The position numbers and the translations under genes are program-made. DNA of 51,137 nt, from assembly GCA_016204335.1 (NCBI GenBank), contig JACQKU010000004.1, positions 1-51,137 on the forward strand. The letters run 5' to 3'. Position 1 is the first letter of the stretch. Each line of letters opens with the position of its first letter. This stretch comes from Candidatus Liptonbacteria bacterium. Its GTDB lineage: Bacteria; Patescibacteriota; Minisyncoccia; UBA6257; 2-01-FULL-56-20. Below the pieces are notes generated by a model that was given only the letters and a program-made list of their open reading frames with translations, did not search any database and was not told the DNA's origin. Below are positions 1-51,137 of this stretch, piece by piece.

Positions 1-9
1 ATTTACTAC

Positions 10-47
10 TTACTATTATATCTTACGATCGTAAGATATAATAGTAA
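10..47. repeat. Perfect 38-bp palindrome TTACTATTATATCTTACGA|TCGTAAGATATAATAGTAA
   Basis: Arms 10-28 and 29-47 are exact reverse complements with no loop; contains TATAAT on both strands. Confidence 0.85.
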
Positions 48-63
48 ACTGCGATTTTAGAAA

Positions 64-786
64 TTAGTACCCTGAGAATTCTTCCGTTTTGATATCGTCA
101 TCGTCCACGCCGGCGTTGTTCAGCGTTTTCCGCATAGCCGCGACCATCGCTTGCGGTCCCGCAGAATAATAGATGGACCCCTGCAAATCGCCGAGATATT
201 TTTTCAGCATTGTGTTGTCGATATATCCGCGCTCGCCCACCCACGAAAAATCTCCATCGGCTACATCGGTCATCGTCGGAATGAATTTGTAATTCTGGTT
301 TTTAAGTTCAAGGTTTTTGAGTTCCTGAAAAAATGCCGCGTCTTTTGGTTGGCGGTTTGAATAGAAAAGAAAAATCTTGTGCGACAACTTTTTTTGCGCC
401 GCCTCAACGACAATCGAACGCGCCGGCGTAATCCCGATGCCACCCATCAGAAATACGGCGGGCCGTGAGACATTGCTGTGGAGCGTGAAATCGCCGAACG
501 GCCCTTCAATCTGCGCTTCGGCTCCGGCGGGCAATGTTTTCAAAATTCGTTTGAACGCCGTATCGCGCATTCGCATCGCTACCGTCAATTCCGGCTCGCA
601 CGGCGCGCTCGCAATGGAAAAAGCGCGGTTGTTGCCCTCTGCATCGGTCTCCGCCGGATTCAAAAGCGTCATCTCGACAAACTGCCCCGCCTTGAATTCA
701 AATTCCGTGGGCTTTTCAAAATGAAACGCCATCGTGCCGTCGGCGATTTCTTCGCGCTTTATAAATTTTATTTTGTGAAAAGCCAT
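64..786 (-). CDS. FAD/NAD(P)-binding ferredoxin reductase-family oxidoreductase
   Basis: RAFSIAS flavin motif, GPFGDF, GGIGITP NAD-binding motif, GPQAM and C-terminal EEF. Confidence 0.9.
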   Translation of the reverse strand: MAFHKIKFIKREEIADGTMAFHFEKPTEFEFKAGQFVEMTLLNPAETDAEGNNRAFSIASAPCEPELTVAMRMRDTAFKRILKTLPAGAEAQIEGPFGDFTLHSNVSRPAVFLMGGIGITPARSIVVEAAQKKLSHKIFLFYSNRQPKDAAFFQELKNLELKNQNYKFIPTMTDVADGDFSWVGERGYIDNTMLKKYLGDLQGSIYYSAGPQAMVAAMRKTLNNAGVDDDDIKTEEFSGY

Positions 787-792
787 CGCGGT

Positions 793-1338
793 TCACTCTC
801 GAACCTCTCTTTTCAGAAAAAGCGATAAAAGTATGATAAGCCCGAACGCAGTAAGCGCCATCGTTGGAATCGTGACGTATCCGTATTCGACAAAATAAAG
901 TATCTGGCAACTGACGCTGCCAGCCGGACAAAAGGCAAGCGACTCTCCGCCGAACTGGATATACGTATGGTAAAGAGCAATGAGAAATCCGATTCCGGAA
1001 AGCGCGAGCGCGTATTTCCTGACGCCAAAGTCCTTTTTGAGCAATGCAACGAATAAAATAACCGCCTGCGGATATAGAAAAATTCTCTGCCACCAGCATA
1101 AAACGCACGGCTCGAATCCGGCAATTTCAGAATAAAACAAACTGCTCGCGACGCCGGCGAATGAAATGATAAAAGAAAAAAGAATCGCGCGTTCCGCCAA
1201 AAAATCCGCGATGCGCCTTCCTTCTCTGCTTTGCCGGAAAGGGCTTACGAGAAAAATAATCAGAAATACTCCGAAAATTCCCCCGAGAAGCACGGTGAAC
1301 GACAGGACATCCGTGAAAGTTTGAACGAATGGCAACAT
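793..1338 (-). CDS. Disulfide bond formation protein DsbB/BdbC family
   Basis: PCVLCWWQRIFLYP motif, second Cys pair (CPAGSVSC), several TM segments. Confidence 0.88.
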   Translation of the reverse strand: MLPFVQTFTDVLSFTVLLGGIFGVFLIIFLVSPFRQSREGRRIADFLAERAILFSFIISFAGVASSLFYSEIAGFEPCVLCWWQRIFLYPQAVILFVALLKKDFGVRKYALALSGIGFLIALYHTYIQFGGESLAFCPAGSVSCQILYFVEYGYVTIPTMALTAFGLIILLSLFLKREVRE

Positions 1339-1341
1339 TGA

Positions 1342-1725
1342 TTATTGTTGAGGGAGCGCGCATCCGGTTTTTTCCGAAATGGTCGCGAACGGAATCTCGC
1401 CAGAAAGCCGTGAACCGTCTTTAAACACCCATGCTGGATAACCTCTAATGCCGTTCGCTATGCATACGGGGGTCTGTCCCGAGCCGCCGGGTAGAGAACA
1501 TTCGACATATGGAAGAAGCCGCGCCGAATTCCCGAACATCGCTTTTTGACTTTGGCAGCGCGGGCACCAGAACGCGCCGTAAAAAATCGCGCCGCTGTCT
1601 TTTATGCATTTTGCGAAATCGTCATATTTTCCAGGGGCAGCCGGCAAACTTCCCCAATACACGAATACGCCTATTATGGCCGCGACCGCGATAAAAATAT
1701 AGGTTCTCAATTTGAATTTCCTCAT
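1342..1725 (-). CDS. Membrane-anchored thioredoxin-like protein
   Basis: N-terminal TM; FYGAFWCPRC CxxC; GYP cis-Pro loop; resembles the Trx domain partnered with VKOR/DsbB. Confidence 0.8.
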   Translation of the reverse strand: MRKFKLRTYIFIAVAAIIGVFVYWGSLPAAPGKYDDFAKCIKDSGAIFYGAFWCPRCQSQKAMFGNSARLLPYVECSLPGGSGQTPVCIANGIRGYPAWVFKDGSRLSGEIPFATISEKTGCALPQQ

Positions 1726-1872
1726 ATCTCGGTTGTGGGCAAATTTTTACTTTGCTTCTATTTTCATACGCCGAAATGAACAGGTTGAGTATAACAAAAA
1801 ACCGTGCTGTGTATAAGTCGGTGCATGCTGATTATCATTTGATATAATTACGGAATAATCGTCATACTGCCT

Positions 1873-2430
1873 ATGTTTCAAGGAAAAATCATACAGATTC
1901 CGGAACCTCCAATTGCCCGTCTCATGTTCGCAGATACCCGTTTCGCGGTACTTTGGCTTTTGATTCGCCTTTATGTCGGCTGGGAATGGCTTCAAGCCGG
2001 CTGGGGAAAACTGGGCAGCGCGGCGTGGGTCGGCGACAATGCCGGCGCCGGGGTGCAGAAATTTCTTGAGGGCGCGCTCCAAAAAACCGCGGGGGCGCAC
2101 CCGGATGTTTCCGGATGGTACGCGGGATTTATCAACGCCGTCGCCCTGCCAAATACCGTTTTTATTTCATACCTTGTCACCTACGGGGAAATTGCGGTGG
2201 GAATCGGGCTGATTCTCGGAATTTTCACCGGCATAGCGGCGTTTTTCGGAACGTTTATGAATTTGAATTACTTATTCGCGGGAACCGTGAGCGTCAATCC
2301 GTTTCTTCTTCTCCTGCAGTTATTTTTGATTCTAGCGTGGAGAACGGCGGGATGGTTTGGTTTGGACAGGTATGTATTGCCGATGCTCGGCACTCCATGG
2401 CAACCGGGAAAAATATTTGCGAAAGAGTAG
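1873..2430 (+). CDS. DoxX family membrane protein (DoxD/TQO small subunit-like)
   Basis: RLYVGWEWLQAGWGK, GEIAVGIGLILG, GWFGLD motifs. Confidence 0.85.
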   Translation: MFQGKIIQIPEPPIARLMFADTRFAVLWLLIRLYVGWEWLQAGWGKLGSAAWVGDNAGAGVQKFLEGALQKTAGAHPDVSGWYAGFINAVALPNTVFISYLVTYGEIAVGIGLILGIFTGIAAFFGTFMNLNYLFAGTVSVNPFLLLLQLFLILAWRTAGWFGLDRYVLPMLGTPWQPGKIFAKE

Positions 2431-2472
2431 CTTAATCTGAAGCCCCGCCGTTGGCGGGGCAAGAACCCGTAA

Positions 2473-2505
2473 CGCAAAAACCCGCTTTTCAAGGCGGGTT
2501 TTGCG
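2473..2505. terminator. Hairpin between convergent doxX-like gene and tmRNA; probable terminator
   Basis: CGCAAAAACCCGC-TTTTCAAG-GCGGGTTTTGCG inverted repeat. Confidence 0.6.
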
Positions 2506-2518
2506 AACAGAGTTCCAG

Positions 2519-2864
2519 TGGAGATGGGCGGGTTGAACCGCCGTGTAAAGATTGAACCAATGAACCTTCTACGAGCGTAGCCCGCCGAAGCGGACAGGGT
2601 TTGCCTCGTTTGTTTTAACCGAGCACATAACGAAGCTTGTGTGTTTCGGCGAGTTCCCTTATATAAGACCGGCTTCTCGCTCAAGGAACCCGAGCGAACC
2701 GATCCTCCCTGCTTCGCTAAAAGCTTCGCAGGACGAGCCTGTTAGGCGTAAGCGAATGCGGGAGCTGCAACTTTTTGGTTGGCAGTTATGAAATTTTGTG
2801 AGTTTAACGAGTTCACACTCGGCTCGCCAATTCACGATTCATCTCTATCGAAACCGTCATCCCC
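2519..2864 (-). ncRNA. ssrA: tmRNA; predicted tag ANQKVAAPAFAYA*
   Basis: 5' GGGGATG pairs with 3' CATCTCC-A including the G3:U alanine determinant; T-arm GGCGGTTCAACCCGCC; ATAACT-GCC resume context and tag ORF ending FAYA-TAA; upstream TTGCTT-17-TATAGT promoter. Confidence 0.93.
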
Positions 2865-2972
2865 GAGACACAACTATAAGAGAAACCCGGCAAAAAAGCA
2901 AGTTTTGGCATACTGAAAATAGTTACACCCGCATTGAGCGAGCTGTAATCATTATTACGAAAATTGGAATTG

Positions 2973-3086
2973 CTATTTCTTCTTCATCGCCATCCCGCAA
3001 CACTTTCCGGCTTTGGAACCGCACCCTCCGCATCCCGAGCAGGAATAGCCCTTGCTCGCCTTTTTCACTGTTTTCTTTTTTCCCAT
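2973..3086 (-). CDS. 37-aa Cys/Lys-rich microprotein MGKKKTVKKASKGYSCSGCGGCGSKAGKCCGMAMKKK (not in ORF track)
   Basis: Translated by hand; five Cys; GKCCGM resembles short heavy-metal-binding motifs; upstream TGGTATAAT. Confidence 0.65.
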   Translation of the reverse strand: MGKKKTVKKASKGYSCSGCGGCGSKAGKCCGMAMKKK

Positions 3087-3222
3087 AGTTTTATTTCGAT
3101 TAACATTGTTTTCCGACCTTTTACTTTTTTATTATACCACCCGTGTCAAGTGCTTCCGCTTCTGTTTTTGCAAAAATGCGGTTGTCCTTGACCAGTGGCG
3201 CTGTTCGGAAACTTTGCTTAAT

Positions 3223-3319
3223 GTCATTGCAAGCGAGCAGGGCGAGCGCGCAATCTTTAAAAATACCCTGAGATTGCTTCGCTTTCGCCGAGCCAGACGC
3301 GACTTCGGCTCGCAATGAC
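3223..3319. repeat. Palindromic element, GTCATTGC...GCAATGAC family (copy 1)
   Basis: Terminal IR plus internal GCAATC/GATTGC; homologous copies at 5419-5502 and 18132-18193. Confidence 0.85.
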
Positions 3320-3356
3320 GAGTACTGGTTGACGAAAGTGCCGACTATACAGTATT

Positions 3357-3902
3357 ATGGACAAACGAAAAGGTGAAGTTTCGGTTCCACGAGCCATTAT
3401 TAGACCAAAAACCAACAATCAAATAACCGCGCCGGAACTCCGGGTTATCGGAGTAGAGGGCGAGAATCTCGGCGTGCTGTCGCTCGCGCAGGCGCTTGCC
3501 CTGGTCAGGCCCGGAGAAGGGATTGATTTGATTGAGATAGCGCCTGGCGCCAAACCGCCGGTAGCGCGGCTGATGAGCTTTGATAAATACCGCTATCTGC
3601 AGGAAAAGCTGGAAAAGAAGGCGAGGAGAGCGCAAAAAACAGCCGGAATAAAACAAATCCAGATAAGCGCGCGTGCCGCTCAAAACGACCTTATGATAAA
3701 AGTCCGGCAGCTCGAAAAATTTTTGGGCGAAGGTCACCGTGTGGAAATTATGCTTCGGTTGCGGGGGCGTGAACGGTTCGATAAAGGAAGAGCGCATCAA
3801 AAGCTGAAGGAATTCCTTCAAATGATAACGACCGAATATAAAATGTTGGCCGAACCGAAATTCGGCGGACGGGGCATGATGACCCACATAGCAAAAAAAT
3901 GA
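3357..3902 (+). CDS. infC: Translation initiation factor IF-3
   Basis: NNQITAPELRVIG, PPVARLMSFDKYRY, LRGRE motifs; precedes rpmI-rplT. Confidence 0.95.
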   Translation: MDKRKGEVSVPRAIIRPKTNNQITAPELRVIGVEGENLGVLSLAQALALVRPGEGIDLIEIAPGAKPPVARLMSFDKYRYLQEKLEKKARRAQKTAGIKQIQISARAAQNDLMIKVRQLEKFLGEGHRVEIMLRLRGRERFDKGRAHQKLKEFLQMITTEYKMLAEPKFGGRGMMTHIAKK

Positions 3903-4087
3903 AAAAGAGTTTATCAAATCGGATAAAAATCACACGGACCGGAAAGCTTACGCGGAGGTCAATGGCCGTAAATCATTTCCGCACCAGGAAATCCACCGCC
4001 AATATCCGCCAAAAAAAGAAACAGAGAGGGCTGAATTATCCAAGAAAAGAACTTTTGAGTTATCTCGCTTCCGGATTGCTTAAATAA
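3899..4087 (+). CDS. rpmI: 50S ribosomal protein L35
   Basis: RIKITRTGK motif; between infC and rplT. Confidence 0.88.
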   Translation: MKKSLSNRIKITRTGKLTRRSMAVNHFRTRKSTANIRQKKKQRGLNYPRKELLSYLASGLLK

Positions 4088-4098
4088 TTTTAAAAATC

Positions 4099-4237
4099 CA
4101 TGCCCGGTAGTGAAAATTCGACTGCTTTACTGTATAATCAAATAAAACAGTCGCAAAATACCCCTTTAATGCAACGCGAAAAATCAAAAGGTTAAAATTA
4201 TTACTAAAACTTAGTCGAATTTCTACTGCCGGGCATG
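4099..4237. repeat. MITE-like element with ~25-bp terminal inverted repeats; right end overlaps rplT start
   Basis: CATGCCCGGTAGTGAAAATTCGACT ... AGTCGAATTTCTACTGCCGGGCATG; same family at 4572-4629 and 29279-29401. Confidence 0.8.
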
Positions 4238-4582
4238 CCAAGAGTAAAACGAGGAAAAATCGCCCACAAGAAACGGGAACGCCTTCTTAAACATACCAAA
4301 GGTTTCCGCTGGGGCAGAAAATCGAAAGAACGCGCCGCCAAAGAAGCGCTTCTGCACGCCCTGCCGCGGATGTTTCGCGGCCGCAAAGAAAAAAAGCGGG
4401 TATTCCGCCGGCTTTGGAACGTGAAAATAAACGCCGCGAGCCGCGCAAACGATATGAGTTACAGCCGTCTGATTCCCGCGCTAAAAAGTAAGAATATTCT
4501 GCTCGACAGAAAAATCCTTGCCGACCTAGCGGAGCACGAACCGGCGGTGTTTGCAAAAATCGTGGAGTTTGCCAGGCAGTAG
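4235..4582 (+). CDS. rplT: 50S ribosomal protein L20
   Basis: MPRVKRG start, KKRVFRRLWNVKINAA, LDRKILADLA. Confidence 0.97.
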   Translation: MPRVKRGKIAHKKRERLLKHTKGFRWGRKSKERAAKEALLHALPRMFRGRKEKKRVFRRLWNVKINAASRANDMSYSRLIPALKSKNILLDRKILADLAEHEPAVFAKIVEFARQ

Positions 4583-4629
4583 AACTGCGACTGCAACAGA
4601 AAACGATGAGTCGCAGTTTCACTGCCTGG
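4572..4629. repeat. Short member of the CCAGGCAGT inverted-repeat family; contains the rplT stop codon
   Basis: CCAGGCAGTAGAACTGCGACT ... AGTCGCAGTTTCACTGCCTGG. Confidence 0.8.
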
Positions 4630-4663
4630 TTTGTGAAGACGTAAAACCGGCGGACAATCGAAT

Positions 4664-4981
4664 TTACCCTGCGATTTTAGCTCCTTCTTTTTCAAGCAGG
4701 GCTCTTTTTTTATCTGCGCCCCGGTTATAGCCGCCCAATTTCCCGCCGGACCGGATAACGCGGTGGCAGGGAATTTTCGGGTCAAAATTCTTTTTCAAAA
4801 TATTCCCTACGGCGCGATATGCCTTCGGTCTGCCGGCCCGGCGCGCAACTTCTTTGTAAGTAAAAACTTTTCCTTTCGGTATCAACCTCGCAACTGACAG
4901 AACCTTATTTCGAAAACTCTTATTTCCGCGTAAGTCAGCGTACATGTCCGCGTCGTTCCGCGCTTCGAAGAATGGTGTCAT
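4664..4981 (-). CDS. MGMT/Ogt-family methylated-DNA-protein-cysteine methyltransferase (DNA-binding domain only)
   Basis: IPKGKVFTY, RAVG, IPCHRV active-site motif; start may be 4945. Confidence 0.88.
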   Translation of the reverse strand: MTPFFEARNDADMYADLRGNKSFRNKVLSVARLIPKGKVFTYKEVARRAGRPKAYRAVGNILKKNFDPKIPCHRVIRSGGKLGGYNRGADKKRALLEKEGAKIAG

Positions 4982-5396
4982 AAGCTTGTTTTAAAATTTT
5001 CTGGTTTGCGCGGTACCTGTGTAGAATCCGCATCGCTTCCGGATATAAAAACCACGCGTATCCCTGATGTTCCGATGAAACTTTAACAAATGGCGTTCTC
5101 GTTTCGGCAAGATAGAAAATCACGATTTTGAAAACCGGCTGGCCCGCGTGCCTGAAAAAATACTTTTGGTACGCCTTGAAATTCTGGTTCATCCGCAAAT
5201 CCCCTTCGCCAAGTCCGGTTTCTTCCTTTGTTTCGCGGAACGCGGCGCGAAGCGATTTTTCCTCCGACTCGATTTTCCCTTTCGGAAAATTCCAGTAATT
5301 GTGTCCGTGGTACAGAATCAAAAATTTCGGCCCTTCGACGGTGCGGCGATACACGATGAATCCAGCCGATATTTCTTTTCTTGGTTTTTTTTCCAT
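4935..5396 (-). CDS. NUDIX hydrolase (Ap4A hydrolase-like)
   Basis: Nudix box GKIESEEKSLRAAFRETKEETGL, SSEHQGYAW; start reassigned to MEKKP at 5396, with TATAAT just upstream. Confidence 0.88.
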   Translation of the reverse strand: MEKKPRKEISAGFIVYRRTVEGPKFLILYHGHNYWNFPKGKIESEEKSLRAAFRETKEETGLGEGDLRMNQNFKAYQKYFFRHAGQPVFKIVIFYLAETRTPFVKVSSEHQGYAWFLYPEAMRILHRYRANQKILKQAYDTILRSAERRGHVR

Positions 5397-5418
5397 TATT
5401 ATTTGATTATACCTTACC

Positions 5419-5502
5419 GTCATTGCGAGGAGCAAAGCGACGAAGCAATCCAGAGATTGCCGCGCTTTCGCCGAGTCTGACTCGGCTTCGGCTCGCAATG
5501 AC
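5419..5502. repeat. Palindromic element, GTCATTGCGAG...CTCGCAATGAC family (copy 2)
   Basis: 11-bp terminal IR with internal hairpins. Confidence 0.85.
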
Positions 5503-5509
5503 GAAATTT

Positions 5510-7249
5510 TTACTTTTTTAAGTATCCAAACATCTTCTGTAACGGCCGCGCGTTGATGATATCGTTTCTGGTCGCCCATCCCCTTCGCGCCTGGGCAATA
5601 CCAAATTCAAGAAGCAAGAACTGCGCCGCGGCGTGAGCATCGGAATCGATAGCCATCTTAACGCCGGCTTCCACGCATTTTCTTATGTGTTCGTCTTTCA
5701 AATCGAGGCGTTCGGAAGCGTTTATTTCGAGAATCGTGCCGGTTTTTTTGGCGCACGCGATAATTTCATCGATATCCAAGTCGTACGCTTCCCGTTTCTG
5801 AACAATTCTGCCGGTCGGATGAAACAATATGTCAACGTGCGGATTCGCCATCGCGCGCTTTATCCGCTCGGTCTGCTCGGCTCTCGGCAAATTGAAATTG
5901 GAATGTACGGACACTCCGACAACGTCGAGTTTCGCGAGAATTTCGTCGGGCAAATCGAGCGAACCGTCTTTCAAAATATCGCATTCCGTGCCTTTCAGAA
6001 TTGTTATTTTTCCGCCGAATTTTTTGTTTAGCCGGTCTATCTCGCCCATTTGTTTCAAAATTCTTTTTTCGTCTAGCCCGTGCGTCATCGCGAGCCGTTT
6101 TGTATGGTCTGTAATGGCAATATATTTCAAGCCGCTCTTGATTGCTTCGTTCGCCATATTTTCAATTGAATCACTGCCGTCTGTCCAGTCGGTCTGCGTC
6201 TGCAAATCGCCTTGCAGGTCGTCATATCCGATGATTTTCGGCAGTTGATGCTTTTGAGCGAGTTCGATTTCGCCCGTGTTCTCCCGCATTTCCGGCTCGA
6301 TATAGTCCATTCCAAGCGTCCGATACAATTCCTCTTCAGTTTTTCCGGCTATCATTTTTCCTTGTCGCTTGTCACTTGTCGCATTGAACAGCCCGTATTC
6401 ATTCAACTTCCACCCTTTCTCAATCGCAATTTTCCGGAGCGCAACGTTGTGGTCTTTCGAACCGGTAAAATAATTGAGCGCCGCGCCGTACGATTCTTCC
6501 GGAACCACCCGTAAATCTACATCAAGCCCGGAAGAAAATTTGACCGCTGATTTTGTTTCGCCTTTAGCAATTATCCGGGCAACCTCCGGCATACTGGTAA
6601 AATAATCCATTACCTTTTCGGGCTTTTTCGAAATCGCGAGTATATCAATGTCGCCGATAGTTTCTTTTCTGCGCCGGACTGAACCCGCAACCACCGCTTT
6701 TTCAACTTCCGGAAGCTTCGCAAGCCGCTTTTCGAGCATTCTTGCAAGCGGCAAAGCGTTTCCGAGCAAAAATCTGCCTTCTCCCTTTTTGAGAAACCCG
6801 ATGCTCGCGAGAATATTCTCCTCGGTTTTTTTGCCGAAACCCTCGAGATTTCCGATTTTTCCGGCTTTCGCGGCTTTTTCCAGGTCAGCAAGATTTTTGA
6901 CGCCGAGTTTTTGATACAATTTTATGACTGACTTGGGGCCCAATCCCTCAATTCTCGTTAATTCTTGCAAATCAACCGGCGTTTTCTTTTTGAGTGAATC
7001 GTAGTATTTCAACCGGCCGGTTTTCAAAAGTTCTTCTATTTTTTCCGCGATTGAAACGCCGACGCCCGGAATTTCTTCGAGCGCTTTCAGTCCGCCCTTT
7101 TTATAAATATCTCCGGCTTCTTCTTCGAGCTCCTCGATGGTCAGGGCAACTTTCTCATAAGCGCGCGGCTTGAACGGAACATTCTGCATCGCGAGATATT
7201 CCCCGATTTCGTAAAGAATTTTCGCTATTTCGGAATTGGAGATGCTCAT
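5510..7249 (-). CDS. polX: DNA polymerase X family / PHP domain protein
   Basis: HhH motifs, GSVRR, GDIDIL, FTGS, LNEYGLF; C-terminal PHP (TDH, HPTGR, DSDAH). Confidence 0.95.
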   Translation of the reverse strand: MSISNSEIAKILYEIGEYLAMQNVPFKPRAYEKVALTIEELEEEAGDIYKKGGLKALEEIPGVGVSIAEKIEELLKTGRLKYYDSLKKKTPVDLQELTRIEGLGPKSVIKLYQKLGVKNLADLEKAAKAGKIGNLEGFGKKTEENILASIGFLKKGEGRFLLGNALPLARMLEKRLAKLPEVEKAVVAGSVRRRKETIGDIDILAISKKPEKVMDYFTSMPEVARIIAKGETKSAVKFSSGLDVDLRVVPEESYGAALNYFTGSKDHNVALRKIAIEKGWKLNEYGLFNATSDKRQGKMIAGKTEEELYRTLGMDYIEPEMRENTGEIELAQKHQLPKIIGYDDLQGDLQTQTDWTDGSDSIENMANEAIKSGLKYIAITDHTKRLAMTHGLDEKRILKQMGEIDRLNKKFGGKITILKGTECDILKDGSLDLPDEILAKLDVVGVSVHSNFNLPRAEQTERIKRAMANPHVDILFHPTGRIVQKREAYDLDIDEIIACAKKTGTILEINASERLDLKDEHIRKCVEAGVKMAIDSDAHAAAQFLLLEFGIAQARRGWATRNDIINARPLQKMFGYLKK

Positions 7250-7262
7250 TTCGAGTTCTCGG

Positions 7263-7808
7263 CTAATTCTTCATGCAGTTCTCTGCCGCTTGCGCAATTT
7301 TCTCGTTCCAGTTATGGCCGGCATCCACCTCAATAAGGTTAATGCCGTTTTGTTTAATAATCTCCGCCGATTTTTCATCGCAGAAATAATAATCGTTCTT
7401 ACCCCTTATAATAACAATCTTTTCTTTCGGAATTCTTCGGATAATAGCGAGCGTATCCATATTTAAAAGTTCCAAAACTTTCTGAAGTACGTAAGGCCAA
7501 TCTTGCATTGGAATCAATTTGTGTTTGTATCCCTCCTTTGTATCTTCAAAAATAAAGAATTTAATCCAACTCCAGAAAAATGCCATGGTAGTTCTTTTTC
7601 TGATAATGGGATTAACAAGGATATATGTGCCGCCACGAATAGAATTTTGTTGAGAAAGAATAAAGCTCGCTCCGGCGCTATGGCCGATATAGTAGTCGGC
7701 AACCGGAATATCCTGCGGGAAAGGTTTTAGCCAAATATCCACGCCGTCATATTTCAGGTAGTTCTTTACGTACTGAAATGAGGCCGGGAAAATTAAAACT
7801 TTCTTCAT
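7263..7808 (-). CDS. Putative alpha/beta hydrolase, AT-rich
   Basis: GHSAG nucleophile elbow, GKND, AGH; lower GC than neighbours. Confidence 0.6.
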   Translation of the reverse strand: MKKVLIFPASFQYVKNYLKYDGVDIWLKPFPQDIPVADYYIGHSAGASFILSQQNSIRGGTYILVNPIIRKRTTMAFFWSWIKFFIFEDTKEGYKHKLIPMQDWPYVLQKVLELLNMDTLAIIRRIPKEKIVIIRGKNDYYFCDEKSAEIIKQNGINLIEVDAGHNWNEKIAQAAENCMKN

Positions 7809-7825
7809 TGTTCAAGTTTTTTTAG

Positions 7826-10378
7826 CTATTCTTCAACCGGAGTAAATTGAAATGCTCCGCCTTGAAACAAAACTCTTACTCTGTCGCCGCGGCTGATTTC
7901 CTTTGAAAGCAATTTCCCCGCGAGCGGAGCGCGAAGATGTTCCTCTATGGCGCGGCGGAGCGGCCGCGCGCCGAACGCGGGCTCGTAGCCGATTCTTGCG
8001 ATTTCCCGCACCGCTGACGGGTCGAATTCAAGCTCAATTCCCTGTTCGCCCAGAAGATTGGCAAAATCATTCAAATTAAGTCCGGCGATTTTTCCGACAT
8101 CCGCCGGTGAAAGGTCTTTGAAAACGACAATTTTCGAAAAACGATTGAGGAGCTCCGGCTTAAACACGTCAACGAGCTTCTTTTTGAGATACTCGGCGAT
8201 ATCGGTCATCTTCTCGCCTTTCGAAAGCGCTTCGTTAATAATGTCCGAATGAGCGTTCGATGTCGCGATAATAATAGTATTTTGAAAATCAACCGTGCGG
8301 CTCAAGTTGTCGGTCAAACGGCCGTCGTCAAATACCTGCAAGAAAAGATTGAGGATGTCCGGAAACGCTTTTTCGAATTCGTCGAGAAGAATCAAACTGT
8401 ATGGCCTATTGAGCACTGCCTCGGTCAGAGCCCCGCTTATCCTGCCGTCCGGGGAGCCGATGAACCGGTAAAAACTTTCTTTGTCCTGATACTCGGTCAT
8501 ATCAAATCGGACCATCATACTCTCCGAGCCGAACTGAAACCGGGCAAGAATTTTCGCGAGTTCGGTTTTGCCGACGCCCGTCGGCCCCACGAAGAGAAAC
8601 GAGGCAATCGGGCCGCCTTTCCGCGCAAGACCGCTTCGATACTCGCGGAGCGCCGTGCTCACCGCCTTTACCGCCTCTTCCTGATTAATGAAGTGTTGAT
8701 GGATGATATCTTCCAAATGGAGCAATGTCTCGGCTTCGCTTCCGCTTGCTTCGTGAATCGGCACGTTCACTTTTTCTTCGGCCGCCGCAATCACTTCATC
8801 CGGCACCAAATGGCGTTTTTGCCTGCGCTCGGCCATAACCAGCGCGTCTTTCAAAAGTTCATCGGCGCTCGATGGCAGACGTTTCCCTGAAAAATATTTT
8901 TTAGCGAGCGCGACAGCGGTTTTTATCGCGGCAAAACCGATTGTGATTCCGGTTTTTTTCTCGAAAAGAATGCTCTCGTAGACAAGAATTTTTTGGGCGT
9001 CAACCTCGCTTATTTCGTCAACCCTGATAATTTCAAATATTCCGACAATATCGCTTCTCGGCTCCATAAATTCTTTGAATTCTCTCGGGTATGTCGCGCC
9101 GACAACGGGAAAAATATTATTTTTTATCACCGGCATCAAAGCGTCGGCGGCAGATAGGTAATGATTGCCCGATGTCTTCACAAGATTATGAATGTCAGGA
9201 ATATACAAAATGATGTTGCCTGCCGTAAAAATTTCTTCGACGATGCGTTTCAGCCGGGCTTGCAACTCTTCCGGCGAAGCGCCGGCGACCAAACTTGCTA
9301 TTTCAAGACCGACAAGCCGTTTGTCGAAAATCGCCGGCGGCACTTCGTCCTTTATGATGCTGCGCGCAAGATGGGCGATGATGGTTTCTTTGCCGATTCC
9401 TTCTTCGCCGACGAGGAGAGCGTTAGGGTCGAGAGGCCGTGAAAGCGTATCGACAAGGCGGCGATACTCTTTCTCGTGCCCGATTAGAAACCCAGCCTCT
9501 CCCCCACGGGCGAGGTCGGTAAAATCGACGCTGAATTTATCGAGCAAAGGCGTGGCTCTGCTTGTCCAGGCGCGGTTCATAATTCTGTGCCTGATGCGGC
9601 GGTTTGATTCAAACGAGAAGCCGCCGAGCGCCGGCGGAAGGCGAAACCTGAATGATTTCCCGAAAGAACTTAAAATAAGCGCCAGTTCGAGGTCGCCCGC
9701 GTCAATCGAAAACACGTTAAAAAGCCGGTTAACAAATTCATCGTTCGCCGAAAAAAGTCCCGGGAAAAAATCCGCCGGCTTGATAAATTTTCGGTTATTT
9801 GCGATGCTCCGCTCGGCTACCCGCGACACAAACGCTTCCGCTTTTTGAAGAAGAAGAATTTTTTTATCGACAGAAGTTTTGTTATCCCGGCTGGTTTCAA
9901 GAAAATCCTCTGTCTTCTGTTTGAATTCCTCGGGCTTGATGTCGAGTCGGCGCAAACTATCCTGAATTTCGCGTAAATCAAGCAACTCACGGATTATTTC
10001 GAGAAAAAAATTCCTTTTGGTAATACTGCTTTTATCAAACGCTTTTTCAAGAACCGAGTAGGCGCCCGGCGAAATATATTCCGAAAGATTTACGCGCCCA
10101 TCATGAGGCATTTCAGAAAACGGTCTGTCTCCCTCCCGCCAGTGAATCGCCCTGTCTCCGAGAAAAAGAAAGAGTAAAATACCGAGAGCGCGCAGCCACT
10201 CGATATCCGAAAGAATAAACGTGAACGCGCCCGCAATAACGACCAGGTAGCCGATGTAGCCCGATATTCTTACGAACAAACGCCCGGCGATGGTCATTTT
10301 GAACCGCGGCTCGTCAAAATAGAATCGATTGCCCGAAGGCACTATCAAAGATTCGTTTTTATTTTGCTCTAATGACAT
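7826..10378 (-). CDS. ClpA/ClpB-like double AAA+ ATPase with N-terminal TM helices
   Basis: NBD1 GEEGIGKE (degenerate), NBD2 GPTGVGKT and LLDEFEK, GARPLRR; hydrophobic N-terminal segments; start set at MSLEQ. Confidence 0.88.
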   Translation of the reverse strand: MSLEQNKNESLIVPSGNRFYFDEPRFKMTIAGRLFVRISGYIGYLVVIAGAFTFILSDIEWLRALGILLFLFLGDRAIHWREGDRPFSEMPHDGRVNLSEYISPGAYSVLEKAFDKSSITKRNFFLEIIRELLDLREIQDSLRRLDIKPEEFKQKTEDFLETSRDNKTSVDKKILLLQKAEAFVSRVAERSIANNRKFIKPADFFPGLFSANDEFVNRLFNVFSIDAGDLELALILSSFGKSFRFRLPPALGGFSFESNRRIRHRIMNRAWTSRATPLLDKFSVDFTDLARGGEAGFLIGHEKEYRRLVDTLSRPLDPNALLVGEEGIGKETIIAHLARSIIKDEVPPAIFDKRLVGLEIASLVAGASPEELQARLKRIVEEIFTAGNIILYIPDIHNLVKTSGNHYLSAADALMPVIKNNIFPVVGATYPREFKEFMEPRSDIVGIFEIIRVDEISEVDAQKILVYESILFEKKTGITIGFAAIKTAVALAKKYFSGKRLPSSADELLKDALVMAERRQKRHLVPDEVIAAAEEKVNVPIHEASGSEAETLLHLEDIIHQHFINQEEAVKAVSTALREYRSGLARKGGPIASFLFVGPTGVGKTELAKILARFQFGSESMMVRFDMTEYQDKESFYRFIGSPDGRISGALTEAVLNRPYSLILLDEFEKAFPDILNLFLQVFDDGRLTDNLSRTVDFQNTIIIATSNAHSDIINEALSKGEKMTDIAEYLKKKLVDVFKPELLNRFSKIVVFKDLSPADVGKIAGLNLNDFANLLGEQGIELEFDPSAVREIARIGYEPAFGARPLRRAIEEHLRAPLAGKLLSKEISRGDRVRVLFQGGAFQFTPVEE

Positions 10379-10706
10379 ACAAAATAAGGATGGCTGGGAC
10401 CAAAAGCCACAAAAAATAGACAACAAGAAAAATAGCCGAGAAAAAAAGGTACACCGCGGAGCCGATGAGAATTCTTGCGCTCCGGAAGAACACGCCGAGA
10501 ACCCTGCCCATAATCGTGTAGTCGCCGTACAACGGCCGGAAAAAATAACGGACTGTTATTTTGACGGCGAAGTACCGGTCGAGCCGCTCCAAAAAAGAAA
10601 TAAAATGATGGAAAAAAACCCTGGAGCCGTCAACGTACCAATGATGGAAAAAATCAAACAGCCGGTAGAAAAACCGATTCGCGAGGTAAATCAGGGAAAA
10701 GTTCAT
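10359..10706 (-). CDS. Small membrane protein overlapping the Clp-like ATPase start
   Basis: Hydrophobic C-terminal half; FFRPLYGDYTIMGRVLG; TATAAT 8 nt upstream of ATG. Confidence 0.75.
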   Translation of the reverse strand: MNFSLIYLANRFFYRLFDFFHHWYVDGSRVFFHHFISFLERLDRYFAVKITVRYFFRPLYGDYTIMGRVLGVFFRSARILIGSAVYLFFSAIFLVVYFLWLLVPAILILYVIRAK

Positions 10707-10728
10707 ATAACCCCATTATATCTTAAAA

Positions 10729-11388
10729 TTAAAACAACTTCTTCTGTGTGGGCGCTTCTGCTTTGGCAACACGCGTACCGCCCGCGTCGCTGGCGGGAAG
10801 TTCTCGCAAAAGCGATTCGGCCCCGCGGACGATTTCCGGCAGTTCTTTGAAACTTTTTTTCAGCGCTTCGAGCATCGTGGTCGAGCGGAGCGCGGCCGCG
10901 GGATGGAAAAACGGCACAACGAGAAAATCTTTGAAACGGAATATTTTCCCCTGGTCGCGGCTGATTTTCGCTTCGGGCAGAAAATGGTTCATTGAAAACC
11001 TGCCGAGCGTCGCCGCGACTTTCGGTTTCATTATCGCGATTTGCCTTTCAAGATACGGCTGGTACGCGCCGATTTCATCGGGGAGCGGGTCGCGGTTTTC
11101 CGGCGGCCTGCGTTTCACGATATTCGTGATATAGATATCCTCTCTTTTCCAGCCGATTTCATTGATAAGTTTATCGAGGAGTTTTCCCGACAAACCCACA
11201 AACGGCCGTTTCAGCCGGTCTTCGTGAAATCCAGGCGCTTCACCGATGAAAATGACGGCGCTTTCGGGATTCCCTTCGCCGAATACAAGGTTAGAGTCGC
11301 GGAGCGGCAGGGAAACGTCCGCGGCCATTTCTTGTTCGAGCTCCTCGAGTTGTTTCTGCTTTGACGGTCGGTCGACGGAGGATTCCAT
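10729..11388 (-). CDS. Uracil-DNA glycosylase family 4
   Basis: GEAPG, PFVG, NIVKRRPPENRDP, HPAAALR; the Fe-S cysteines are absent. Confidence 0.92.
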   Translation of the reverse strand: MESSVDRPSKQKQLEELEQEMAADVSLPLRDSNLVFGEGNPESAVIFIGEAPGFHEDRLKRPFVGLSGKLLDKLINEIGWKREDIYITNIVKRRPPENRDPLPDEIGAYQPYLERQIAIMKPKVAATLGRFSMNHFLPEAKISRDQGKIFRFKDFLVVPFFHPAAALRSTTMLEALKKSFKELPEIVRGAESLLRELPASDAGGTRVAKAEAPTQKKLF

Positions 11389-11447
11389 TCCTCAATTATA
11401 CTAAACTTAGACAATAATGTCGGCACTCTTTTGTGGCCATTGTTGCT

Positions 11448-11456
11448 TGTGGATAA
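11448..11456. promoter_or_regulatory. Consensus DnaA box (TGTGGATAA) between the UDG gene and the lexA fusion
   Basis: Exact reverse complement of TTATCCACA. Confidence 0.45.
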
Positions 11457-11527
11457 CTCGATTTTGATTTTCTACTTTTGTTCTATTATAATCAGTGCAT
11501 AAGAAATAAGCCGATTCTAAATCTATA

Positions 11528-12940
11528 ATGCTCACAAAACGCCAAAAAGAAGTTCTCAATTTCGTCGAAAGCTACTCGCAAAAGAAAGGATACGCTCCCT
11601 CGTTTGAGGAGATAAGAAAACGTCTCAAACTCGCCTCTGTTTCAACTGTTCATTTTCATATTTCGAAACTCAAAGAAGGCGGCTATTTGGGAAAAATAGA
11701 AAATAGAGCCCGCGCCATCAGCATTACTTCCAAAGAACCGATGGTAAAGATTCCCCTTTTGGGAACAATAGCCGCAGGACAGCCGATTGAAGCAATCCAA
11801 CAAAAAGAAATGATCGCCATTCCGAAAAGTAAAATCCCAGCTTCATCGGAAGTTTATGCTCTTCGCGTGGTCGGCAGCAGTATGATTGATGAAAATATCA
11901 ACGACGGCGATATTGTTCTAGTAAGGCAACAAGAAACTGCGGAGAATGGGCAAAAAGTCGTTGCTTTGATTGATAATCACGAAGCAACGCTCAAAAAATA
12001 TTATCGCGAGCGTGGATATGTTCGCCTGCAACCGGCAAACAAAAGTATGGAACCTATTATTTTGCGAAATGGTCGGGATTTTTCGATTCAAGGGATAGTG
12101 CTGGATGTTATTCGGGAAGAAGGAGCTTCAACAATTCAACTCCCTGAATACAAAGAAATAGAACAGCATAGAGAATTGCCGCTAAACGAAATTATTTGCG
12201 GTGATGCGATAGATGTAATGAAAACATTCCCACCAAATTCTATAGATCTTGTGGTAACTTCGCCGCCTTATGATGAATTAAGAAATTATAAAGGCTACAA
12301 CTTTGACTTCGAGGGTATTGCTAAGGGTTTATTTAGGGTGATCAAAAAGGGAGGTGTCTTGGTTTGGGTCGTTGGAGATAAAATTAAGAAAGGGAATAAA
12401 AGCCTCACAAGTTTCAAACAAACACTATTTTTTCAGGAAATTGGATTCAACGTTCATGACGTTATGATTTATAAGAAAAAAAATACACCTTTTATGAGGA
12501 CAAATAGTTATACAAACTGTTTTGAATTCATGTTTGTTTTCAGTAAAGGTTCGCCAAAAACATTTAACCCATTAAAAACTAAAACCGCAAGACAAGGGCA
12601 AGAAATGTTACCTTTCAACAAAGGACCAGATGGCATAAATAAAAAAAATTTAGGTGAACTTAAGCCCGAAAAAACAATGACAAATATTTGGGAATATGCC
12701 GTAGGTCTTTATGGAACAACAAGTGACAAGATTGCTTTTGAGCATCCTGCAGTTTTCCCGGAAAAATTAGCCGAAGACCATATTCTCTCGTGGACCAATC
12801 AAGGCGATGTTGTTTTTGACCCGATGTGTGGCTCTGGGACTACTTGCAAAATGGCACTGATGAACCATCGTTCTTATATTGGTTGTGATATATCTAAAGA
12901 GTACGTTGAACTAACCAAAAAGAGATTAAAAAATATTTAA
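11528..12940 (+). CDS. lexA: LexA repressor fused to a beta-class amino (N4C/N6A) DNA methyltransferase
   Basis: LTKRQ wHTH, Ala-Gly cleavage site IAAGQP, catalytic Ser (GSSM) and Lys (TLKK); MTase SPPY followed by DPMCGSGTT. Confidence 0.92.
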   Translation: MLTKRQKEVLNFVESYSQKKGYAPSFEEIRKRLKLASVSTVHFHISKLKEGGYLGKIENRARAISITSKEPMVKIPLLGTIAAGQPIEAIQQKEMIAIPKSKIPASSEVYALRVVGSSMIDENINDGDIVLVRQQETAENGQKVVALIDNHEATLKKYYRERGYVRLQPANKSMEPIILRNGRDFSIQGIVLDVIREEGASTIQLPEYKEIEQHRELPLNEIICGDAIDVMKTFPPNSIDLVVTSPPYDELRNYKGYNFDFEGIAKGLFRVIKKGGVLVWVVGDKIKKGNKSLTSFKQTLFFQEIGFNVHDVMIYKKKNTPFMRTNSYTNCFEFMFVFSKGSPKTFNPLKTKTARQGQEMLPFNKGPDGINKKNLGELKPEKTMTNIWEYAVGLYGTTSDKIAFEHPAVFPEKLAEDHILSWTNQGDVVFDPMCGSGTTCKMALMNHRSYIGCDISKEYVELTKKRLKNI

Positions 12941-12948
12941 TCGTTCTG

Positions 12949-13521
12949 TTAAATAAATTTAATAGCTCTTTTTAGAATCTTTTTATCATCCTTAAATCTA
13001 CCTATTCCGGTATTACAACTATCACATACCCAACCCCTTACTTTTCCCGAATGATGATTGTGTTCAAGGACTACTTTACTAGTAATACCAGCAATAGTCC
13101 TTTTTGAACAAATAGGACACTCGAATGGTTCGTTCACTGGCTTGCTCTTCAACCATTTTTTCTTTTCTGCGCTACTTATATTAACTCCCTCAAGCTGTTT
13201 TCTACACTTTTGACATGATGGCCTTCGAACCGACCTATTATTTTTTGCGTTCTGATTTTTTGCAAACTCAACAGTACTTCTGAGTTTATGACAAATGTTA
13301 CAAATCTTTTTGGAGAAACCATCTCCAGTCTTTTTGACATCAAAAATTTTGAAATCATTTTTCTTTAAAGTAGCTTTTCGCCAAATTCTTATAAAAAAGA
13401 TAGAAGCACTTTCTTTTGATTCAGATTCAACAATGCCAACATCGTCTTTTTCAATCAAGATTTTGCCTGAAAGTTTTATATTCTTCTTAGCAAAGACGAA
13501 TTTATTAGTATACTGGTTCAT
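12949..13521 (-). CDS. Hpy99I-like beta-beta-alpha-Me (HNH) type II restriction endonuclease
   Basis: 190 aa; CNIC, CQKC, CPIC and EHNHHSGKVRGWVCDSCN zinc/HNH motifs; convergent with the MTase. Confidence 0.8.
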   Translation of the reverse strand: MNQYTNKFVFAKKNIKLSGKILIEKDDVGIVESESKESASIFFIRIWRKATLKKNDFKIFDVKKTGDGFSKKICNICHKLRSTVEFAKNQNAKNNRSVRRPSCQKCRKQLEGVNISSAEKKKWLKSKPVNEPFECPICSKRTIAGITSKVVLEHNHHSGKVRGWVCDSCNTGIGRFKDDKKILKRAIKFI

Positions 13522-13720
13522 AGTTATTTCAAGAAAAAGTTGGTTTTGGTGTCTTCTGCGGAAGTCCCTATGTTCGCTAAAAGTTATGAGCGGACAGACT
13601 CAGTTCCCTTAGAATCCAGACTATTTCCAGTATTCTGCATCAACTAAGAAAAGTCAACGCGCCCCGCCATTGGCGGGACATAAGATTTTGTAACGCGCTT
13701 TGCACTAACAAAATCTAATG

Positions 13721-13792
13721 TGCCCTCGGGCCGATTCGAACGGCCATCGCCTCCTTCGGAGGGAGATATTCTATCCATTGAACTACGAGGGC
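13721..13792 (-). tRNA. tRNA-Arg(CCG)
   Basis: GCCCTCG acceptor stem, anticodon loop CT-CCG-AA, GTTCGAAT T-loop; CCA not encoded. Confidence 0.93.
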
Positions 13793-13803
13793 GTGGAACA
13801 ACC

Positions 13804-14907
13804 CTATCGTACTACAAAGTAATAAAATTCGTAAACGGCGGCGAGGAGGAAGACGGCTACGAGAATATTCAATAAAAATTTTTTGACCGGGCTCGGTCCA
13901 AGAATTTTCTTGCTGACTAAAGCGATAAACACGTACTGCAACGCGAGAAATATGCCTCCCGCCAAGCCGATCGCGCCCAAAAAACTGAAAAATCCGGAGA
14001 AAACGAGTATGAGCGGGAGGAAAAGCACGACGCCGAAACTCCAAGATGCCGGCACGCGCAAGTCGCTTTCAAGTGAATTTTTCAGCTCCCGCGCGATTGG
14101 CACGTAAGAAGTCCAAATCGCAAAAAGTCCGAGCCAGCCGAGCAACTGAAGTTTCCACGCGGGCCAATCGCCCAATCCGGAAATCGTATCAGGCGCCATT
14201 GCGTTCGTCGAACCGAAAATTCCGAGAATAAAAAGAATATACGCGAATGCCGAGATAAACGTTCCGAGAGCGAGCGCGGAAAAAGGCTTCCACAAACCGC
14301 CCTTGTTGCGCAATTCGAACATCGGCTCAATCGCGGTCCATCCGGTCAGCGAGAAAAGAATCGCGCCGAACGGCAGGAAAAGATTTTCCAAATGAACCGT
14401 TGCGAGTCCGGAGACCCTCCTCAAATCGCTTGTAAAAAACACTAAAAAGACGATTCCGGCCATCAGAATCGCGCCAAGCGACTCCGCTATCGCGAACCGC
14501 CGGATTCTCAAAAAAAGAGGCAAAGACGCGAGCGCCCAGAAACCGAAAATACCGGAAGCGCCTGCCGCTGAAAGTATAGGCTTCAAGAACTGTCCCGCAA
14601 GAATAAGGTAAATCACAAGCACAAGCGTCAGACCGCCCAAAATAGAAAGAATCGCGGGATAGAACGCCAACGCGCCGAGATGCGCTTTAACGAGACCGAG
14701 CAAACGCTGTTTCTCATTAACCCGTTCGAGCGCGAGCCAGTAAAGATAATGCGCGAATGTGACCATCCCGCCCAGCGCGAGCAAATAAAAAATGCCGGCG
14801 AGCCAGCCGGATTTCCCGAAAAGATACGGAAGCGAAAACATCCCCGCACCGATTGTCGTGGCAACGAGAATCCCGGTCGCGCCCAAAAATGATTTCCAGT
14901 CCCTCAT
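13804..14907 (-). CDS. Amino acid permease (HAAAP/TyrP-Mtr-like)
   Basis: TTIGAGMFSLP motif, about 11 TM segments. Confidence 0.82.
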   Translation of the reverse strand: MRDWKSFLGATGILVATTIGAGMFSLPYLFGKSGWLAGIFYLLALGGMVTFAHYLYWLALERVNEKQRLLGLVKAHLGALAFYPAILSILGGLTLVLVIYLILAGQFLKPILSAAGASGIFGFWALASLPLFLRIRRFAIAESLGAILMAGIVFLVFFTSDLRRVSGLATVHLENLFLPFGAILFSLTGWTAIEPMFELRNKGGLWKPFSALALGTFISAFAYILFILGIFGSTNAMAPDTISGLGDWPAWKLQLLGWLGLFAIWTSYVPIARELKNSLESDLRVPASWSFGVVLFLPLILVFSGFFSFLGAIGLAGGIFLALQYVFIALVSKKILGPSPVKKFLLNILVAVFLLAAVYEFYYFVVR

Positions 14908-14916
14908 TGCGAAATG

Positions 14917-15243
14917 CTACTTCGCCGCGAAAACCTCGTCCCCTTCGCGAACTTTTTTCCCTACCTTGATGCCGACTTGTTTGCCTTTCGGCGCGGTTTC
15001 AACCGGCTTGTGGTCGAACTGCATCGATTGTATCGCCTCCTCGAAATCAGTGGTGGCTCCTTTGAAACGAACCTTGGTTCCCTTTTTTACGGGCTTGTTG
15101 AACTTCACGATTGCAACAGAAAGGTCGCCGTAAAAATGCGTGACTGCGCCGATGGGTTTTTCCGCTTTTTTCGGCTTTGTTTTTTGAACGGGTTTCGCTT
15201 TCGCCCGCTTTTTCGGTTTCGGCTTCTGAACTTTCTTCTTCAT
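14917..15243 (-). CDS. Small translation-factor-like beta-barrel protein with Lys-rich N-terminus
   Basis: IGAVTHFY, SMQFDH, VGIKVGKKVREGDEVF. Confidence 0.7.
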   Translation of the reverse strand: MKKKVQKPKPKKRAKAKPVQKTKPKKAEKPIGAVTHFYGDLSVAIVKFNKPVKKGTKVRFKGATTDFEEAIQSMQFDHKPVETAPKGKQVGIKVGKKVREGDEVFAAK

Positions 15244-16013
15244 TTTGTTTTTGGGTCGTAATGCGCTTTGTCGTAAAACTCCTCTCGAATCGGAGCTTTT
15301 TTGATAATCCGAAGCGCTTCCTCCGCGGAATCGACCATGGTATAAATCCGCGTATCCGCCTGGTCAACGGCCTTATACTTTCTGCAGACCTCCGCGTCAA
15401 TCCATTCCGTCAATGGCTTCCAATATTCACTGCCAAAAAGGATGACGGGGATGCTTGAAATTTCCTTGGTCTGTATCAGCGTAATGATTTCGAAAAATTC
15501 GTCGAGCGTTCCGAATCCGCCGGGAAAATAAACATACGCCTCCGCCGCGTAGGTAAGCATCACTTTCCGCGTGAAAAAATAATGGAACGCGCGCGACCGT
15601 TTGACGTACGGATTGATGCGCTGCTCTTCCGGCAGTTCGATGTTAATCCCCACCGAATCGCCTTTTCCCTCGAACACGCCCCGATTCGCAGCTTCCATTA
15701 CGCCCGGACCGCCTCCGGTGACCACGGCAATGCCTTCGCCCGCCAAAAGCCTTCCGAGCTTCCGCGCTTCTTTGTACCACTTATTGCTTTCGGGCGAGCG
15801 CGTGGAACCGAAAATCGTCACGCACTTGGGAAAGTCGGCGATGAACTCGAATCCTTCCACAAACTCTCCCATAATGCGGAACACGCGCCACGGCATCGAG
15901 GAACGGAAATCGCGATAGTCCTTATGCGGGGGAAGCTTTGCAGCCGGAAGATTCCAAGAACCCTTGTTTTCGGGGAACGTTTCGGAAAATTTTCCGGAGC
16001 TGTTTTTTTTCAT
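15240..16013 (-). CDS. LOG family (TIGR00730-type) nucleotide phosphoribohydrolase
   Basis: TGGGPGVMEAANRG, PGGFGTLDE; start reassigned to MKKNS at 16013. Confidence 0.9.
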   Translation of the reverse strand: MKKNSSGKFSETFPENKGSWNLPAAKLPPHKDYRDFRSSMPWRVFRIMGEFVEGFEFIADFPKCVTIFGSTRSPESNKWYKEARKLGRLLAGEGIAVVTGGGPGVMEAANRGVFEGKGDSVGINIELPEEQRINPYVKRSRAFHYFFTRKVMLTYAAEAYVYFPGGFGTLDEFFEIITLIQTKEISSIPVILFGSEYWKPLTEWIDAEVCRKYKAVDQADTRIYTMVDSAEEALRIIKKAPIREEFYDKAHYDPKTK

Positions 16014-16042
16014 GAACTGAATGCTTTCATATCCTGCTTTGA

Positions 16043-17419
16043 TTATAGCACAACGCTTTCGCCCGCTTCCGGAACGACCGCGTCCAGACGCATGGTTTCC
16101 GTTATTCTCTGCCGCAGAGCTTCGCTGGCATCCGGCTCGCCCTGAACAACAAAGACCTTTTTGAGCGATGACTGCATTGGCGCGAGCCATTCGAGAAGTT
16201 GCGCCTGGTCCGCGTGCGCCGAATACGCGCTTATTTCCCCGACCCGGCACCTGACCGAAACATCTTCCCCGAAAATTCGTACGTTTTTCGCTCCGCTGCG
16301 GATTCTCTCGCCGAGAGACCCGCGGGCTTGATACCCGACAAAAAGAATCATATTTTTTGAATCGGATAAATAACGGGATTCATGGTGCAAAATCCTTCCA
16401 CCGTGGGACATTCCCGAACCGGCGAGAATGATTTTGGGCGCCGGCACATTATTTATCTCTTTCGACTGTTCCGTCGTCAGAGCGAGACGCAACCCGGGAA
16501 AATTCAAAATATCTTCGCCGGCATGCTTCGTCTTCAAAACCTCCTGGTTAAAATAGCCCTTATGCTTCTTATAGACCGCCGTCACTTTAATCGCGAGCGG
16601 ACTGTCGATGAACACCGGCACTCTCGGTATCCTGCCCTCTTCAAAAAGCTGGTGCAGATGATAAAGAAGGTCCTGCGTGCGTTCCATCGCGAACGCTGGA
16701 ATCATCAGCACTCCTCCGGCTTTTACCGTGTCTTCAATCGCGTCCTCAAGCATTTCCCTTCGCTTGCTCACCGTTTCATGAAAACGGTTTCCGTATGTCG
16801 ATTCGATAAGGCAGTAATCGGCGGATTCGATTTTCTCGGTCGGCCGGATAATGGGCGCCGGCGAGTTGCCGAGGTCTCCGGAAAAAACAATTGTTTTATT
16901 CTCCGCTTCTATTTTTATGAACGCCGAACCGAGGATGTGCCCCGCGTCGAAAAATTCAATTTTGAAAGCGCCGAACTCAAACGGCCGGCGGTATTCGATT
17001 CCTTTCCAGCGGCTCATCAGTTTACTCACATCATCATCGCTGTAAAGCGGCGGCTTTCCTTCCCGCGCCGCTTCTTTGTTCAGAATATTTTCCGAATCAA
17101 GAAGCATCAGTTCGGCAAAGTCCCTGGTTGCCGGTGTCGAATACACTTCTCTGTGGAATCCGTCTTTCACAAGCTTTGGTAGGCGGCCGATGTGGTCGAT
17201 GTGCGCGTGCGTGATGAACACGGCGCCTATCTCCGAAGGGTTATAGCAAAAAGAGTCGAAGTTCTGTTTTTCGGCAAAATATCCGCCCTGCTGAAGGCCG
17301 CAATCCACCAAGATCGCGGATTTACGCGGATTAGACGCAGATGAACGCGGATTTTCCAATTCCAAAAGATAGTTCGCGCCAGTAACCGATTTCGCTCCGC
17401 CGCAAAAGGTAAGTTTCAT
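16043..17419 (-). CDS. MBL-fold beta-CASP ribonuclease
   Basis: THAHIDHIG, AGHILGS, SGDLG, ESTYG, SAHAD. Confidence 0.92.
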   Translation of the reverse strand: MKLTFCGGAKSVTGANYLLELENPRSSASNPRKSAILVDCGLQQGGYFAEKQNFDSFCYNPSEIGAVFITHAHIDHIGRLPKLVKDGFHREVYSTPATRDFAELMLLDSENILNKEAAREGKPPLYSDDDVSKLMSRWKGIEYRRPFEFGAFKIEFFDAGHILGSAFIKIEAENKTIVFSGDLGNSPAPIIRPTEKIESADYCLIESTYGNRFHETVSKRREMLEDAIEDTVKAGGVLMIPAFAMERTQDLLYHLHQLFEEGRIPRVPVFIDSPLAIKVTAVYKKHKGYFNQEVLKTKHAGEDILNFPGLRLALTTEQSKEINNVPAPKIILAGSGMSHGGRILHHESRYLSDSKNMILFVGYQARGSLGERIRSGAKNVRIFGEDVSVRCRVGEISAYSAHADQAQLLEWLAPMQSSLKKVFVVQGEPDASEALRQRITETMRLDAVVPEAGESVVL

Positions 17420-17444
17420 AATGGTAATAGTATAACCCCAAAAA

Positions 17445-18848
17445 CTATTTACCGCGTTTCCTTAAAATCTCCTCGGCGATTGCGCGCTCGTTCCACGGAA
17501 TTTTCTTCCCGCCTTTTATATTCATCCACGCTTCGCCTCCCTTCCCGGCCAGAAGAACAACATCTCCTTTTTGCGCGAGGTTTATGGCTTTTTCGATTGC
17601 AAGCCGCCGGTCAGTGATGCGAAACACGTTTTTGCCGAGCACGCGTTTTTTGTTCTTGAGAACGCCGGGCATAATTTCATCAATGATTGCATCGGGGTTT
17701 TCATCGTATGGGTCATCCGTTGTCACCAAAATAATATCGGCATAACGGTCGGCGATTTCTCCCATAACCGGCCTGCGCCAACGGTCGCGTCCCCCGCCCG
17801 CGCTCCCGATAAGAACAATTATCTGGCGCGATTCGAATACTTTGAGCGCTTTCAACGCTTCTTCCAATCCTTTCGGCTCATACGAATAATCCACAAAAAC
17901 CTTGAATGGTTTTTTTGTCGGAACCGCTTCCATCCGCCCCGGCGGAGCAGACGCGGACAAAAGAGCTTTCCGCGCCGCTTCAACCGGAACATTTTGCGAA
18001 AACGCGGTAACGAGCGCGGCGGCGGCGTTATAGACATTGAACTCGCCGAGTAGGCGTGTTTCGTATTTTCCGCCATCGAGTTCGAACGACGCTCCGCTTT
18101 GGGAAAGTTTTACGTTTGAAATTTTTATGCAGTCATTGCGAGTGGAACGAAGCAATCCAGAGATTGCCGCGTCGCTCCGCTCCTCGCAATGACGAGAAAA
18201 TCCGTACTTCGCTTTGATTGCGGGTTTCAAAAAGTAGCCGACATTCTTATCGTCTAAATTGTACACCCCCACACCAAACGAAGATTTGCGCCGCGGCCGG
18301 AAAAAATTAATTATCTTCGTTATGGTGTGAGGGTAGATGCCGACGCCGTTTCGCCGCTTCGCAACCTGTTCGAATAATTTTACTTTCGCGGCGCGGTACT
18401 TCTCGAACCCGCCGTGCCGTTCGATATGCTCCGGCGAAAGATTCGTGAATACGGCAACGTTGTAATCGATAAACCTCTGCCGATATTGAATAATTCCTTC
18501 GGATGACGTCTCGATAACCGCGTACTTGCAGCCGCTGTCTGCCATTTGCCGCAAAAACTTCTGCAACGCGAATCTGCCAAGCATGGTTTGCTTTGTTTCG
18601 TTCACCCATTCCTTGTCGCCGATGCGAAAATTCACCGTGGAGGCAAGGCCGGTTTTGAAACCCGCTCCCTGCAAAATATCGGCGATTAAATTGCACGTGG
18701 TGGTTTTGCCTTTAGTGCCGGTCACGCCGATGACAATCATTTTCCGCGACGGGAAGCCGTAAAAAACCGCGGCTAAAAATGCGAGAGAAAAATGATAAGG
18801 CCTAGAAATAAACTTTTGATTGCGAAGAAAATCCAGAAATTGACGCAT
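17445..18848 (-). CDS. murE: Mur ligase, MurE-like, carrying two in-frame palindromic insertions
   Basis: GVTGTKGKTT, FTNLSPEH, PGRME, VDY, AGKG; DDPY replaces the DNPR motif. Confidence 0.82.
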   Translation of the reverse strand: MRQFLDFLRNQKFISRPYHFSLAFLAAVFYGFPSRKMIVIGVTGTKGKTTTCNLIADILQGAGFKTGLASTVNFRIGDKEWVNETKQTMLGRFALQKFLRQMADSGCKYAVIETSSEGIIQYRQRFIDYNVAVFTNLSPEHIERHGGFEKYRAAKVKLFEQVAKRRNGVGIYPHTITKIINFFRPRRKSSFGVGVYNLDDKNVGYFLKPAIKAKYGFSRHCEERSDAAISGLLRSTRNDCIKISNVKLSQSGASFELDGGKYETRLLGEFNVYNAAAALVTAFSQNVPVEAARKALLSASAPPGRMEAVPTKKPFKVFVDYSYEPKGLEEALKALKVFESRQIIVLIGSAGGGRDRWRRPVMGEIADRYADIILVTTDDPYDENPDAIIDEIMPGVLKNKKRVLGKNVFRITDRRLAIEKAINLAQKGDVVLLAGKGGEAWMNIKGGKKIPWNERAIAEEILRKRGK

Positions 18849-18854
18849 ACTATT

Positions 18855-19436
18855 TCACTTCTTCCCGCTCAAAATTTTCAACGCCGCTTTCAGCCTGGCT
18901 TCGAGAGAAACGATTTTGTCATCGACTTTCTGAAGCGCAATCTTGACCTCGTCGCGACGGTAGCCGAGGCCGGCGAGCGTTTCAACGATATCGGCGTCCG
19001 ACTCCATTTTTTTAACCGATTCCTCGGATTGTTCGGCTTTCACCTTGTTCCTTAATTCAAGAATAATGCGTTCTCCGGTTTTGCTCCCAATCCCCGATGC
19101 GCGCGTCATCAAATCGGGTCTCCCCTCCTTGATTGCCGCCGTTAATTCCTTCATCGGCGCAACATCGAGAATGGCAAGCGCGGACTTCGGCCCCACGCCG
19201 CTTACCGATGTCAGCAACTGGAAAAAATCGGATTCTTCCCGGCTCAAAAATCCGTATAGGTCGAGCAGGTCTTCGCGGACATTAAGATGCGTAAAAAATT
19301 TGACCGCTCCGTCTATCGGTGGCAAACTGGTAAGCGTTCTTTGATGGACAAAAATTTTGATGCCGATGCCGGCGACCTCAACTACCGCGAAATTCTTTCC
19401 GGTTGCCGCCAATTTGCCGCTGACGCTGTAAATCAT
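18855..19436 (-). CDS. ruvA: Holliday junction branch migration protein RuvA
   Basis: LYGF, VSGVGPKSALAIL, GIGSKTGERIILEL. Confidence 0.95.
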   Translation of the reverse strand: MIYSVSGKLAATGKNFAVVEVAGIGIKIFVHQRTLTSLPPIDGAVKFFTHLNVREDLLDLYGFLSREESDFFQLLTSVSGVGPKSALAILDVAPMKELTAAIKEGRPDLMTRASGIGSKTGERIILELRNKVKAEQSEESVKKMESDADIVETLAGLGYRRDEVKIALQKVDDKIVSLEARLKAALKILSGKK

Positions 19437-19559
19437 AAATTATTACTTTAGTTATTGAGATATTGGGGTATTAAGTTATTAGGCGACTACTAACTAAATA
19501 ACCTAATTACTCACCAACTTAATAACTCATTTACCCAATTACTTAATATCAATAATATC

Positions 19560-21416
19560 ATGTTTAAATTGATTTCCAATTTTGTCCCCCAAGGCGACCA
19601 GCCGGACGCCATCGAAAAGCTGTCCGAAGGGGTGAGCCACGGCCTCGAACATCAGGTTCTTTTGGGCATTACCGGAAGCGGCAAAACGTTTACGATGGCG
19701 AAAATGATTGAACAGCTTCACCTGCCGACGCTCGTCATCTCGCCGAACAAAATCCTCGCGGCCCAGCTATACCAGGAATTCAAAAGTTTTTTCCCGGAAA
19801 ACGCGGTTCATTATTTCGTTTCCTACTATGACTACTACCAGCCCGAGGCGTATCTGCCTTCGACCGACACGTACATCGCGAAAGACGCGCGCATCAATAA
19901 GGACATCGACCGGCTCCGGCACGCGGCGCTCCAGGCGGTGCTCGAACGCCGCGACACCATTGTCATCGCTTCGGTTTCCTGCATTTACGGCGTCGGCGAC
20001 CCGGCGGAATATCAGAAAGCGTGTCTCGCCCTGAAACTCGGACAGAAAATAAGTCCGGCTGACGCGGCGCGGCACCTTAATTTTTTGCAGTACGAACGTG
20101 TAGAGCGCGAGCCGGAGCATATCGGCCAGTTCAAACTCGAAAAAAACGAACTTGTGGTTTATACAATCGCCGGAGAAAGAATATTATTGACATTTTCCGC
20201 CAAAGGCGGATCCGCCTCGGGCGGAAAAAATCAACTTGTTTCAATTTTCAACTCCCACAAAAACGAGTCGATACAGTCGCTCAAAATATTTCCGGCGAAA
20301 TTTTGGGTGACGCCGCGCGACCGGCTCCGCATCGCCATTGCGAACATCAAAAAAGAACTGTCCGAGCGCGTTGAGGACTTGCAGGCCGCGAACAAATTCG
20401 CCGAAGCCGAACGGCTTACCAAGCGCGTTTCGTTCGACCTCGAACGGCTGAAAAAAGACGGGTATATGAACGGAATCGAAAACTACTCGCGGCATCTCTC
20501 ATTCCGAGAGCAGGGCGAACCGCCGATGACCATTCTCGATTATTTCCCAAAACCGTTTTTGCTATTTATCGACGAATCGCACATCGGCGTGCCCCAACTG
20601 AACGGGATGTACGCGGGCGACCGGAGGCGCAAGCAAACGCTTGTTGATTACGGCTTCCGGCTTCCGTCCGCTCTCGACAACCGCCCGCTCCGGTTCGAGG
20701 AATTCAAAAAGAAAATCGGCCAGACGATTTATGTTTCGGCGACGCCCGGCGACTATGAAATGCAAATTGTAAAAGAAACGGGGCAGGTCGCGGAGCAAAT
20801 CATCAGGCCCACCGGCGTGCTCGACCCTGAAATCATCATCAGGCCGGCGCAGACGCAGATAAAAAGTTTGCTCGCGGAAATAAAAAAGCGGACGCTCAAA
20901 AACGAGCGGGTTTTGGCGCTGACGCTCACGAAACGCCAGTCCGAAGACCTGACCGAATTTCTTTTGAGCCGCGGCATCAAAGCCGAATATATCCATTCGG
21001 AAATAAAAACGCTGAAGCGGCCCGAAATTCTCCACAGGTTGCGGAGCGGCGAAGTTGACGTGCTCGTCGGCATCAATCTTTTGCGCGAAGGTTTGGATTT
21101 GCCGGAAGTTTCGCTCGTGGCAATTTTGAACGCCGACCGCGAAGGATTTTTGCGGAATCACCGGAGCTTGATGCAGATGGCGGGCCGCGCGGCGCGCTCC
21201 ACCAACGGCCAGGTGATTTTCTACGCCGACCAGATTACCGAATCCATCAGAAAAGCGGTCGGCGAAACCAACCGCCGCCGGAAAGTCCAGCTCGCGTTCA
21301 ACAAAAAATTCTCATTGGAGCCGAAGACAATCAAAAAGCCGCTCACGGTCGCGAGTTTGCTCGAAATCGCGGGGTTTCGGAGCGAAAACGACGCGCAGAT
21401 TGCGGACGAGGATTGA
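19560..21416 (+). CDS. uvrB: Excinuclease ABC subunit B
   Basis: GITGSGKT, YYDYYQPEAY beta-hairpin, DESH, GINLLREGLDLPEV, GRAAR; no obvious C-terminal UVR coiled coil. Confidence 0.96.
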   Translation: MFKLISNFVPQGDQPDAIEKLSEGVSHGLEHQVLLGITGSGKTFTMAKMIEQLHLPTLVISPNKILAAQLYQEFKSFFPENAVHYFVSYYDYYQPEAYLPSTDTYIAKDARINKDIDRLRHAALQAVLERRDTIVIASVSCIYGVGDPAEYQKACLALKLGQKISPADAARHLNFLQYERVEREPEHIGQFKLEKNELVVYTIAGERILLTFSAKGGSASGGKNQLVSIFNSHKNESIQSLKIFPAKFWVTPRDRLRIAIANIKKELSERVEDLQAANKFAEAERLTKRVSFDLERLKKDGYMNGIENYSRHLSFREQGEPPMTILDYFPKPFLLFIDESHIGVPQLNGMYAGDRRRKQTLVDYGFRLPSALDNRPLRFEEFKKKIGQTIYVSATPGDYEMQIVKETGQVAEQIIRPTGVLDPEIIIRPAQTQIKSLLAEIKKRTLKNERVLALTLTKRQSEDLTEFLLSRGIKAEYIHSEIKTLKRPEILHRLRSGEVDVLVGINLLREGLDLPEVSLVAILNADREGFLRNHRSLMQMAGRAARSTNGQVIFYADQITESIRKAVGETNRRRKVQLAFNKKFSLEPKTIKKPLTVASLLEIAGFRSENDAQIADED

Positions 21417-21490
21417 TCCCGTGAGAAGTCCGATGCGAAGACGCATCGGCAGTCCAGACGGCGCTGTCGGGATTTACTTCTAAATTGAGC

Positions 21491-21518
21491 TTGACAGGTA
21501 TAGCAATTTTGCTATACT
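21491..21518 (+). promoter_or_regulatory. Sigma70 promoter with overlapping operator palindrome for the TA operon
   Basis: TTGACA-16-TATACT; GTATAGCAA-TT-TTGCTATAC at 21498-21517. Confidence 0.75.
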
Positions 21519-21557
21519 GGAAAATGAAAGGTCGGCGGCCGGAATACAATAAACAAT

Positions 21558-21857
21558 GTGAATATACAGATACTCAGCAATGTCTCGAAGTTTCTTGAAG
21601 GACTCTCAAGAGAGGACGACGCCAAAATAGCCGCGCATTTGAAATCGCTTGCAATGGATCAGACCGACGGGCTTGCGATAAAACCTCTCAAAGGGAAAAT
21701 AAAAGAACTAATCGTGAGGCAATACCGAATCGTGTTCTTCAAAATAGGCGATAGCGGATATGTCGTGGATGTTTTCAGAAAACAGAGCAAGAAAACCCCG
21801 AAGCGAACCATCGAGCGAGCCGAGAGAATCTATCGGGACATTAATGCAAAGCAATAA
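21558..21857 (+). CDS. RelE/HigB-like (Gp49-type) toxin
   Basis: KPLKGKIKELIV..YRIVFF..FRKQSKKTP; upstream of an HTH antitoxin; GTG start. Confidence 0.82.
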   Translation: MNIQILSNVSKFLEGLSREDDAKIAAHLKSLAMDQTDGLAIKPLKGKIKELIVRQYRIVFFKIGDSGYVVDVFRKQSKKTPKRTIERAERIYRDINAKQ

Positions 21858-21886
21858 CTGCCAGTCGGGTAATAACAAAAAATGAG

Positions 21887-22204
21887 ATGAAAAAAATAAA
21901 CGCTGCAAAATATAATTTTACTTCGCTTGATACGATCATCAGAAAAAAACTCGCCAATCGGCGATTCCGCGCGTCGTTCACGGAAGAAACAAACAGATTG
22001 CAATTGGCACGCGAAATCAGAGGATTACGCGCGAAGAGGAATATGACCCAGAAAGAAGTCGCGGCGGAGGCGAATATGCCCCAATCCGTTGTCGCGCGTA
22101 TAGAATCAGGAACGCACAGCGTCTCGATTGCCACGCTTCATAAAATCGCGGGGGTCTTCGAAAAACGTGTCGGCTTGGTGGGACAAACACAAGACCGCAG
22201 ATAA
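21887..22204 (+). CDS. XRE-family HTH antitoxin (HigA-like)
   Basis: MTQKEVA..MPQSVVARIESG HTH. Confidence 0.85.
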   Translation: MKKINAAKYNFTSLDTIIRKKLANRRFRASFTEETNRLQLAREIRGLRAKRNMTQKEVAAEANMPQSVVARIESGTHSVSIATLHKIAGVFEKRVGLVGQTQDRR

Positions 22205-22327
22205 CCGCTCACGGTCGCGAGTTTGCTCGAAATCGCGGGGTTTCGGAAAAACGAAGAGGATATTGATACGTCGTTGGTTGAAGAAGAATAGTTACTCTGA
22301 TAAAATATATGAAACTAAAGATACGAT

Positions 22328-23593
22328 ATGTCATCAAAAAAATTTATATTTCAAGATAAAAAAATAAAGATTGATTCCGATACTACAAAAATACTGGATG
22401 ATTTCTTTGACACAATCCCTACTCTGGAAAAAGAGTTAGAGAAAACTCTGTTGGTTTTATTTGATTCAAAAACTAAAGTTTTTTATACACTCTGTAATAT
22501 AAAAAAGAAAAATTTTGTGGGTTTAGTAGATAAAAATGCGGTCATTGACCCTGATCTCCAGGAAGATTACAAGTTAAATAGAGACCTTCAGCCGAACAAT
22601 CCAGATTTCAAGGAAATGCAAAATGACGCAAGTAAGGGCAGGCAATTTACTGATATTGTAGTCGAATACAATAAACAATATAAACCAGATAGGCCCTTAA
22701 AAATCCTGGGTGGCCAGCACAGGGCAGAGGCGATAGAACAAAAATCTCCAGATGAATCAGTACATGGATTGAGAATTTATTTCAACCTAGATAAAGACAA
22801 AAGAGCTGAAATCGCTATAATTTCTAACACGAATATCGATATTTCTCCTGACCTGCTTGATAGAATGGAGGAGCAAAGACTTGATCCACCAAATAAGCTT
22901 AGAGATTTTGCATACGCAATAGGCTTGCTTGAAAAAGGTAAAGATTTTGCTGATTCAAGAGTTAACCCTAATAATTTACCTACGGTAAGGATGGCTAGAA
23001 CATTTATAGTTAATTTTTATAAGGGAAGGGAATACGAAGAAGATTATGATAGCGATGCATTAGAAGGAATGATTTGTTCTTCATCTGGCATGGATTCTGA
23101 TTACGAAAAAATTTATAAAATTAAAAACTTTGCTGAGGATGAAAAATTAGTAGGAGCAGGAAAAAAATTTATAGAATTACATAAAAAACAATATAAAATT
23201 GCCTCGAATAGAGAGGGACTTAAACAAGTAAAAGCCCACAGGATGAAAGCAATGGCTATAGCAGTTGTTTCTGCGTGGTCTTACGTAAGTGGGTTGTTAC
23301 AACGTGATTCGAAAAGATTAAGTAAATTTTACGATTTACCAAAAAACTCTGGCAAGAATGACCCGCTGAATGCAAAAGCGATGACAGCTTTTCAGCTTAA
23401 AGGCGTTGACCCCGAAGCATATCGTGGGCTTGGCACAAGAACAGACGCAAAAGAACGTGGCAGATTAATAACAATTTTCTTAGAATACTCTAAGGCCGCA
23501 AGTGGAGACGAAATAAATCCAACTTTATTAGACCGAGCAGTTAGATATTATCAAGGCAATAAAATGAGAAAAGAGGGTGATAAATATAAATGA
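22328..23593 (+). CDS. DGQHR/DndB-ParB-like domain protein (GGQHR variant), AT-rich
   Basis: LNRDL, ILGGQHRAEAI and AEIAIISNTN spacing matches the DGQHR pattern; uncharacterised C-terminal region. Confidence 0.65.
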   Translation: MSSKKFIFQDKKIKIDSDTTKILDDFFDTIPTLEKELEKTLLVLFDSKTKVFYTLCNIKKKNFVGLVDKNAVIDPDLQEDYKLNRDLQPNNPDFKEMQNDASKGRQFTDIVVEYNKQYKPDRPLKILGGQHRAEAIEQKSPDESVHGLRIYFNLDKDKRAEIAIISNTNIDISPDLLDRMEEQRLDPPNKLRDFAYAIGLLEKGKDFADSRVNPNNLPTVRMARTFIVNFYKGREYEEDYDSDALEGMICSSSGMDSDYEKIYKIKNFAEDEKLVGAGKKFIELHKKQYKIASNREGLKQVKAHRMKAMAIAVVSAWSYVSGLLQRDSKRLSKFYDLPKNSGKNDPLNAKAMTAFQLKGVDPEAYRGLGTRTDAKERGRLITIFLEYSKAASGDEINPTLLDRAVRYYQGNKMRKEGDKYK

Positions 23594-24135
23594 AATCCTC
23601 TAGTTATTCATTGATAGATCATATAAAACTGCTCCTCGATTCAAACGAATGGTATCTTGAAAAGATTAGAACGAAAAATACTCTCCCATTCCAGGAAGAG
23701 ATTTTTTGTATGGCGGTCATATCTAATGCTTGGTCGGCATTAGAAGGATACATTAATTTCATAGCTTCTTTGGCAAAATTCGCTAGAAAACTTGAATCTC
23801 ACGAAATGGCCTTCCTTGAGGAAATGGATTGGAAATTAAACGACAAGGGGAAATTTGAAAAACAGACAGCCTATCAGTCAACTACTAAAAAGTTCCTTTT
23901 TTTGTTAGAAAGGTTTTCTTCTGTAAAAATAGTTAAATTTAATAAAAGTAGAATCTGGAACGATATGAAAGTATCAGAAAAAATAAGAAATGGCCTCATA
24001 CATCCAAAAGAAACTATCGTCTTTAAGGATTTTAATCTTGAAACAGCAGAAATGACACATAAGACCGCCAAACTAGCTATTCTTTTTTTGGAGAAAAAAG
24101 TTTTGAAATCAAAACACTCGAGTTTCCAAAGTTAA
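23590..24135 (+). CDS. Putative HEPN-domain ribonuclease
   Basis: N-terminal helix AWSALEGYIN and RNGLIH (Rx4H); ATGA overlap with the upstream gene. Confidence 0.65.
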   Translation: MKSSSYSLIDHIKLLLDSNEWYLEKIRTKNTLPFQEEIFCMAVISNAWSALEGYINFIASLAKFARKLESHEMAFLEEMDWKLNDKGKFEKQTAYQSTTKKFLFLLERFSSVKIVKFNKSRIWNDMKVSEKIRNGLIHPKETIVFKDFNLETAEMTHKTAKLAILFLEKKVLKSKHSSFQS

Positions 24136-24179
24136 GACCTTGTAAATTTTCCGGTTCCTGCTATACTACTCTCACTTTC

Positions 24180-24434
24180 ATGCCCATCACGCAATCAGCC
24201 AAAAAAGCGCTTCGGCAGAATATCCGCCGGCGGGTTCAGAACGTCAGGAAAATGGACGCGGTGAAAAGCGCCGTCAAGAAGTACAAAAAACTGGCTTCGG
24301 AGAAAAAAACCGCCGAGGCGGAAAAACAGCTCTCGCTCGTTTATAAAGCGATTGATAAGGCGGTTAAAACAAATTCACTCAATCGCAATAAGGGCAGCCG
24401 GATGAAATCCCGGCTCGCGAAGCTCGCACGATAA
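24180..24434 (+). CDS. rpsT: 30S ribosomal protein S20
   Basis: MPITQSAKKALRQ, IDKAVK, NKGSRMKSRL. Confidence 0.96.
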   Translation: MPITQSAKKALRQNIRRRVQNVRKMDAVKSAVKKYKKLASEKKTAEAEKQLSLVYKAIDKAVKTNSLNRNKGSRMKSRLAKLAR

Positions 24435-24446
24435 CCTTGACCTTGA

Positions 24447-24869
24447 CTATGACAGTGACGATGATTTTGACGCTGGCGAGGATAGGTAGCCGGTAAATTT
24501 CCTTAATCGTTTCGCAAGGCTTCTTGCTTCTTCCAAAAATTCCGAGTGTTGCACCTCCGAAATATAGCCATCATCAAGCGCACAATCCAAACAAGAAACT
24601 ACCTCGTCCAACGAGCAATGCGCTCTATTGATGTAAAGCCGCATATCTTTGTCCGTACTTTTGTTGGTGCTCTCCGCAATATTTAAAACAATGGAGTTCA
24701 ACGCCCGTTTCGTCTGGTCGGTCAAAGCATATATTTCGCTTTTCGGATAGCTTTTCAAAATTTCGTTAATTTTATTCCTAAATAATCTAGAATCTGTGTA
24801 AACATCCCATTCTCTAAACCTGAAGCCGTACTCGTCAACTTTTTTCCTCTCTGTCATAGTCATTGTCAT
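24447..24869 (-). CDS. Four helix bundle protein (23S rRNA intervening-sequence protein family)
   Basis: YPKSEIYALTDQTKRALNSIVLNIAE, SLDEV; ends made of hexamer repeats. Confidence 0.85.
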   Translation of the reverse strand: MTMTMTERKKVDEYGFRFREWDVYTDSRLFRNKINEILKSYPKSEIYALTDQTKRALNSIVLNIAESTNKSTDKDMRLYINRAHCSLDEVVSCLDCALDDGYISEVQHSEFLEEARSLAKRLRKFTGYLSSPASKSSSLS

Positions 24870-24872
24870 AGA

Positions 24873-25685
24873 TCACAGTACTACATCCAGCAACGCTTCC
24901 TCATAATCCAACTTTCCAGATTTCACCAATATGTCATATGTTGCGAGCCGTCCAAGCTTCTCGGGCCACTGGTAGATAATCATATTGAAAATCTTCGGGA
25001 GCGGCTCGTTCATCGAGAAAAGTTTTTCGAGCGATGCCATCCTGTTCTCGAGCTGATATCCTTTCAAGCCCTGTAAAAGGCTGAAATAATTCGGCGCGAT
25101 TTCAAGGCCGAGTTTTTCGAGTTCCCGCGCGCCGAGCGGCTGGTCTTGATTTTTGATAACCGGACTCAAAGAGCTTATTTTCTGCAACTCGGTGACCAAT
25201 CGCCACGCATCGTTTTCATACGCCCTCGAAAGAAATTCCAGAGCGGGAACTCCGAGTTTTACTCCACATTCTCCGGCTTTTGCGGCGATGAATTCTTCCC
25301 ATTCTTTTCCTTCGAGATAGTCGAATTTTTGGACGTCGACTTTCGCGGACTTTTTGGAAAGAAATCCGAATCCCTCGGTCGGCTTCTTTTCGGAGAGCAA
25401 AACGGTCATGCCGCTTTGTTTCGCGGCTTGTTTCAGTTCTTCCGCGAGTTTTTTGCTCGCCGACTCTTCGGCTCCCGCGTAGAAAGCATTTTCAAGAATC
25501 GCGAACTTGTCCGGCGCGAAGAGCGACTGGTTTTTTATAAAATCCTGAAACCGGAGAAAATTTTCTTTATCGGCAAGGTCGAAAGAATCGATGCTTACGC
25601 CGCGCTTCCCCCGGAACTCCGCGATGATGCTCCTTTTTTTCTCTTCCCGGCGGTAATCGTCGGGACCGCATAAAAAAATCAGCAT
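24873..25685 (-). CDS. holA: DNA polymerase III delta subunit
   Basis: MLIFLCGPDDY, QSLFA, LVTELQKI, DILVKSG. Confidence 0.75.
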   Translation of the reverse strand: MLIFLCGPDDYRREEKKRSIIAEFRGKRGVSIDSFDLADKENFLRFQDFIKNQSLFAPDKFAILENAFYAGAEESASKKLAEELKQAAKQSGMTVLLSEKKPTEGFGFLSKKSAKVDVQKFDYLEGKEWEEFIAAKAGECGVKLGVPALEFLSRAYENDAWRLVTELQKISSLSPVIKNQDQPLGARELEKLGLEIAPNYFSLLQGLKGYQLENRMASLEKLFSMNEPLPKIFNMIIYQWPEKLGRLATYDILVKSGKLDYEEALLDVVL

Positions 25686-25779
25686 TTTTTAAATTTCTAG
25701 TATCTAAACTCTAAACAATATCAAAACTCCAAATTCAAATCTTTGGCAGGAGCTAAAAAAACGAATGGTACTCGCAAGA

Positions 25780-26016
25780 TTACGAAACCGCCACAAGGGT
25801 TTTCGTTCTGGGAGCGCGCAATAACGTGGACGCCCGCTTGAGAAATCCCGCTGCTTCGAGTATTTCCACGTAAACCGGAATCCCTTTTTTGCTGAAGTGA
25901 ACGACGACATTGCCCATTTCGGACGCGTAGTCAATCGGCGCTTTGCCGAGTTCAACGCGGAGCACGTCGGCTTCAGGTTCGTAGCTCATCGCGACTTTTT
26001 TATTTCCTTTTTTCAT
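25780..26016 (-). CDS. DUF2283-like protein (putative antitoxin)
   Basis: SYEPEADVLRV, GIPVYVEILEAA. Confidence 0.75.
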   Translation of the reverse strand: MKKGNKKVAMSYEPEADVLRVELGKAPIDYASEMGNVVVHFSKKGIPVYVEILEAAGFLKRASTLLRAPRTKTLVAVS

Positions 26017-26257
26017 ATTGGTTTTTTCTGCCGGGGTAAAACGTAATGACGACTTTGACGCCCAATTCTTCCTTATATACTACTCGCAGAACTCGCGCAT
26101 TGTCAAAATCGCGCTGGGCGATTCTGAGAGGCCGTCTTGAATCATCGATAAAATCGGGATTCTGGACGGCTTCGATTATGTCGGCCTTGGAAACGTAGAC
26201 CTTGTATTTCTCTAAAATCGCAAATTTTTCGAGTGCGTGCTTCGTGAAATGAATCAT
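26000..26257 (-). CDS. DUF4258-like protein (putative RelE-fold toxin)
   Basis: MIHFTKHALEK..LRVVY..VVITFYP; start at 26257 overlaps the pyrG stop (ATGA). Confidence 0.72.
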   Translation of the reverse strand: MIHFTKHALEKFAILEKYKVYVSKADIIEAVQNPDFIDDSRRPLRIAQRDFDNARVLRVVYKEELGVKVVITFYPGRKNQYEKRK

Positions 26258-27906
26258 TTTATGCCTTTTCTGGCAACAGCCGCCTTGACGAATTCCACGA
26301 ACAACGGATGTGGGCGGAACGGCCGCGATTTCAATTCCGGATGGAACTGGGTGCCGAGGAAAAACGGATGGACGCTCCGCGAGAGTTCCATTATTTCCAT
26401 AAGGCGCCGGTCCGGAGAAATGCCGGAAAACGCCATACCCTTCTTTTCGAGGCGTTCGGTGTATTTCGGATTTACTTCGTATCGGTGCCTGTGCCGCTCG
26501 GAAATACGGCTCGTGCCGTACGCTTTTTCCGCGACAGTGTCTTTTTTGAGCATCGCCGGATACGCGCCGAGCCGCATCGTGGCGCCGTAATTTTTCTCCG
26601 CCATATTCTTTTTCTGCTCCGGCATAATGTCGATGACCGGGTCCGGAGTTTTCGGATTGATTTCGGTTGTGTTCGCTTTTTTCAGGCCCAGGACGTCTCT
26701 CGCGAATTCGACGACTGCCAACTGCATGCCGTAGCACAATCCGAAATACGGAATTTTCTTTTCTCGGCAAAAGCGGATGGCGGCGATTTTCCCCTCAACC
26801 CCGCGGCTGCCGAATCCTCCCGGAACTATGATACCGTCATATTTTGAAAGTTCCTGAAGTTTTTTGGGATTTTTTTCATATTCTTCCGCATCAAGCCATT
26901 CTATCGCCGGCTTCCGCTTGAACACGTATGCCGCGTGCTTGATGGCTTCAAGCACCGAAATATACGAGTCCACGAGCACGAAATCCCCGGTGCCGAAGTA
27001 CTTGCCGACGATTCCGATGCGGACTGTCTCTTTGCTCCGCTTTATTGTTTCAGAAAGTTTCCGCCAGTCGCGGAGGTCGCGCACTCCCGGTTTCAATCCT
27101 AGTTTTCCCAAAATCCTTTCTCCAAGCGCGTCCTTTTCGAAGTTGATGGGAACCTCGTAGATGCTCTCGACGTTGGGCGCGGAAATAATGTCGCGCTCGT
27201 TCACGCTGCAGTTAAGCGAAATGGTCTGTTTTCTTTTCTGGTCAATCGCGACGTTCGCCCGCGCTATGACGATATCGGGCTGGAGGCCGGCGGAGTTCAA
27301 CGAGCGCACCGCGTATTGTGTCGGTTTGGATTTCAGTTCGGTTCCGCCGGCTGCCATCGCCGGAAGAAAACTGACGAGGATAAGAAGCGCGTCTCCCGGC
27401 TTTTTTATTTTCAGCATGCGCACCGCCTCGAGAAAAAGAATGTTCTGGTACTCTCCGACTGTTCCGCCGATTTCGGTGATGACTATGTCCGCCTTCGCTT
27501 TCCATGCGGCGCGCTCGATGCGGCTGATAACCTCGAGGGGAATGTGCGGCACGACTTCCACCTGTCTTCCTTTATATTCCAAATTTCTTTCTCTTTGAAT
27601 CACCGAAAGATACACGCTTCCGGTCGTCATATAGTTCGCGCCCGTGAGGTCGCGGTCCAGAAACCGTTCGTAATTGCCCATATCCTGGTCGCACTCGGTG
27701 CCGTCGTCCAAAACGAACACCTCGCCGTGCTCGGTCGGATTCATAGTGCCGGCGTCCACGTTCACGTAAGGGTCGATTTTTACCGCCGTGGTCTCAAATC
27801 CGCGCGACTGGAGAATTTTTCCGATGGAAGCCGATGCGACGCCCTTGCCCACGCCCGACATCACGCCACCTACAACGAAAATATATTTTGGACTCGCTTT
27901 TGACAT
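26254..27906 (-). CDS. pyrG: CTP synthase
   Basis: GGVMSGVGKG, KIDPY, HGEVFV, GLCYGMQ, RHRHRYE, QFHPE. Confidence 0.97.
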   Translation of the reverse strand: MSKASPKYIFVVGGVMSGVGKGVASASIGKILQSRGFETTAVKIDPYVNVDAGTMNPTEHGEVFVLDDGTECDQDMGNYERFLDRDLTGANYMTTGSVYLSVIQRERNLEYKGRQVEVVPHIPLEVISRIERAAWKAKADIVITEIGGTVGEYQNILFLEAVRMLKIKKPGDALLILVSFLPAMAAGGTELKSKPTQYAVRSLNSAGLQPDIVIARANVAIDQKRKQTISLNCSVNERDIISAPNVESIYEVPINFEKDALGERILGKLGLKPGVRDLRDWRKLSETIKRSKETVRIGIVGKYFGTGDFVLVDSYISVLEAIKHAAYVFKRKPAIEWLDAEEYEKNPKKLQELSKYDGIIVPGGFGSRGVEGKIAAIRFCREKKIPYFGLCYGMQLAVVEFARDVLGLKKANTTEINPKTPDPVIDIMPEQKKNMAEKNYGATMRLGAYPAMLKKDTVAEKAYGTSRISERHRHRYEVNPKYTERLEKKGMAFSGISPDRRLMEIMELSRSVHPFFLGTQFHPELKSRPFRPHPLFVEFVKAAVARKGIK

Positions 27907-28052
27907 TACAATAAATATTTTTCGCTTTTATCGCCTATTCCTTTGTATCTCAAAACGGGAACTTATTCAACCCCGCCTTTTTCCGTAAAAGGCGCGGGGT
28001 CAAGTACCGCCGTTTTACGCCTCCCGTCGCGCTTATGCATATGTGCGAGGTT

Positions 28053-29252
28053 TTACTGCGCCGGGGCTTCTCTCTGCGGCACCAGTTTCGGGTCTGTCGG
28101 CAGAGTGAAATAAATAACGGTGCCCCGATTCAGTTCCGATTCCGCCCAAATTTCTCCTCCGTGCGCCTGAACGATGTTTTTTGCTATGTAAAGACCCAAG
28201 CCCGTACCCTCGGTCTGGAATTTAACGGCGTTCTCGGCGCGGAAAAATTTCGTGAAAAGTTTTTCGAGCGCCTCGGACGCAACACCGATACCGGTGTCTT
28301 TCACGCTTACTTTCAAAAACGGCTTGTCCGCAACGGGCTCGACTTTCACGATTACCTCGCCGTCTTTCATATTGTAGCGAATCGCGTTTTCCAAAAGATT
28401 GACGACCGCGAGCGAGAGTTTTGGGGCGTCAATGTTCACCATGGGAAGTTGCGCCTGTGGCGGGTCGAAATAGAGCCGGACGCCGGCGCGGCTGGCTTGA
28501 GACAGCGACTGGCTCAAAATCTGATTCAGGAAAACGGTAATGTCCGCCGGTTCGAAGCGATAGCCGAATTTCCCCTCCTCGATTTTGGAGATGTTCAAAA
28601 AATCTTCGACAATTTTCAACAAAATCCTGCTGGCGCTGAACGCGCCTTTGACGATTTCCTTGTTTGCCTCGCTGAGTTCTTTGTCGCCGTTTAGCGCCTC
28701 GAGCGCCCAGCTTATTTGCGTAATCGGGGTTTTCAACTGATGCGAGGCTATGGTTAAAAATTCCTCTTTTGATTTAAGAATGGCGGTTTCTCTGGTGCGG
28801 TCGCGGATAACTTTCAAGAATTTTGCCTGTCCGCTTTCGGCTGGACGGAGTGAGCCTTCGGCGAGACGAAGTCCGCTTTCGGCGCCGCCGAGAGGCGAAG
28901 TGGTCACCCGGAATTCAAGCGTCGGCTCCGTAAAAGAAATGTCGACGACTTGCGGCCATGTTCCGGCCGGAGAACGCGAAATCATCACGGGCGCGAGCGA
29001 AGGGAAAAGCGTCTGTACCAGAACGCGGAGTTCGGGTTTTTCCGCCTCCCGCGCCTGCAGGGATTTTCCGATTATCGAGTCGGCGCTCATCTTAAACAGC
29101 TTTTCCGCCGCAGGATTGAAAAAAAGTATCCGGAAATCCTGGTCGTAAACCACGATGCCGTCGTCAATGCTCCAAATGACGCGTTCGAGTTCGTTGGTTT
29201 CGACGCTCGGCGGTTGCTCGGGAATGTTCAAAAATTTCCTGAAAAAATCCAT
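28053..29252 (-). CDS. Cytoplasmic PAS-domain sensor histidine kinase
   Basis: PAS (FFNPAAEKLF), ASHQLKTP H-box, NLLENAIRY, DTGIG, GTGLGL. Confidence 0.92.
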   Translation of the reverse strand: MDFFRKFLNIPEQPPSVETNELERVIWSIDDGIVVYDQDFRILFFNPAAEKLFKMSADSIIGKSLQAREAEKPELRVLVQTLFPSLAPVMISRSPAGTWPQVVDISFTEPTLEFRVTTSPLGGAESGLRLAEGSLRPAESGQAKFLKVIRDRTRETAILKSKEEFLTIASHQLKTPITQISWALEALNGDKELSEANKEIVKGAFSASRILLKIVEDFLNISKIEEGKFGYRFEPADITVFLNQILSQSLSQASRAGVRLYFDPPQAQLPMVNIDAPKLSLAVVNLLENAIRYNMKDGEVIVKVEPVADKPFLKVSVKDTGIGVASEALEKLFTKFFRAENAVKFQTEGTGLGLYIAKNIVQAHGGEIWAESELNRGTVIYFTLPTDPKLVPQREAPAQ

Positions 29253-29278
29253 TGTGAAAAATCCTTTTGTGAATTATA

Positions 29279-29401
29279 CCAGGCAGTGAAAATTCGACCA
29301 CTCGAAACATAGATTGCCATCTTCCCGCTTCCCGCGAGAACGGAAGGATACCATCAAACTATGACAAAAACCACTGAAGAAGTCGAATTTCTACTGCCTG
29401 G
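29279..29401. repeat. CCAGGCAGT-family inverted-repeat element in the kinase promoter region
   Basis: CCAGGCAGTGAAAATTCGAC ... GTCGAATTTCTACTGCCTGG; TTATACCA repeated at 29274 and 29402. Confidence 0.82.
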
Positions 29402-29517
29402 TTATACCACATACTTCACCGCGGCTTTTTACATTTGGCAGCGAGTCCGCAAGGGAAACCCAGTTTCATTTGCGGCGAGCGAACCAAATGGAAAAATGTT
29501 ACGCTTCGTGACATTTT

Positions 29518-30432
29518 TCAGGAGAATATTTTGCCTTGTCGGCTTTGCTTTTTCGCATTCGCGCCGCTGCCGTTTTCGAGGCGTTTGAGAAATGTCCCGA
29601 ATCCGAGTTCCCTAAAATACTCTTTAAGCGCGTCCCTGTCTTCAATCCGCTTCAACTCCTCGATTCCCGAAATACCGACATCCAATTTCGTTTCAAGTTC
29701 CACCAGTTTTTTTGAAAGCTTTATTTCTGTTTCGGCTTTTTGGAATTTCTCTCTGACTTTTTCCGGCAGTTTGTCCAAGTTGTCAAACATTCCCTCGATT
29801 GTTCCGAATCGTTTAACGAGTTCGCCCGCGGTTTTTGGCCCGATGCCGGGCGCGCCTTTGATGTTATCCGACGTGTCGCCGACCAGCGCCTTGTAATCCG
29901 ACATCTCTTTCGGTTTGAGGCCGTAGCGCTCCAAAACTGCCTGTTCGTCATAGATTGTTGTTTCGCTGATTCCTTTCTTGAACGCGCGGACGACTATTTT
30001 TTTTCCGCGCACCATCTGAAGCGTATCGAGGTCGCCGGTCAAAATGACGACATTTGTGTCAGATTCGTCTCCGAATTTTTCCGCGAGCGTCGCGATTAAA
30101 TCATCCGCCTCGAATCCGGGTTTTTCGAAAACGCGGATGCCGAATTTCCGGAACAGCGTCTGCGCTTCGATAATCTGCGATATCAAACCGTCGGGAGTCG
30201 GCGGGCGCTGGGCTTTATACTCCGAATATTCTTTCTTGCGGAATGTCGGCTCCGGCCTGTCGAAACAAGCGGCTACGTACTCGGGATTTTCCTCGCGGGT
30301 TATTTTCAAAAGGATGTTCGTCAGGCCGTAAATCGCCTGTATCGGCCTGCCGTCGGCAGAGGTAAGCGGGGGCATCGCGTGAAAACAGCGGTGGATTATC
30401 GAATTAGCGTCGATGAGAAGAAGGGTTTTCAT
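29518..30432 (-). CDS. Stand-alone 5'-3' exonuclease (Pol I N-terminal domain)
   Basis: LLIDANS, FEADDLI, TGDLDTLQ, GDTSDNIKGAPGIGPKTA; no polymerase domain. Confidence 0.9.
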   Translation of the reverse strand: MKTLLLIDANSIIHRCFHAMPPLTSADGRPIQAIYGLTNILLKITREENPEYVAACFDRPEPTFRKKEYSEYKAQRPPTPDGLISQIIEAQTLFRKFGIRVFEKPGFEADDLIATLAEKFGDESDTNVVILTGDLDTLQMVRGKKIVVRAFKKGISETTIYDEQAVLERYGLKPKEMSDYKALVGDTSDNIKGAPGIGPKTAGELVKRFGTIEGMFDNLDKLPEKVREKFQKAETEIKLSKKLVELETKLDVGISGIEELKRIEDRDALKEYFRELGFGTFLKRLENGSGANAKKQSRQGKIFS

Positions 30433-30444
30433 AACAAAACGATA

Positions 30445-31056
30445 TTAAAAGGATAATTTTTTTACTATCCTTTGGCACGAATGAGAGGGTCCAAGTTCAC
30501 ATACGTAGAGATACCTGGGCTTGAATCTAAATAACTTAGCTTTTCTGATTTTTAGTTCTGGGGTTTTACCTTTGAAGCTCGTCAGTGTTACGTGGGGTCT
30601 GAAGTTAGAACCCATCGCTGGAGTTCCATATTTTTTAATAAAGCGAACTCTTGCCTTTCGCGTCTTTTGGGGAAGATAGCTTAAGCTCCAAAAGTCTTCG
30701 GTGCCATAATCCCGGTCATAGTACTTAAGCGTATTTTTAATGATTGTTATGTGTAGCGTTTTGATCCATTTCGGCTTGTCGAACATTAAAAGAGTTGGTT
30801 CGATTATCGTGGTTTGAAGATTGCCGGGTTTAAACTCTTTGATTGTTCGCTTAACTTCAGAAACGAATGAGTCGAAATTTTTCGGTTTTACTGCGATGTG
30901 ATAAAGGGATATATGTGGAATAAATGAATTTTCCCCCAATGTCCACTCCGTTCCGTATATGGAAAATTCTTTACTTAATTTCCGAGCATAATCGGATACT
31001 TCTTTCGGAGGAAGAATTACAATATCGAAATAGTTTTTCCAGACCTGCTTTTTCAT
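30445..31056 (-). CDS. 2H phosphoesterase (LigT-like), AT-rich
   Basis: Two Hx[S/T] motifs: PHISL and PHVTL. Confidence 0.7.
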   Translation of the reverse strand: MKKQVWKNYFDIVILPPKEVSDYARKLSKEFSIYGTEWTLGENSFIPHISLYHIAVKPKNFDSFVSEVKRTIKEFKPGNLQTTIIEPTLLMFDKPKWIKTLHITIIKNTLKYYDRDYGTEDFWSLSYLPQKTRKARVRFIKKYGTPAMGSNFRPHVTLTSFKGKTPELKIRKAKLFRFKPRYLYVCELGPSHSCQRIVKKLSF

Positions 31057-31072
31057 GGGTTAATTTTGATAC

Positions 31073-31534
31073 TTATTTGCATATTGGTATCGATGTTCTT
31101 AAAGTTCTCTGATTTTCTTTTTTGCCGTGCGTAAAGTTTACCCAAATTGCGTTCCGTGGCAATACCCGCTTCAGTTTATCCGCCCATTCTATCAAGATAA
31201 CATTTTCGGGGCCGCGCAACGCCTCGCGCAATCCAAGCTCCAGAAGCTCTTTTGGTTTTCGAAGCCGGTACGCGTCGATATGAAACAAACTTTTAAATTT
31301 CCCGTTCTTGAGTTCCAAGCGCCTCATAATGATAAATGTCGGGCTCAGCGCGCGCTTCCCGATGCCGATACCACGAAAAAACCCTTGTATAAACGTGGTT
31401 TTTCCGCTACCGAGCCCGCCGGAAAGACCGACAACCACCGCTTGCTTTTGCGTCCCGCGCGCCAAAATCTTTTTCGCGAGACGCTCTCCGAGTTTTTTAG
31501 TCTCTGCCGAAGAACAGGTTTGATAAGTAATCAT
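31073..31534 (-). CDS. tsaE: tRNA threonylcarbamoyladenosine biosynthesis ATPase TsaE
   Basis: GGLGSGKTT, SPTF, HIDAYRL, IEWAD; start reassigned to MITYQ. Confidence 0.93.
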   Translation of the reverse strand: MITYQTCSSAETKKLGERLAKKILARGTQKQAVVVGLSGGLGSGKTTFIQGFFRGIGIGKRALSPTFIIMRRLELKNGKFKSLFHIDAYRLRKPKELLELGLREALRGPENVILIEWADKLKRVLPRNAIWVNFTHGKKENQRTLRTSIPICK

Positions 31535-32069
31535 TTCTTTTAAAAAGAACGATTGTGAAAAAAGCGAGGAGGAGCGCAAGGCCAATGGTAAGCCCAGCGA
31601 TGTCAAAATATTTAACGGGGTTATTGAGTGGCTGGCCGGCGGGGTAAGCGTTATTAATCAAAAAATTTCCGTTATCGACGGCTTTGTTAACCTGCCCCGG
31701 AGTCGGCTCTGCGAAAATGAAATCATTCTTGCCAAGCCCTCCTTCGCTAAAACTTCGGCGGGCAAAGCTTTTCCCGTCCGGCGCGCTGCCTAAAAATCCC
31801 GACTGGTCGACCAATCTTCCGGCATTGTCGTAAAGAAAAATTGTTTCGCTGTTATTGCGGAGCGTAAGTTTGGTTTCGTTTCTTTTGAGAACCAAATACG
31901 CGCCGGCATCGACGCTATGATTTTTAAGAAAGACCTTTTTGCCGTTTCCGTTTTTCAGAAACCATCCATTCAGTGAAACCGGCGATTGGCCGCCGTTGAA
32001 AAGCTCCACCCACTCGCCAGCCGCGTCGGCCCCCGCCGGATTCGGGAGCCATTCGTTAATTAAAATCAT
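31497..32069 (-). CDS. Lamin tail domain protein with C-terminal TM anchor
   Basis: INEWLPNP, EWVELFN, VSLNGW, PTPG; C-terminal hydrophobic helix. Confidence 0.8.
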   Translation of the reverse strand: MILINEWLPNPAGADAAGEWVELFNGGQSPVSLNGWFLKNGNGKKVFLKNHSVDAGAYLVLKRNETKLTLRNNSETIFLYDNAGRLVDQSGFLGSAPDGKSFARRSFSEGGLGKNDFIFAEPTPGQVNKAVDNGNFLINNAYPAGQPLNNPVKYFDIAGLTIGLALLLAFFTIVLFKRNDYLSNLFFGRD

Positions 32070-32115
32070 TTAATTCTTGAACTATGACTTAAATAAATAT
32101 AATCAAACGCTCTCT

Positions 32116-32149
32116 CTTCTGCTGTTATGATATGTCATAACAGCAGAAG
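32116..32149. promoter_or_regulatory. 34-bp palindrome containing TGTTATGA-N4-TCATAACA (operator and/or terminator)
   Basis: CTTCTGCTGTTATGA-TATG-TCATAACAGCAGAAG. Confidence 0.65.
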
Positions 32150-32154
32150 GGGAT

Positions 32155-32598
32155 TCAATGCCAACTGGGAATACGGAGTGTTCCGTACTTTGTACGGACA
32201 AGTCTGCCCGTATGTTTCGTTTTTGCGTTTGCCGGGTCAGCGCTATATTTCTTTTTTTTCCGCTCTTTTTTGCTTCGTTCAGAGTAACTTCGGTAATTAT
32301 TTTCAATAGTCGCCTTTTTTACGGCGTTTATGGTTTGGAGCGAGAGCGAAAGTTCCCTGCTTAATTGTCTTTGTCCTTTCCCGCGCGCAAGTCCTTCAAA
32401 AGCGGCGGCGCGCATTACCAAATTATTACGTTCGTGTAGAGTAAACAATCTCAAGAACAGCCCCTTTGAGGCCGATAGTTTTCGCCACGATGCCTCCTGC
32501 CATTCTCGACGCGAAGAGTACTCGCCAATCCCGGGAATCACCGCCGAGGGCCTGCTTCCCGTGTGTCTTTTCTCTGTACTTGTATGTTTTTCGCTCAT
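32155..32598 (-). CDS. TrpR-like (YerC/YecD-type) helix-turn-helix protein
   Basis: FTLHER..MR..LARGKGQRQLSRELSLSLQTINAVKK pattern. Confidence 0.6.
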   Translation of the reverse strand: MSEKHTSTEKRHTGSRPSAVIPGIGEYSSRREWQEASWRKLSASKGLFLRLFTLHERNNLVMRAAAFEGLARGKGQRQLSRELSLSLQTINAVKKATIENNYRSYSERSKKERKKKKYSADPANAKTKHTGRLVRTKYGTLRIPSWH

Positions 32599-32613
32599 TG
32601 TGCGATTTTAACA

Positions 32614-32696
32614 TGTTATGCAGAAGCATAACAGCCGTGAAACTGCGGAGGGGTTGCGTTGCGGAACACACTACGGTGTTATGATACATCATAACA
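32614..32696. promoter_or_regulatory. Two operator-like palindromes TGTTATGM-N4-KCATAACA (32614-32633, 32677-32696)
   Basis: TGTTATGC-AGAA-GCATAACA and TGTTATGA-TACA-TCATAACA upstream of the TrpR-like gene. Confidence 0.7.
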
Positions 32697-32760
32697 GGCC
32701 GGCCTGCGCTTCGATTTCTCTATTCGCTTCGTTTCATTATATTATGTCGATTTGACCTGA

Positions 32761-32808
32761 TTAAATTACCGCTACCGGATTCGGAAGCCATTCGTTGATG
32801 AAAATCAT
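32761..32808 (-). pseudogene. Orphaned copy of the first ~11 codons of the lamin-tail gene (MIFINEWLPNPVAVI*)
   Basis: Matches MILINEWLPNP at 32069 with three nucleotide differences. Confidence 0.8.
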
Positions 32809-32892
32809 GTTAAATCGGCGAATGACGAACCGGTTGCAAATTTACGAATTCGCATATTCGCAATAAAATTCGCCATTCGTTGATGTATAGTC

Positions 32893-33897
32893 CTACAGCA
32901 ACTCCCCGCTCCGTTTAATCCCCAGATGCTCGTACGCCGCCGGCAGAGCCATTCTGCCGCCCGAAGTCCGCTTCAAAAACCCGAGTGTCATAAGATACGG
33001 CTCATAAATGTCTTCGATGACGCCGCGGTCTTCGTTAAGCGCGGCGGCGAGCGTTCCGACTCCAACAGGCCCGCCGGCGAACTTATTGATGATTGTCTCG
33101 AGAAGCCGCCTGTCCTGCGGTTCAAGCCCCCGTTCGTCAATGTCCAAAAGTTCAAGGGCTTTTTTCGCTATCTTTTCGTCAACCGAACCCTCGCCGTGCA
33201 CTTCCGCGTAGTCCCGAGCGCGTTTCAAAAGCCGATTCGCGACCCTCGGCGTCGCCCGCGAAGCCATGGCGAGAATTTCAACCGCTCCGCCGGTTGTCTT
33301 GATTTTCAAAATATCCGCGGAGCGTTTTAAAATCGCCTTGATATCTTCAGGGTTGTAATAATCGAGGCGTAATGTCGCGCCGAATCTAGAACGGAGCGGC
33401 TGGGACAAAAGATTCTCCCGCGTGGTCGCGGCAATCAGGGTAAACGGCGGCAAATCCAAAGTCAAACTCCGCGCGGCCGGCCCCTTGCCCACCATCAGAT
33501 GAAGTTTCCGGCTTTCCATCGCGGGATAGAGCACTTCCTCTATTAAACGATTGATGCGGTGCGCCTCGTCGATAAAAAGTATTTCGCCCGGTTCCATGTT
33601 TGTGAGAATGGCTGCCATATCGCCGAGTTTTTCCAGCGCCGGACCGGAAGTGGTTTTCACCGCCGCTCCCATTTCTTTCGCGACAAGATACGCGAGCGTT
33701 GTTTTGCCGAGTCCGGCTTGCCCGCAAAAAAGAAGATGGTCCATCGCTTCGTTCCGCCCCTGCGCCGCATCGATAATAATTCTCAAATTATTCTTGATTT
33801 TTTCCTGGCCGAAATACTCTTCCCATTTCGCCGGCCGAAGCGCCTGGTCAACGGTAATATCGTCGCTCGCCTGAGCAATATGATTTTTTGATTTCAT
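32893..33897 (-). CDS. ruvB: Holliday junction branch migration ATPase RuvB
   Basis: LRPAKWEEYFGQ, GQAGLGKTT, FIDEAHR, PLRSRFG, EPYL. Confidence 0.97.
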   Translation of the reverse strand: MKSKNHIAQASDDITVDQALRPAKWEEYFGQEKIKNNLRIIIDAAQGRNEAMDHLLFCGQAGLGKTTLAYLVAKEMGAAVKTTSGPALEKLGDMAAILTNMEPGEILFIDEAHRINRLIEEVLYPAMESRKLHLMVGKGPAARSLTLDLPPFTLIAATTRENLLSQPLRSRFGATLRLDYYNPEDIKAILKRSADILKIKTTGGAVEILAMASRATPRVANRLLKRARDYAEVHGEGSVDEKIAKKALELLDIDERGLEPQDRRLLETIINKFAGGPVGVGTLAAALNEDRGVIEDIYEPYLMTLGFLKRTSGGRMALPAAYEHLGIKRSGELL

Positions 33898-33961
33898 GGT
33901 TTTTAAAATTTTAGTGAAAATTTCCGTATCGGAGGGGCTCGCCCTGAGCCGCGTCGAAGGG

Positions 33962-33990
33962 TTGACAAAATAAAACGCTTATGCTAACAT
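33962..33990 (+). promoter_or_regulatory. Sigma70 promoter for the downstream structured RNA
   Basis: TTGACA-17-TAACAT with extended -10 TG. Confidence 0.7.
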
Positions 33991-33997
33991 ACTGCCC

Positions 33998-34172
33998 GAT
34001 TGAGAAGTCGCCTCAGACCTGGGGGCAAGAATTGTTTTTAGCTTAGGACGGCTTGGCTCCGGCGAAGCCCATCCTCGAAAGTAATTCTAACCTCTTTTAA
34101 GTTTCTTAAAAAGAGTCCTGGCTCCCGGCTTCCGGATAGCAGCCCCCAGATCTGAAGCGATTTCTGTTAAAT
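33998..34172 (+). ncRNA. Candidate ~175-nt structured non-coding RNA of unknown family
   Basis: 5' and 3' ends pair over ~25 bp and enclose three hairpins; starts ~8 nt after the -10 box; no ORF in the track. Confidence 0.55.
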
Positions 34173-34322
34173 CTCTAAACTCTAATCTCCAAATCCTAAA
34201 CAATATCTCCGCCAAAGGCGGATTAGCCTCGGGCTGAAAAATTCAAATCTCAAAAACGACTTTTACTTTTTGGTTTTGAGTTTTGAGATTATTTAGAGAT
34301 TGGGGTTTAGAGATTAGAGATT
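34169..34322. repeat. Inverted arms of degenerate heptamer repeats enclosing a CCGCCAAAGGCGG element
   Basis: AATCTCTAAACTCTAATCTCC... versus ...TTTAGAGATTAGAGATT. Confidence 0.65.
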
Positions 34323-34328
34323 CGCTTG

Positions 34329-36008
34329 CTATTGCCACTCAATAGGCCCCGTGTTTTCTTCCACTTCCTCAAAGCTGGTGATTCCGGACAACACTTTGAG
34401 GATGCCGTCCTCTTGCATAGTAACCATGCCCTGCTTCTCGGCGAGTTTTTTCAAAAAAACTTCCGAGATTTCTTTTAAAATTCCGACTTCGAATTCCGGG
34501 CCTGTTTCAAAAAATTCAAAAATGCCGATTCTGCCTTTATAGCCGAACCCTCCGCACGCTTCGCATCCGGCTGACTCGTAGAGCGCCGGCTTGCCGTATG
34601 GCTCGCGATTGACCCGCGCGGGAAGCCCTTCCAAAAACTTTTTTATCTTTGTTTGAAGTTCCGTAGCCGGCTCGATTTTTTTCCTGCAGCTCAAACATAA
34701 TTTTCTGACCAAACGCTGGGCGATAATCAGATTGACCGCGGGACCGATGCTTGTGGGTTTTACGCCGAGGTCGACCAGCCGCGGCACCGCGCCGGCCGCG
34801 TCGTTCGTATGAAGCGTGGAATATACCGTATGGCCGGTCAGGGCCGCCTGAAGCGCGATGTCCGCGGTCTCCTGGTCCCGAATCTCGCCGACGAGAATCA
34901 CATCCGGGTCCTGCCGGAGAATTGAACGAAGCCCGCTCGCGAACGTGTAGCCGGCTTCGGGGTCGACCTGCGTCTGCTCGATTCCCTCAATACGATACTC
35001 AATCGGGTCTTCTATGGTGATAATTTTTATTTCGGGGTTCGCGGCTTTGCGCAGGAACGCGTATAGAGTCGTGGTTTTCCCGGAGCCGGTCGGTCCGGTG
35101 TTAAGAATAAGGCCGTTCGGTTTTTTCAGTTGGCGCTCGACCAGTTCCAAATCGTCTTTCCGAAGGCCGAGCCCGGACATATCCGCTTGTATGGAATCTG
35201 GGTCGAGAAGCCTCATCACTATTGTCTCGCCGAACTCGGACGGAATAATGGAAACGCGGACTTCCACCTCTTTGGTCGTGAGCCCGACGGTGAATCTTCC
35301 GTCCTGCGCTTCATCGCGCACGTTAATCTTGAGGCCGGAAAGAAGCTTTATCCGCGAAACCAGATGTTCGTAGTTATACGGCGGAAGGTCGCCGAACATA
35401 TCGTGGAGCAATCCGTCGAGGCGGAACCGGATTTTCGTTTTTTTCTCTCCGGCTTCCAGGTGAATGTCGGAAGCGCCGATGGCGAGCCCGCCCGCGAGAA
35501 CGATTTCTAAAAGTTCGGTTGTGGTTGTATTTTTAAAATCGAGTTTTTTTACTTCGTCCTGAACCATCTGAAAACTCGCCAGCCGTTTCATCAGTCCTTC
35601 GAGCCGTTCCCGCTCGATGTCGACTTCGCCGGTTATTTCTTTCTGCTCCGCCGAAACAAACTTATACAACTCCCATGTTTTTTCAATCCCGCTTTTCGAG
35701 GCGACAAAAAATTTCACCTCGTGATTCAAGCCTTCGAGTTTTTTTATCGCCGGAGTGAACGCGGCCGACCCCGGGTCGGCCGCCGCCACTGCCACTTCGT
35801 TTTTTTTCGTTTCAACCGCGGCGGCAACCGCTTCTTTCGCGTCTGATTCGGAAATTAATCTTATCGCCTCTATGGAAACGGGAATTTTCCTGAGGTCGAT
35901 GTACGGATAACCGGATTTTTGGGCGCGGCGTTCGGCGTCGCGCTCTTCCGCCTCGCGCCGCATCTCGTTCAATTTTTTTTGAACCGCCGCGGTTCTCGTT
36001 TCAGCCAT
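34329..36008 (-). CDS. PilB/GspE family type IV pilus assembly ATPase
   Basis: ASDIH, QDGR, GPTGSGKTTTLY, EDPIEY, LRQDPDVILVGEIRD, STLHTN, two CxxC; start set at MAETR. Confidence 0.93.
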   Translation of the reverse strand: MAETRTAAVQKKLNEMRREAEERDAERRAQKSGYPYIDLRKIPVSIEAIRLISESDAKEAVAAAVETKKNEVAVAAADPGSAAFTPAIKKLEGLNHEVKFFVASKSGIEKTWELYKFVSAEQKEITGEVDIERERLEGLMKRLASFQMVQDEVKKLDFKNTTTTELLEIVLAGGLAIGASDIHLEAGEKKTKIRFRLDGLLHDMFGDLPPYNYEHLVSRIKLLSGLKINVRDEAQDGRFTVGLTTKEVEVRVSIIPSEFGETIVMRLLDPDSIQADMSGLGLRKDDLELVERQLKKPNGLILNTGPTGSGKTTTLYAFLRKAANPEIKIITIEDPIEYRIEGIEQTQVDPEAGYTFASGLRSILRQDPDVILVGEIRDQETADIALQAALTGHTVYSTLHTNDAAGAVPRLVDLGVKPTSIGPAVNLIIAQRLVRKLCLSCRKKIEPATELQTKIKKFLEGLPARVNREPYGKPALYESAGCEACGGFGYKGRIGIFEFFETGPEFEVGILKEISEVFLKKLAEKQGMVTMQEDGILKVLSGITSFEEVEENTGPIEWQ

Positions 36009-36072
36009 TGAGTAAAGTATAAACCTCCGCGCCGTGGCGGCAAGCGTTTTCTTTCGCATTCTTTGTTTGAAC

Positions 36073-36101
36073 TTGACAGAATATTTATTGTGGGGTATAA
36101 T
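36073..36101 (+). promoter_or_regulatory. Consensus sigma70 promoter
   Basis: TTGACA-17-TATAAT. Confidence 0.85.
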
Positions 36102-36181
36102 ACAAGCTGAATCGAACTTGTCATAAGCATAGCAATAACGGATGTCTGCCGGCGGGAACCGGCGGACGGAAAGGAAGGAAG

Positions 36182-37000
36182 ATGGAAACGACGGCGAAGA
36201 GGTTCACGCGCGCGATGAGGTGGGCGGTAGCATTTTCGCTTCTCGCCGGGTTTCTGCTCGGCGGATGCGCTTCTGCCGAGCGAACCGGTGGGCTGGTAAT
36301 CAGCGGCCTGCCACGGGTGACCGCGCCAATTCTCGGCCAGGTTGGAATCACGCCGACCGGGCAGAATATCGTGCTGACTAACGGCACGCCATTCTGGTGC
36401 CGGTGGTTTGCATACGGCACCGAGCTCGGACAGACAGGCCCCGGCGACCAGTTGGTCGGTTCGAAGTATTTTGAACCGCTCTCGCCGCAAATCCCGGTCG
36501 CGGTGATGTGTTACCGCGACCCGGGGTTCACGCAAACTCAGTATGTCGGAGCTGGCGGCCGAGTGGCCCATTTTTCGAGAGGTCGGGCCAGTGGTATTTC
36601 ATGGCCGCTCCGTGCCGGCGAGCTCGTGACGCCGGAAGGTGTCCAGTCGGCGGCCGGGCTCGGAGTGAATTATCCCCAACCCGACACGGGGCAAGTCGGC
36701 AGGATTGTCGAAATGCCCCGCGAGTCCTGGAACGCCACGGCGGCTGTCCAAATCGTGAACAACACTTTGTTCACGATGACGCAAGGCATCGAGGGGACGA
36801 GTCGTTTTTCGACCAACGCCGGCGGGTTGTACTACGCGTCGTTCCGGGAGCTTCTCGGTCCCGGCCGTCAGATGACCGGCCAGCTCGTCTTCACAGACCG
36901 CGGCCGGTTGGTGGGCACGTACGATTTCTCGTTCGGCGTGCCATCGACCGGGGTCATCGCTTACCAACTCATCGTCTCGCCTTGGATGATAAGGCGATGA
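36182..37000 (+). CDS. Hypothetical lipoprotein, GC-rich
   Basis: Signal peptide with LLGGC lipobox; own promoter and terminator. Confidence 0.7.
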   Translation: METTAKRFTRAMRWAVAFSLLAGFLLGGCASAERTGGLVISGLPRVTAPILGQVGITPTGQNIVLTNGTPFWCRWFAYGTELGQTGPGDQLVGSKYFEPLSPQIPVAVMCYRDPGFTQTQYVGAGGRVAHFSRGRASGISWPLRAGELVTPEGVQSAAGLGVNYPQPDTGQVGRIVEMPRESWNATAAVQIVNNTLFTMTQGIEGTSRFSTNAGGLYYASFRELLGPGRQMTGQLVFTDRGRLVGTYDFSFGVPSTGVIAYQLIVSPWMIRR

Positions 37001-37030
37001 CGCTGGCGCCATCCTCCGTCCCCCAAAGCA

Positions 37031-37071
37031 GAGCCCCGCCATCGTCGTCAGACGAATCGGCGGGGCTTTTT
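37031..37071 (+). terminator. Rho-independent terminator
   Basis: GAGCCCCGCC...GGCGGGGCTTTTT. Confidence 0.75.
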
Positions 37072-37148
37072 CGTTCAAAAAACTTGAAACTAAAAATTTA
37101 TAACGATACACTAATAACTAATCACTAATTAACTAATTAACTATTTTA

Positions 37149-37688
37149 ATGTCCGGTCATTCCCACTGGTCTGGAATAAAACACAGAAAAGGAGCAGCGG
37201 ACCAAAAACGCGGCTTGGTATTTTCAAAACTGCTTGCGGCGATTACGGCGGCGGCGCGCGCCGAACAGAATCCCGATTTCAATCCGCGGCTGAGAACCGC
37301 GGTCCAAAAAGCGAAAGAGGCGAACGTGCCGTCCGAAAATATCGAACGGGCGGTCAAGCGCGCGAAAGAATCCGGCGGCGCCTTGGAAGAGCTGACGCTC
37401 GAAGCGTACGGCCCCGGAGGAACGGCGCTTTTGATTGAAGCGATTACAGACAATAAAAACAGAACTATTCCCGAAATCAAAAAAATCCTGAACGCGGAGG
37501 GGGCAAAGTGGGCCGAACCGGGAAGCGTGCGCTGGGCATTCTCTGAAGCAAGCGCGGATAAGCGCGGAAACTGGACGGCGAAATTTTTGCAGAAGCTTAA
37601 CAAAGAAGACGCGGAGAAACTCAATGTTTTAGTCGGGGCGCTTGAAGATAACGATGATGTGCAGAAAGTTTATACCAACGCGGCATAG
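37149..37688 (+). CDS. YebC/PmpR family protein (short form)
   Basis: MSGHSHWSGIKHRK, NPRLR, EAYGPGG, TDNKNRT, DDVQKVYTN; upstream of ruvC. Confidence 0.92.
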   Translation: MSGHSHWSGIKHRKGAADQKRGLVFSKLLAAITAAARAEQNPDFNPRLRTAVQKAKEANVPSENIERAVKRAKESGGALEELTLEAYGPGGTALLIEAITDNKNRTIPEIKKILNAEGAKWAEPGSVRWAFSEASADKRGNWTAKFLQKLNKEDAEKLNVLVGALEDNDDVQKVYTNAA

Positions 37689-37714
37689 AACTTTTAACTT
37701 ATAACTGCCAACTA

Positions 37715-38197
37715 ATGACTATATTAGGTATCGACCCGGGAACTTCGCGCATCGGCTACGGCGTGATTAAAAAAGAGCGCGGTTCGCTGAAATTTCTTGA
37801 CGCGGGAATACTAAAAATAAAAAACTCCGGCAAAGAACATTCCCTCGCCCAAATAAAAAACGGGGTTGATTCGCTCATAAAAAAATGGCGGCCGGACGCG
37901 CTCGCGGTTGAAAAACTTTATTTTTCAAAAAATCAGAAAACCGCAATAGGGGTGGCGCAGGCGCGCGGGGTGATTATTCTTGCCGGGCTCGAAGCCGGAA
38001 TGGAAATCAGGGAATATTCTCCGAACGAAATAAAATCGGGCGTCGCGGGATACGGCTTCGCCGATAAAAAAGCCGTCGCGAAAATGGTAAATCTTATTTT
38101 GAGGACTCCCCGGCTCAAAATAATCGACGACGCAAGCGACGCGCTGGCAATCGCGATTTTCGCGGCGCAGAAGGAAAGAATTTCCCCAACCCCATAA
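37715..38197 (+). CDS. ruvC: Crossover junction endodeoxyribonuclease RuvC
   Basis: ILGIDPG, AVEKLYF, AQARGV, DDASDALAIA. Confidence 0.96.
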   Translation: MTILGIDPGTSRIGYGVIKKERGSLKFLDAGILKIKNSGKEHSLAQIKNGVDSLIKKWRPDALAVEKLYFSKNQKTAIGVAQARGVIILAGLEAGMEIREYSPNEIKSGVAGYGFADKKAVAKMVNLILRTPRLKIIDDASDALAIAIFAAQKERISPTP

Positions 38198-38220
38198 ATT
38201 TTCTATTTTTCTAAAAGCGC

Positions 38221-38407
38221 GGGTTTTCGCTTTGCAGGGCGTTATCGGAGGCGAGCAAACTTGGTATCGCCGCAGGCGATTTGCTCGCCGACCTGCCCGA
38301 CTTCGCATGGACGAAATCCAGGCGGGCGGGGATACAGACCGCCTCGCCGCCGGAGCCCTGCCGGCAGGCAGGCAGAGAGGCGAGCCGTGCCTGGCAAAAC
38401 GAAAACC
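38221..38407. repeat. Composite cluster of nested palindromic repeats
   Basis: Outer IR GGTTTTCGCTTTGCAGG / CCTGGCAAAACGAAAACC enclosing GGCGAGCAAA/TTTGCTCGCC and CCTGCCGGCAGGCAGG. Confidence 0.7.
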
Positions 38408-38557
38408 GAAGCCCTTGACACGAAAACTTCTTCCCATATACTGGTTGCAAATAATAAAGTTTCGCGGTCAAACGTGGAATTTTTCCGTAAAATTAAAAGG
38501 TCGTTTATTGTTTAACCTCCGGTATTAAAAAATCTTTAAGCGCGGGGGTTAAATGCC

Positions 38558-38704
38558 ATGATTACTGAAATCGAACTATTAAGAGGAATTCGGCTTGAGG
38601 ACGAAGACGACAAACTGGATGGCGCGGAAGACGAAGAAGAACTTGACGAAGACGAAGATATTGAAAAGCTGGATGATGCGGACGACGACAAAGACATGGA
38701 ATAG
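38558..38704 (+). CDS. 48-aa hyper-acidic microprotein MITEIELLRGIRLEDEDDKLDGAEDEEELDEDEDIEKLDDADDDKDME (not in ORF track)
   Basis: Translated by hand; 26 of 48 residues D/E; upstream TTGACA-16-TATACT (38415-38442) and downstream terminator hairpin. Confidence 0.7.
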   Translation: MITEIELLRGIRLEDEDDKLDGAEDEEELDEDEDIEKLDDADDDKDME

Positions 38705-38787
38705 GTGATTGATTCTTCGCGCAACGGGAAATCGCTCCGATGAATGGACAATCGGGGCGATTTTTGTTTATCTTAAACGACAATGAA

Positions 38788-41307
38788 ATGAACAGAAAAA
38801 AGAAAAACTCTTCCGGCGCGTCTCCGCGAGGTTCCCTGCCCGGGCGCGCGCCGGCTCCGGCTCGAATGAACGGGGTTAATCAAAGGCGGCGACGGCGGTG
38901 GAAAAATATATTCTGGGTCGCCGGCGCCGCCGCAGCCGTCGCGTTTGTTTCTTTTTCGTTCATTATTTTTTTTCTTTCTAAAAACTTGCCGTCCGGCGCG
39001 GAACTCGACGAGCGGAAAATCAGCCAGTCCACGAGAATCTATGACCGCACAGGCAAGGTTCTCTTATATAAAATTCACACGGGCGAAAATCGGACCGTGG
39101 TGCCGTTGGCCGATATGCCGCAGTTTCTGAAAGACGCCACTATTGCGACCGAGGACGAAAATTTTTACAGCGAGCCCGGCTTCTCGTGGACCGCAATTGT
39201 GCGGGCGTTTATGGTGAATGCGCTCCACGGCAAAATCCTCCAGGGCGGCTCGACCATCACGCAACAACTCGCCAAAAACGCTTTCTTATCCTCCGACCAG
39301 ACGATTTCAAGAAAACTCAAAGAATTCCTGCTTGCCGTTAAACTCAACCGGCGCTATCCCAAAGATGAAATTCTTTATTTGTATCTGAACCAGATTCCTT
39401 ACGGCCCGACCGCATATGGCGTAGAGGCGGCGAGCGAGCTCTACTTCAAAAAGTCGGCTGGGGATTTGGATTTGGCCGAAGCGGCCGTTCTGGCGGCGCT
39501 TCCCCGGGCGCCGAGTTATTATTCGCCGTGGGGCAATCACGTAAAGGAACTGCTTGGGCGCCAGAACTATGTCCTACAAAGAATGTACAAAATTGGAAAG
39601 ATAACCCTCGAAGAATTAAACGCCGCGCTCGCGAAGAAAATCGAATTTGCTCCGCGGGCGATAACCGGCATACAGGCGCCGCATTTTGTGGAAGCCGTTA
39701 AGGACTATTTGATTCAGAAGTATGGCGAGGATGCCGTCCGCGAAGGAGGACTGAAAGTAATCACAACGCTCGATTGGGACCTCCAGCAACTTGGAGAAAA
39801 AGTCGTAAAAGAGGGCGCTGAACGCAATGAAGCGCTGTATCAGGGAAAAAACGCGGCGCTCGTCGCGGAAGACCCCAAAACAGGCCAGATACTTTCACTG
39901 GTTGGTTCGCGCGATTATTTCGACTTAAAAAACGAAGGTAATTTCAACGTCGCAACACAGGGGTTGCGGCAACCGGGTTCCGCCCTGAAACCGTTCGCGT
40001 ATCTTACGCTTTTTGAAAAAGGATATTCGCCCGATACCGTCCTTTTTGACGTGCCTACGGAATTCGTTCCGAATAATCCGCTGTGCCCCGTTGAAGTTAA
40101 TTTCTCAAACGACAATCCGGCGTGCTTTCATCCGGAAAATTTCACGGGAAAATTTCTGGGGCCGGTGCCTCTTCGCAAAGCATTGAGCCAGTCAATAAAT
40201 ATTCCCGCGGTAAAAACGCTGTATCTCGCGGGTATTAAAAATACGCTTGAAACGCTCCACAATTTCGGCGTCACCACGCTTAACGAACCCGGCCGCTACG
40301 GCCTGTCGCTTGTGCTCGGCGGCGGCGAAGTAAAGCTTATTGACCTGGTTGGAGCGTATTCGGTCCTCTCGCAGGAGGGCGTAAAGCGCCAGCAGGCAAT
40401 TGTCCTCGAAGTGCGCGACAGTAATAATCAACTGCTTGAATCCTATCGGGACAAAAGCGAAATTGTGGTTGACGCGGAATACCCCCGGCTCATAAACGAT
40501 ATTCTCTCCGACTCCGACCTGCGGGCCGGTCTTTTTGGGAACAGTTTGGGACTGACCGTTTTCCCGGACTACGACGTGGCGCTGAAAACCGGAACCACAA
40601 ACGACTACCGCGATGCGTGGGCAATGGGATACACGCCGTCGCTTGCAGTCGGCGTATGGGCGGGAAACAACAACAACGCCCCGATGCAAAAAAACGCCGG
40701 CAGTATTCTTGCCGCGGTTCCCATTTGGCACAATTTTATGGCTGAGGCGCTCAAGAACCAGCCGAAAGAAACTTTCAACCGGCCGGCTCCGGTTTCCGCG
40801 CCGAAGCAGATGTTGAACGGCGACTATCTGGCGAATAAACAGGTCCACTCCCTTCTCTTTTATGTAAATAAATCGGACCCGTTGGGCCAGGCGCCCGGCA
40901 ACCCCGCCTCGGACCCACAATTCGAGAATTGGGAATTCGGCGTTTTGGAATGGGCTAAAAACAATCTGCCTGATTTTTCGGAATATAACCTGTCCGCGGC
41001 AAATCCGGATATCCCGGAAAATTCGCTCTCTGCAACAGCGATTAAGATTATCGAGCCGGGTATGGGCGATTTCACGGGAACCGACATACGTATCCTCGCA
41101 GACATTGCCGCAAATTCAAACATCAAACAGATTAACGTGTATTTCAACGGGCGGGTCGCGGGAAATTTCACGGGCGATTTTGTCTCTCCGTACCGCTTCG
41201 CCTGGTCGTTCGCGCCGAAAGACCAAGAGCAACAGAATCTTTTAGAGATTGAGGTGATTGACGGCAATGGTCAGAAGAGCAGGAGCGGGGTCATCGTTTA
41301 CAAATAG
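38788..41307 (+). CDS. Class A penicillin-binding protein (transglycosylase-transpeptidase)
   Basis: EDENF, GGSTITQQLAKN, RKLKE; SALK, SIN, KTGT; N-terminal TM. Confidence 0.94.
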   Translation: MNRKKKNSSGASPRGSLPGRAPAPARMNGVNQRRRRRWKNIFWVAGAAAAVAFVSFSFIIFFLSKNLPSGAELDERKISQSTRIYDRTGKVLLYKIHTGENRTVVPLADMPQFLKDATIATEDENFYSEPGFSWTAIVRAFMVNALHGKILQGGSTITQQLAKNAFLSSDQTISRKLKEFLLAVKLNRRYPKDEILYLYLNQIPYGPTAYGVEAASELYFKKSAGDLDLAEAAVLAALPRAPSYYSPWGNHVKELLGRQNYVLQRMYKIGKITLEELNAALAKKIEFAPRAITGIQAPHFVEAVKDYLIQKYGEDAVREGGLKVITTLDWDLQQLGEKVVKEGAERNEALYQGKNAALVAEDPKTGQILSLVGSRDYFDLKNEGNFNVATQGLRQPGSALKPFAYLTLFEKGYSPDTVLFDVPTEFVPNNPLCPVEVNFSNDNPACFHPENFTGKFLGPVPLRKALSQSINIPAVKTLYLAGIKNTLETLHNFGVTTLNEPGRYGLSLVLGGGEVKLIDLVGAYSVLSQEGVKRQQAIVLEVRDSNNQLLESYRDKSEIVVDAEYPRLINDILSDSDLRAGLFGNSLGLTVFPDYDVALKTGTTNDYRDAWAMGYTPSLAVGVWAGNNNNAPMQKNAGSILAAVPIWHNFMAEALKNQPKETFNRPAPVSAPKQMLNGDYLANKQVHSLLFYVNKSDPLGQAPGNPASDPQFENWEFGVLEWAKNNLPDFSEYNLSAANPDIPENSLSATAIKIIEPGMGDFTGTDIRILADIAANSNIKQINVYFNGRVAGNFTGDFVSPYRFAWSFAPKDQEQQNLLEIEVIDGNGQKSRSGVIVYK

Positions 41308-41317
41308 TAGGTCGCGG

Positions 41318-42430
41318 TTATGTCTTCAAAATCGGCATCAAAAGATAGAAATACGACGCATCGTTCGGCGATTTGAGGAGCGCCGGCTTGTTGTCCTCGT
41401 TCAGACCCAAAAATACCTCGTCCGTTTTTAGCGCCTTCAAGCCGTCCGATAAATAGCGCCAGTTGAAACTCATCTCTTTGGCATCGCCGCGGAATTTTGC
41501 CGGGATGGTAGAGATGTTTTCGCCGAGGGTTTGGTCGGAAGAAGAAATCCCCACCGCTTTTTTATTTTCCAAAACGTTCATTTTCACTTCGTTGGTTCTG
41601 GCGCTGAAAATTCCAGCGAGTTTAAGCGCGTTCAGAAGTTCCTGCCGCGAAATGTTGGCTTCCGCGCTGAATTTCTGGGGTACGACCGCCCTGTAGTCCG
41701 GGAACGTCCCCTCCATAAGGCGTGAAAAAAATTCGGCTTGGCCTGTTTTAAAAAGAATCTGGTTGCCGTCGTGGCAGAGGCGGACCTTTCCGTCGTCTCC
41801 AAGAATGCGGAGTACCTCCTGTCCGCTCCGGAGCGGGAGGAGAAGATTGAACGGCTCCTGACGATTGGATTGGAATTGACCGCCCGTAAGTGTTTTTTCC
41901 GCAAGCCGGAAACTGTCCGTAGTCACCAATTTCAAGTTATCCAGAGAGAAATCGACAAAAATACTGTTTAGTTCCGGCCTTAGCTCGGAAAATTGGGAAG
42001 CGATGATTGTCTGGCTAAGCGCCTCTTTCAAAGCCGCGGATTCGATTTCTATGTATTCATTAAGGTTGCTTATTTTTGGAATAAGAGGGAATTCTTCCGA
42101 CGAAATTCCATGGATGGTTGCCTGGTAGTTGTCGGTTTTTATTTCCAGGACATTTTTTTTGCTTTCGAGGTCAATTCTCTCGCTCGATATGTTGGTGATA
42201 AGCCCGGAAAAAACATCGAGCGGAACGGTTGTTTTCCCGTTTTCGATTATTTTCCCGGATACGTAAAAACTCGCTGCTATTTCGAGATTCGTGGCGGTCA
42301 GCTTCAATTTATTATCTTCGGTTTCCAGAAGCACGTTTTTAAGTATCGGCAAATTCGCATTTTCTCCGGCTGCCCTCTCGACTGCCGCAATCCCCTCTTT
42401 CAAATTATTTTTTATTACTGCTACTTTCAT
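41318..42430 (-). CDS. dnaN: DNA polymerase III beta clamp
   Basis: LPILKNVL, ATNLE, TDSFRL, FPDY, LLMPI; downstream of dnaA. Confidence 0.96.
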   Translation of the reverse strand: MKVAVIKNNLKEGIAAVERAAGENANLPILKNVLLETEDNKLKLTATNLEIAASFYVSGKIIENGKTTVPLDVFSGLITNISSERIDLESKKNVLEIKTDNYQATIHGISSEEFPLIPKISNLNEYIEIESAALKEALSQTIIASQFSELRPELNSIFVDFSLDNLKLVTTDSFRLAEKTLTGGQFQSNRQEPFNLLLPLRSGQEVLRILGDDGKVRLCHDGNQILFKTGQAEFFSRLMEGTFPDYRAVVPQKFSAEANISRQELLNALKLAGIFSARTNEVKMNVLENKKAVGISSSDQTLGENISTIPAKFRGDAKEMSFNWRYLSDGLKALKTDEVFLGLNEDNKPALLKSPNDASYFYLLMPILKT

Positions 42431-42571
42431 ATTTTTTATTACTGCTACTTTAAGTTAATTATATTTTACTGTTGTTATTAGTCGCTCAAAACTGTTTAAA
42501 AAAGCGGAGAACGCATATATCATACTATATTTCCAATGTTTTAGTTTTTAAAAAAAGTGGACATCCTGTGG
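42431..42571. other. Probable oriC unwinding region between dnaA and dnaN
   Basis: Very AT-rich, trinucleotide-periodic tracts, degenerate DnaA-box-like sites; typical position. Confidence 0.5.
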
Positions 42572-43933
42572 CTACGCGCGGAAGATTAATTCTTTAATCG
42601 AGATGATTTTTTGATTTAACAAAGAATTCCTTTCTATTTCCTGGTCTATTTTCTTTACTGCGTGAATCGCGGTGGTGTGGTCTTTCCCCAATTTCTCCCC
42701 AATATACGGATACGACATATCCAACATATCCCGAAGAAGATACATCGCAATCTGCCGCGGCTCCACTATTTCTTTTTTTCTGACGTGCCCCTCAAGGTCG
42801 CCCACGGAAACATTATAAAACTCGGCGACCGATTTTATAATCTGAGAGTCGTTTACCCGCCTGGTGAAATTCTGCGCCGCTTTTTCAATGATTTCTTCGA
42901 CGACTTTTTCCGTAACCGGCGCCCCTCGCATCTCTTGGTGGAAAAGAATTTTGTTCAAAATACCCTCCAGTTCGCGGACATTCTTTTTAACCTTTCGGGC
43001 AATCAGGTCGATAGCGGCGTCCCCGAGCTCGCGGTTGCTTTCCTGCAACTTGCCTTTGATAATCGCGGTTCGCATTTCGTATTCGGGATAAACGATGTCG
43101 GCTATCAAGCCGCCCTCAAACCGCGAACGAAGCCGCTCCTCGAGCGTGGGAATGGACTGCGGCGGCCTGTCCGAGGAAATAATGATTTGTTTGTTGTTCT
43201 CATAAAGTGTGTTGAATGTATGGAAAAATTCTTCTTCGGTCTTTTCTTTGCCGCCGATGAACTGGATGTCGTCTATGATTAAAACGTCAACGTCGCGATA
43301 TTTTTTCTTTATGTCTTCCATTCTCCTGTTTCTGATAGCCCACACCACATCACTTGTGAATTTTTCCGAGGATACGTATTTCGACTTAATTTTTCCGCGG
43401 TAATGGGCCTTGATCTCGTTGCCGATTGCCTGAATGAGATGCGTTTTCCCGAGGCCGACGCCGCCGTAAACAAAAAAGGGATTGTATTTCGAGCCCACAT
43501 TTTGCACAATCGCGCTCGCGGCGCTGAACGCGAGTTCGTTCGATGAACCGACCACGAACGAATTAAGCGTGTAGCGGGGATTAAGATTCGTTTCGGGGTC
43601 GGTCTGAAATTCAAGATTAATCTTATTCTCAAATTTGTTGAAATCGGTTGCGGAGACCTTTCTCGGCGCCAGGTCGAGTTTTTGTCCGGACACCAAGAAC
43701 TCCAATTTTTTAACCGAGTCGTCAAAGTTCCTCGCGGCCCCGAGAAGATTTTTCTGGTATTTATTCTCCACCCATTCTTTGGCAAAGTTGTTGGGCAATA
43801 CGACAAAAAGAGTACCCTCTTTTTCATCGGCTAGCCGGCTGTTTTTCAGCCACGTGGCAAAATTCGCCCGCGAAAGCTGAGTTTCCATTTCAGAGAGTAT
43901 TGAGTGCCAAAGAGTGTCAAGATTTTTTTCCAT
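42572..43933 (-). CDS. dnaA: Chromosomal replication initiator DnaA
   Basis: GGVGLGKTHL, IDDIQF, FFHTFN, RLRSRF, VRELEG, DHTT. Confidence 0.98.
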   Translation of the reverse strand: MEKNLDTLWHSILSEMETQLSRANFATWLKNSRLADEKEGTLFVVLPNNFAKEWVENKYQKNLLGAARNFDDSVKKLEFLVSGQKLDLAPRKVSATDFNKFENKINLEFQTDPETNLNPRYTLNSFVVGSSNELAFSAASAIVQNVGSKYNPFFVYGGVGLGKTHLIQAIGNEIKAHYRGKIKSKYVSSEKFTSDVVWAIRNRRMEDIKKKYRDVDVLIIDDIQFIGGKEKTEEEFFHTFNTLYENNKQIIISSDRPPQSIPTLEERLRSRFEGGLIADIVYPEYEMRTAIIKGKLQESNRELGDAAIDLIARKVKKNVRELEGILNKILFHQEMRGAPVTEKVVEEIIEKAAQNFTRRVNDSQIIKSVAEFYNVSVGDLEGHVRKKEIVEPRQIAMYLLRDMLDMSYPYIGEKLGKDHTTAIHAVKKIDQEIERNSLLNQKIISIKELIFRA

Positions 43934-44071
43934 AAAGATGATTCAAGAATCTTTTTTGTTAATTACGTAATTGTATCGGATAGGCGGCTTGAAAATCAAC
44001 AGGGACGGAAATCTATTTCTCCATCGGTAAATGAACTGTATAGGAAATCGCAAGAAAGAAAACAAAGGAAA

Positions 44072-44091
44072 TGTGGATGAACTGTTGAAAA
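44072..44091. promoter_or_regulatory. Tandem near-consensus DnaA boxes upstream of dnaA
   Basis: TGTGGATGA and TGTTGAAAA. Confidence 0.55.
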
Positions 44092-44155
44092 CTTTTTTAC
44101 GCGTTGCGCTTAAAGGGGTAATTGCGGAGAAAAACCGTTGTGGTATACTGGAGTG

Positions 44156-44290
44156 ATGTCTGTAACCTACCAGCCGAAGAAAAGAAAAAGGAAAAAAGCC
44201 CACGGTTTCCTCGGAAGAATGCGGACTCCGGGCGGTCGCCGCGTACTCAACGAGAGGCGCCGTAAAAAACGCAGACGCCTTTCCGTATGA
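44156..44290 (+). CDS. rpmH: 50S ribosomal protein L34 (not in ORF track)
   Basis: [44 protein letters not shown]; divergent from dnaA. Confidence 0.96.
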
Positions 44291-44613
44291 CCACAAAAAA
44301 ATTGCGGTTGCCGCCACAGAGGTTCTCTGAACGGCCGGCCGGTCGCGTCAGCTCCGGTTATTTTCTGATAAAAGTTTTTAAAAACAATCTTACCCATAAC
44401 CGTTTCGGAGTCGTTATCGGCGCCAAAGTGGACAAACGCTCCAGCAAGCGCAATTTCTGGAGACGAGCGATTCTCAACTGCGCCGGGCAATACGCCGGCT
44501 CCGGAAAAGACCTTTTAATCATCGTATCTCCGCGGATACGCGAACTCTCAAAAAGCTCCGCGGAGCAAGAGTTCGGAAAACTGCTCCAAAAAATTTATAA
44601 AACATCCCAATGA
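44287..44613 (+). CDS. rnpA: Ribonuclease P protein component
   Basis: [22 protein letters not shown] motif; rpmH-rnpA-yidC order. Confidence 0.88.
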
Positions 44614-45362
44614 GCATCGGACACATTTTTTCCCTGATTTTTTATCAGCCGCCCCTGAACGCGCTTATTTTTTTATATAACACAATCGCGTTCGAAAACT
44701 TCGGTCTTGCAATAATTTTTCTGACGATTCTTATCAGGCTACTCCTCTTCCCGATTTTCCACAAAAGCGTCAAGCACCAGATGGTTATGCAGCGCCTCCA
44801 GCCGAAAATCGAAAAAATAAACCGGGAGCACAAAGATGACAAAGAAAAAAAACTCAAAGCCACCATGGAACTATACCAAGAACACGGTATCAACCCTTTT
44901 TCCGGATTTCTTCTTTTACTTGTGCAACTTCCCATCCTTATCGCGCTCTATCAGATATTTTTGGCGAAGCTTACCCCTGAAACGCTCAGCGGCCTTTACT
45001 CGTTCGTGCAAGCTCCGGAGACATTGAACTACTGGTTTGGCTTGATAAATCTCGAAGGACGGAGTATCGTAATGGTGGGCTTGGCGGCGCTCCTGCAGTA
45101 TATCCAGGGGAAAATGAGCTTGCCCAAAATTGAAAGCGGAAGAGAGCTCTCGTCTGCCGAAAAAATCGGCAGACAAATGGTTTTTATGGCGCCGCTCATA
45201 ACGCTCGTCATTTTTTTCAATCTGCCCGCCGCCGTCAGCTTATATTGGGCGGTAAGTTCGCTTTTTTCCATTTTCCAGCAGGAAGCGGTGAACCGCCAGC
45301 TAAAATCAAATGAAGAACCAGGAAATTCTCGCAAGAAAAATAATCGAGTTGATGGGGTTTGA
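44610..45362 (+). CDS. yidC: Membrane protein insertase YidC
   Basis: GLAIIFLTILIR, LQPKIEKI, QLPILIALY, PAAVSLYW. Confidence 0.93.
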   Translation: MSIGHIFSLIFYQPPLNALIFLYNTIAFENFGLAIIFLTILIRLLLFPIFHKSVKHQMVMQRLQPKIEKINREHKDDKEKKLKATMELYQEHGINPFSGFLLLLVQLPILIALYQIFLAKLTPETLSGLYSFVQAPETLNYWFGLINLEGRSIVMVGLAALLQYIQGKMSLPKIESGRELSSAEKIGRQMVFMAPLITLVIFFNLPAAVSLYWAVSSLFSIFQQEAVNRQLKSNEEPGNSRKKNNRVDGV

Positions 45363-45756
45363 CGACTATACGTTCGAGCTTGACGAAGAGCATCGGCACG
45401 GAAGAATTTTCATTCATAATCATCCGAGTTTGGTAAAAGAGCATCTGCCGGCGATTCTTGAATCGTTGAATCATCTGGTCCAGCTTGTCGCGAAAAAAGA
45501 GAACGAACATCCGTTATTTTTTGACGTGAACAACTATCGGCGCGAGCGGGAAGAGCTTATTTCCGAACTCGCCCGGGCCGCAGCGCGCAAAGCCGTTGTC
45601 ACAAAAAAAAGCATTTCCCTGCCGGCGATGAATTCTTATGAGCGGCGCCTCATACACGTGGAACTCGCCGCTCATCCGGAGGTAAAAACCGAAAGCGCCG
45701 GAGCCGATAGAGAGCGGTACGTAATCGTAAAACCGATTGAAGAAACAAGTTCTTAA
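45310..45756 (+). CDS. Jag/KhpB-like KH-R3H RNA-binding protein
   Basis: DVNNYR, MNSYERRLIHVEL R3H motif; follows yidC. Confidence 0.88.
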   Translation: MKNQEILARKIIELMGFDDYTFELDEEHRHGRIFIHNHPSLVKEHLPAILESLNHLVQLVAKKENEHPLFFDVNNYRREREELISELARAAARKAVVTKKSISLPAMNSYERRLIHVELAAHPEVKTESAGADRERYVIVKPIEETSS

Positions 45757-45771
45757 CTTACTATCCGACGT

Positions 45772-47175
45772 TTACTCACCGAGCGGTAAAGAATAAACTT
45801 TCTTATCGAAGCGGTTGATGAAGAATATATTTTGATTGAAGATTTTAATATTTGAAACGTCGAGGGTTTTCGCGGGGTCGCTGAAAAGCGTTTTGACGTT
45901 GCCGTCGTTCACGTTTATCTCAAAAAAATCATCGGAGGTGAAAAGCGCTTTTTCTTGATACGCGTCAGGGAGTGCGTTGACACTCAAAGCCCGCTGGTCC
46001 CGCGGCACCGCGCAGATGAGCATCGTCCGGCTTTTTAGAACTTCGCTTTTTGTCGGAGAAGTTGGATTGCCGGAATCGGCGGGGGTCGAACTGCTTGATG
46101 GCAATGCGTTTGTGCTTACTTTTGCAGTCGAGCTTGCGGGCTTGTCCTGACTTGTCCCGAGCGATTTATCCTGAGCTATGTCGAAGGAAGTCGAAGGAGC
46201 GGCGTCGAAGGGCTGAGTCGGAGCGCTAACGAGTTTGTCGTAAAAAACGCATTTTGAAGGGAGTGTAAGGAAGTTAAGCTGCTTGAGTCCTTTCCCGGAC
46301 GCGTCGACAAGCCGCAACAGGCCGCCCTCCTGATTTTGGTTTGCCGAGAACATCAATCCGAATTGGGCAGGCGAAGAGCTCCAAATTGTTTCGAGGCCGG
46401 GTTGGTCCTGGACGACCGGAGAAATAATTTTCTTTACGGGGTCGAACGACCAAACCGACGAATTCGAGAGAACGCTGGTTTTGTCGGCAATCAGTATCCG
46501 GCTCGGAGAGAGCCAGTCAAGCTTCATGTCCTCCTGATGAAGCGCCAGCAGAACTTTTGGTTTTGTGGAAGTCGAACCGCCGGCATCTAAGAGAGAAAGA
46601 ATGCTTCCGTCCGCTCCCGACGCGCCGGAAAAATACGCCACCTGATAATTATCGGGAGACCAGACAGGGCCGTTAGCATTTTGCGGGAGCGGTTGCCAGG
46701 TTTTTTGGACCGCGTCGAAAATACTCGTTTGGTTTTCCGAAGGACCCCTCATTGTCACCAAAATTTTTTTACCGTCGAAAGAAAAAGAGACCCGCATGAT
46801 ATTTTTAACAATGCTTGCGCTGAGCGACTCGGGCTGGCCGCCGCCCGTGGTGAGCGAAGTCGAACCGCCCGTTTTCAAAATCTGCCCGTCCGGCTGGACA
46901 ACGGTCACGGTATTTTTCGCGTCAACAAAATAATCGACGGCAGGAACATTTGCCGCAACCGTCAAATTTTCAATCAATCCAGCCGTTTGTCCGGCACTTT
47001 GTGTATCCCCCCGTGTATCCCCCGTAGTTTTCGGCAGTTGGACCGCCGGGAGATTCCCCGGGTCGGCAGTCGTCGGAGGAGTCGCCGACTCGTTGCGCGA
47101 GCGGAGGTAAAATCCCAAGAATACTATTCCTCCGATTACGAGAATTATTGCGATTGCTGCGGCAAGTTTTTTCAT
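45772..47175 (-). CDS. Membrane-anchored beta-propeller-like hypothetical protein with in-frame palindromic insertions
   Basis: N-terminal TM; FSFDGKK and WSPDN blade motifs. Confidence 0.7.
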   Translation of the reverse strand: MKKLAAAIAIILVIGGIVFLGFYLRSRNESATPPTTADPGNLPAVQLPKTTGDTRGDTQSAGQTAGLIENLTVAANVPAVDYFVDAKNTVTVVQPDGQILKTGGSTSLTTGGGQPESLSASIVKNIMRVSFSFDGKKILVTMRGPSENQTSIFDAVQKTWQPLPQNANGPVWSPDNYQVAYFSGASGADGSILSLLDAGGSTSTKPKVLLALHQEDMKLDWLSPSRILIADKTSVLSNSSVWSFDPVKKIISPVVQDQPGLETIWSSSPAQFGLMFSANQNQEGGLLRLVDASGKGLKQLNFLTLPSKCVFYDKLVSAPTQPFDAAPSTSFDIAQDKSLGTSQDKPASSTAKVSTNALPSSSSTPADSGNPTSPTKSEVLKSRTMLICAVPRDQRALSVNALPDAYQEKALFTSDDFFEINVNDGNVKTLFSDPAKTLDVSNIKIFNQNIFFINRFDKKVYSLPLGE

Positions 47176-47203
47176 ATAAATTGCATAAATTCTTTTAATG
47201 CCG

Positions 47204-47695
47204 CTACAAATTCTGACAAACTTCTTCCCCGTTTACGGTTACACATCTGGTGTTTTCGCCGTTGGGCGAAACACTTGTACTGCCGGGGCCCATTCCTTGT
47301 TCTTCCCCTGTCGCCTCCTGCCCCTCAATCTTCCCCAACCCGGGCAGAGCCAGATTCGTGAGATTAGGGTTAATCGTGGTTAAAACTATAAACGCCCCAA
47401 ACAGAAGGAGTAGTCCCAAAAGAGCTTGCAATATCTGGTCTCTCGCGTCGCTCTGAGTGGAAGGATTGCCCGCCGCAAAGGTATATCTCAACCCCGCGTA
47501 CACAATCATCCCGAACGCCAGCATACCCGCCGCCATCAGAGAAAACCGATACAATGCCGATACCCACCCCCCGGGATTGGCTGTCTCGGCAGAAGTGATG
47601 CCGGGGAGGGTGACGGTGATGCCGGCGGCGCTGACCGACCCAAGCGAGAAAATTGAAATAAGGAGAAAACCCCCGGACAAACATAGTTTTTTCAT
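47204..47695 (-). CDS. VirB2/TrbC-like pilin
   Basis: Signal peptide; GMIVYAGLRYTFAAGNPS..ARDQILQALLGLLLL..INP. Confidence 0.78.
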   Translation of the reverse strand: MKKLCLSGGFLLISIFSLGSVSAAGITVTLPGITSAETANPGGWVSALYRFSLMAAGMLAFGMIVYAGLRYTFAAGNPSTQSDARDQILQALLGLLLLFGAFIVLTTINPNLTNLALPGLGKIEGQEATGEEQGMGPGSTSVSPNGENTRCVTVNGEEVCQNL

Positions 47696-48396
47696 GGCTT
47701 ATAAATCAGATTAACGTTTACAGAAGCTCCTTCAAGAGCGTTATTTTTATTCCTGACGGCGAATGTTATACCGAGTGGCGAACCGGATGGCGCATCTTGA
47801 TTGAGCCGCACGGTCAATACATCCGGATTTTCAGTTCCGGCCGGCGCAACGCCGTTCACTCTCCAGTCAAAATTTAACGCCGAAATATCTCTGACATTAA
47901 AAAAGTAAGGCAGGCCCGTCAATTGAATAGGAGAAGCTGAAAATTCGTTGTTTGGAAAAGGCGCTTCGATAACTGCCTTTGGGGAGACAATCGGTATCCC
48001 AATAGTTTTCAGTTGCGGCCCTCGTTTATAATTCGGAACTTCGGCGCGCAAGTCGATTGTTCCTCCGGCTGTATCAGGCGCCCTGAATTCGATATGCCGG
48101 AGTCCTTTGCCCCCTTTTAAAAAATTATTGTTCGCGTACCAGTACACGGTTTGCGCCGACATGTCGGCTGGTTTTCCTTCATCAATTAATTCAAACGAAA
48201 CCATGATTAAGGAGTTGGCGGTCGGCAATATTTTGCCCTCGAAACCCGGCGGCACGTAAGTTCTTGACTGCCATGTAATCATAAACTGCGGGCTCGCGGT
48301 CTGCGCCCGCGCGCCGGTCAAAAAAATGCCGGTTATTATAATAACCATGACCGTGACGATAACGACGGGAGAAAATTGTTTTATGGTTATTGTCAT
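47692..48396 (-). CDS. Secreted hypothetical protein (Ig-like beta-sandwich character)
   Basis: Signal peptide, YVPPGFEGKILP, PYFF, WRVNG. Confidence 0.65.
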   Translation of the reverse strand: MTITIKQFSPVVIVTVMVIIITGIFLTGARAQTASPQFMITWQSRTYVPPGFEGKILPTANSLIMVSFELIDEGKPADMSAQTVYWYANNNFLKGGKGLRHIEFRAPDTAGGTIDLRAEVPNYKRGPQLKTIGIPIVSPKAVIEAPFPNNEFSASPIQLTGLPYFFNVRDISALNFDWRVNGVAPAGTENPDVLTVRLNQDAPSGSPLGITFAVRNKNNALEGASVNVNLIYKP

Positions 48397-48421
48397 CAGT
48401 TATTGTGTCTTATAGTTGATT

Positions 48422-49240
48422 TTATCCTCGTGCCGCTTTTTTTAAATCAACTTCGTTTGCTTCATCATCTATATTAACACTTTGGTCTTCGTCTTCATCC
48501 CCATCTTCTTTTTGACCGGAATCAGGAGTTTTTTCAGTCAGTTCTTGCAATTTTTCAAATGGATTTTTTTCTTCACCGAGCGCCTCGTCGGAAATTTCTT
48601 TTTCGGAACCTTCCCCTTTATCCGCGGTTTCCCCGGATTGTCGGGATACGCCTTTTCCTCTTTCCATCCCGCCGGTTTCTGCCGTTCCGCCGGTTTCTCC
48701 CGCTCCGGCGGCAACTCTCCCGGCGCTTGCTCCTGTTTCAGCCCCCACCGCCGTTGTCTCGGCTCCGGCAGCCGCTACGCCAGCTCCTGTTTCCGCGGCA
48801 ACCGCTCCGGCCGATGCGCCTCCTCCTGCCAGCGCCGTTTCGCCGGCTACCGCTCCGGCGCCGCCGGCGACCGCCCCCTCCGCCACCGTTGCAAGAGCCG
48901 CCACTTTCGGGTTATTTGCCATCCAGATCGCGACGATGGTACTGATAAGTTCGCTTCCGGGAACGTTCACAATATTGCCTAGTCCTCCCATAACTGGAAT
49001 AAAAGATGTAAAGGAGCTAAGCGATGCTTTCTTGCCGTGCGTTTTCATTATAAACCATCCCTGGATGACTGCATATGTGATGGGCGAGACAAGAAATGAG
49101 TTGCCAAGATATGTCACTTGTCCGATGACGGGCACAGGAAAAAGAAGCGCGGTCGCGAGATCCGTCCCGTCGGAAAATCCCGCGATTGTCATCAAAAGAA
49201 CAATACTTACTGTATCGAATGGTTTTTCTTGTTCGTCCAT
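48422..49240 (-). CDS. Hypothetical membrane protein with Ala/Gly-rich linker and acidic tail
   Basis: Hydrophobic N-terminal half, low-complexity C-terminal half. Confidence 0.7.
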   Translation of the reverse strand: MDEQEKPFDTVSIVLLMTIAGFSDGTDLATALLFPVPVIGQVTYLGNSFLVSPITYAVIQGWFIMKTHGKKASLSSFTSFIPVMGGLGNIVNVPGSELISTIVAIWMANNPKVAALATVAEGAVAGGAGAVAGETALAGGGASAGAVAAETGAGVAAAGAETTAVGAETGASAGRVAAGAGETGGTAETGGMERGKGVSRQSGETADKGEGSEKEISDEALGEEKNPFEKLQELTEKTPDSGQKEDGDEDEDQSVNIDDEANEVDLKKAARG

Positions 49241-49244
49241 GTGA

Positions 49245-49319
49245 GTAATCGCGAATATCGCGAATGCTAATTTTTAAAACCATTCGCATTATTTGCTGAA
49301 ATTCGCGTTATTCGTGATT
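49245..49319. repeat. Palindromic element with CGCGAAT / ATTCGCG repeat arms
   Basis: TAATCGCGAATATCGCGAAT ... ATTCGCGTTATTCGTGATTA. Confidence 0.65.
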
Positions 49320-51036
49320 ATTTGCCCTTCTCTTCCAACAATTGCTGCGGATTAGTCGTGATTACCTGGTCTTCGAAATACGAAGCGATGATTTGGATGG
49401 CGATGTGTCGCCGCCCCGCGAAGAAAAGGCCGTTGCCGACCTCGGCGGTCAAAAGATAACTTTTTTCCGCCTCGGTCAGGTCGAACGCTTTCGCGATGAT
49501 ATCGATGGTAGCCGGCGCCTGGCGCAGAAGGAGCTGGAGCGAGGAATTGGTGATAATGGGCCGGCCGTAGGGCGAGCGCAAAAAATCCTCCACGTCCTGA
49601 GTAATGGTGGAAACACCGAGATAATATTTGCGCGCGCGTTTTGCCAGGCCGAAAAGAAACGACGCGCTCTCTTCGTATTTCATCATCCACCACGCCTCGT
49701 CGATAATCATTATTCGCTTTTTGAGTTTTGCGCGGATCAGGTTCCAGATGAAGTTCAAAATCACATACATAGCGATGGGCCGGAGCTCGTCCTCAAGGTC
49801 TCGGATTGAGAAGACAATCAGCCGGTTATTTATGTCGACATTGGTCGGCTGGTTCACGAACCCCGAAAAACTGCCCTTGGTGAATTTATAAAGGCGTTCG
49901 GCGATTCCCTTGCCGCCTTCAAGATTCCGGAGAATTGTCTCGAGGTCTTCGAGAAGCGGAGCTTTTGCTTTCGAAAAATCCTCGTCCGTGGTGATTTCGC
50001 GGGACGCGTACGTTTCCGTAACCGCGCGGTCAAGGAGCGCGTCTTCTTCGGGCGTCACCTTGCCGAGCATAAGTTTCAGCAAGCCGGCTACGTTGACAAT
50101 GTGCGAGCGGAGAACATCGGCTGGCGTTTCGTTCTCGGGTATAATCGGGATGTCGAACGGATTGATGTGTTCGTGCGAGGAAAGCGAGATGTTGAAAAAG
50201 CTGCCGGCAAAACTTTCCGCCAGGCGCTGATATTCGTTTTCCGGGTCAATCACGATGACATCAACGCCCATCATCAGCGACCTGATTATTTCGAGTTTTG
50301 TGGCAAAGCTTTTGCCGGCTCCGGATTTGGCGAACACCACTTGATTCGCGTTTTCCATCGAAAACCTGTCGAAGATGACCAAACTGTTGTTGTGGCGGTT
50401 GATGCCGTAGAGTATTCCCTGGTCGGAAGTCAGGCTGTCGGAAACGAACGGGAAAAATGAAGAAATCGGGCCGGAATCCATCGGCTGATTGACGGAAAGT
50501 TTGTCCTGACCCAGTGGCAAAATGGAAAGCAGTCCGTCGAGTTGTTGGAAGAGCGCCGGCTTGATATAAACAAGCTTTGCTTCCATCTGGGAAATAATCT
50601 GGCTTTCGAGCCTCGCCAGGTCATCAAGCGTGTCGGCGTAGAGAGCGATATAGACGCCGATGCCGAACAGTTTTTCCTGCGCCTGCTGTAGCGAGTCGCG
50701 GAGACCTTCCACGTCCCGGAGCGCGGTTTCGAGCATCGGGTCCCGGACCAGCCCTTTCTCCTGTTGGTCGCTTATCTGCGATTGTATCTGCGCGGTTTTT
50801 CTCCTGAGATTTTTGAGCGCGAGACCCGTGTCAACGGGATTCATGAAAATAGCGATGTCAAAAAGATTCGGCAGGTTGATGAGAGAATCGAACCAGCCGC
50901 TGGAGAGGTATCTCGGATAGGAAAAAACAAAAAATGATTTTATGAATTTGCCGCCGATTTTGAGATAGTTGGAATTCACCTCCAGTCCGGCGGGCGTGAT
51001 TATTTTTTTGAGATTTTCGAAGTTGTTTTCTGCCAT
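49318..51036 (-). CDS. VirB4-like secretion ATPase
   Basis: AKSGAGKS Walker A, VIDPENEY, INPFD, IIDEAW Walker B, RARKY, ITQD. Confidence 0.9.
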   Translation of the reverse strand: MAENNFENLKKIITPAGLEVNSNYLKIGGKFIKSFFVFSYPRYLSSGWFDSLINLPNLFDIAIFMNPVDTGLALKNLRRKTAQIQSQISDQQEKGLVRDPMLETALRDVEGLRDSLQQAQEKLFGIGVYIALYADTLDDLARLESQIISQMEAKLVYIKPALFQQLDGLLSILPLGQDKLSVNQPMDSGPISSFFPFVSDSLTSDQGILYGINRHNNSLVIFDRFSMENANQVVFAKSGAGKSFATKLEIIRSLMMGVDVIVIDPENEYQRLAESFAGSFFNISLSSHEHINPFDIPIIPENETPADVLRSHIVNVAGLLKLMLGKVTPEEDALLDRAVTETYASREITTDEDFSKAKAPLLEDLETILRNLEGGKGIAERLYKFTKGSFSGFVNQPTNVDINNRLIVFSIRDLEDELRPIAMYVILNFIWNLIRAKLKKRIMIIDEAWWMMKYEESASFLFGLAKRARKYYLGVSTITQDVEDFLRSPYGRPIITNSSLQLLLRQAPATIDIIAKAFDLTEAEKSYLLTAEVGNGLFFAGRRHIAIQIIASYFEDQVITTNPQQLLEEKGK

Positions 51037-51045
51037 GAATGTAGT

Positions 51046-51137
51046 GTATCGATGCGAATATACTAATTTACTAATGATACGAATTAAGAGTTCTCTTCAT
51101 TAGTATAATTAGTACCATTCGTATATTGGCATCGATA
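51046..51137. repeat. Palindromic element with degenerate repeat arms at the window end
   Basis: TATCGATGCGAATATACTAAT ... ATTCGTATATTGGCATCGATA. Confidence 0.6.

Follow-up and report, generated by a model that had tools for sequence, protein, structure and literature searches.

A horizontally mobile gene pair encoding a ParB/Srx-fold protein and a HEPN-fold protein in a Candidatus Liptonbacteria genome: a candidate gated-RNase conflict module

We analysed a 51,137-nucleotide stretch of DNA from the genome of a Candidatus Liptonbacteria bacterium (contig JACQKU010000004.1; hereafter the window) and found that two overlapping genes in it, g1 and g2 (Table 1), belong to a horizontally mobile cassette. 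g1 encodes a protein of the ParB/Srx fold with the motif GGQHR, and g2 a HEPN-fold protein with the motif Rx4H; judged by their conserved order and co-divergence in sequence comparisons, the two genes are a unit. We lean towards reading this unit as a conflict module in which nucleotides or DNA gate a HEPN RNase, acting by abortive infection or in a manner like that of toxin-antitoxin (TA) systems.

Table 1. Features of the g1-g2 locus, in positions of the window
Feature	Position	Strand	Description
Relic uvrB 3' end	22198..22290	+	second 50-nt repeat copy and short tail
Promoter-like site	22278..22306	+	TTGAAG, 17-nt spacer, TAAAAT, TG before second hexamer; consensus match only, 9/12
g1	22328..23593	+	421 aa; ParB/Srx superfamily, DGQHR/DndB/DUF262-like, GGQHR replacing DGQHR
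GGQHR codons, residues 128-132	22709..22723	+	strand end / helix start; 30/30 relatives
g1 C-terminal helix, ~residues 398-420	23519..23587	+	predicted g2 docking site
ATGA overlap	23590..23593	+	g1 stop / g2 start; translational coupling expected
g2	23590..24135	+	181-aa HEPN-fold protein, predicted RNase, distant kin of RiboL-PSP-HEPN
EGYIN codons, E52-N56	23743..23757	+	long second helix H33-62; E52 invariant, N56 nearly
RNGLIH codons, R133-H138	23986..24003	+	Rx4H HEPN catalytic motif

Locus and insertion site

The first-pass annotation had described an AT-rich two-gene operon lying between uvrB, with its TA cassette, and rpsT; the coordinates, the ATGA overlap, the low GC content and the flanking genes were all verified. 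Both open reading frames begin with ATG, and the g2 start is preceded, at a distance of about 10 nt, by the purine-rich sequence GAGGGTG. The GC content is 0.326-0.380 across positions 22250-24249 (500-nt windows) and 0.508-0.554 in the uvrB region (19500-21499). On the 5' side, uvrB (19560-21416) is followed by a Gp49/HigB-like gene (21558-21857; PF05973, E 3.4e-11) and then by an HTH_3 gene (21887-22204; E 1.7e-12), which lies between the Gp49/HigB-like gene and g1. The downstream neighbour of g2 is rpsT (24180-24434). In a genome of the same genus (G001), rpsT lies 26 bases past the uvrB stop, and in another of the same order (G025), uvrB is directly followed by rpsT; since both have the uvrB-rpsT junction without the insert, positions 21417-24179 are extra DNA in the genome studied here.

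A 50-nt direct repeat (21332-21381 and 22198-22247, 94% identical) encloses the TA cassette only. Its second copy reads PLTVASLLEIAGFRKNEEDIDTSLVEEE*, an alternative UvrB C-terminus when compared with the UvrB end in G001, and the relic uvrB 3' end forms the upstream border of the g1-g2 insert. Because the pair is located beyond this relic, outside the repeat-bracketed TA cassette, its insertion looks, from the sequence, like an event distinct from that of the cassette. A single island made up of the TA cassette and g1-g2 was considered and rejected, since the repeat encloses the TA cassette alone and the GC contents are unlike. Between the relic uvrB end and rpsT, g1 and g2 are the only genes. 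Promoter-like sites number 12 in the region, against 7.0 +/- 2.6 in shuffled sequence. The stretch is present in four groundwater sequencing runs of one study, one of which is possibly its source; there is no RNA run among the listed runs that contain it. When contigs of the runs X2, X3, X4 and X5 were compared over 19500-25700, no joint skipping the insert was found, and the contigs end at the 50-nt repeat, as a real repeat would cause.

Conservation of the pair

Homologues of the two genes do co-occur, as would be expected of a system: a g2 relative lies directly 3' of g1 in 27 of 34 independent loci, that is, in 23 of the 30 genome loci and in all 4 viral (IMG/VR) loci. The distance from the g1 stop to the g2 start is between -29 and +5 bases in all 24 full-length pairs from other loci. 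Pairwise identities of g1 and g2 are correlated (r 0.92), a value reached by none of 2000 Mantel permutations. Apart from g1 and g2, no gene family is common to more than 4 of the 34 loci.

Five of the 30 genome loci (L005, L010, L011, L026 and L029) have an intact g1 without g2, and no g2 relative was found elsewhere in these genomes; g1 may therefore be able to function alone or with other partners. At L021, an intact g2 lies beside a frameshifted g1. Unless this reflects an assembly error, the cell tolerates g2 when g1 is not full-length, a point against simple neutralisation. No fused forms turned up when 7564 candidate proteins of 344-2000 aa were searched with the g2 alignment, which is weak evidence. 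Among 401 genomes of the window's phylum, the g2 family was represented by the window's own copy and by one marginal match (E 2.4e-4), the latter being a different, 134-aa HEPN-like gene with no DGQHR neighbour.

Distribution and mobility

Clustered at 90%, the relatives of g1 number at least 1366, with no functional name among the 120 listed, and 288 cluster representatives were matched by its profile at E <= 1e-3. The family is compact, because many of the 150 representatives listed are short fragments. Loci with the pair occur in many bacterial and archaeal phyla, DPANN and Methanoperedens included, and on 4 viral contigs; g1 was found in none of 40 relatives of the window's genome. The g1 tree is discordant with taxonomy, showing 18 label changes where shuffling gives a mean of 18.3. 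In this tree, the window's g1 has a Cytophagia copy as its sister, within a clade that is mostly archaeal, and the 4 viral copies form one clade among the 33 rows. The copy at L001 is 73% identical to that of the window. A tblastn search with g1 gave no match in 50,697 GenBank phage records or in PLSDB plasmids, and PHROGs gave none for the four viral pairs.

Neighbours at other loci include DDE transposases, a tyrosine integrase, DNA methylases, and phage tail and baseplate genes, while in the viral loci the pair lies beside baseplate-hub and tail genes and ParB_N-methylase fusions. DNA methylases adjoin the pair in L003, L006 and the viral contig L044, and in L005 a Dam-class methylase occupies the usual place of g2. 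These neighbourhoods, with their mobile elements and methylases, are not clear defence islands. No dndCDE partner had been seen next to the pair in the window, and the same is true more widely: no dnd genes were found in the 34 neighbourhoods, and the window's genome (0.70 Mb, 93% complete) yielded neither dndC (TIGR03183) nor dndD (TIGR03185).

Sequence and predicted fold of g1

The three motifs first noticed in g1 (LNRDL, ILGGQHRAEAI and AEIAIISNTN) are all present in its translation. The replacement of the motif Asp by Gly, also noticed at first sight, proved to be a property of the family: the alignment shows GGQHR, not DGQHR, in 30 of 30 g1 sequences, so that G-Q-H-R is retained. [quoted passage not shown] In g1, N84-R85 is invariant and stands at the place expected for the QR pair. 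Within SNTN, N167 never varies and N169 is kept in at least 90% of the sequences; the residue four before is aliphatic, the Phe of FxxxN being absent. Because GGQHR is nearer GGCHR than DGQHR, going by the signatures given in that source, the GGQHR pocket might, in the bolder reading given below, act chemically on its partner protein or on a signal nucleotide, beyond DNA binding.

The window's g1 has no match in Pfam, NCBIfam (E <= 1), PADLOC or PHROGs and is unmatched by the DGQHR or DndB models even at E <= 1. Among 30 g1 relatives, 15 weakly match TIGR03187 (DGQHR; E <= 0.1, best 1.8e-5), 12 match PF14072 (DndB; best E 0.001) and one matches TIGR03233 (E 0.054). A DndB cluster is also found among the protein-language-model look-alikes of g1 (score 0.94). 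With hhalign, the g1 family against 5 true DndB-family proteins, a small alignment, gave a probability of 4.4% (E 0.009) with GGQHR set on DGQHR. Profile-profile comparison with 4 DUF262 partners of canonical RiboL-PSP-HEPN genes, likewise a small alignment, gave 0.2%. Neither value is significant, and with alignments of this size they count for little in either direction. A PDB sequence search with the g1 family profile returned no match. An N-terminal extension of at least 35 residues is found in 18 of 30 g1 relatives and is absent from the window's copy; the ribbon-helix-helix model RHH_6 is matched within the extension of 4 of the 30 (best E 2.9e-4). Neither HNH nor DUF1524 was matched by g1, g2 or their relatives, and no nucleotidyltransferase was matched by g1 and its 29 relatives. 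The possibility that g1 and g2 are a split DndB was rejected, since g1 by itself exceeds the fetched DndB-family proteins (360-383 aa) in length.

The structure model of g1 has a pLDDT of 88.9. It places GGQHR at a strand-helix junction (E124-128, then H130-139), a position like that of the nucleotide-binding motif of ParB (GxxR) and sulfiredoxin (GGCHR). Noc, KorB, ParB and PadC account for 7 of the best 10 PDB fold matches (probability up to 0.97), and sulfiredoxin stands at rank 50; the PDB matches are weak throughout (E 0.075 to 0.76, none <= 1e-3). In the viral structure library, 12 matches were found at E <= 1e-3: 5 carry the names GmrSD N-terminal (DUF262) or Noc-like 'occlusion', another is called a 'putative nuclease' and 6 are unnamed. 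The GmrSD_N viral proteins matched the g1 model at E 7e-5 (TM 0.42-0.47), and DndB-named and AIPR-named viral rows at E 1.2e-3 to 9e-3. The ParB/Srx fold proposed for g1 in the first-pass annotation thus stands, with ParB-family chains leading the PDB matches and DUF262/Noc-like proteins significant in the viral library.

Sequence and predicted fold of g2

Both AWSALEGYIN and RNGLIH occur in the translation of g2, and its early assignment to HEPN was upheld: the Rx4H motif, as R[NDHQ]xxxH, is kept in 28 of 29 g2 relatives (the exception, L004, has lost the motif end), and the model is closest to HEPN toxins. R133 never varies in the family, and at least 90% of the aligned sequences have H138. 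Against PF18735 (HEPN_RiboL-PSP), the window's g2 scores 15.7 bits (E 0.014), under the gathering cut-off of 28.4 bits, and the L001 copy scores 21.9 bits; 8 of 29 g2 relatives match this model (E <= 0.1; best 1.1e-5). Weak matches to HEPN_Apea and to DUF3644 were each obtained for 3 of the 29.

The g2 model has a pLDDT of 92.3. In the PDB it is most like HEPN toxins, among them those from HEPN/MNT pairs (7ae6_A, probability 1.00; 5yep_C, target TM 0.62), 2hsb and 6m6w (HepT), and like the Csm6 HEPN domain, with E values from 0.027 upwards and none <= 1e-3. At the sequence level, the g2 family profile gave only a chance-level peroxiredoxin match in the PDB (E 0.2), and against 7 canonical PF18735 proteins, a small alignment, a probability of 2.4% with only the RNxLIH stretch aligned. 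PHROGs gave one g2 match, to a family of unknown function (E 0.007).

Predicted complex

Prediction of a g1-g2 complex gave an ipSAE of 0.67 (the median of 0.00, 0.67 and 0.69), whereas the best control scored 0.00. Of 80 solved complexes, 58 came up to this mark, as did 2 of 110 mismatched pairs; these counts apply here only roughly, since our own alignments were used. Agreement between the runs is at least 0% of contacts, one of the three having scored 0.00, and the pLDDT of the partners in the complex is at least 76. On g1, the predicted interface consists of residues 403-420, within the C-terminal helix; the catalytic R133 and H138 of g2 are not named in it. These models support binding of g1 to g2 through the C-terminal helix of g1, and it is solely from the predicted complex that we infer control of g2 by g1.

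Proposed mechanism and alternative explanations

In the mechanism that we favour, g2 would be the effector, a HEPN-fold endoribonuclease with an intact Rx4H site, and g1 would be its partner and switch, the invariant (N)R, GGQHR and SNTN..DLxDR motifs building a nucleotide-binding pocket. The two genes would be translationally coupled and their proteins assembled via the C-terminal helix of g1, and in the resting cell g2 would be kept inactive in complex with g1. A signal sensed by the ParB-like module would free or activate the RNase, candidate signals being foreign or unmodified DNA and a change of the nucleotide pool upon infection. Active g2 would then cleave cellular or viral RNA, and growth would stop. 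A bolder reading, that the pair represents an unrecognised class of immune switch in which a ParB/Srx-fold nucleotide-binding gate acts on a separate HEPN RNase and is exchanged among Bacteria, Archaea and viruses, is possible but doubtful.

The alternative that survives best, and one we regard as unlikely, is a plain addiction (toxin-antitoxin) module, in which g2 would be a constitutively toxic RNase and g1 a large antitoxin, stabilising mobile elements with no part in virus defence; the operon would be repressed by g1 via the ribbon-helix-helix extension of many relatives. Type II pairs typically show this gene order, coupling as tight as here and co-divergence, TA toxins are the closest fold matches of g2, transposases and integrases adjoin the pair, and another TA cassette lies nearby in the window. 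The same reading would accommodate the extension of at least 35 residues in 18 of 30 g1 relatives with RHH_6 in 4, the predicted g1-g2 binding (0.67 against 0.00, with one run of three at 0.00), and the asymmetry by which g1 occurs without g2 in 5 of 30 loci and g2 with a broken g1 in L021 alone. But an antitoxin needs no 420-aa protein with strictly invariant nucleotide-pocket motifs, the window's g1 is without the ribbon-helix-helix extension, and the g2 of L021 is intact beside its frameshifted g1. Addiction overlaps with the gated conflict module that we prefer, because TA and abortive-infection roles are not mutually exclusive.

It is less probable still that the pair is an accessory or regulator of a DNA-modification system, with g1 acting like DndB (a phosphorothioation regulator) or DpdB (an ATPase aiding base exchange) and g2 as a back-up effector. 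DGQHR/DndB are the nearest named families of g1, DpdB is weakly matched by one of 30 relatives, methylases lie beside the pair at L003, L006 and L044, and a Dam-class methylase replaces g2 at L005. Against this, at most 4 of the 34 loci share any gene family beyond g1 and g2, the 93%-complete genome yielded neither dndC nor dndD, and the window's insert consists of two genes only between the relic uvrB end and rpsT. Just as improbable is a virus-side weapon, that is, a phage or provirus pair for superinfection exclusion or host RNA shut-off whose chromosomal copies are provirus remnants: both genes are present in 4 of 4 IMG/VR contig relatives, next to genes for baseplate-hub and tail proteins, and viral proteins commonly resemble g1 in structure, but the viral copies are a single clade among 33 rows, most loci are without phage genes, neither the 50,697 GenBank phage records nor PHROGs gave a match, and no phage gene adjoins the window's insert.

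Defence is an established role of ParB-fold NTPases coupled to DNases (GmrSD, BrxU, SspE), and HEPN RNases often serve as suicide effectors. With about 1.8 kb and two proteins, g1-g2 is a compact study case for ParB-like gating of an RNase, for which confident models, a predicted interface and evident mutation targets (GGQHR, Rx4H and the g1 C-terminal helix) are at hand. The g1 family spans both prokaryotic domains and viruses, and also very small genomes, where every kept gene costs. Should the pair be a true defence system, it would join the few such systems known from DPANN archaea and small-genome groundwater bacteria.

Comparison with known systems

The first-pass annotation had called the system undescribed, which is correct in part. 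The generic pairing of ParB with HEPN was already in print in 2013, as an in silico entry in Table 1 of Anantharaman et al. ('Ribo L-PSP-HEPN ... operon with ParB'; PMC3710099), and the particular family is unnamed in the literature searched, in which we found no experimental test of either. It was also right that there is no exact match to a named system: no family of PADLOC-DB v2.0.0 matched g1 or g2 at E <= 1, and among the relatives there were scattered single matches (DpdB in 1/30 and PDC-M64B in 1/30 for g1; RTasHEPN in 3/29 for g2). We are inclined to regard g1-g2 as a divergent, unnamed variant of the ParB and RiboL-PSP-HEPN operon of 2013. The two share their layout, in which a ParB-fold gene (about 400 aa) directly precedes an Rx4H HEPN gene (about 180 aa); it was seen in 3 of 9 canonical PF18735 loci fetched (L054-L056). 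The partner in those operons, however, is of the DGQQR/DUF262 kind, whereas g1 has GGQHR and is nearest to DGQHR/DndB, and profiles of the canonical PF18735 sets and of the g1 and g2 families have no significant match.

With DndB, DGQHR and DpdB proteins, g1 shares the ParB/Srx fold and an xGQHR motif in the same place, at a strand-helix junction, and their models are matched repeatedly, though weakly, by its relatives. The Asp that is nearly invariant in the DndB/DGQHR family is Gly in 30 of 30 g1 sequences, and DndB systems have dndCDE (and dndA) alongside, whereas no dnd or dpd genes were found near the pair or in the window's genome. DndB is said to carry a fused HEPN domain (PMC3632139), in contrast to the separate HEPN gene here, and DpdB is described as a ParB-like ATPase (PMC12839542).

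GmrSD, BrxU, SspE and HEC-06 likewise combine a ParB-fold nucleotide-dependent module with a nuclease effector in mobile defence contexts. In these systems DUF262 is joined to a DUF1524/HNH DNase, whereas g2 is a predicted HEPN RNase on a separate polypeptide, and SspE chains match the fold of g1 only weakly. In the GmrSD-like HEC-06, mutations of the DGQQR motif are reported to abolish phage defence, and in HEC-08 mutation of the HEPN Rx4-6H motif does so, the motif His being needed (10.1101/2024.01.29.577857). The HEPN Rx4-6H effector is common to g2 and to ApeA, HEC-08/DUF3644 and AbiD/F; those proteins have sensor domains of their own, whereas g2 has nothing beyond its HEPN domain and comes with an obligate neighbour.

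HepT toxins (7ae6, 5yep, 6m6w) of the type VII system HepT-MntA are the best solved look-alikes of g2, and this system too pairs a nucleotide-using protein with a HEPN RNase. The Tyr of the HepT motif RX4HXY is AMPylated, whereas in g2 Pro-Lys follows the motif His. The partner of HepT is an MNT nucleotidyltransferase; that of g2 is a ParB/Srx-fold protein, encoded first.

Organization and insertion of the gene pair

The gene for the ParB-like GGQHR protein (g1) and the adjoining gene for the HEPN protein (g2) are two same-strand ORFs with an ATGA overlap, and GAGGGTG precedes the g2 start by about 10 nt. The first-pass annotation had read this operon structure correctly, together with five motifs, all present in the translations, the AT-richness of the pair (GC of 0.326-0.380 in 500-nt windows over 22250-24249, versus 0.508-0.554 over uvrB) and its flanks: the gene order is uvrB, a Gp49/HigB-like gene (PF05973, E 3.4e-11), an HTH_3 gene (E 1.7e-12), g1, g2 and rpsT, the second and third forming a toxin-antitoxin (TA) cassette. 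The public gene call starts g2 at Met41 (141 aa). We prefer the 181-aa form overlapping the g1 stop, because 93-98% of it is covered in alignments with 178-188-aa relatives and because its first helix (residues 8-27) is modelled at pLDDT 94-97.

Coordinates of the gene pair and of neighbouring features in the window
Feature	Position	Strand	Basis
Extra DNA between uvrB and rpsT	21417-24179		comparison with G001 and G025
50-nt direct repeat, first copy	21332-21381		within uvrB 3' end
50-nt direct repeat, second copy	22198-22247		94% identical to first copy
Region of TA cassette with flanking repeats	21332-22290		
g1	22328-23593	+	ORF, 421 aa
GGQHR codons (g1)	22709-22723	+	mapped on sequence
ATGA overlap g1/g2	23590-23593	+	read from sequence
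g2	23590-24135	+	ORF, 181 aa
RNGLIH codons (g2)	23986-24003	+	mapped on sequence
23S rRNA intervening sequence protein gene	24447-24869	-	PF05635, E 1.8e-22; TIGR02436
Two small adjacent frames	~25780-26260	-	25780-26016 and C-terminal part of ORF 26000-26770

The window genome (700,911 bases, 23 contigs, 93% complete) carries one copy of g1, and none was found in the 40 related genomes searched. In a same-genus relative (G001), rpsT lies 26 bases after the end of uvrB and is followed by a holA-like gene on the opposite strand; a same-order relative (G025) has the same gene order. Since uvrB leads directly to rpsT in both, the intervening segment is extra DNA in the window genome. A 50-nt direct repeat flanks the TA cassette only, not g1-g2, and its second copy is still readable as an alternative UvrB C-terminus (PLTVASLLEIAGFRKNEEDIDTSLVEEE*). 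From the repeat and this relic, the TA cassette seems to have integrated into the uvrB 3' end, carrying a replacement tail. The g1 start is 38 bases past the relic uvrB stop, and the pair therefore occupies the short former uvrB-rpsT spacer. GC is higher in the TA cassette (0.42-0.48) than in g1-g2, and the two probably inserted separately at one hot spot. Contigs of three further groundwater runs from the same study have the same arrangement, with no insert-free form among them.

Between rpsT and the holA-like gene lies a further gene, for a '23S rRNA intervening sequence protein' (a four-helix bundle); G001 lacks it at this place, and it is a third small insertion at the hot spot. Between the holA-like and CTP synthase genes, two small adjacent frames have translations that resemble another, putative toxin-antitoxin-like pair.

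Families, motifs and folds of g1 and g2

Window g1 has no match in Pfam, PADLOC, NCBIfam or PHROGs, in line with the first-pass annotation, which could assign it to no named system. A search of proteins clustered at 90% recovered 1366 relatives with E <= 1e-3; the top 120 include no functionally named protein and a single one with a precomputed Pfam annotation (RHH_6). When 1.84 billion representatives were searched with a profile, just 288 clusters matched, of which many are fragments, and the family is thus compact. When 30 diverse members are aligned, the invariant positions include N84-R85, P123-L-K, G128-G-Q-H-R132, N167, I170, D175-L..D178-R179, Y365-R-G, R371 and G378-R379, with T168, N169, E376 and R377 nearly invariant; the Gly pointed out earlier as replacing the motif Asp is among the invariant residues (G128). 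Weak but recurrent matches link the members to TIGR03187 DGQHR (15/30, best E 1.8e-5) and PF14072 DndB (12/30, best E 0.001), and a DndB cluster is among the protein-language-model look-alikes (0.94). An N-terminal extension of at least 35 residues, which window g1 does not have, is present in 18 of the 30 members and matches RHH_6 in four.

The g1 AlphaFold model is confident (pLDDT 88.9, pTM 0.82). No PDB entry matched it at E <= 1e-3, and seven of the ten best matches, all above this threshold, are ParB-family CTPase proteins, including Noc (7ol9), KorB (8qa9, 8qa8), ParB (7bm8, probability 0.97) and PadC (6ryk), with sulfiredoxin (3cyi) at rank 50. Against a viral library there were 12 matches at E <= 1e-3 over 340-470 aligned columns: five carry GmrSD N-terminal (DUF262) or Noc-like names, one is called a 'putative nuclease' and the rest are unnamed; AIPR-named and DndB-named proteins come next (E 1.2e-3 to 9e-3). 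GGQHR lies where strand 124-128 ends and helix 130-139 begins, the position taken in ParB by GxxR and in sulfiredoxin by GGCHR. The DGQQR, DGQHR and FG/SGCHR motifs are equated in PMC4619093.

Window g2 matches only HEPN_RiboL-PSP in Pfam, below the cut-off (E 0.014; 15.7 bits versus 28.4). The same family is matched by 8 of 29 members (best E 1.1e-5), HEPN_Apea by three and DUF3644 by three. Conservation is complete at E52 and R133 and nearly complete at N56 and H138, and R[NDHQ]xxxH is present in 28/29. The g2 model (pLDDT 92.3, pTM 0.87) had no PDB match at E <= 1e-3; the closest folds, all above it, are the HEPN toxins from HEPN/MNT pairs (among them 7ae6_A, E 0.027, probability 1.00, and 5yep_C, target TM 0.62), together with 6m6w, 2hsb and Csm6 HEPN domains. 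On folds, motifs and the pairing across loci, the earlier overall reading of a ParB-like protein paired with a HEPN RNase holds.

Pairing, predicted complex and proposed function

Among 30 genome loci and four viral contigs encoding a g1 relative, the next gene downstream, in the same orientation, is a g2 relative in 23/30 and 4/4, respectively, which answers the co-occurrence part of the check proposed earlier. Gaps are -29 to +5 bases in all 24 full-length pairs. Over 25 pairs including that of the window, g1 and g2 pairwise identities correlate (r 0.92; 0/2000 Mantel permutations as high), which shows co-inheritance, not contact, and g2 diverges faster (mean identity 28% versus 42%).

The seven genome loci without a downstream g2 comprise L027, which stops at a contig edge, L030, and five with intact g1 (L005, L010, L011, L026, L029), in whose genomes no g2 relative was found elsewhere. 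Beside g1 in these five are a Dam-class methylase (7280-8119) and a 195-aa unknown gene (L005), an unknown 206-aa gene (L010), a convergent NYN RNase gene (7261-8097, minus strand; L011), an alcohol-dehydrogenase-like gene (L026) and a gene for a baeRF-family, release-factor-like protein (3452-4885; L029). The baeRF protein, NYN RNase and methylase in the place of g2 hint that g1 partners are swappable, some of them aimed at RNA or translation. Two loci are decayed: L021 (6001-7241) has a g1 frameshift near residue 270-291, and L030 (5737-7117) a g1 pseudogene broken by stops, with the motif GGQHL.

Complex prediction for g1-g2 gave an ipSAE of 0.67 (median of runs at 0.00, 0.67 and 0.69; best control 0.00). 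The ipSAE mark, reached by 58/80 solved complexes and 2/110 mismatched pairs, is a rough guide here, since our own alignments were used. Across runs, contact agreement was at least 0% and partner pLDDT at least 76. The predicted interface involves g1 residues 403-420, 239-242 and 358-362 and g2 residues 57-68, 107-111, 171-178 and 7-10, and names no catalytic g2 residues. The prediction supports putative binding of g1 to g2.

Our favoured reading, which we hold at somewhat better than even, is a conflict module made of two proteins. Its effector would be the HEPN RNase g2, and the ParB-like g1, operated by nucleotide or DNA, would hold or license g2, with growth arrest as the outcome upon infection or upon element loss. 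The analysis shows the folds, the motifs, the pairing and the mobility; nucleotide binding by g1, RNase activity of g2, the direction of control, the trigger and the role are what we infer. A plain addiction module, with which the tight pairing is also compatible, is distinctly less probable. Against simple neutralisation of g2 by g1 stand the five loci with g1 alone, the intact g2 beside the frameshifted g1 of L021 (possibly an assembly error) and the one complex run of three that scored 0.00.

Mobility and neighbouring genes

The g1 tree (33 rows, excluding those below 381 aa, namely L021, L030 and their fragments) ignores taxonomy, with 18 label changes versus a shuffled mean of 18.3. Window g1 and a Cytophagia copy are sisters (73% identity, support 100/99), joined next by a Nitrospirota copy, within a 16-row clade of mostly DPANN and Methanoperedens archaea. 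DDE transposases are neighbours in L005 and L007 and make up two small neighbour clusters common to some loci, and a tyrosine integrase is a neighbour in L003.

That the pair serves as an accessory of a DNA-modification system accords with an N6/N4 methylase in L003, a C5 methylase-Vsr fusion in L006 and, in the IMG/VR viral contig L044 (2722-5543), two ParB_N and N6/N4 DNA methylase fusion genes directly upstream of g1-g2. We regard this as improbable: no family other than g1 and g2 is common to more than four of the 34 loci, and the window genome yielded no dndC or dndD, as the first-pass annotation had noted of its surroundings for dndCDE. A virus-side weapon, to which the phage tail and baseplate genes beside the pair in L045 and L046 would point, is just as doubtful, the four viral g1 copies forming a single clade in a tree of otherwise cellular copies. 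The conflict module remains our preferred reading.

Comparison with known systems

We found no experimental study of a DGQHR/ParB-like/DUF262 and HEPN pair in the literature searched, which covered few subscription journals. Related proteins have been described: DndB as the fusion of a ParB-like domain with a HEPN domain (Makarova et al. 2013, PMC3632139) and DpdB as a ParB-like ATPase (PMC12839542), and a further report (10.1101/2024.01.29.577857) states that defence is abolished by DGQQR mutation in HEC-06 and by Rx4-6H mutation in HEC-08. The nearest published precedent is one line of a table in Anantharaman et al. 2013 (PMC3710099), which reads 'Ribo L-PSP-HEPN ... operon with ParB'. Thus, of the earlier description of the system as undescribed, it stands that the family is unnamed, but the generic operon had already been reported in silico in that line. 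In the phylum of genome locus L001, 9 of 167 genomes carry a canonical PF18735 gene, and the three best-scoring of these nine loci have a ~400-aa DGQQR (DUF262-type) gene directly upstream. The canonical ParB and RiboL-PSP-HEPN operons share the architecture of g1-g2, whereas HMM and profile-profile comparison detected no likeness between the two sets of families. Overall, g1-g2 represents a gene pairing predicted in silico, of which it forms a divergent family-level variant that has no name.
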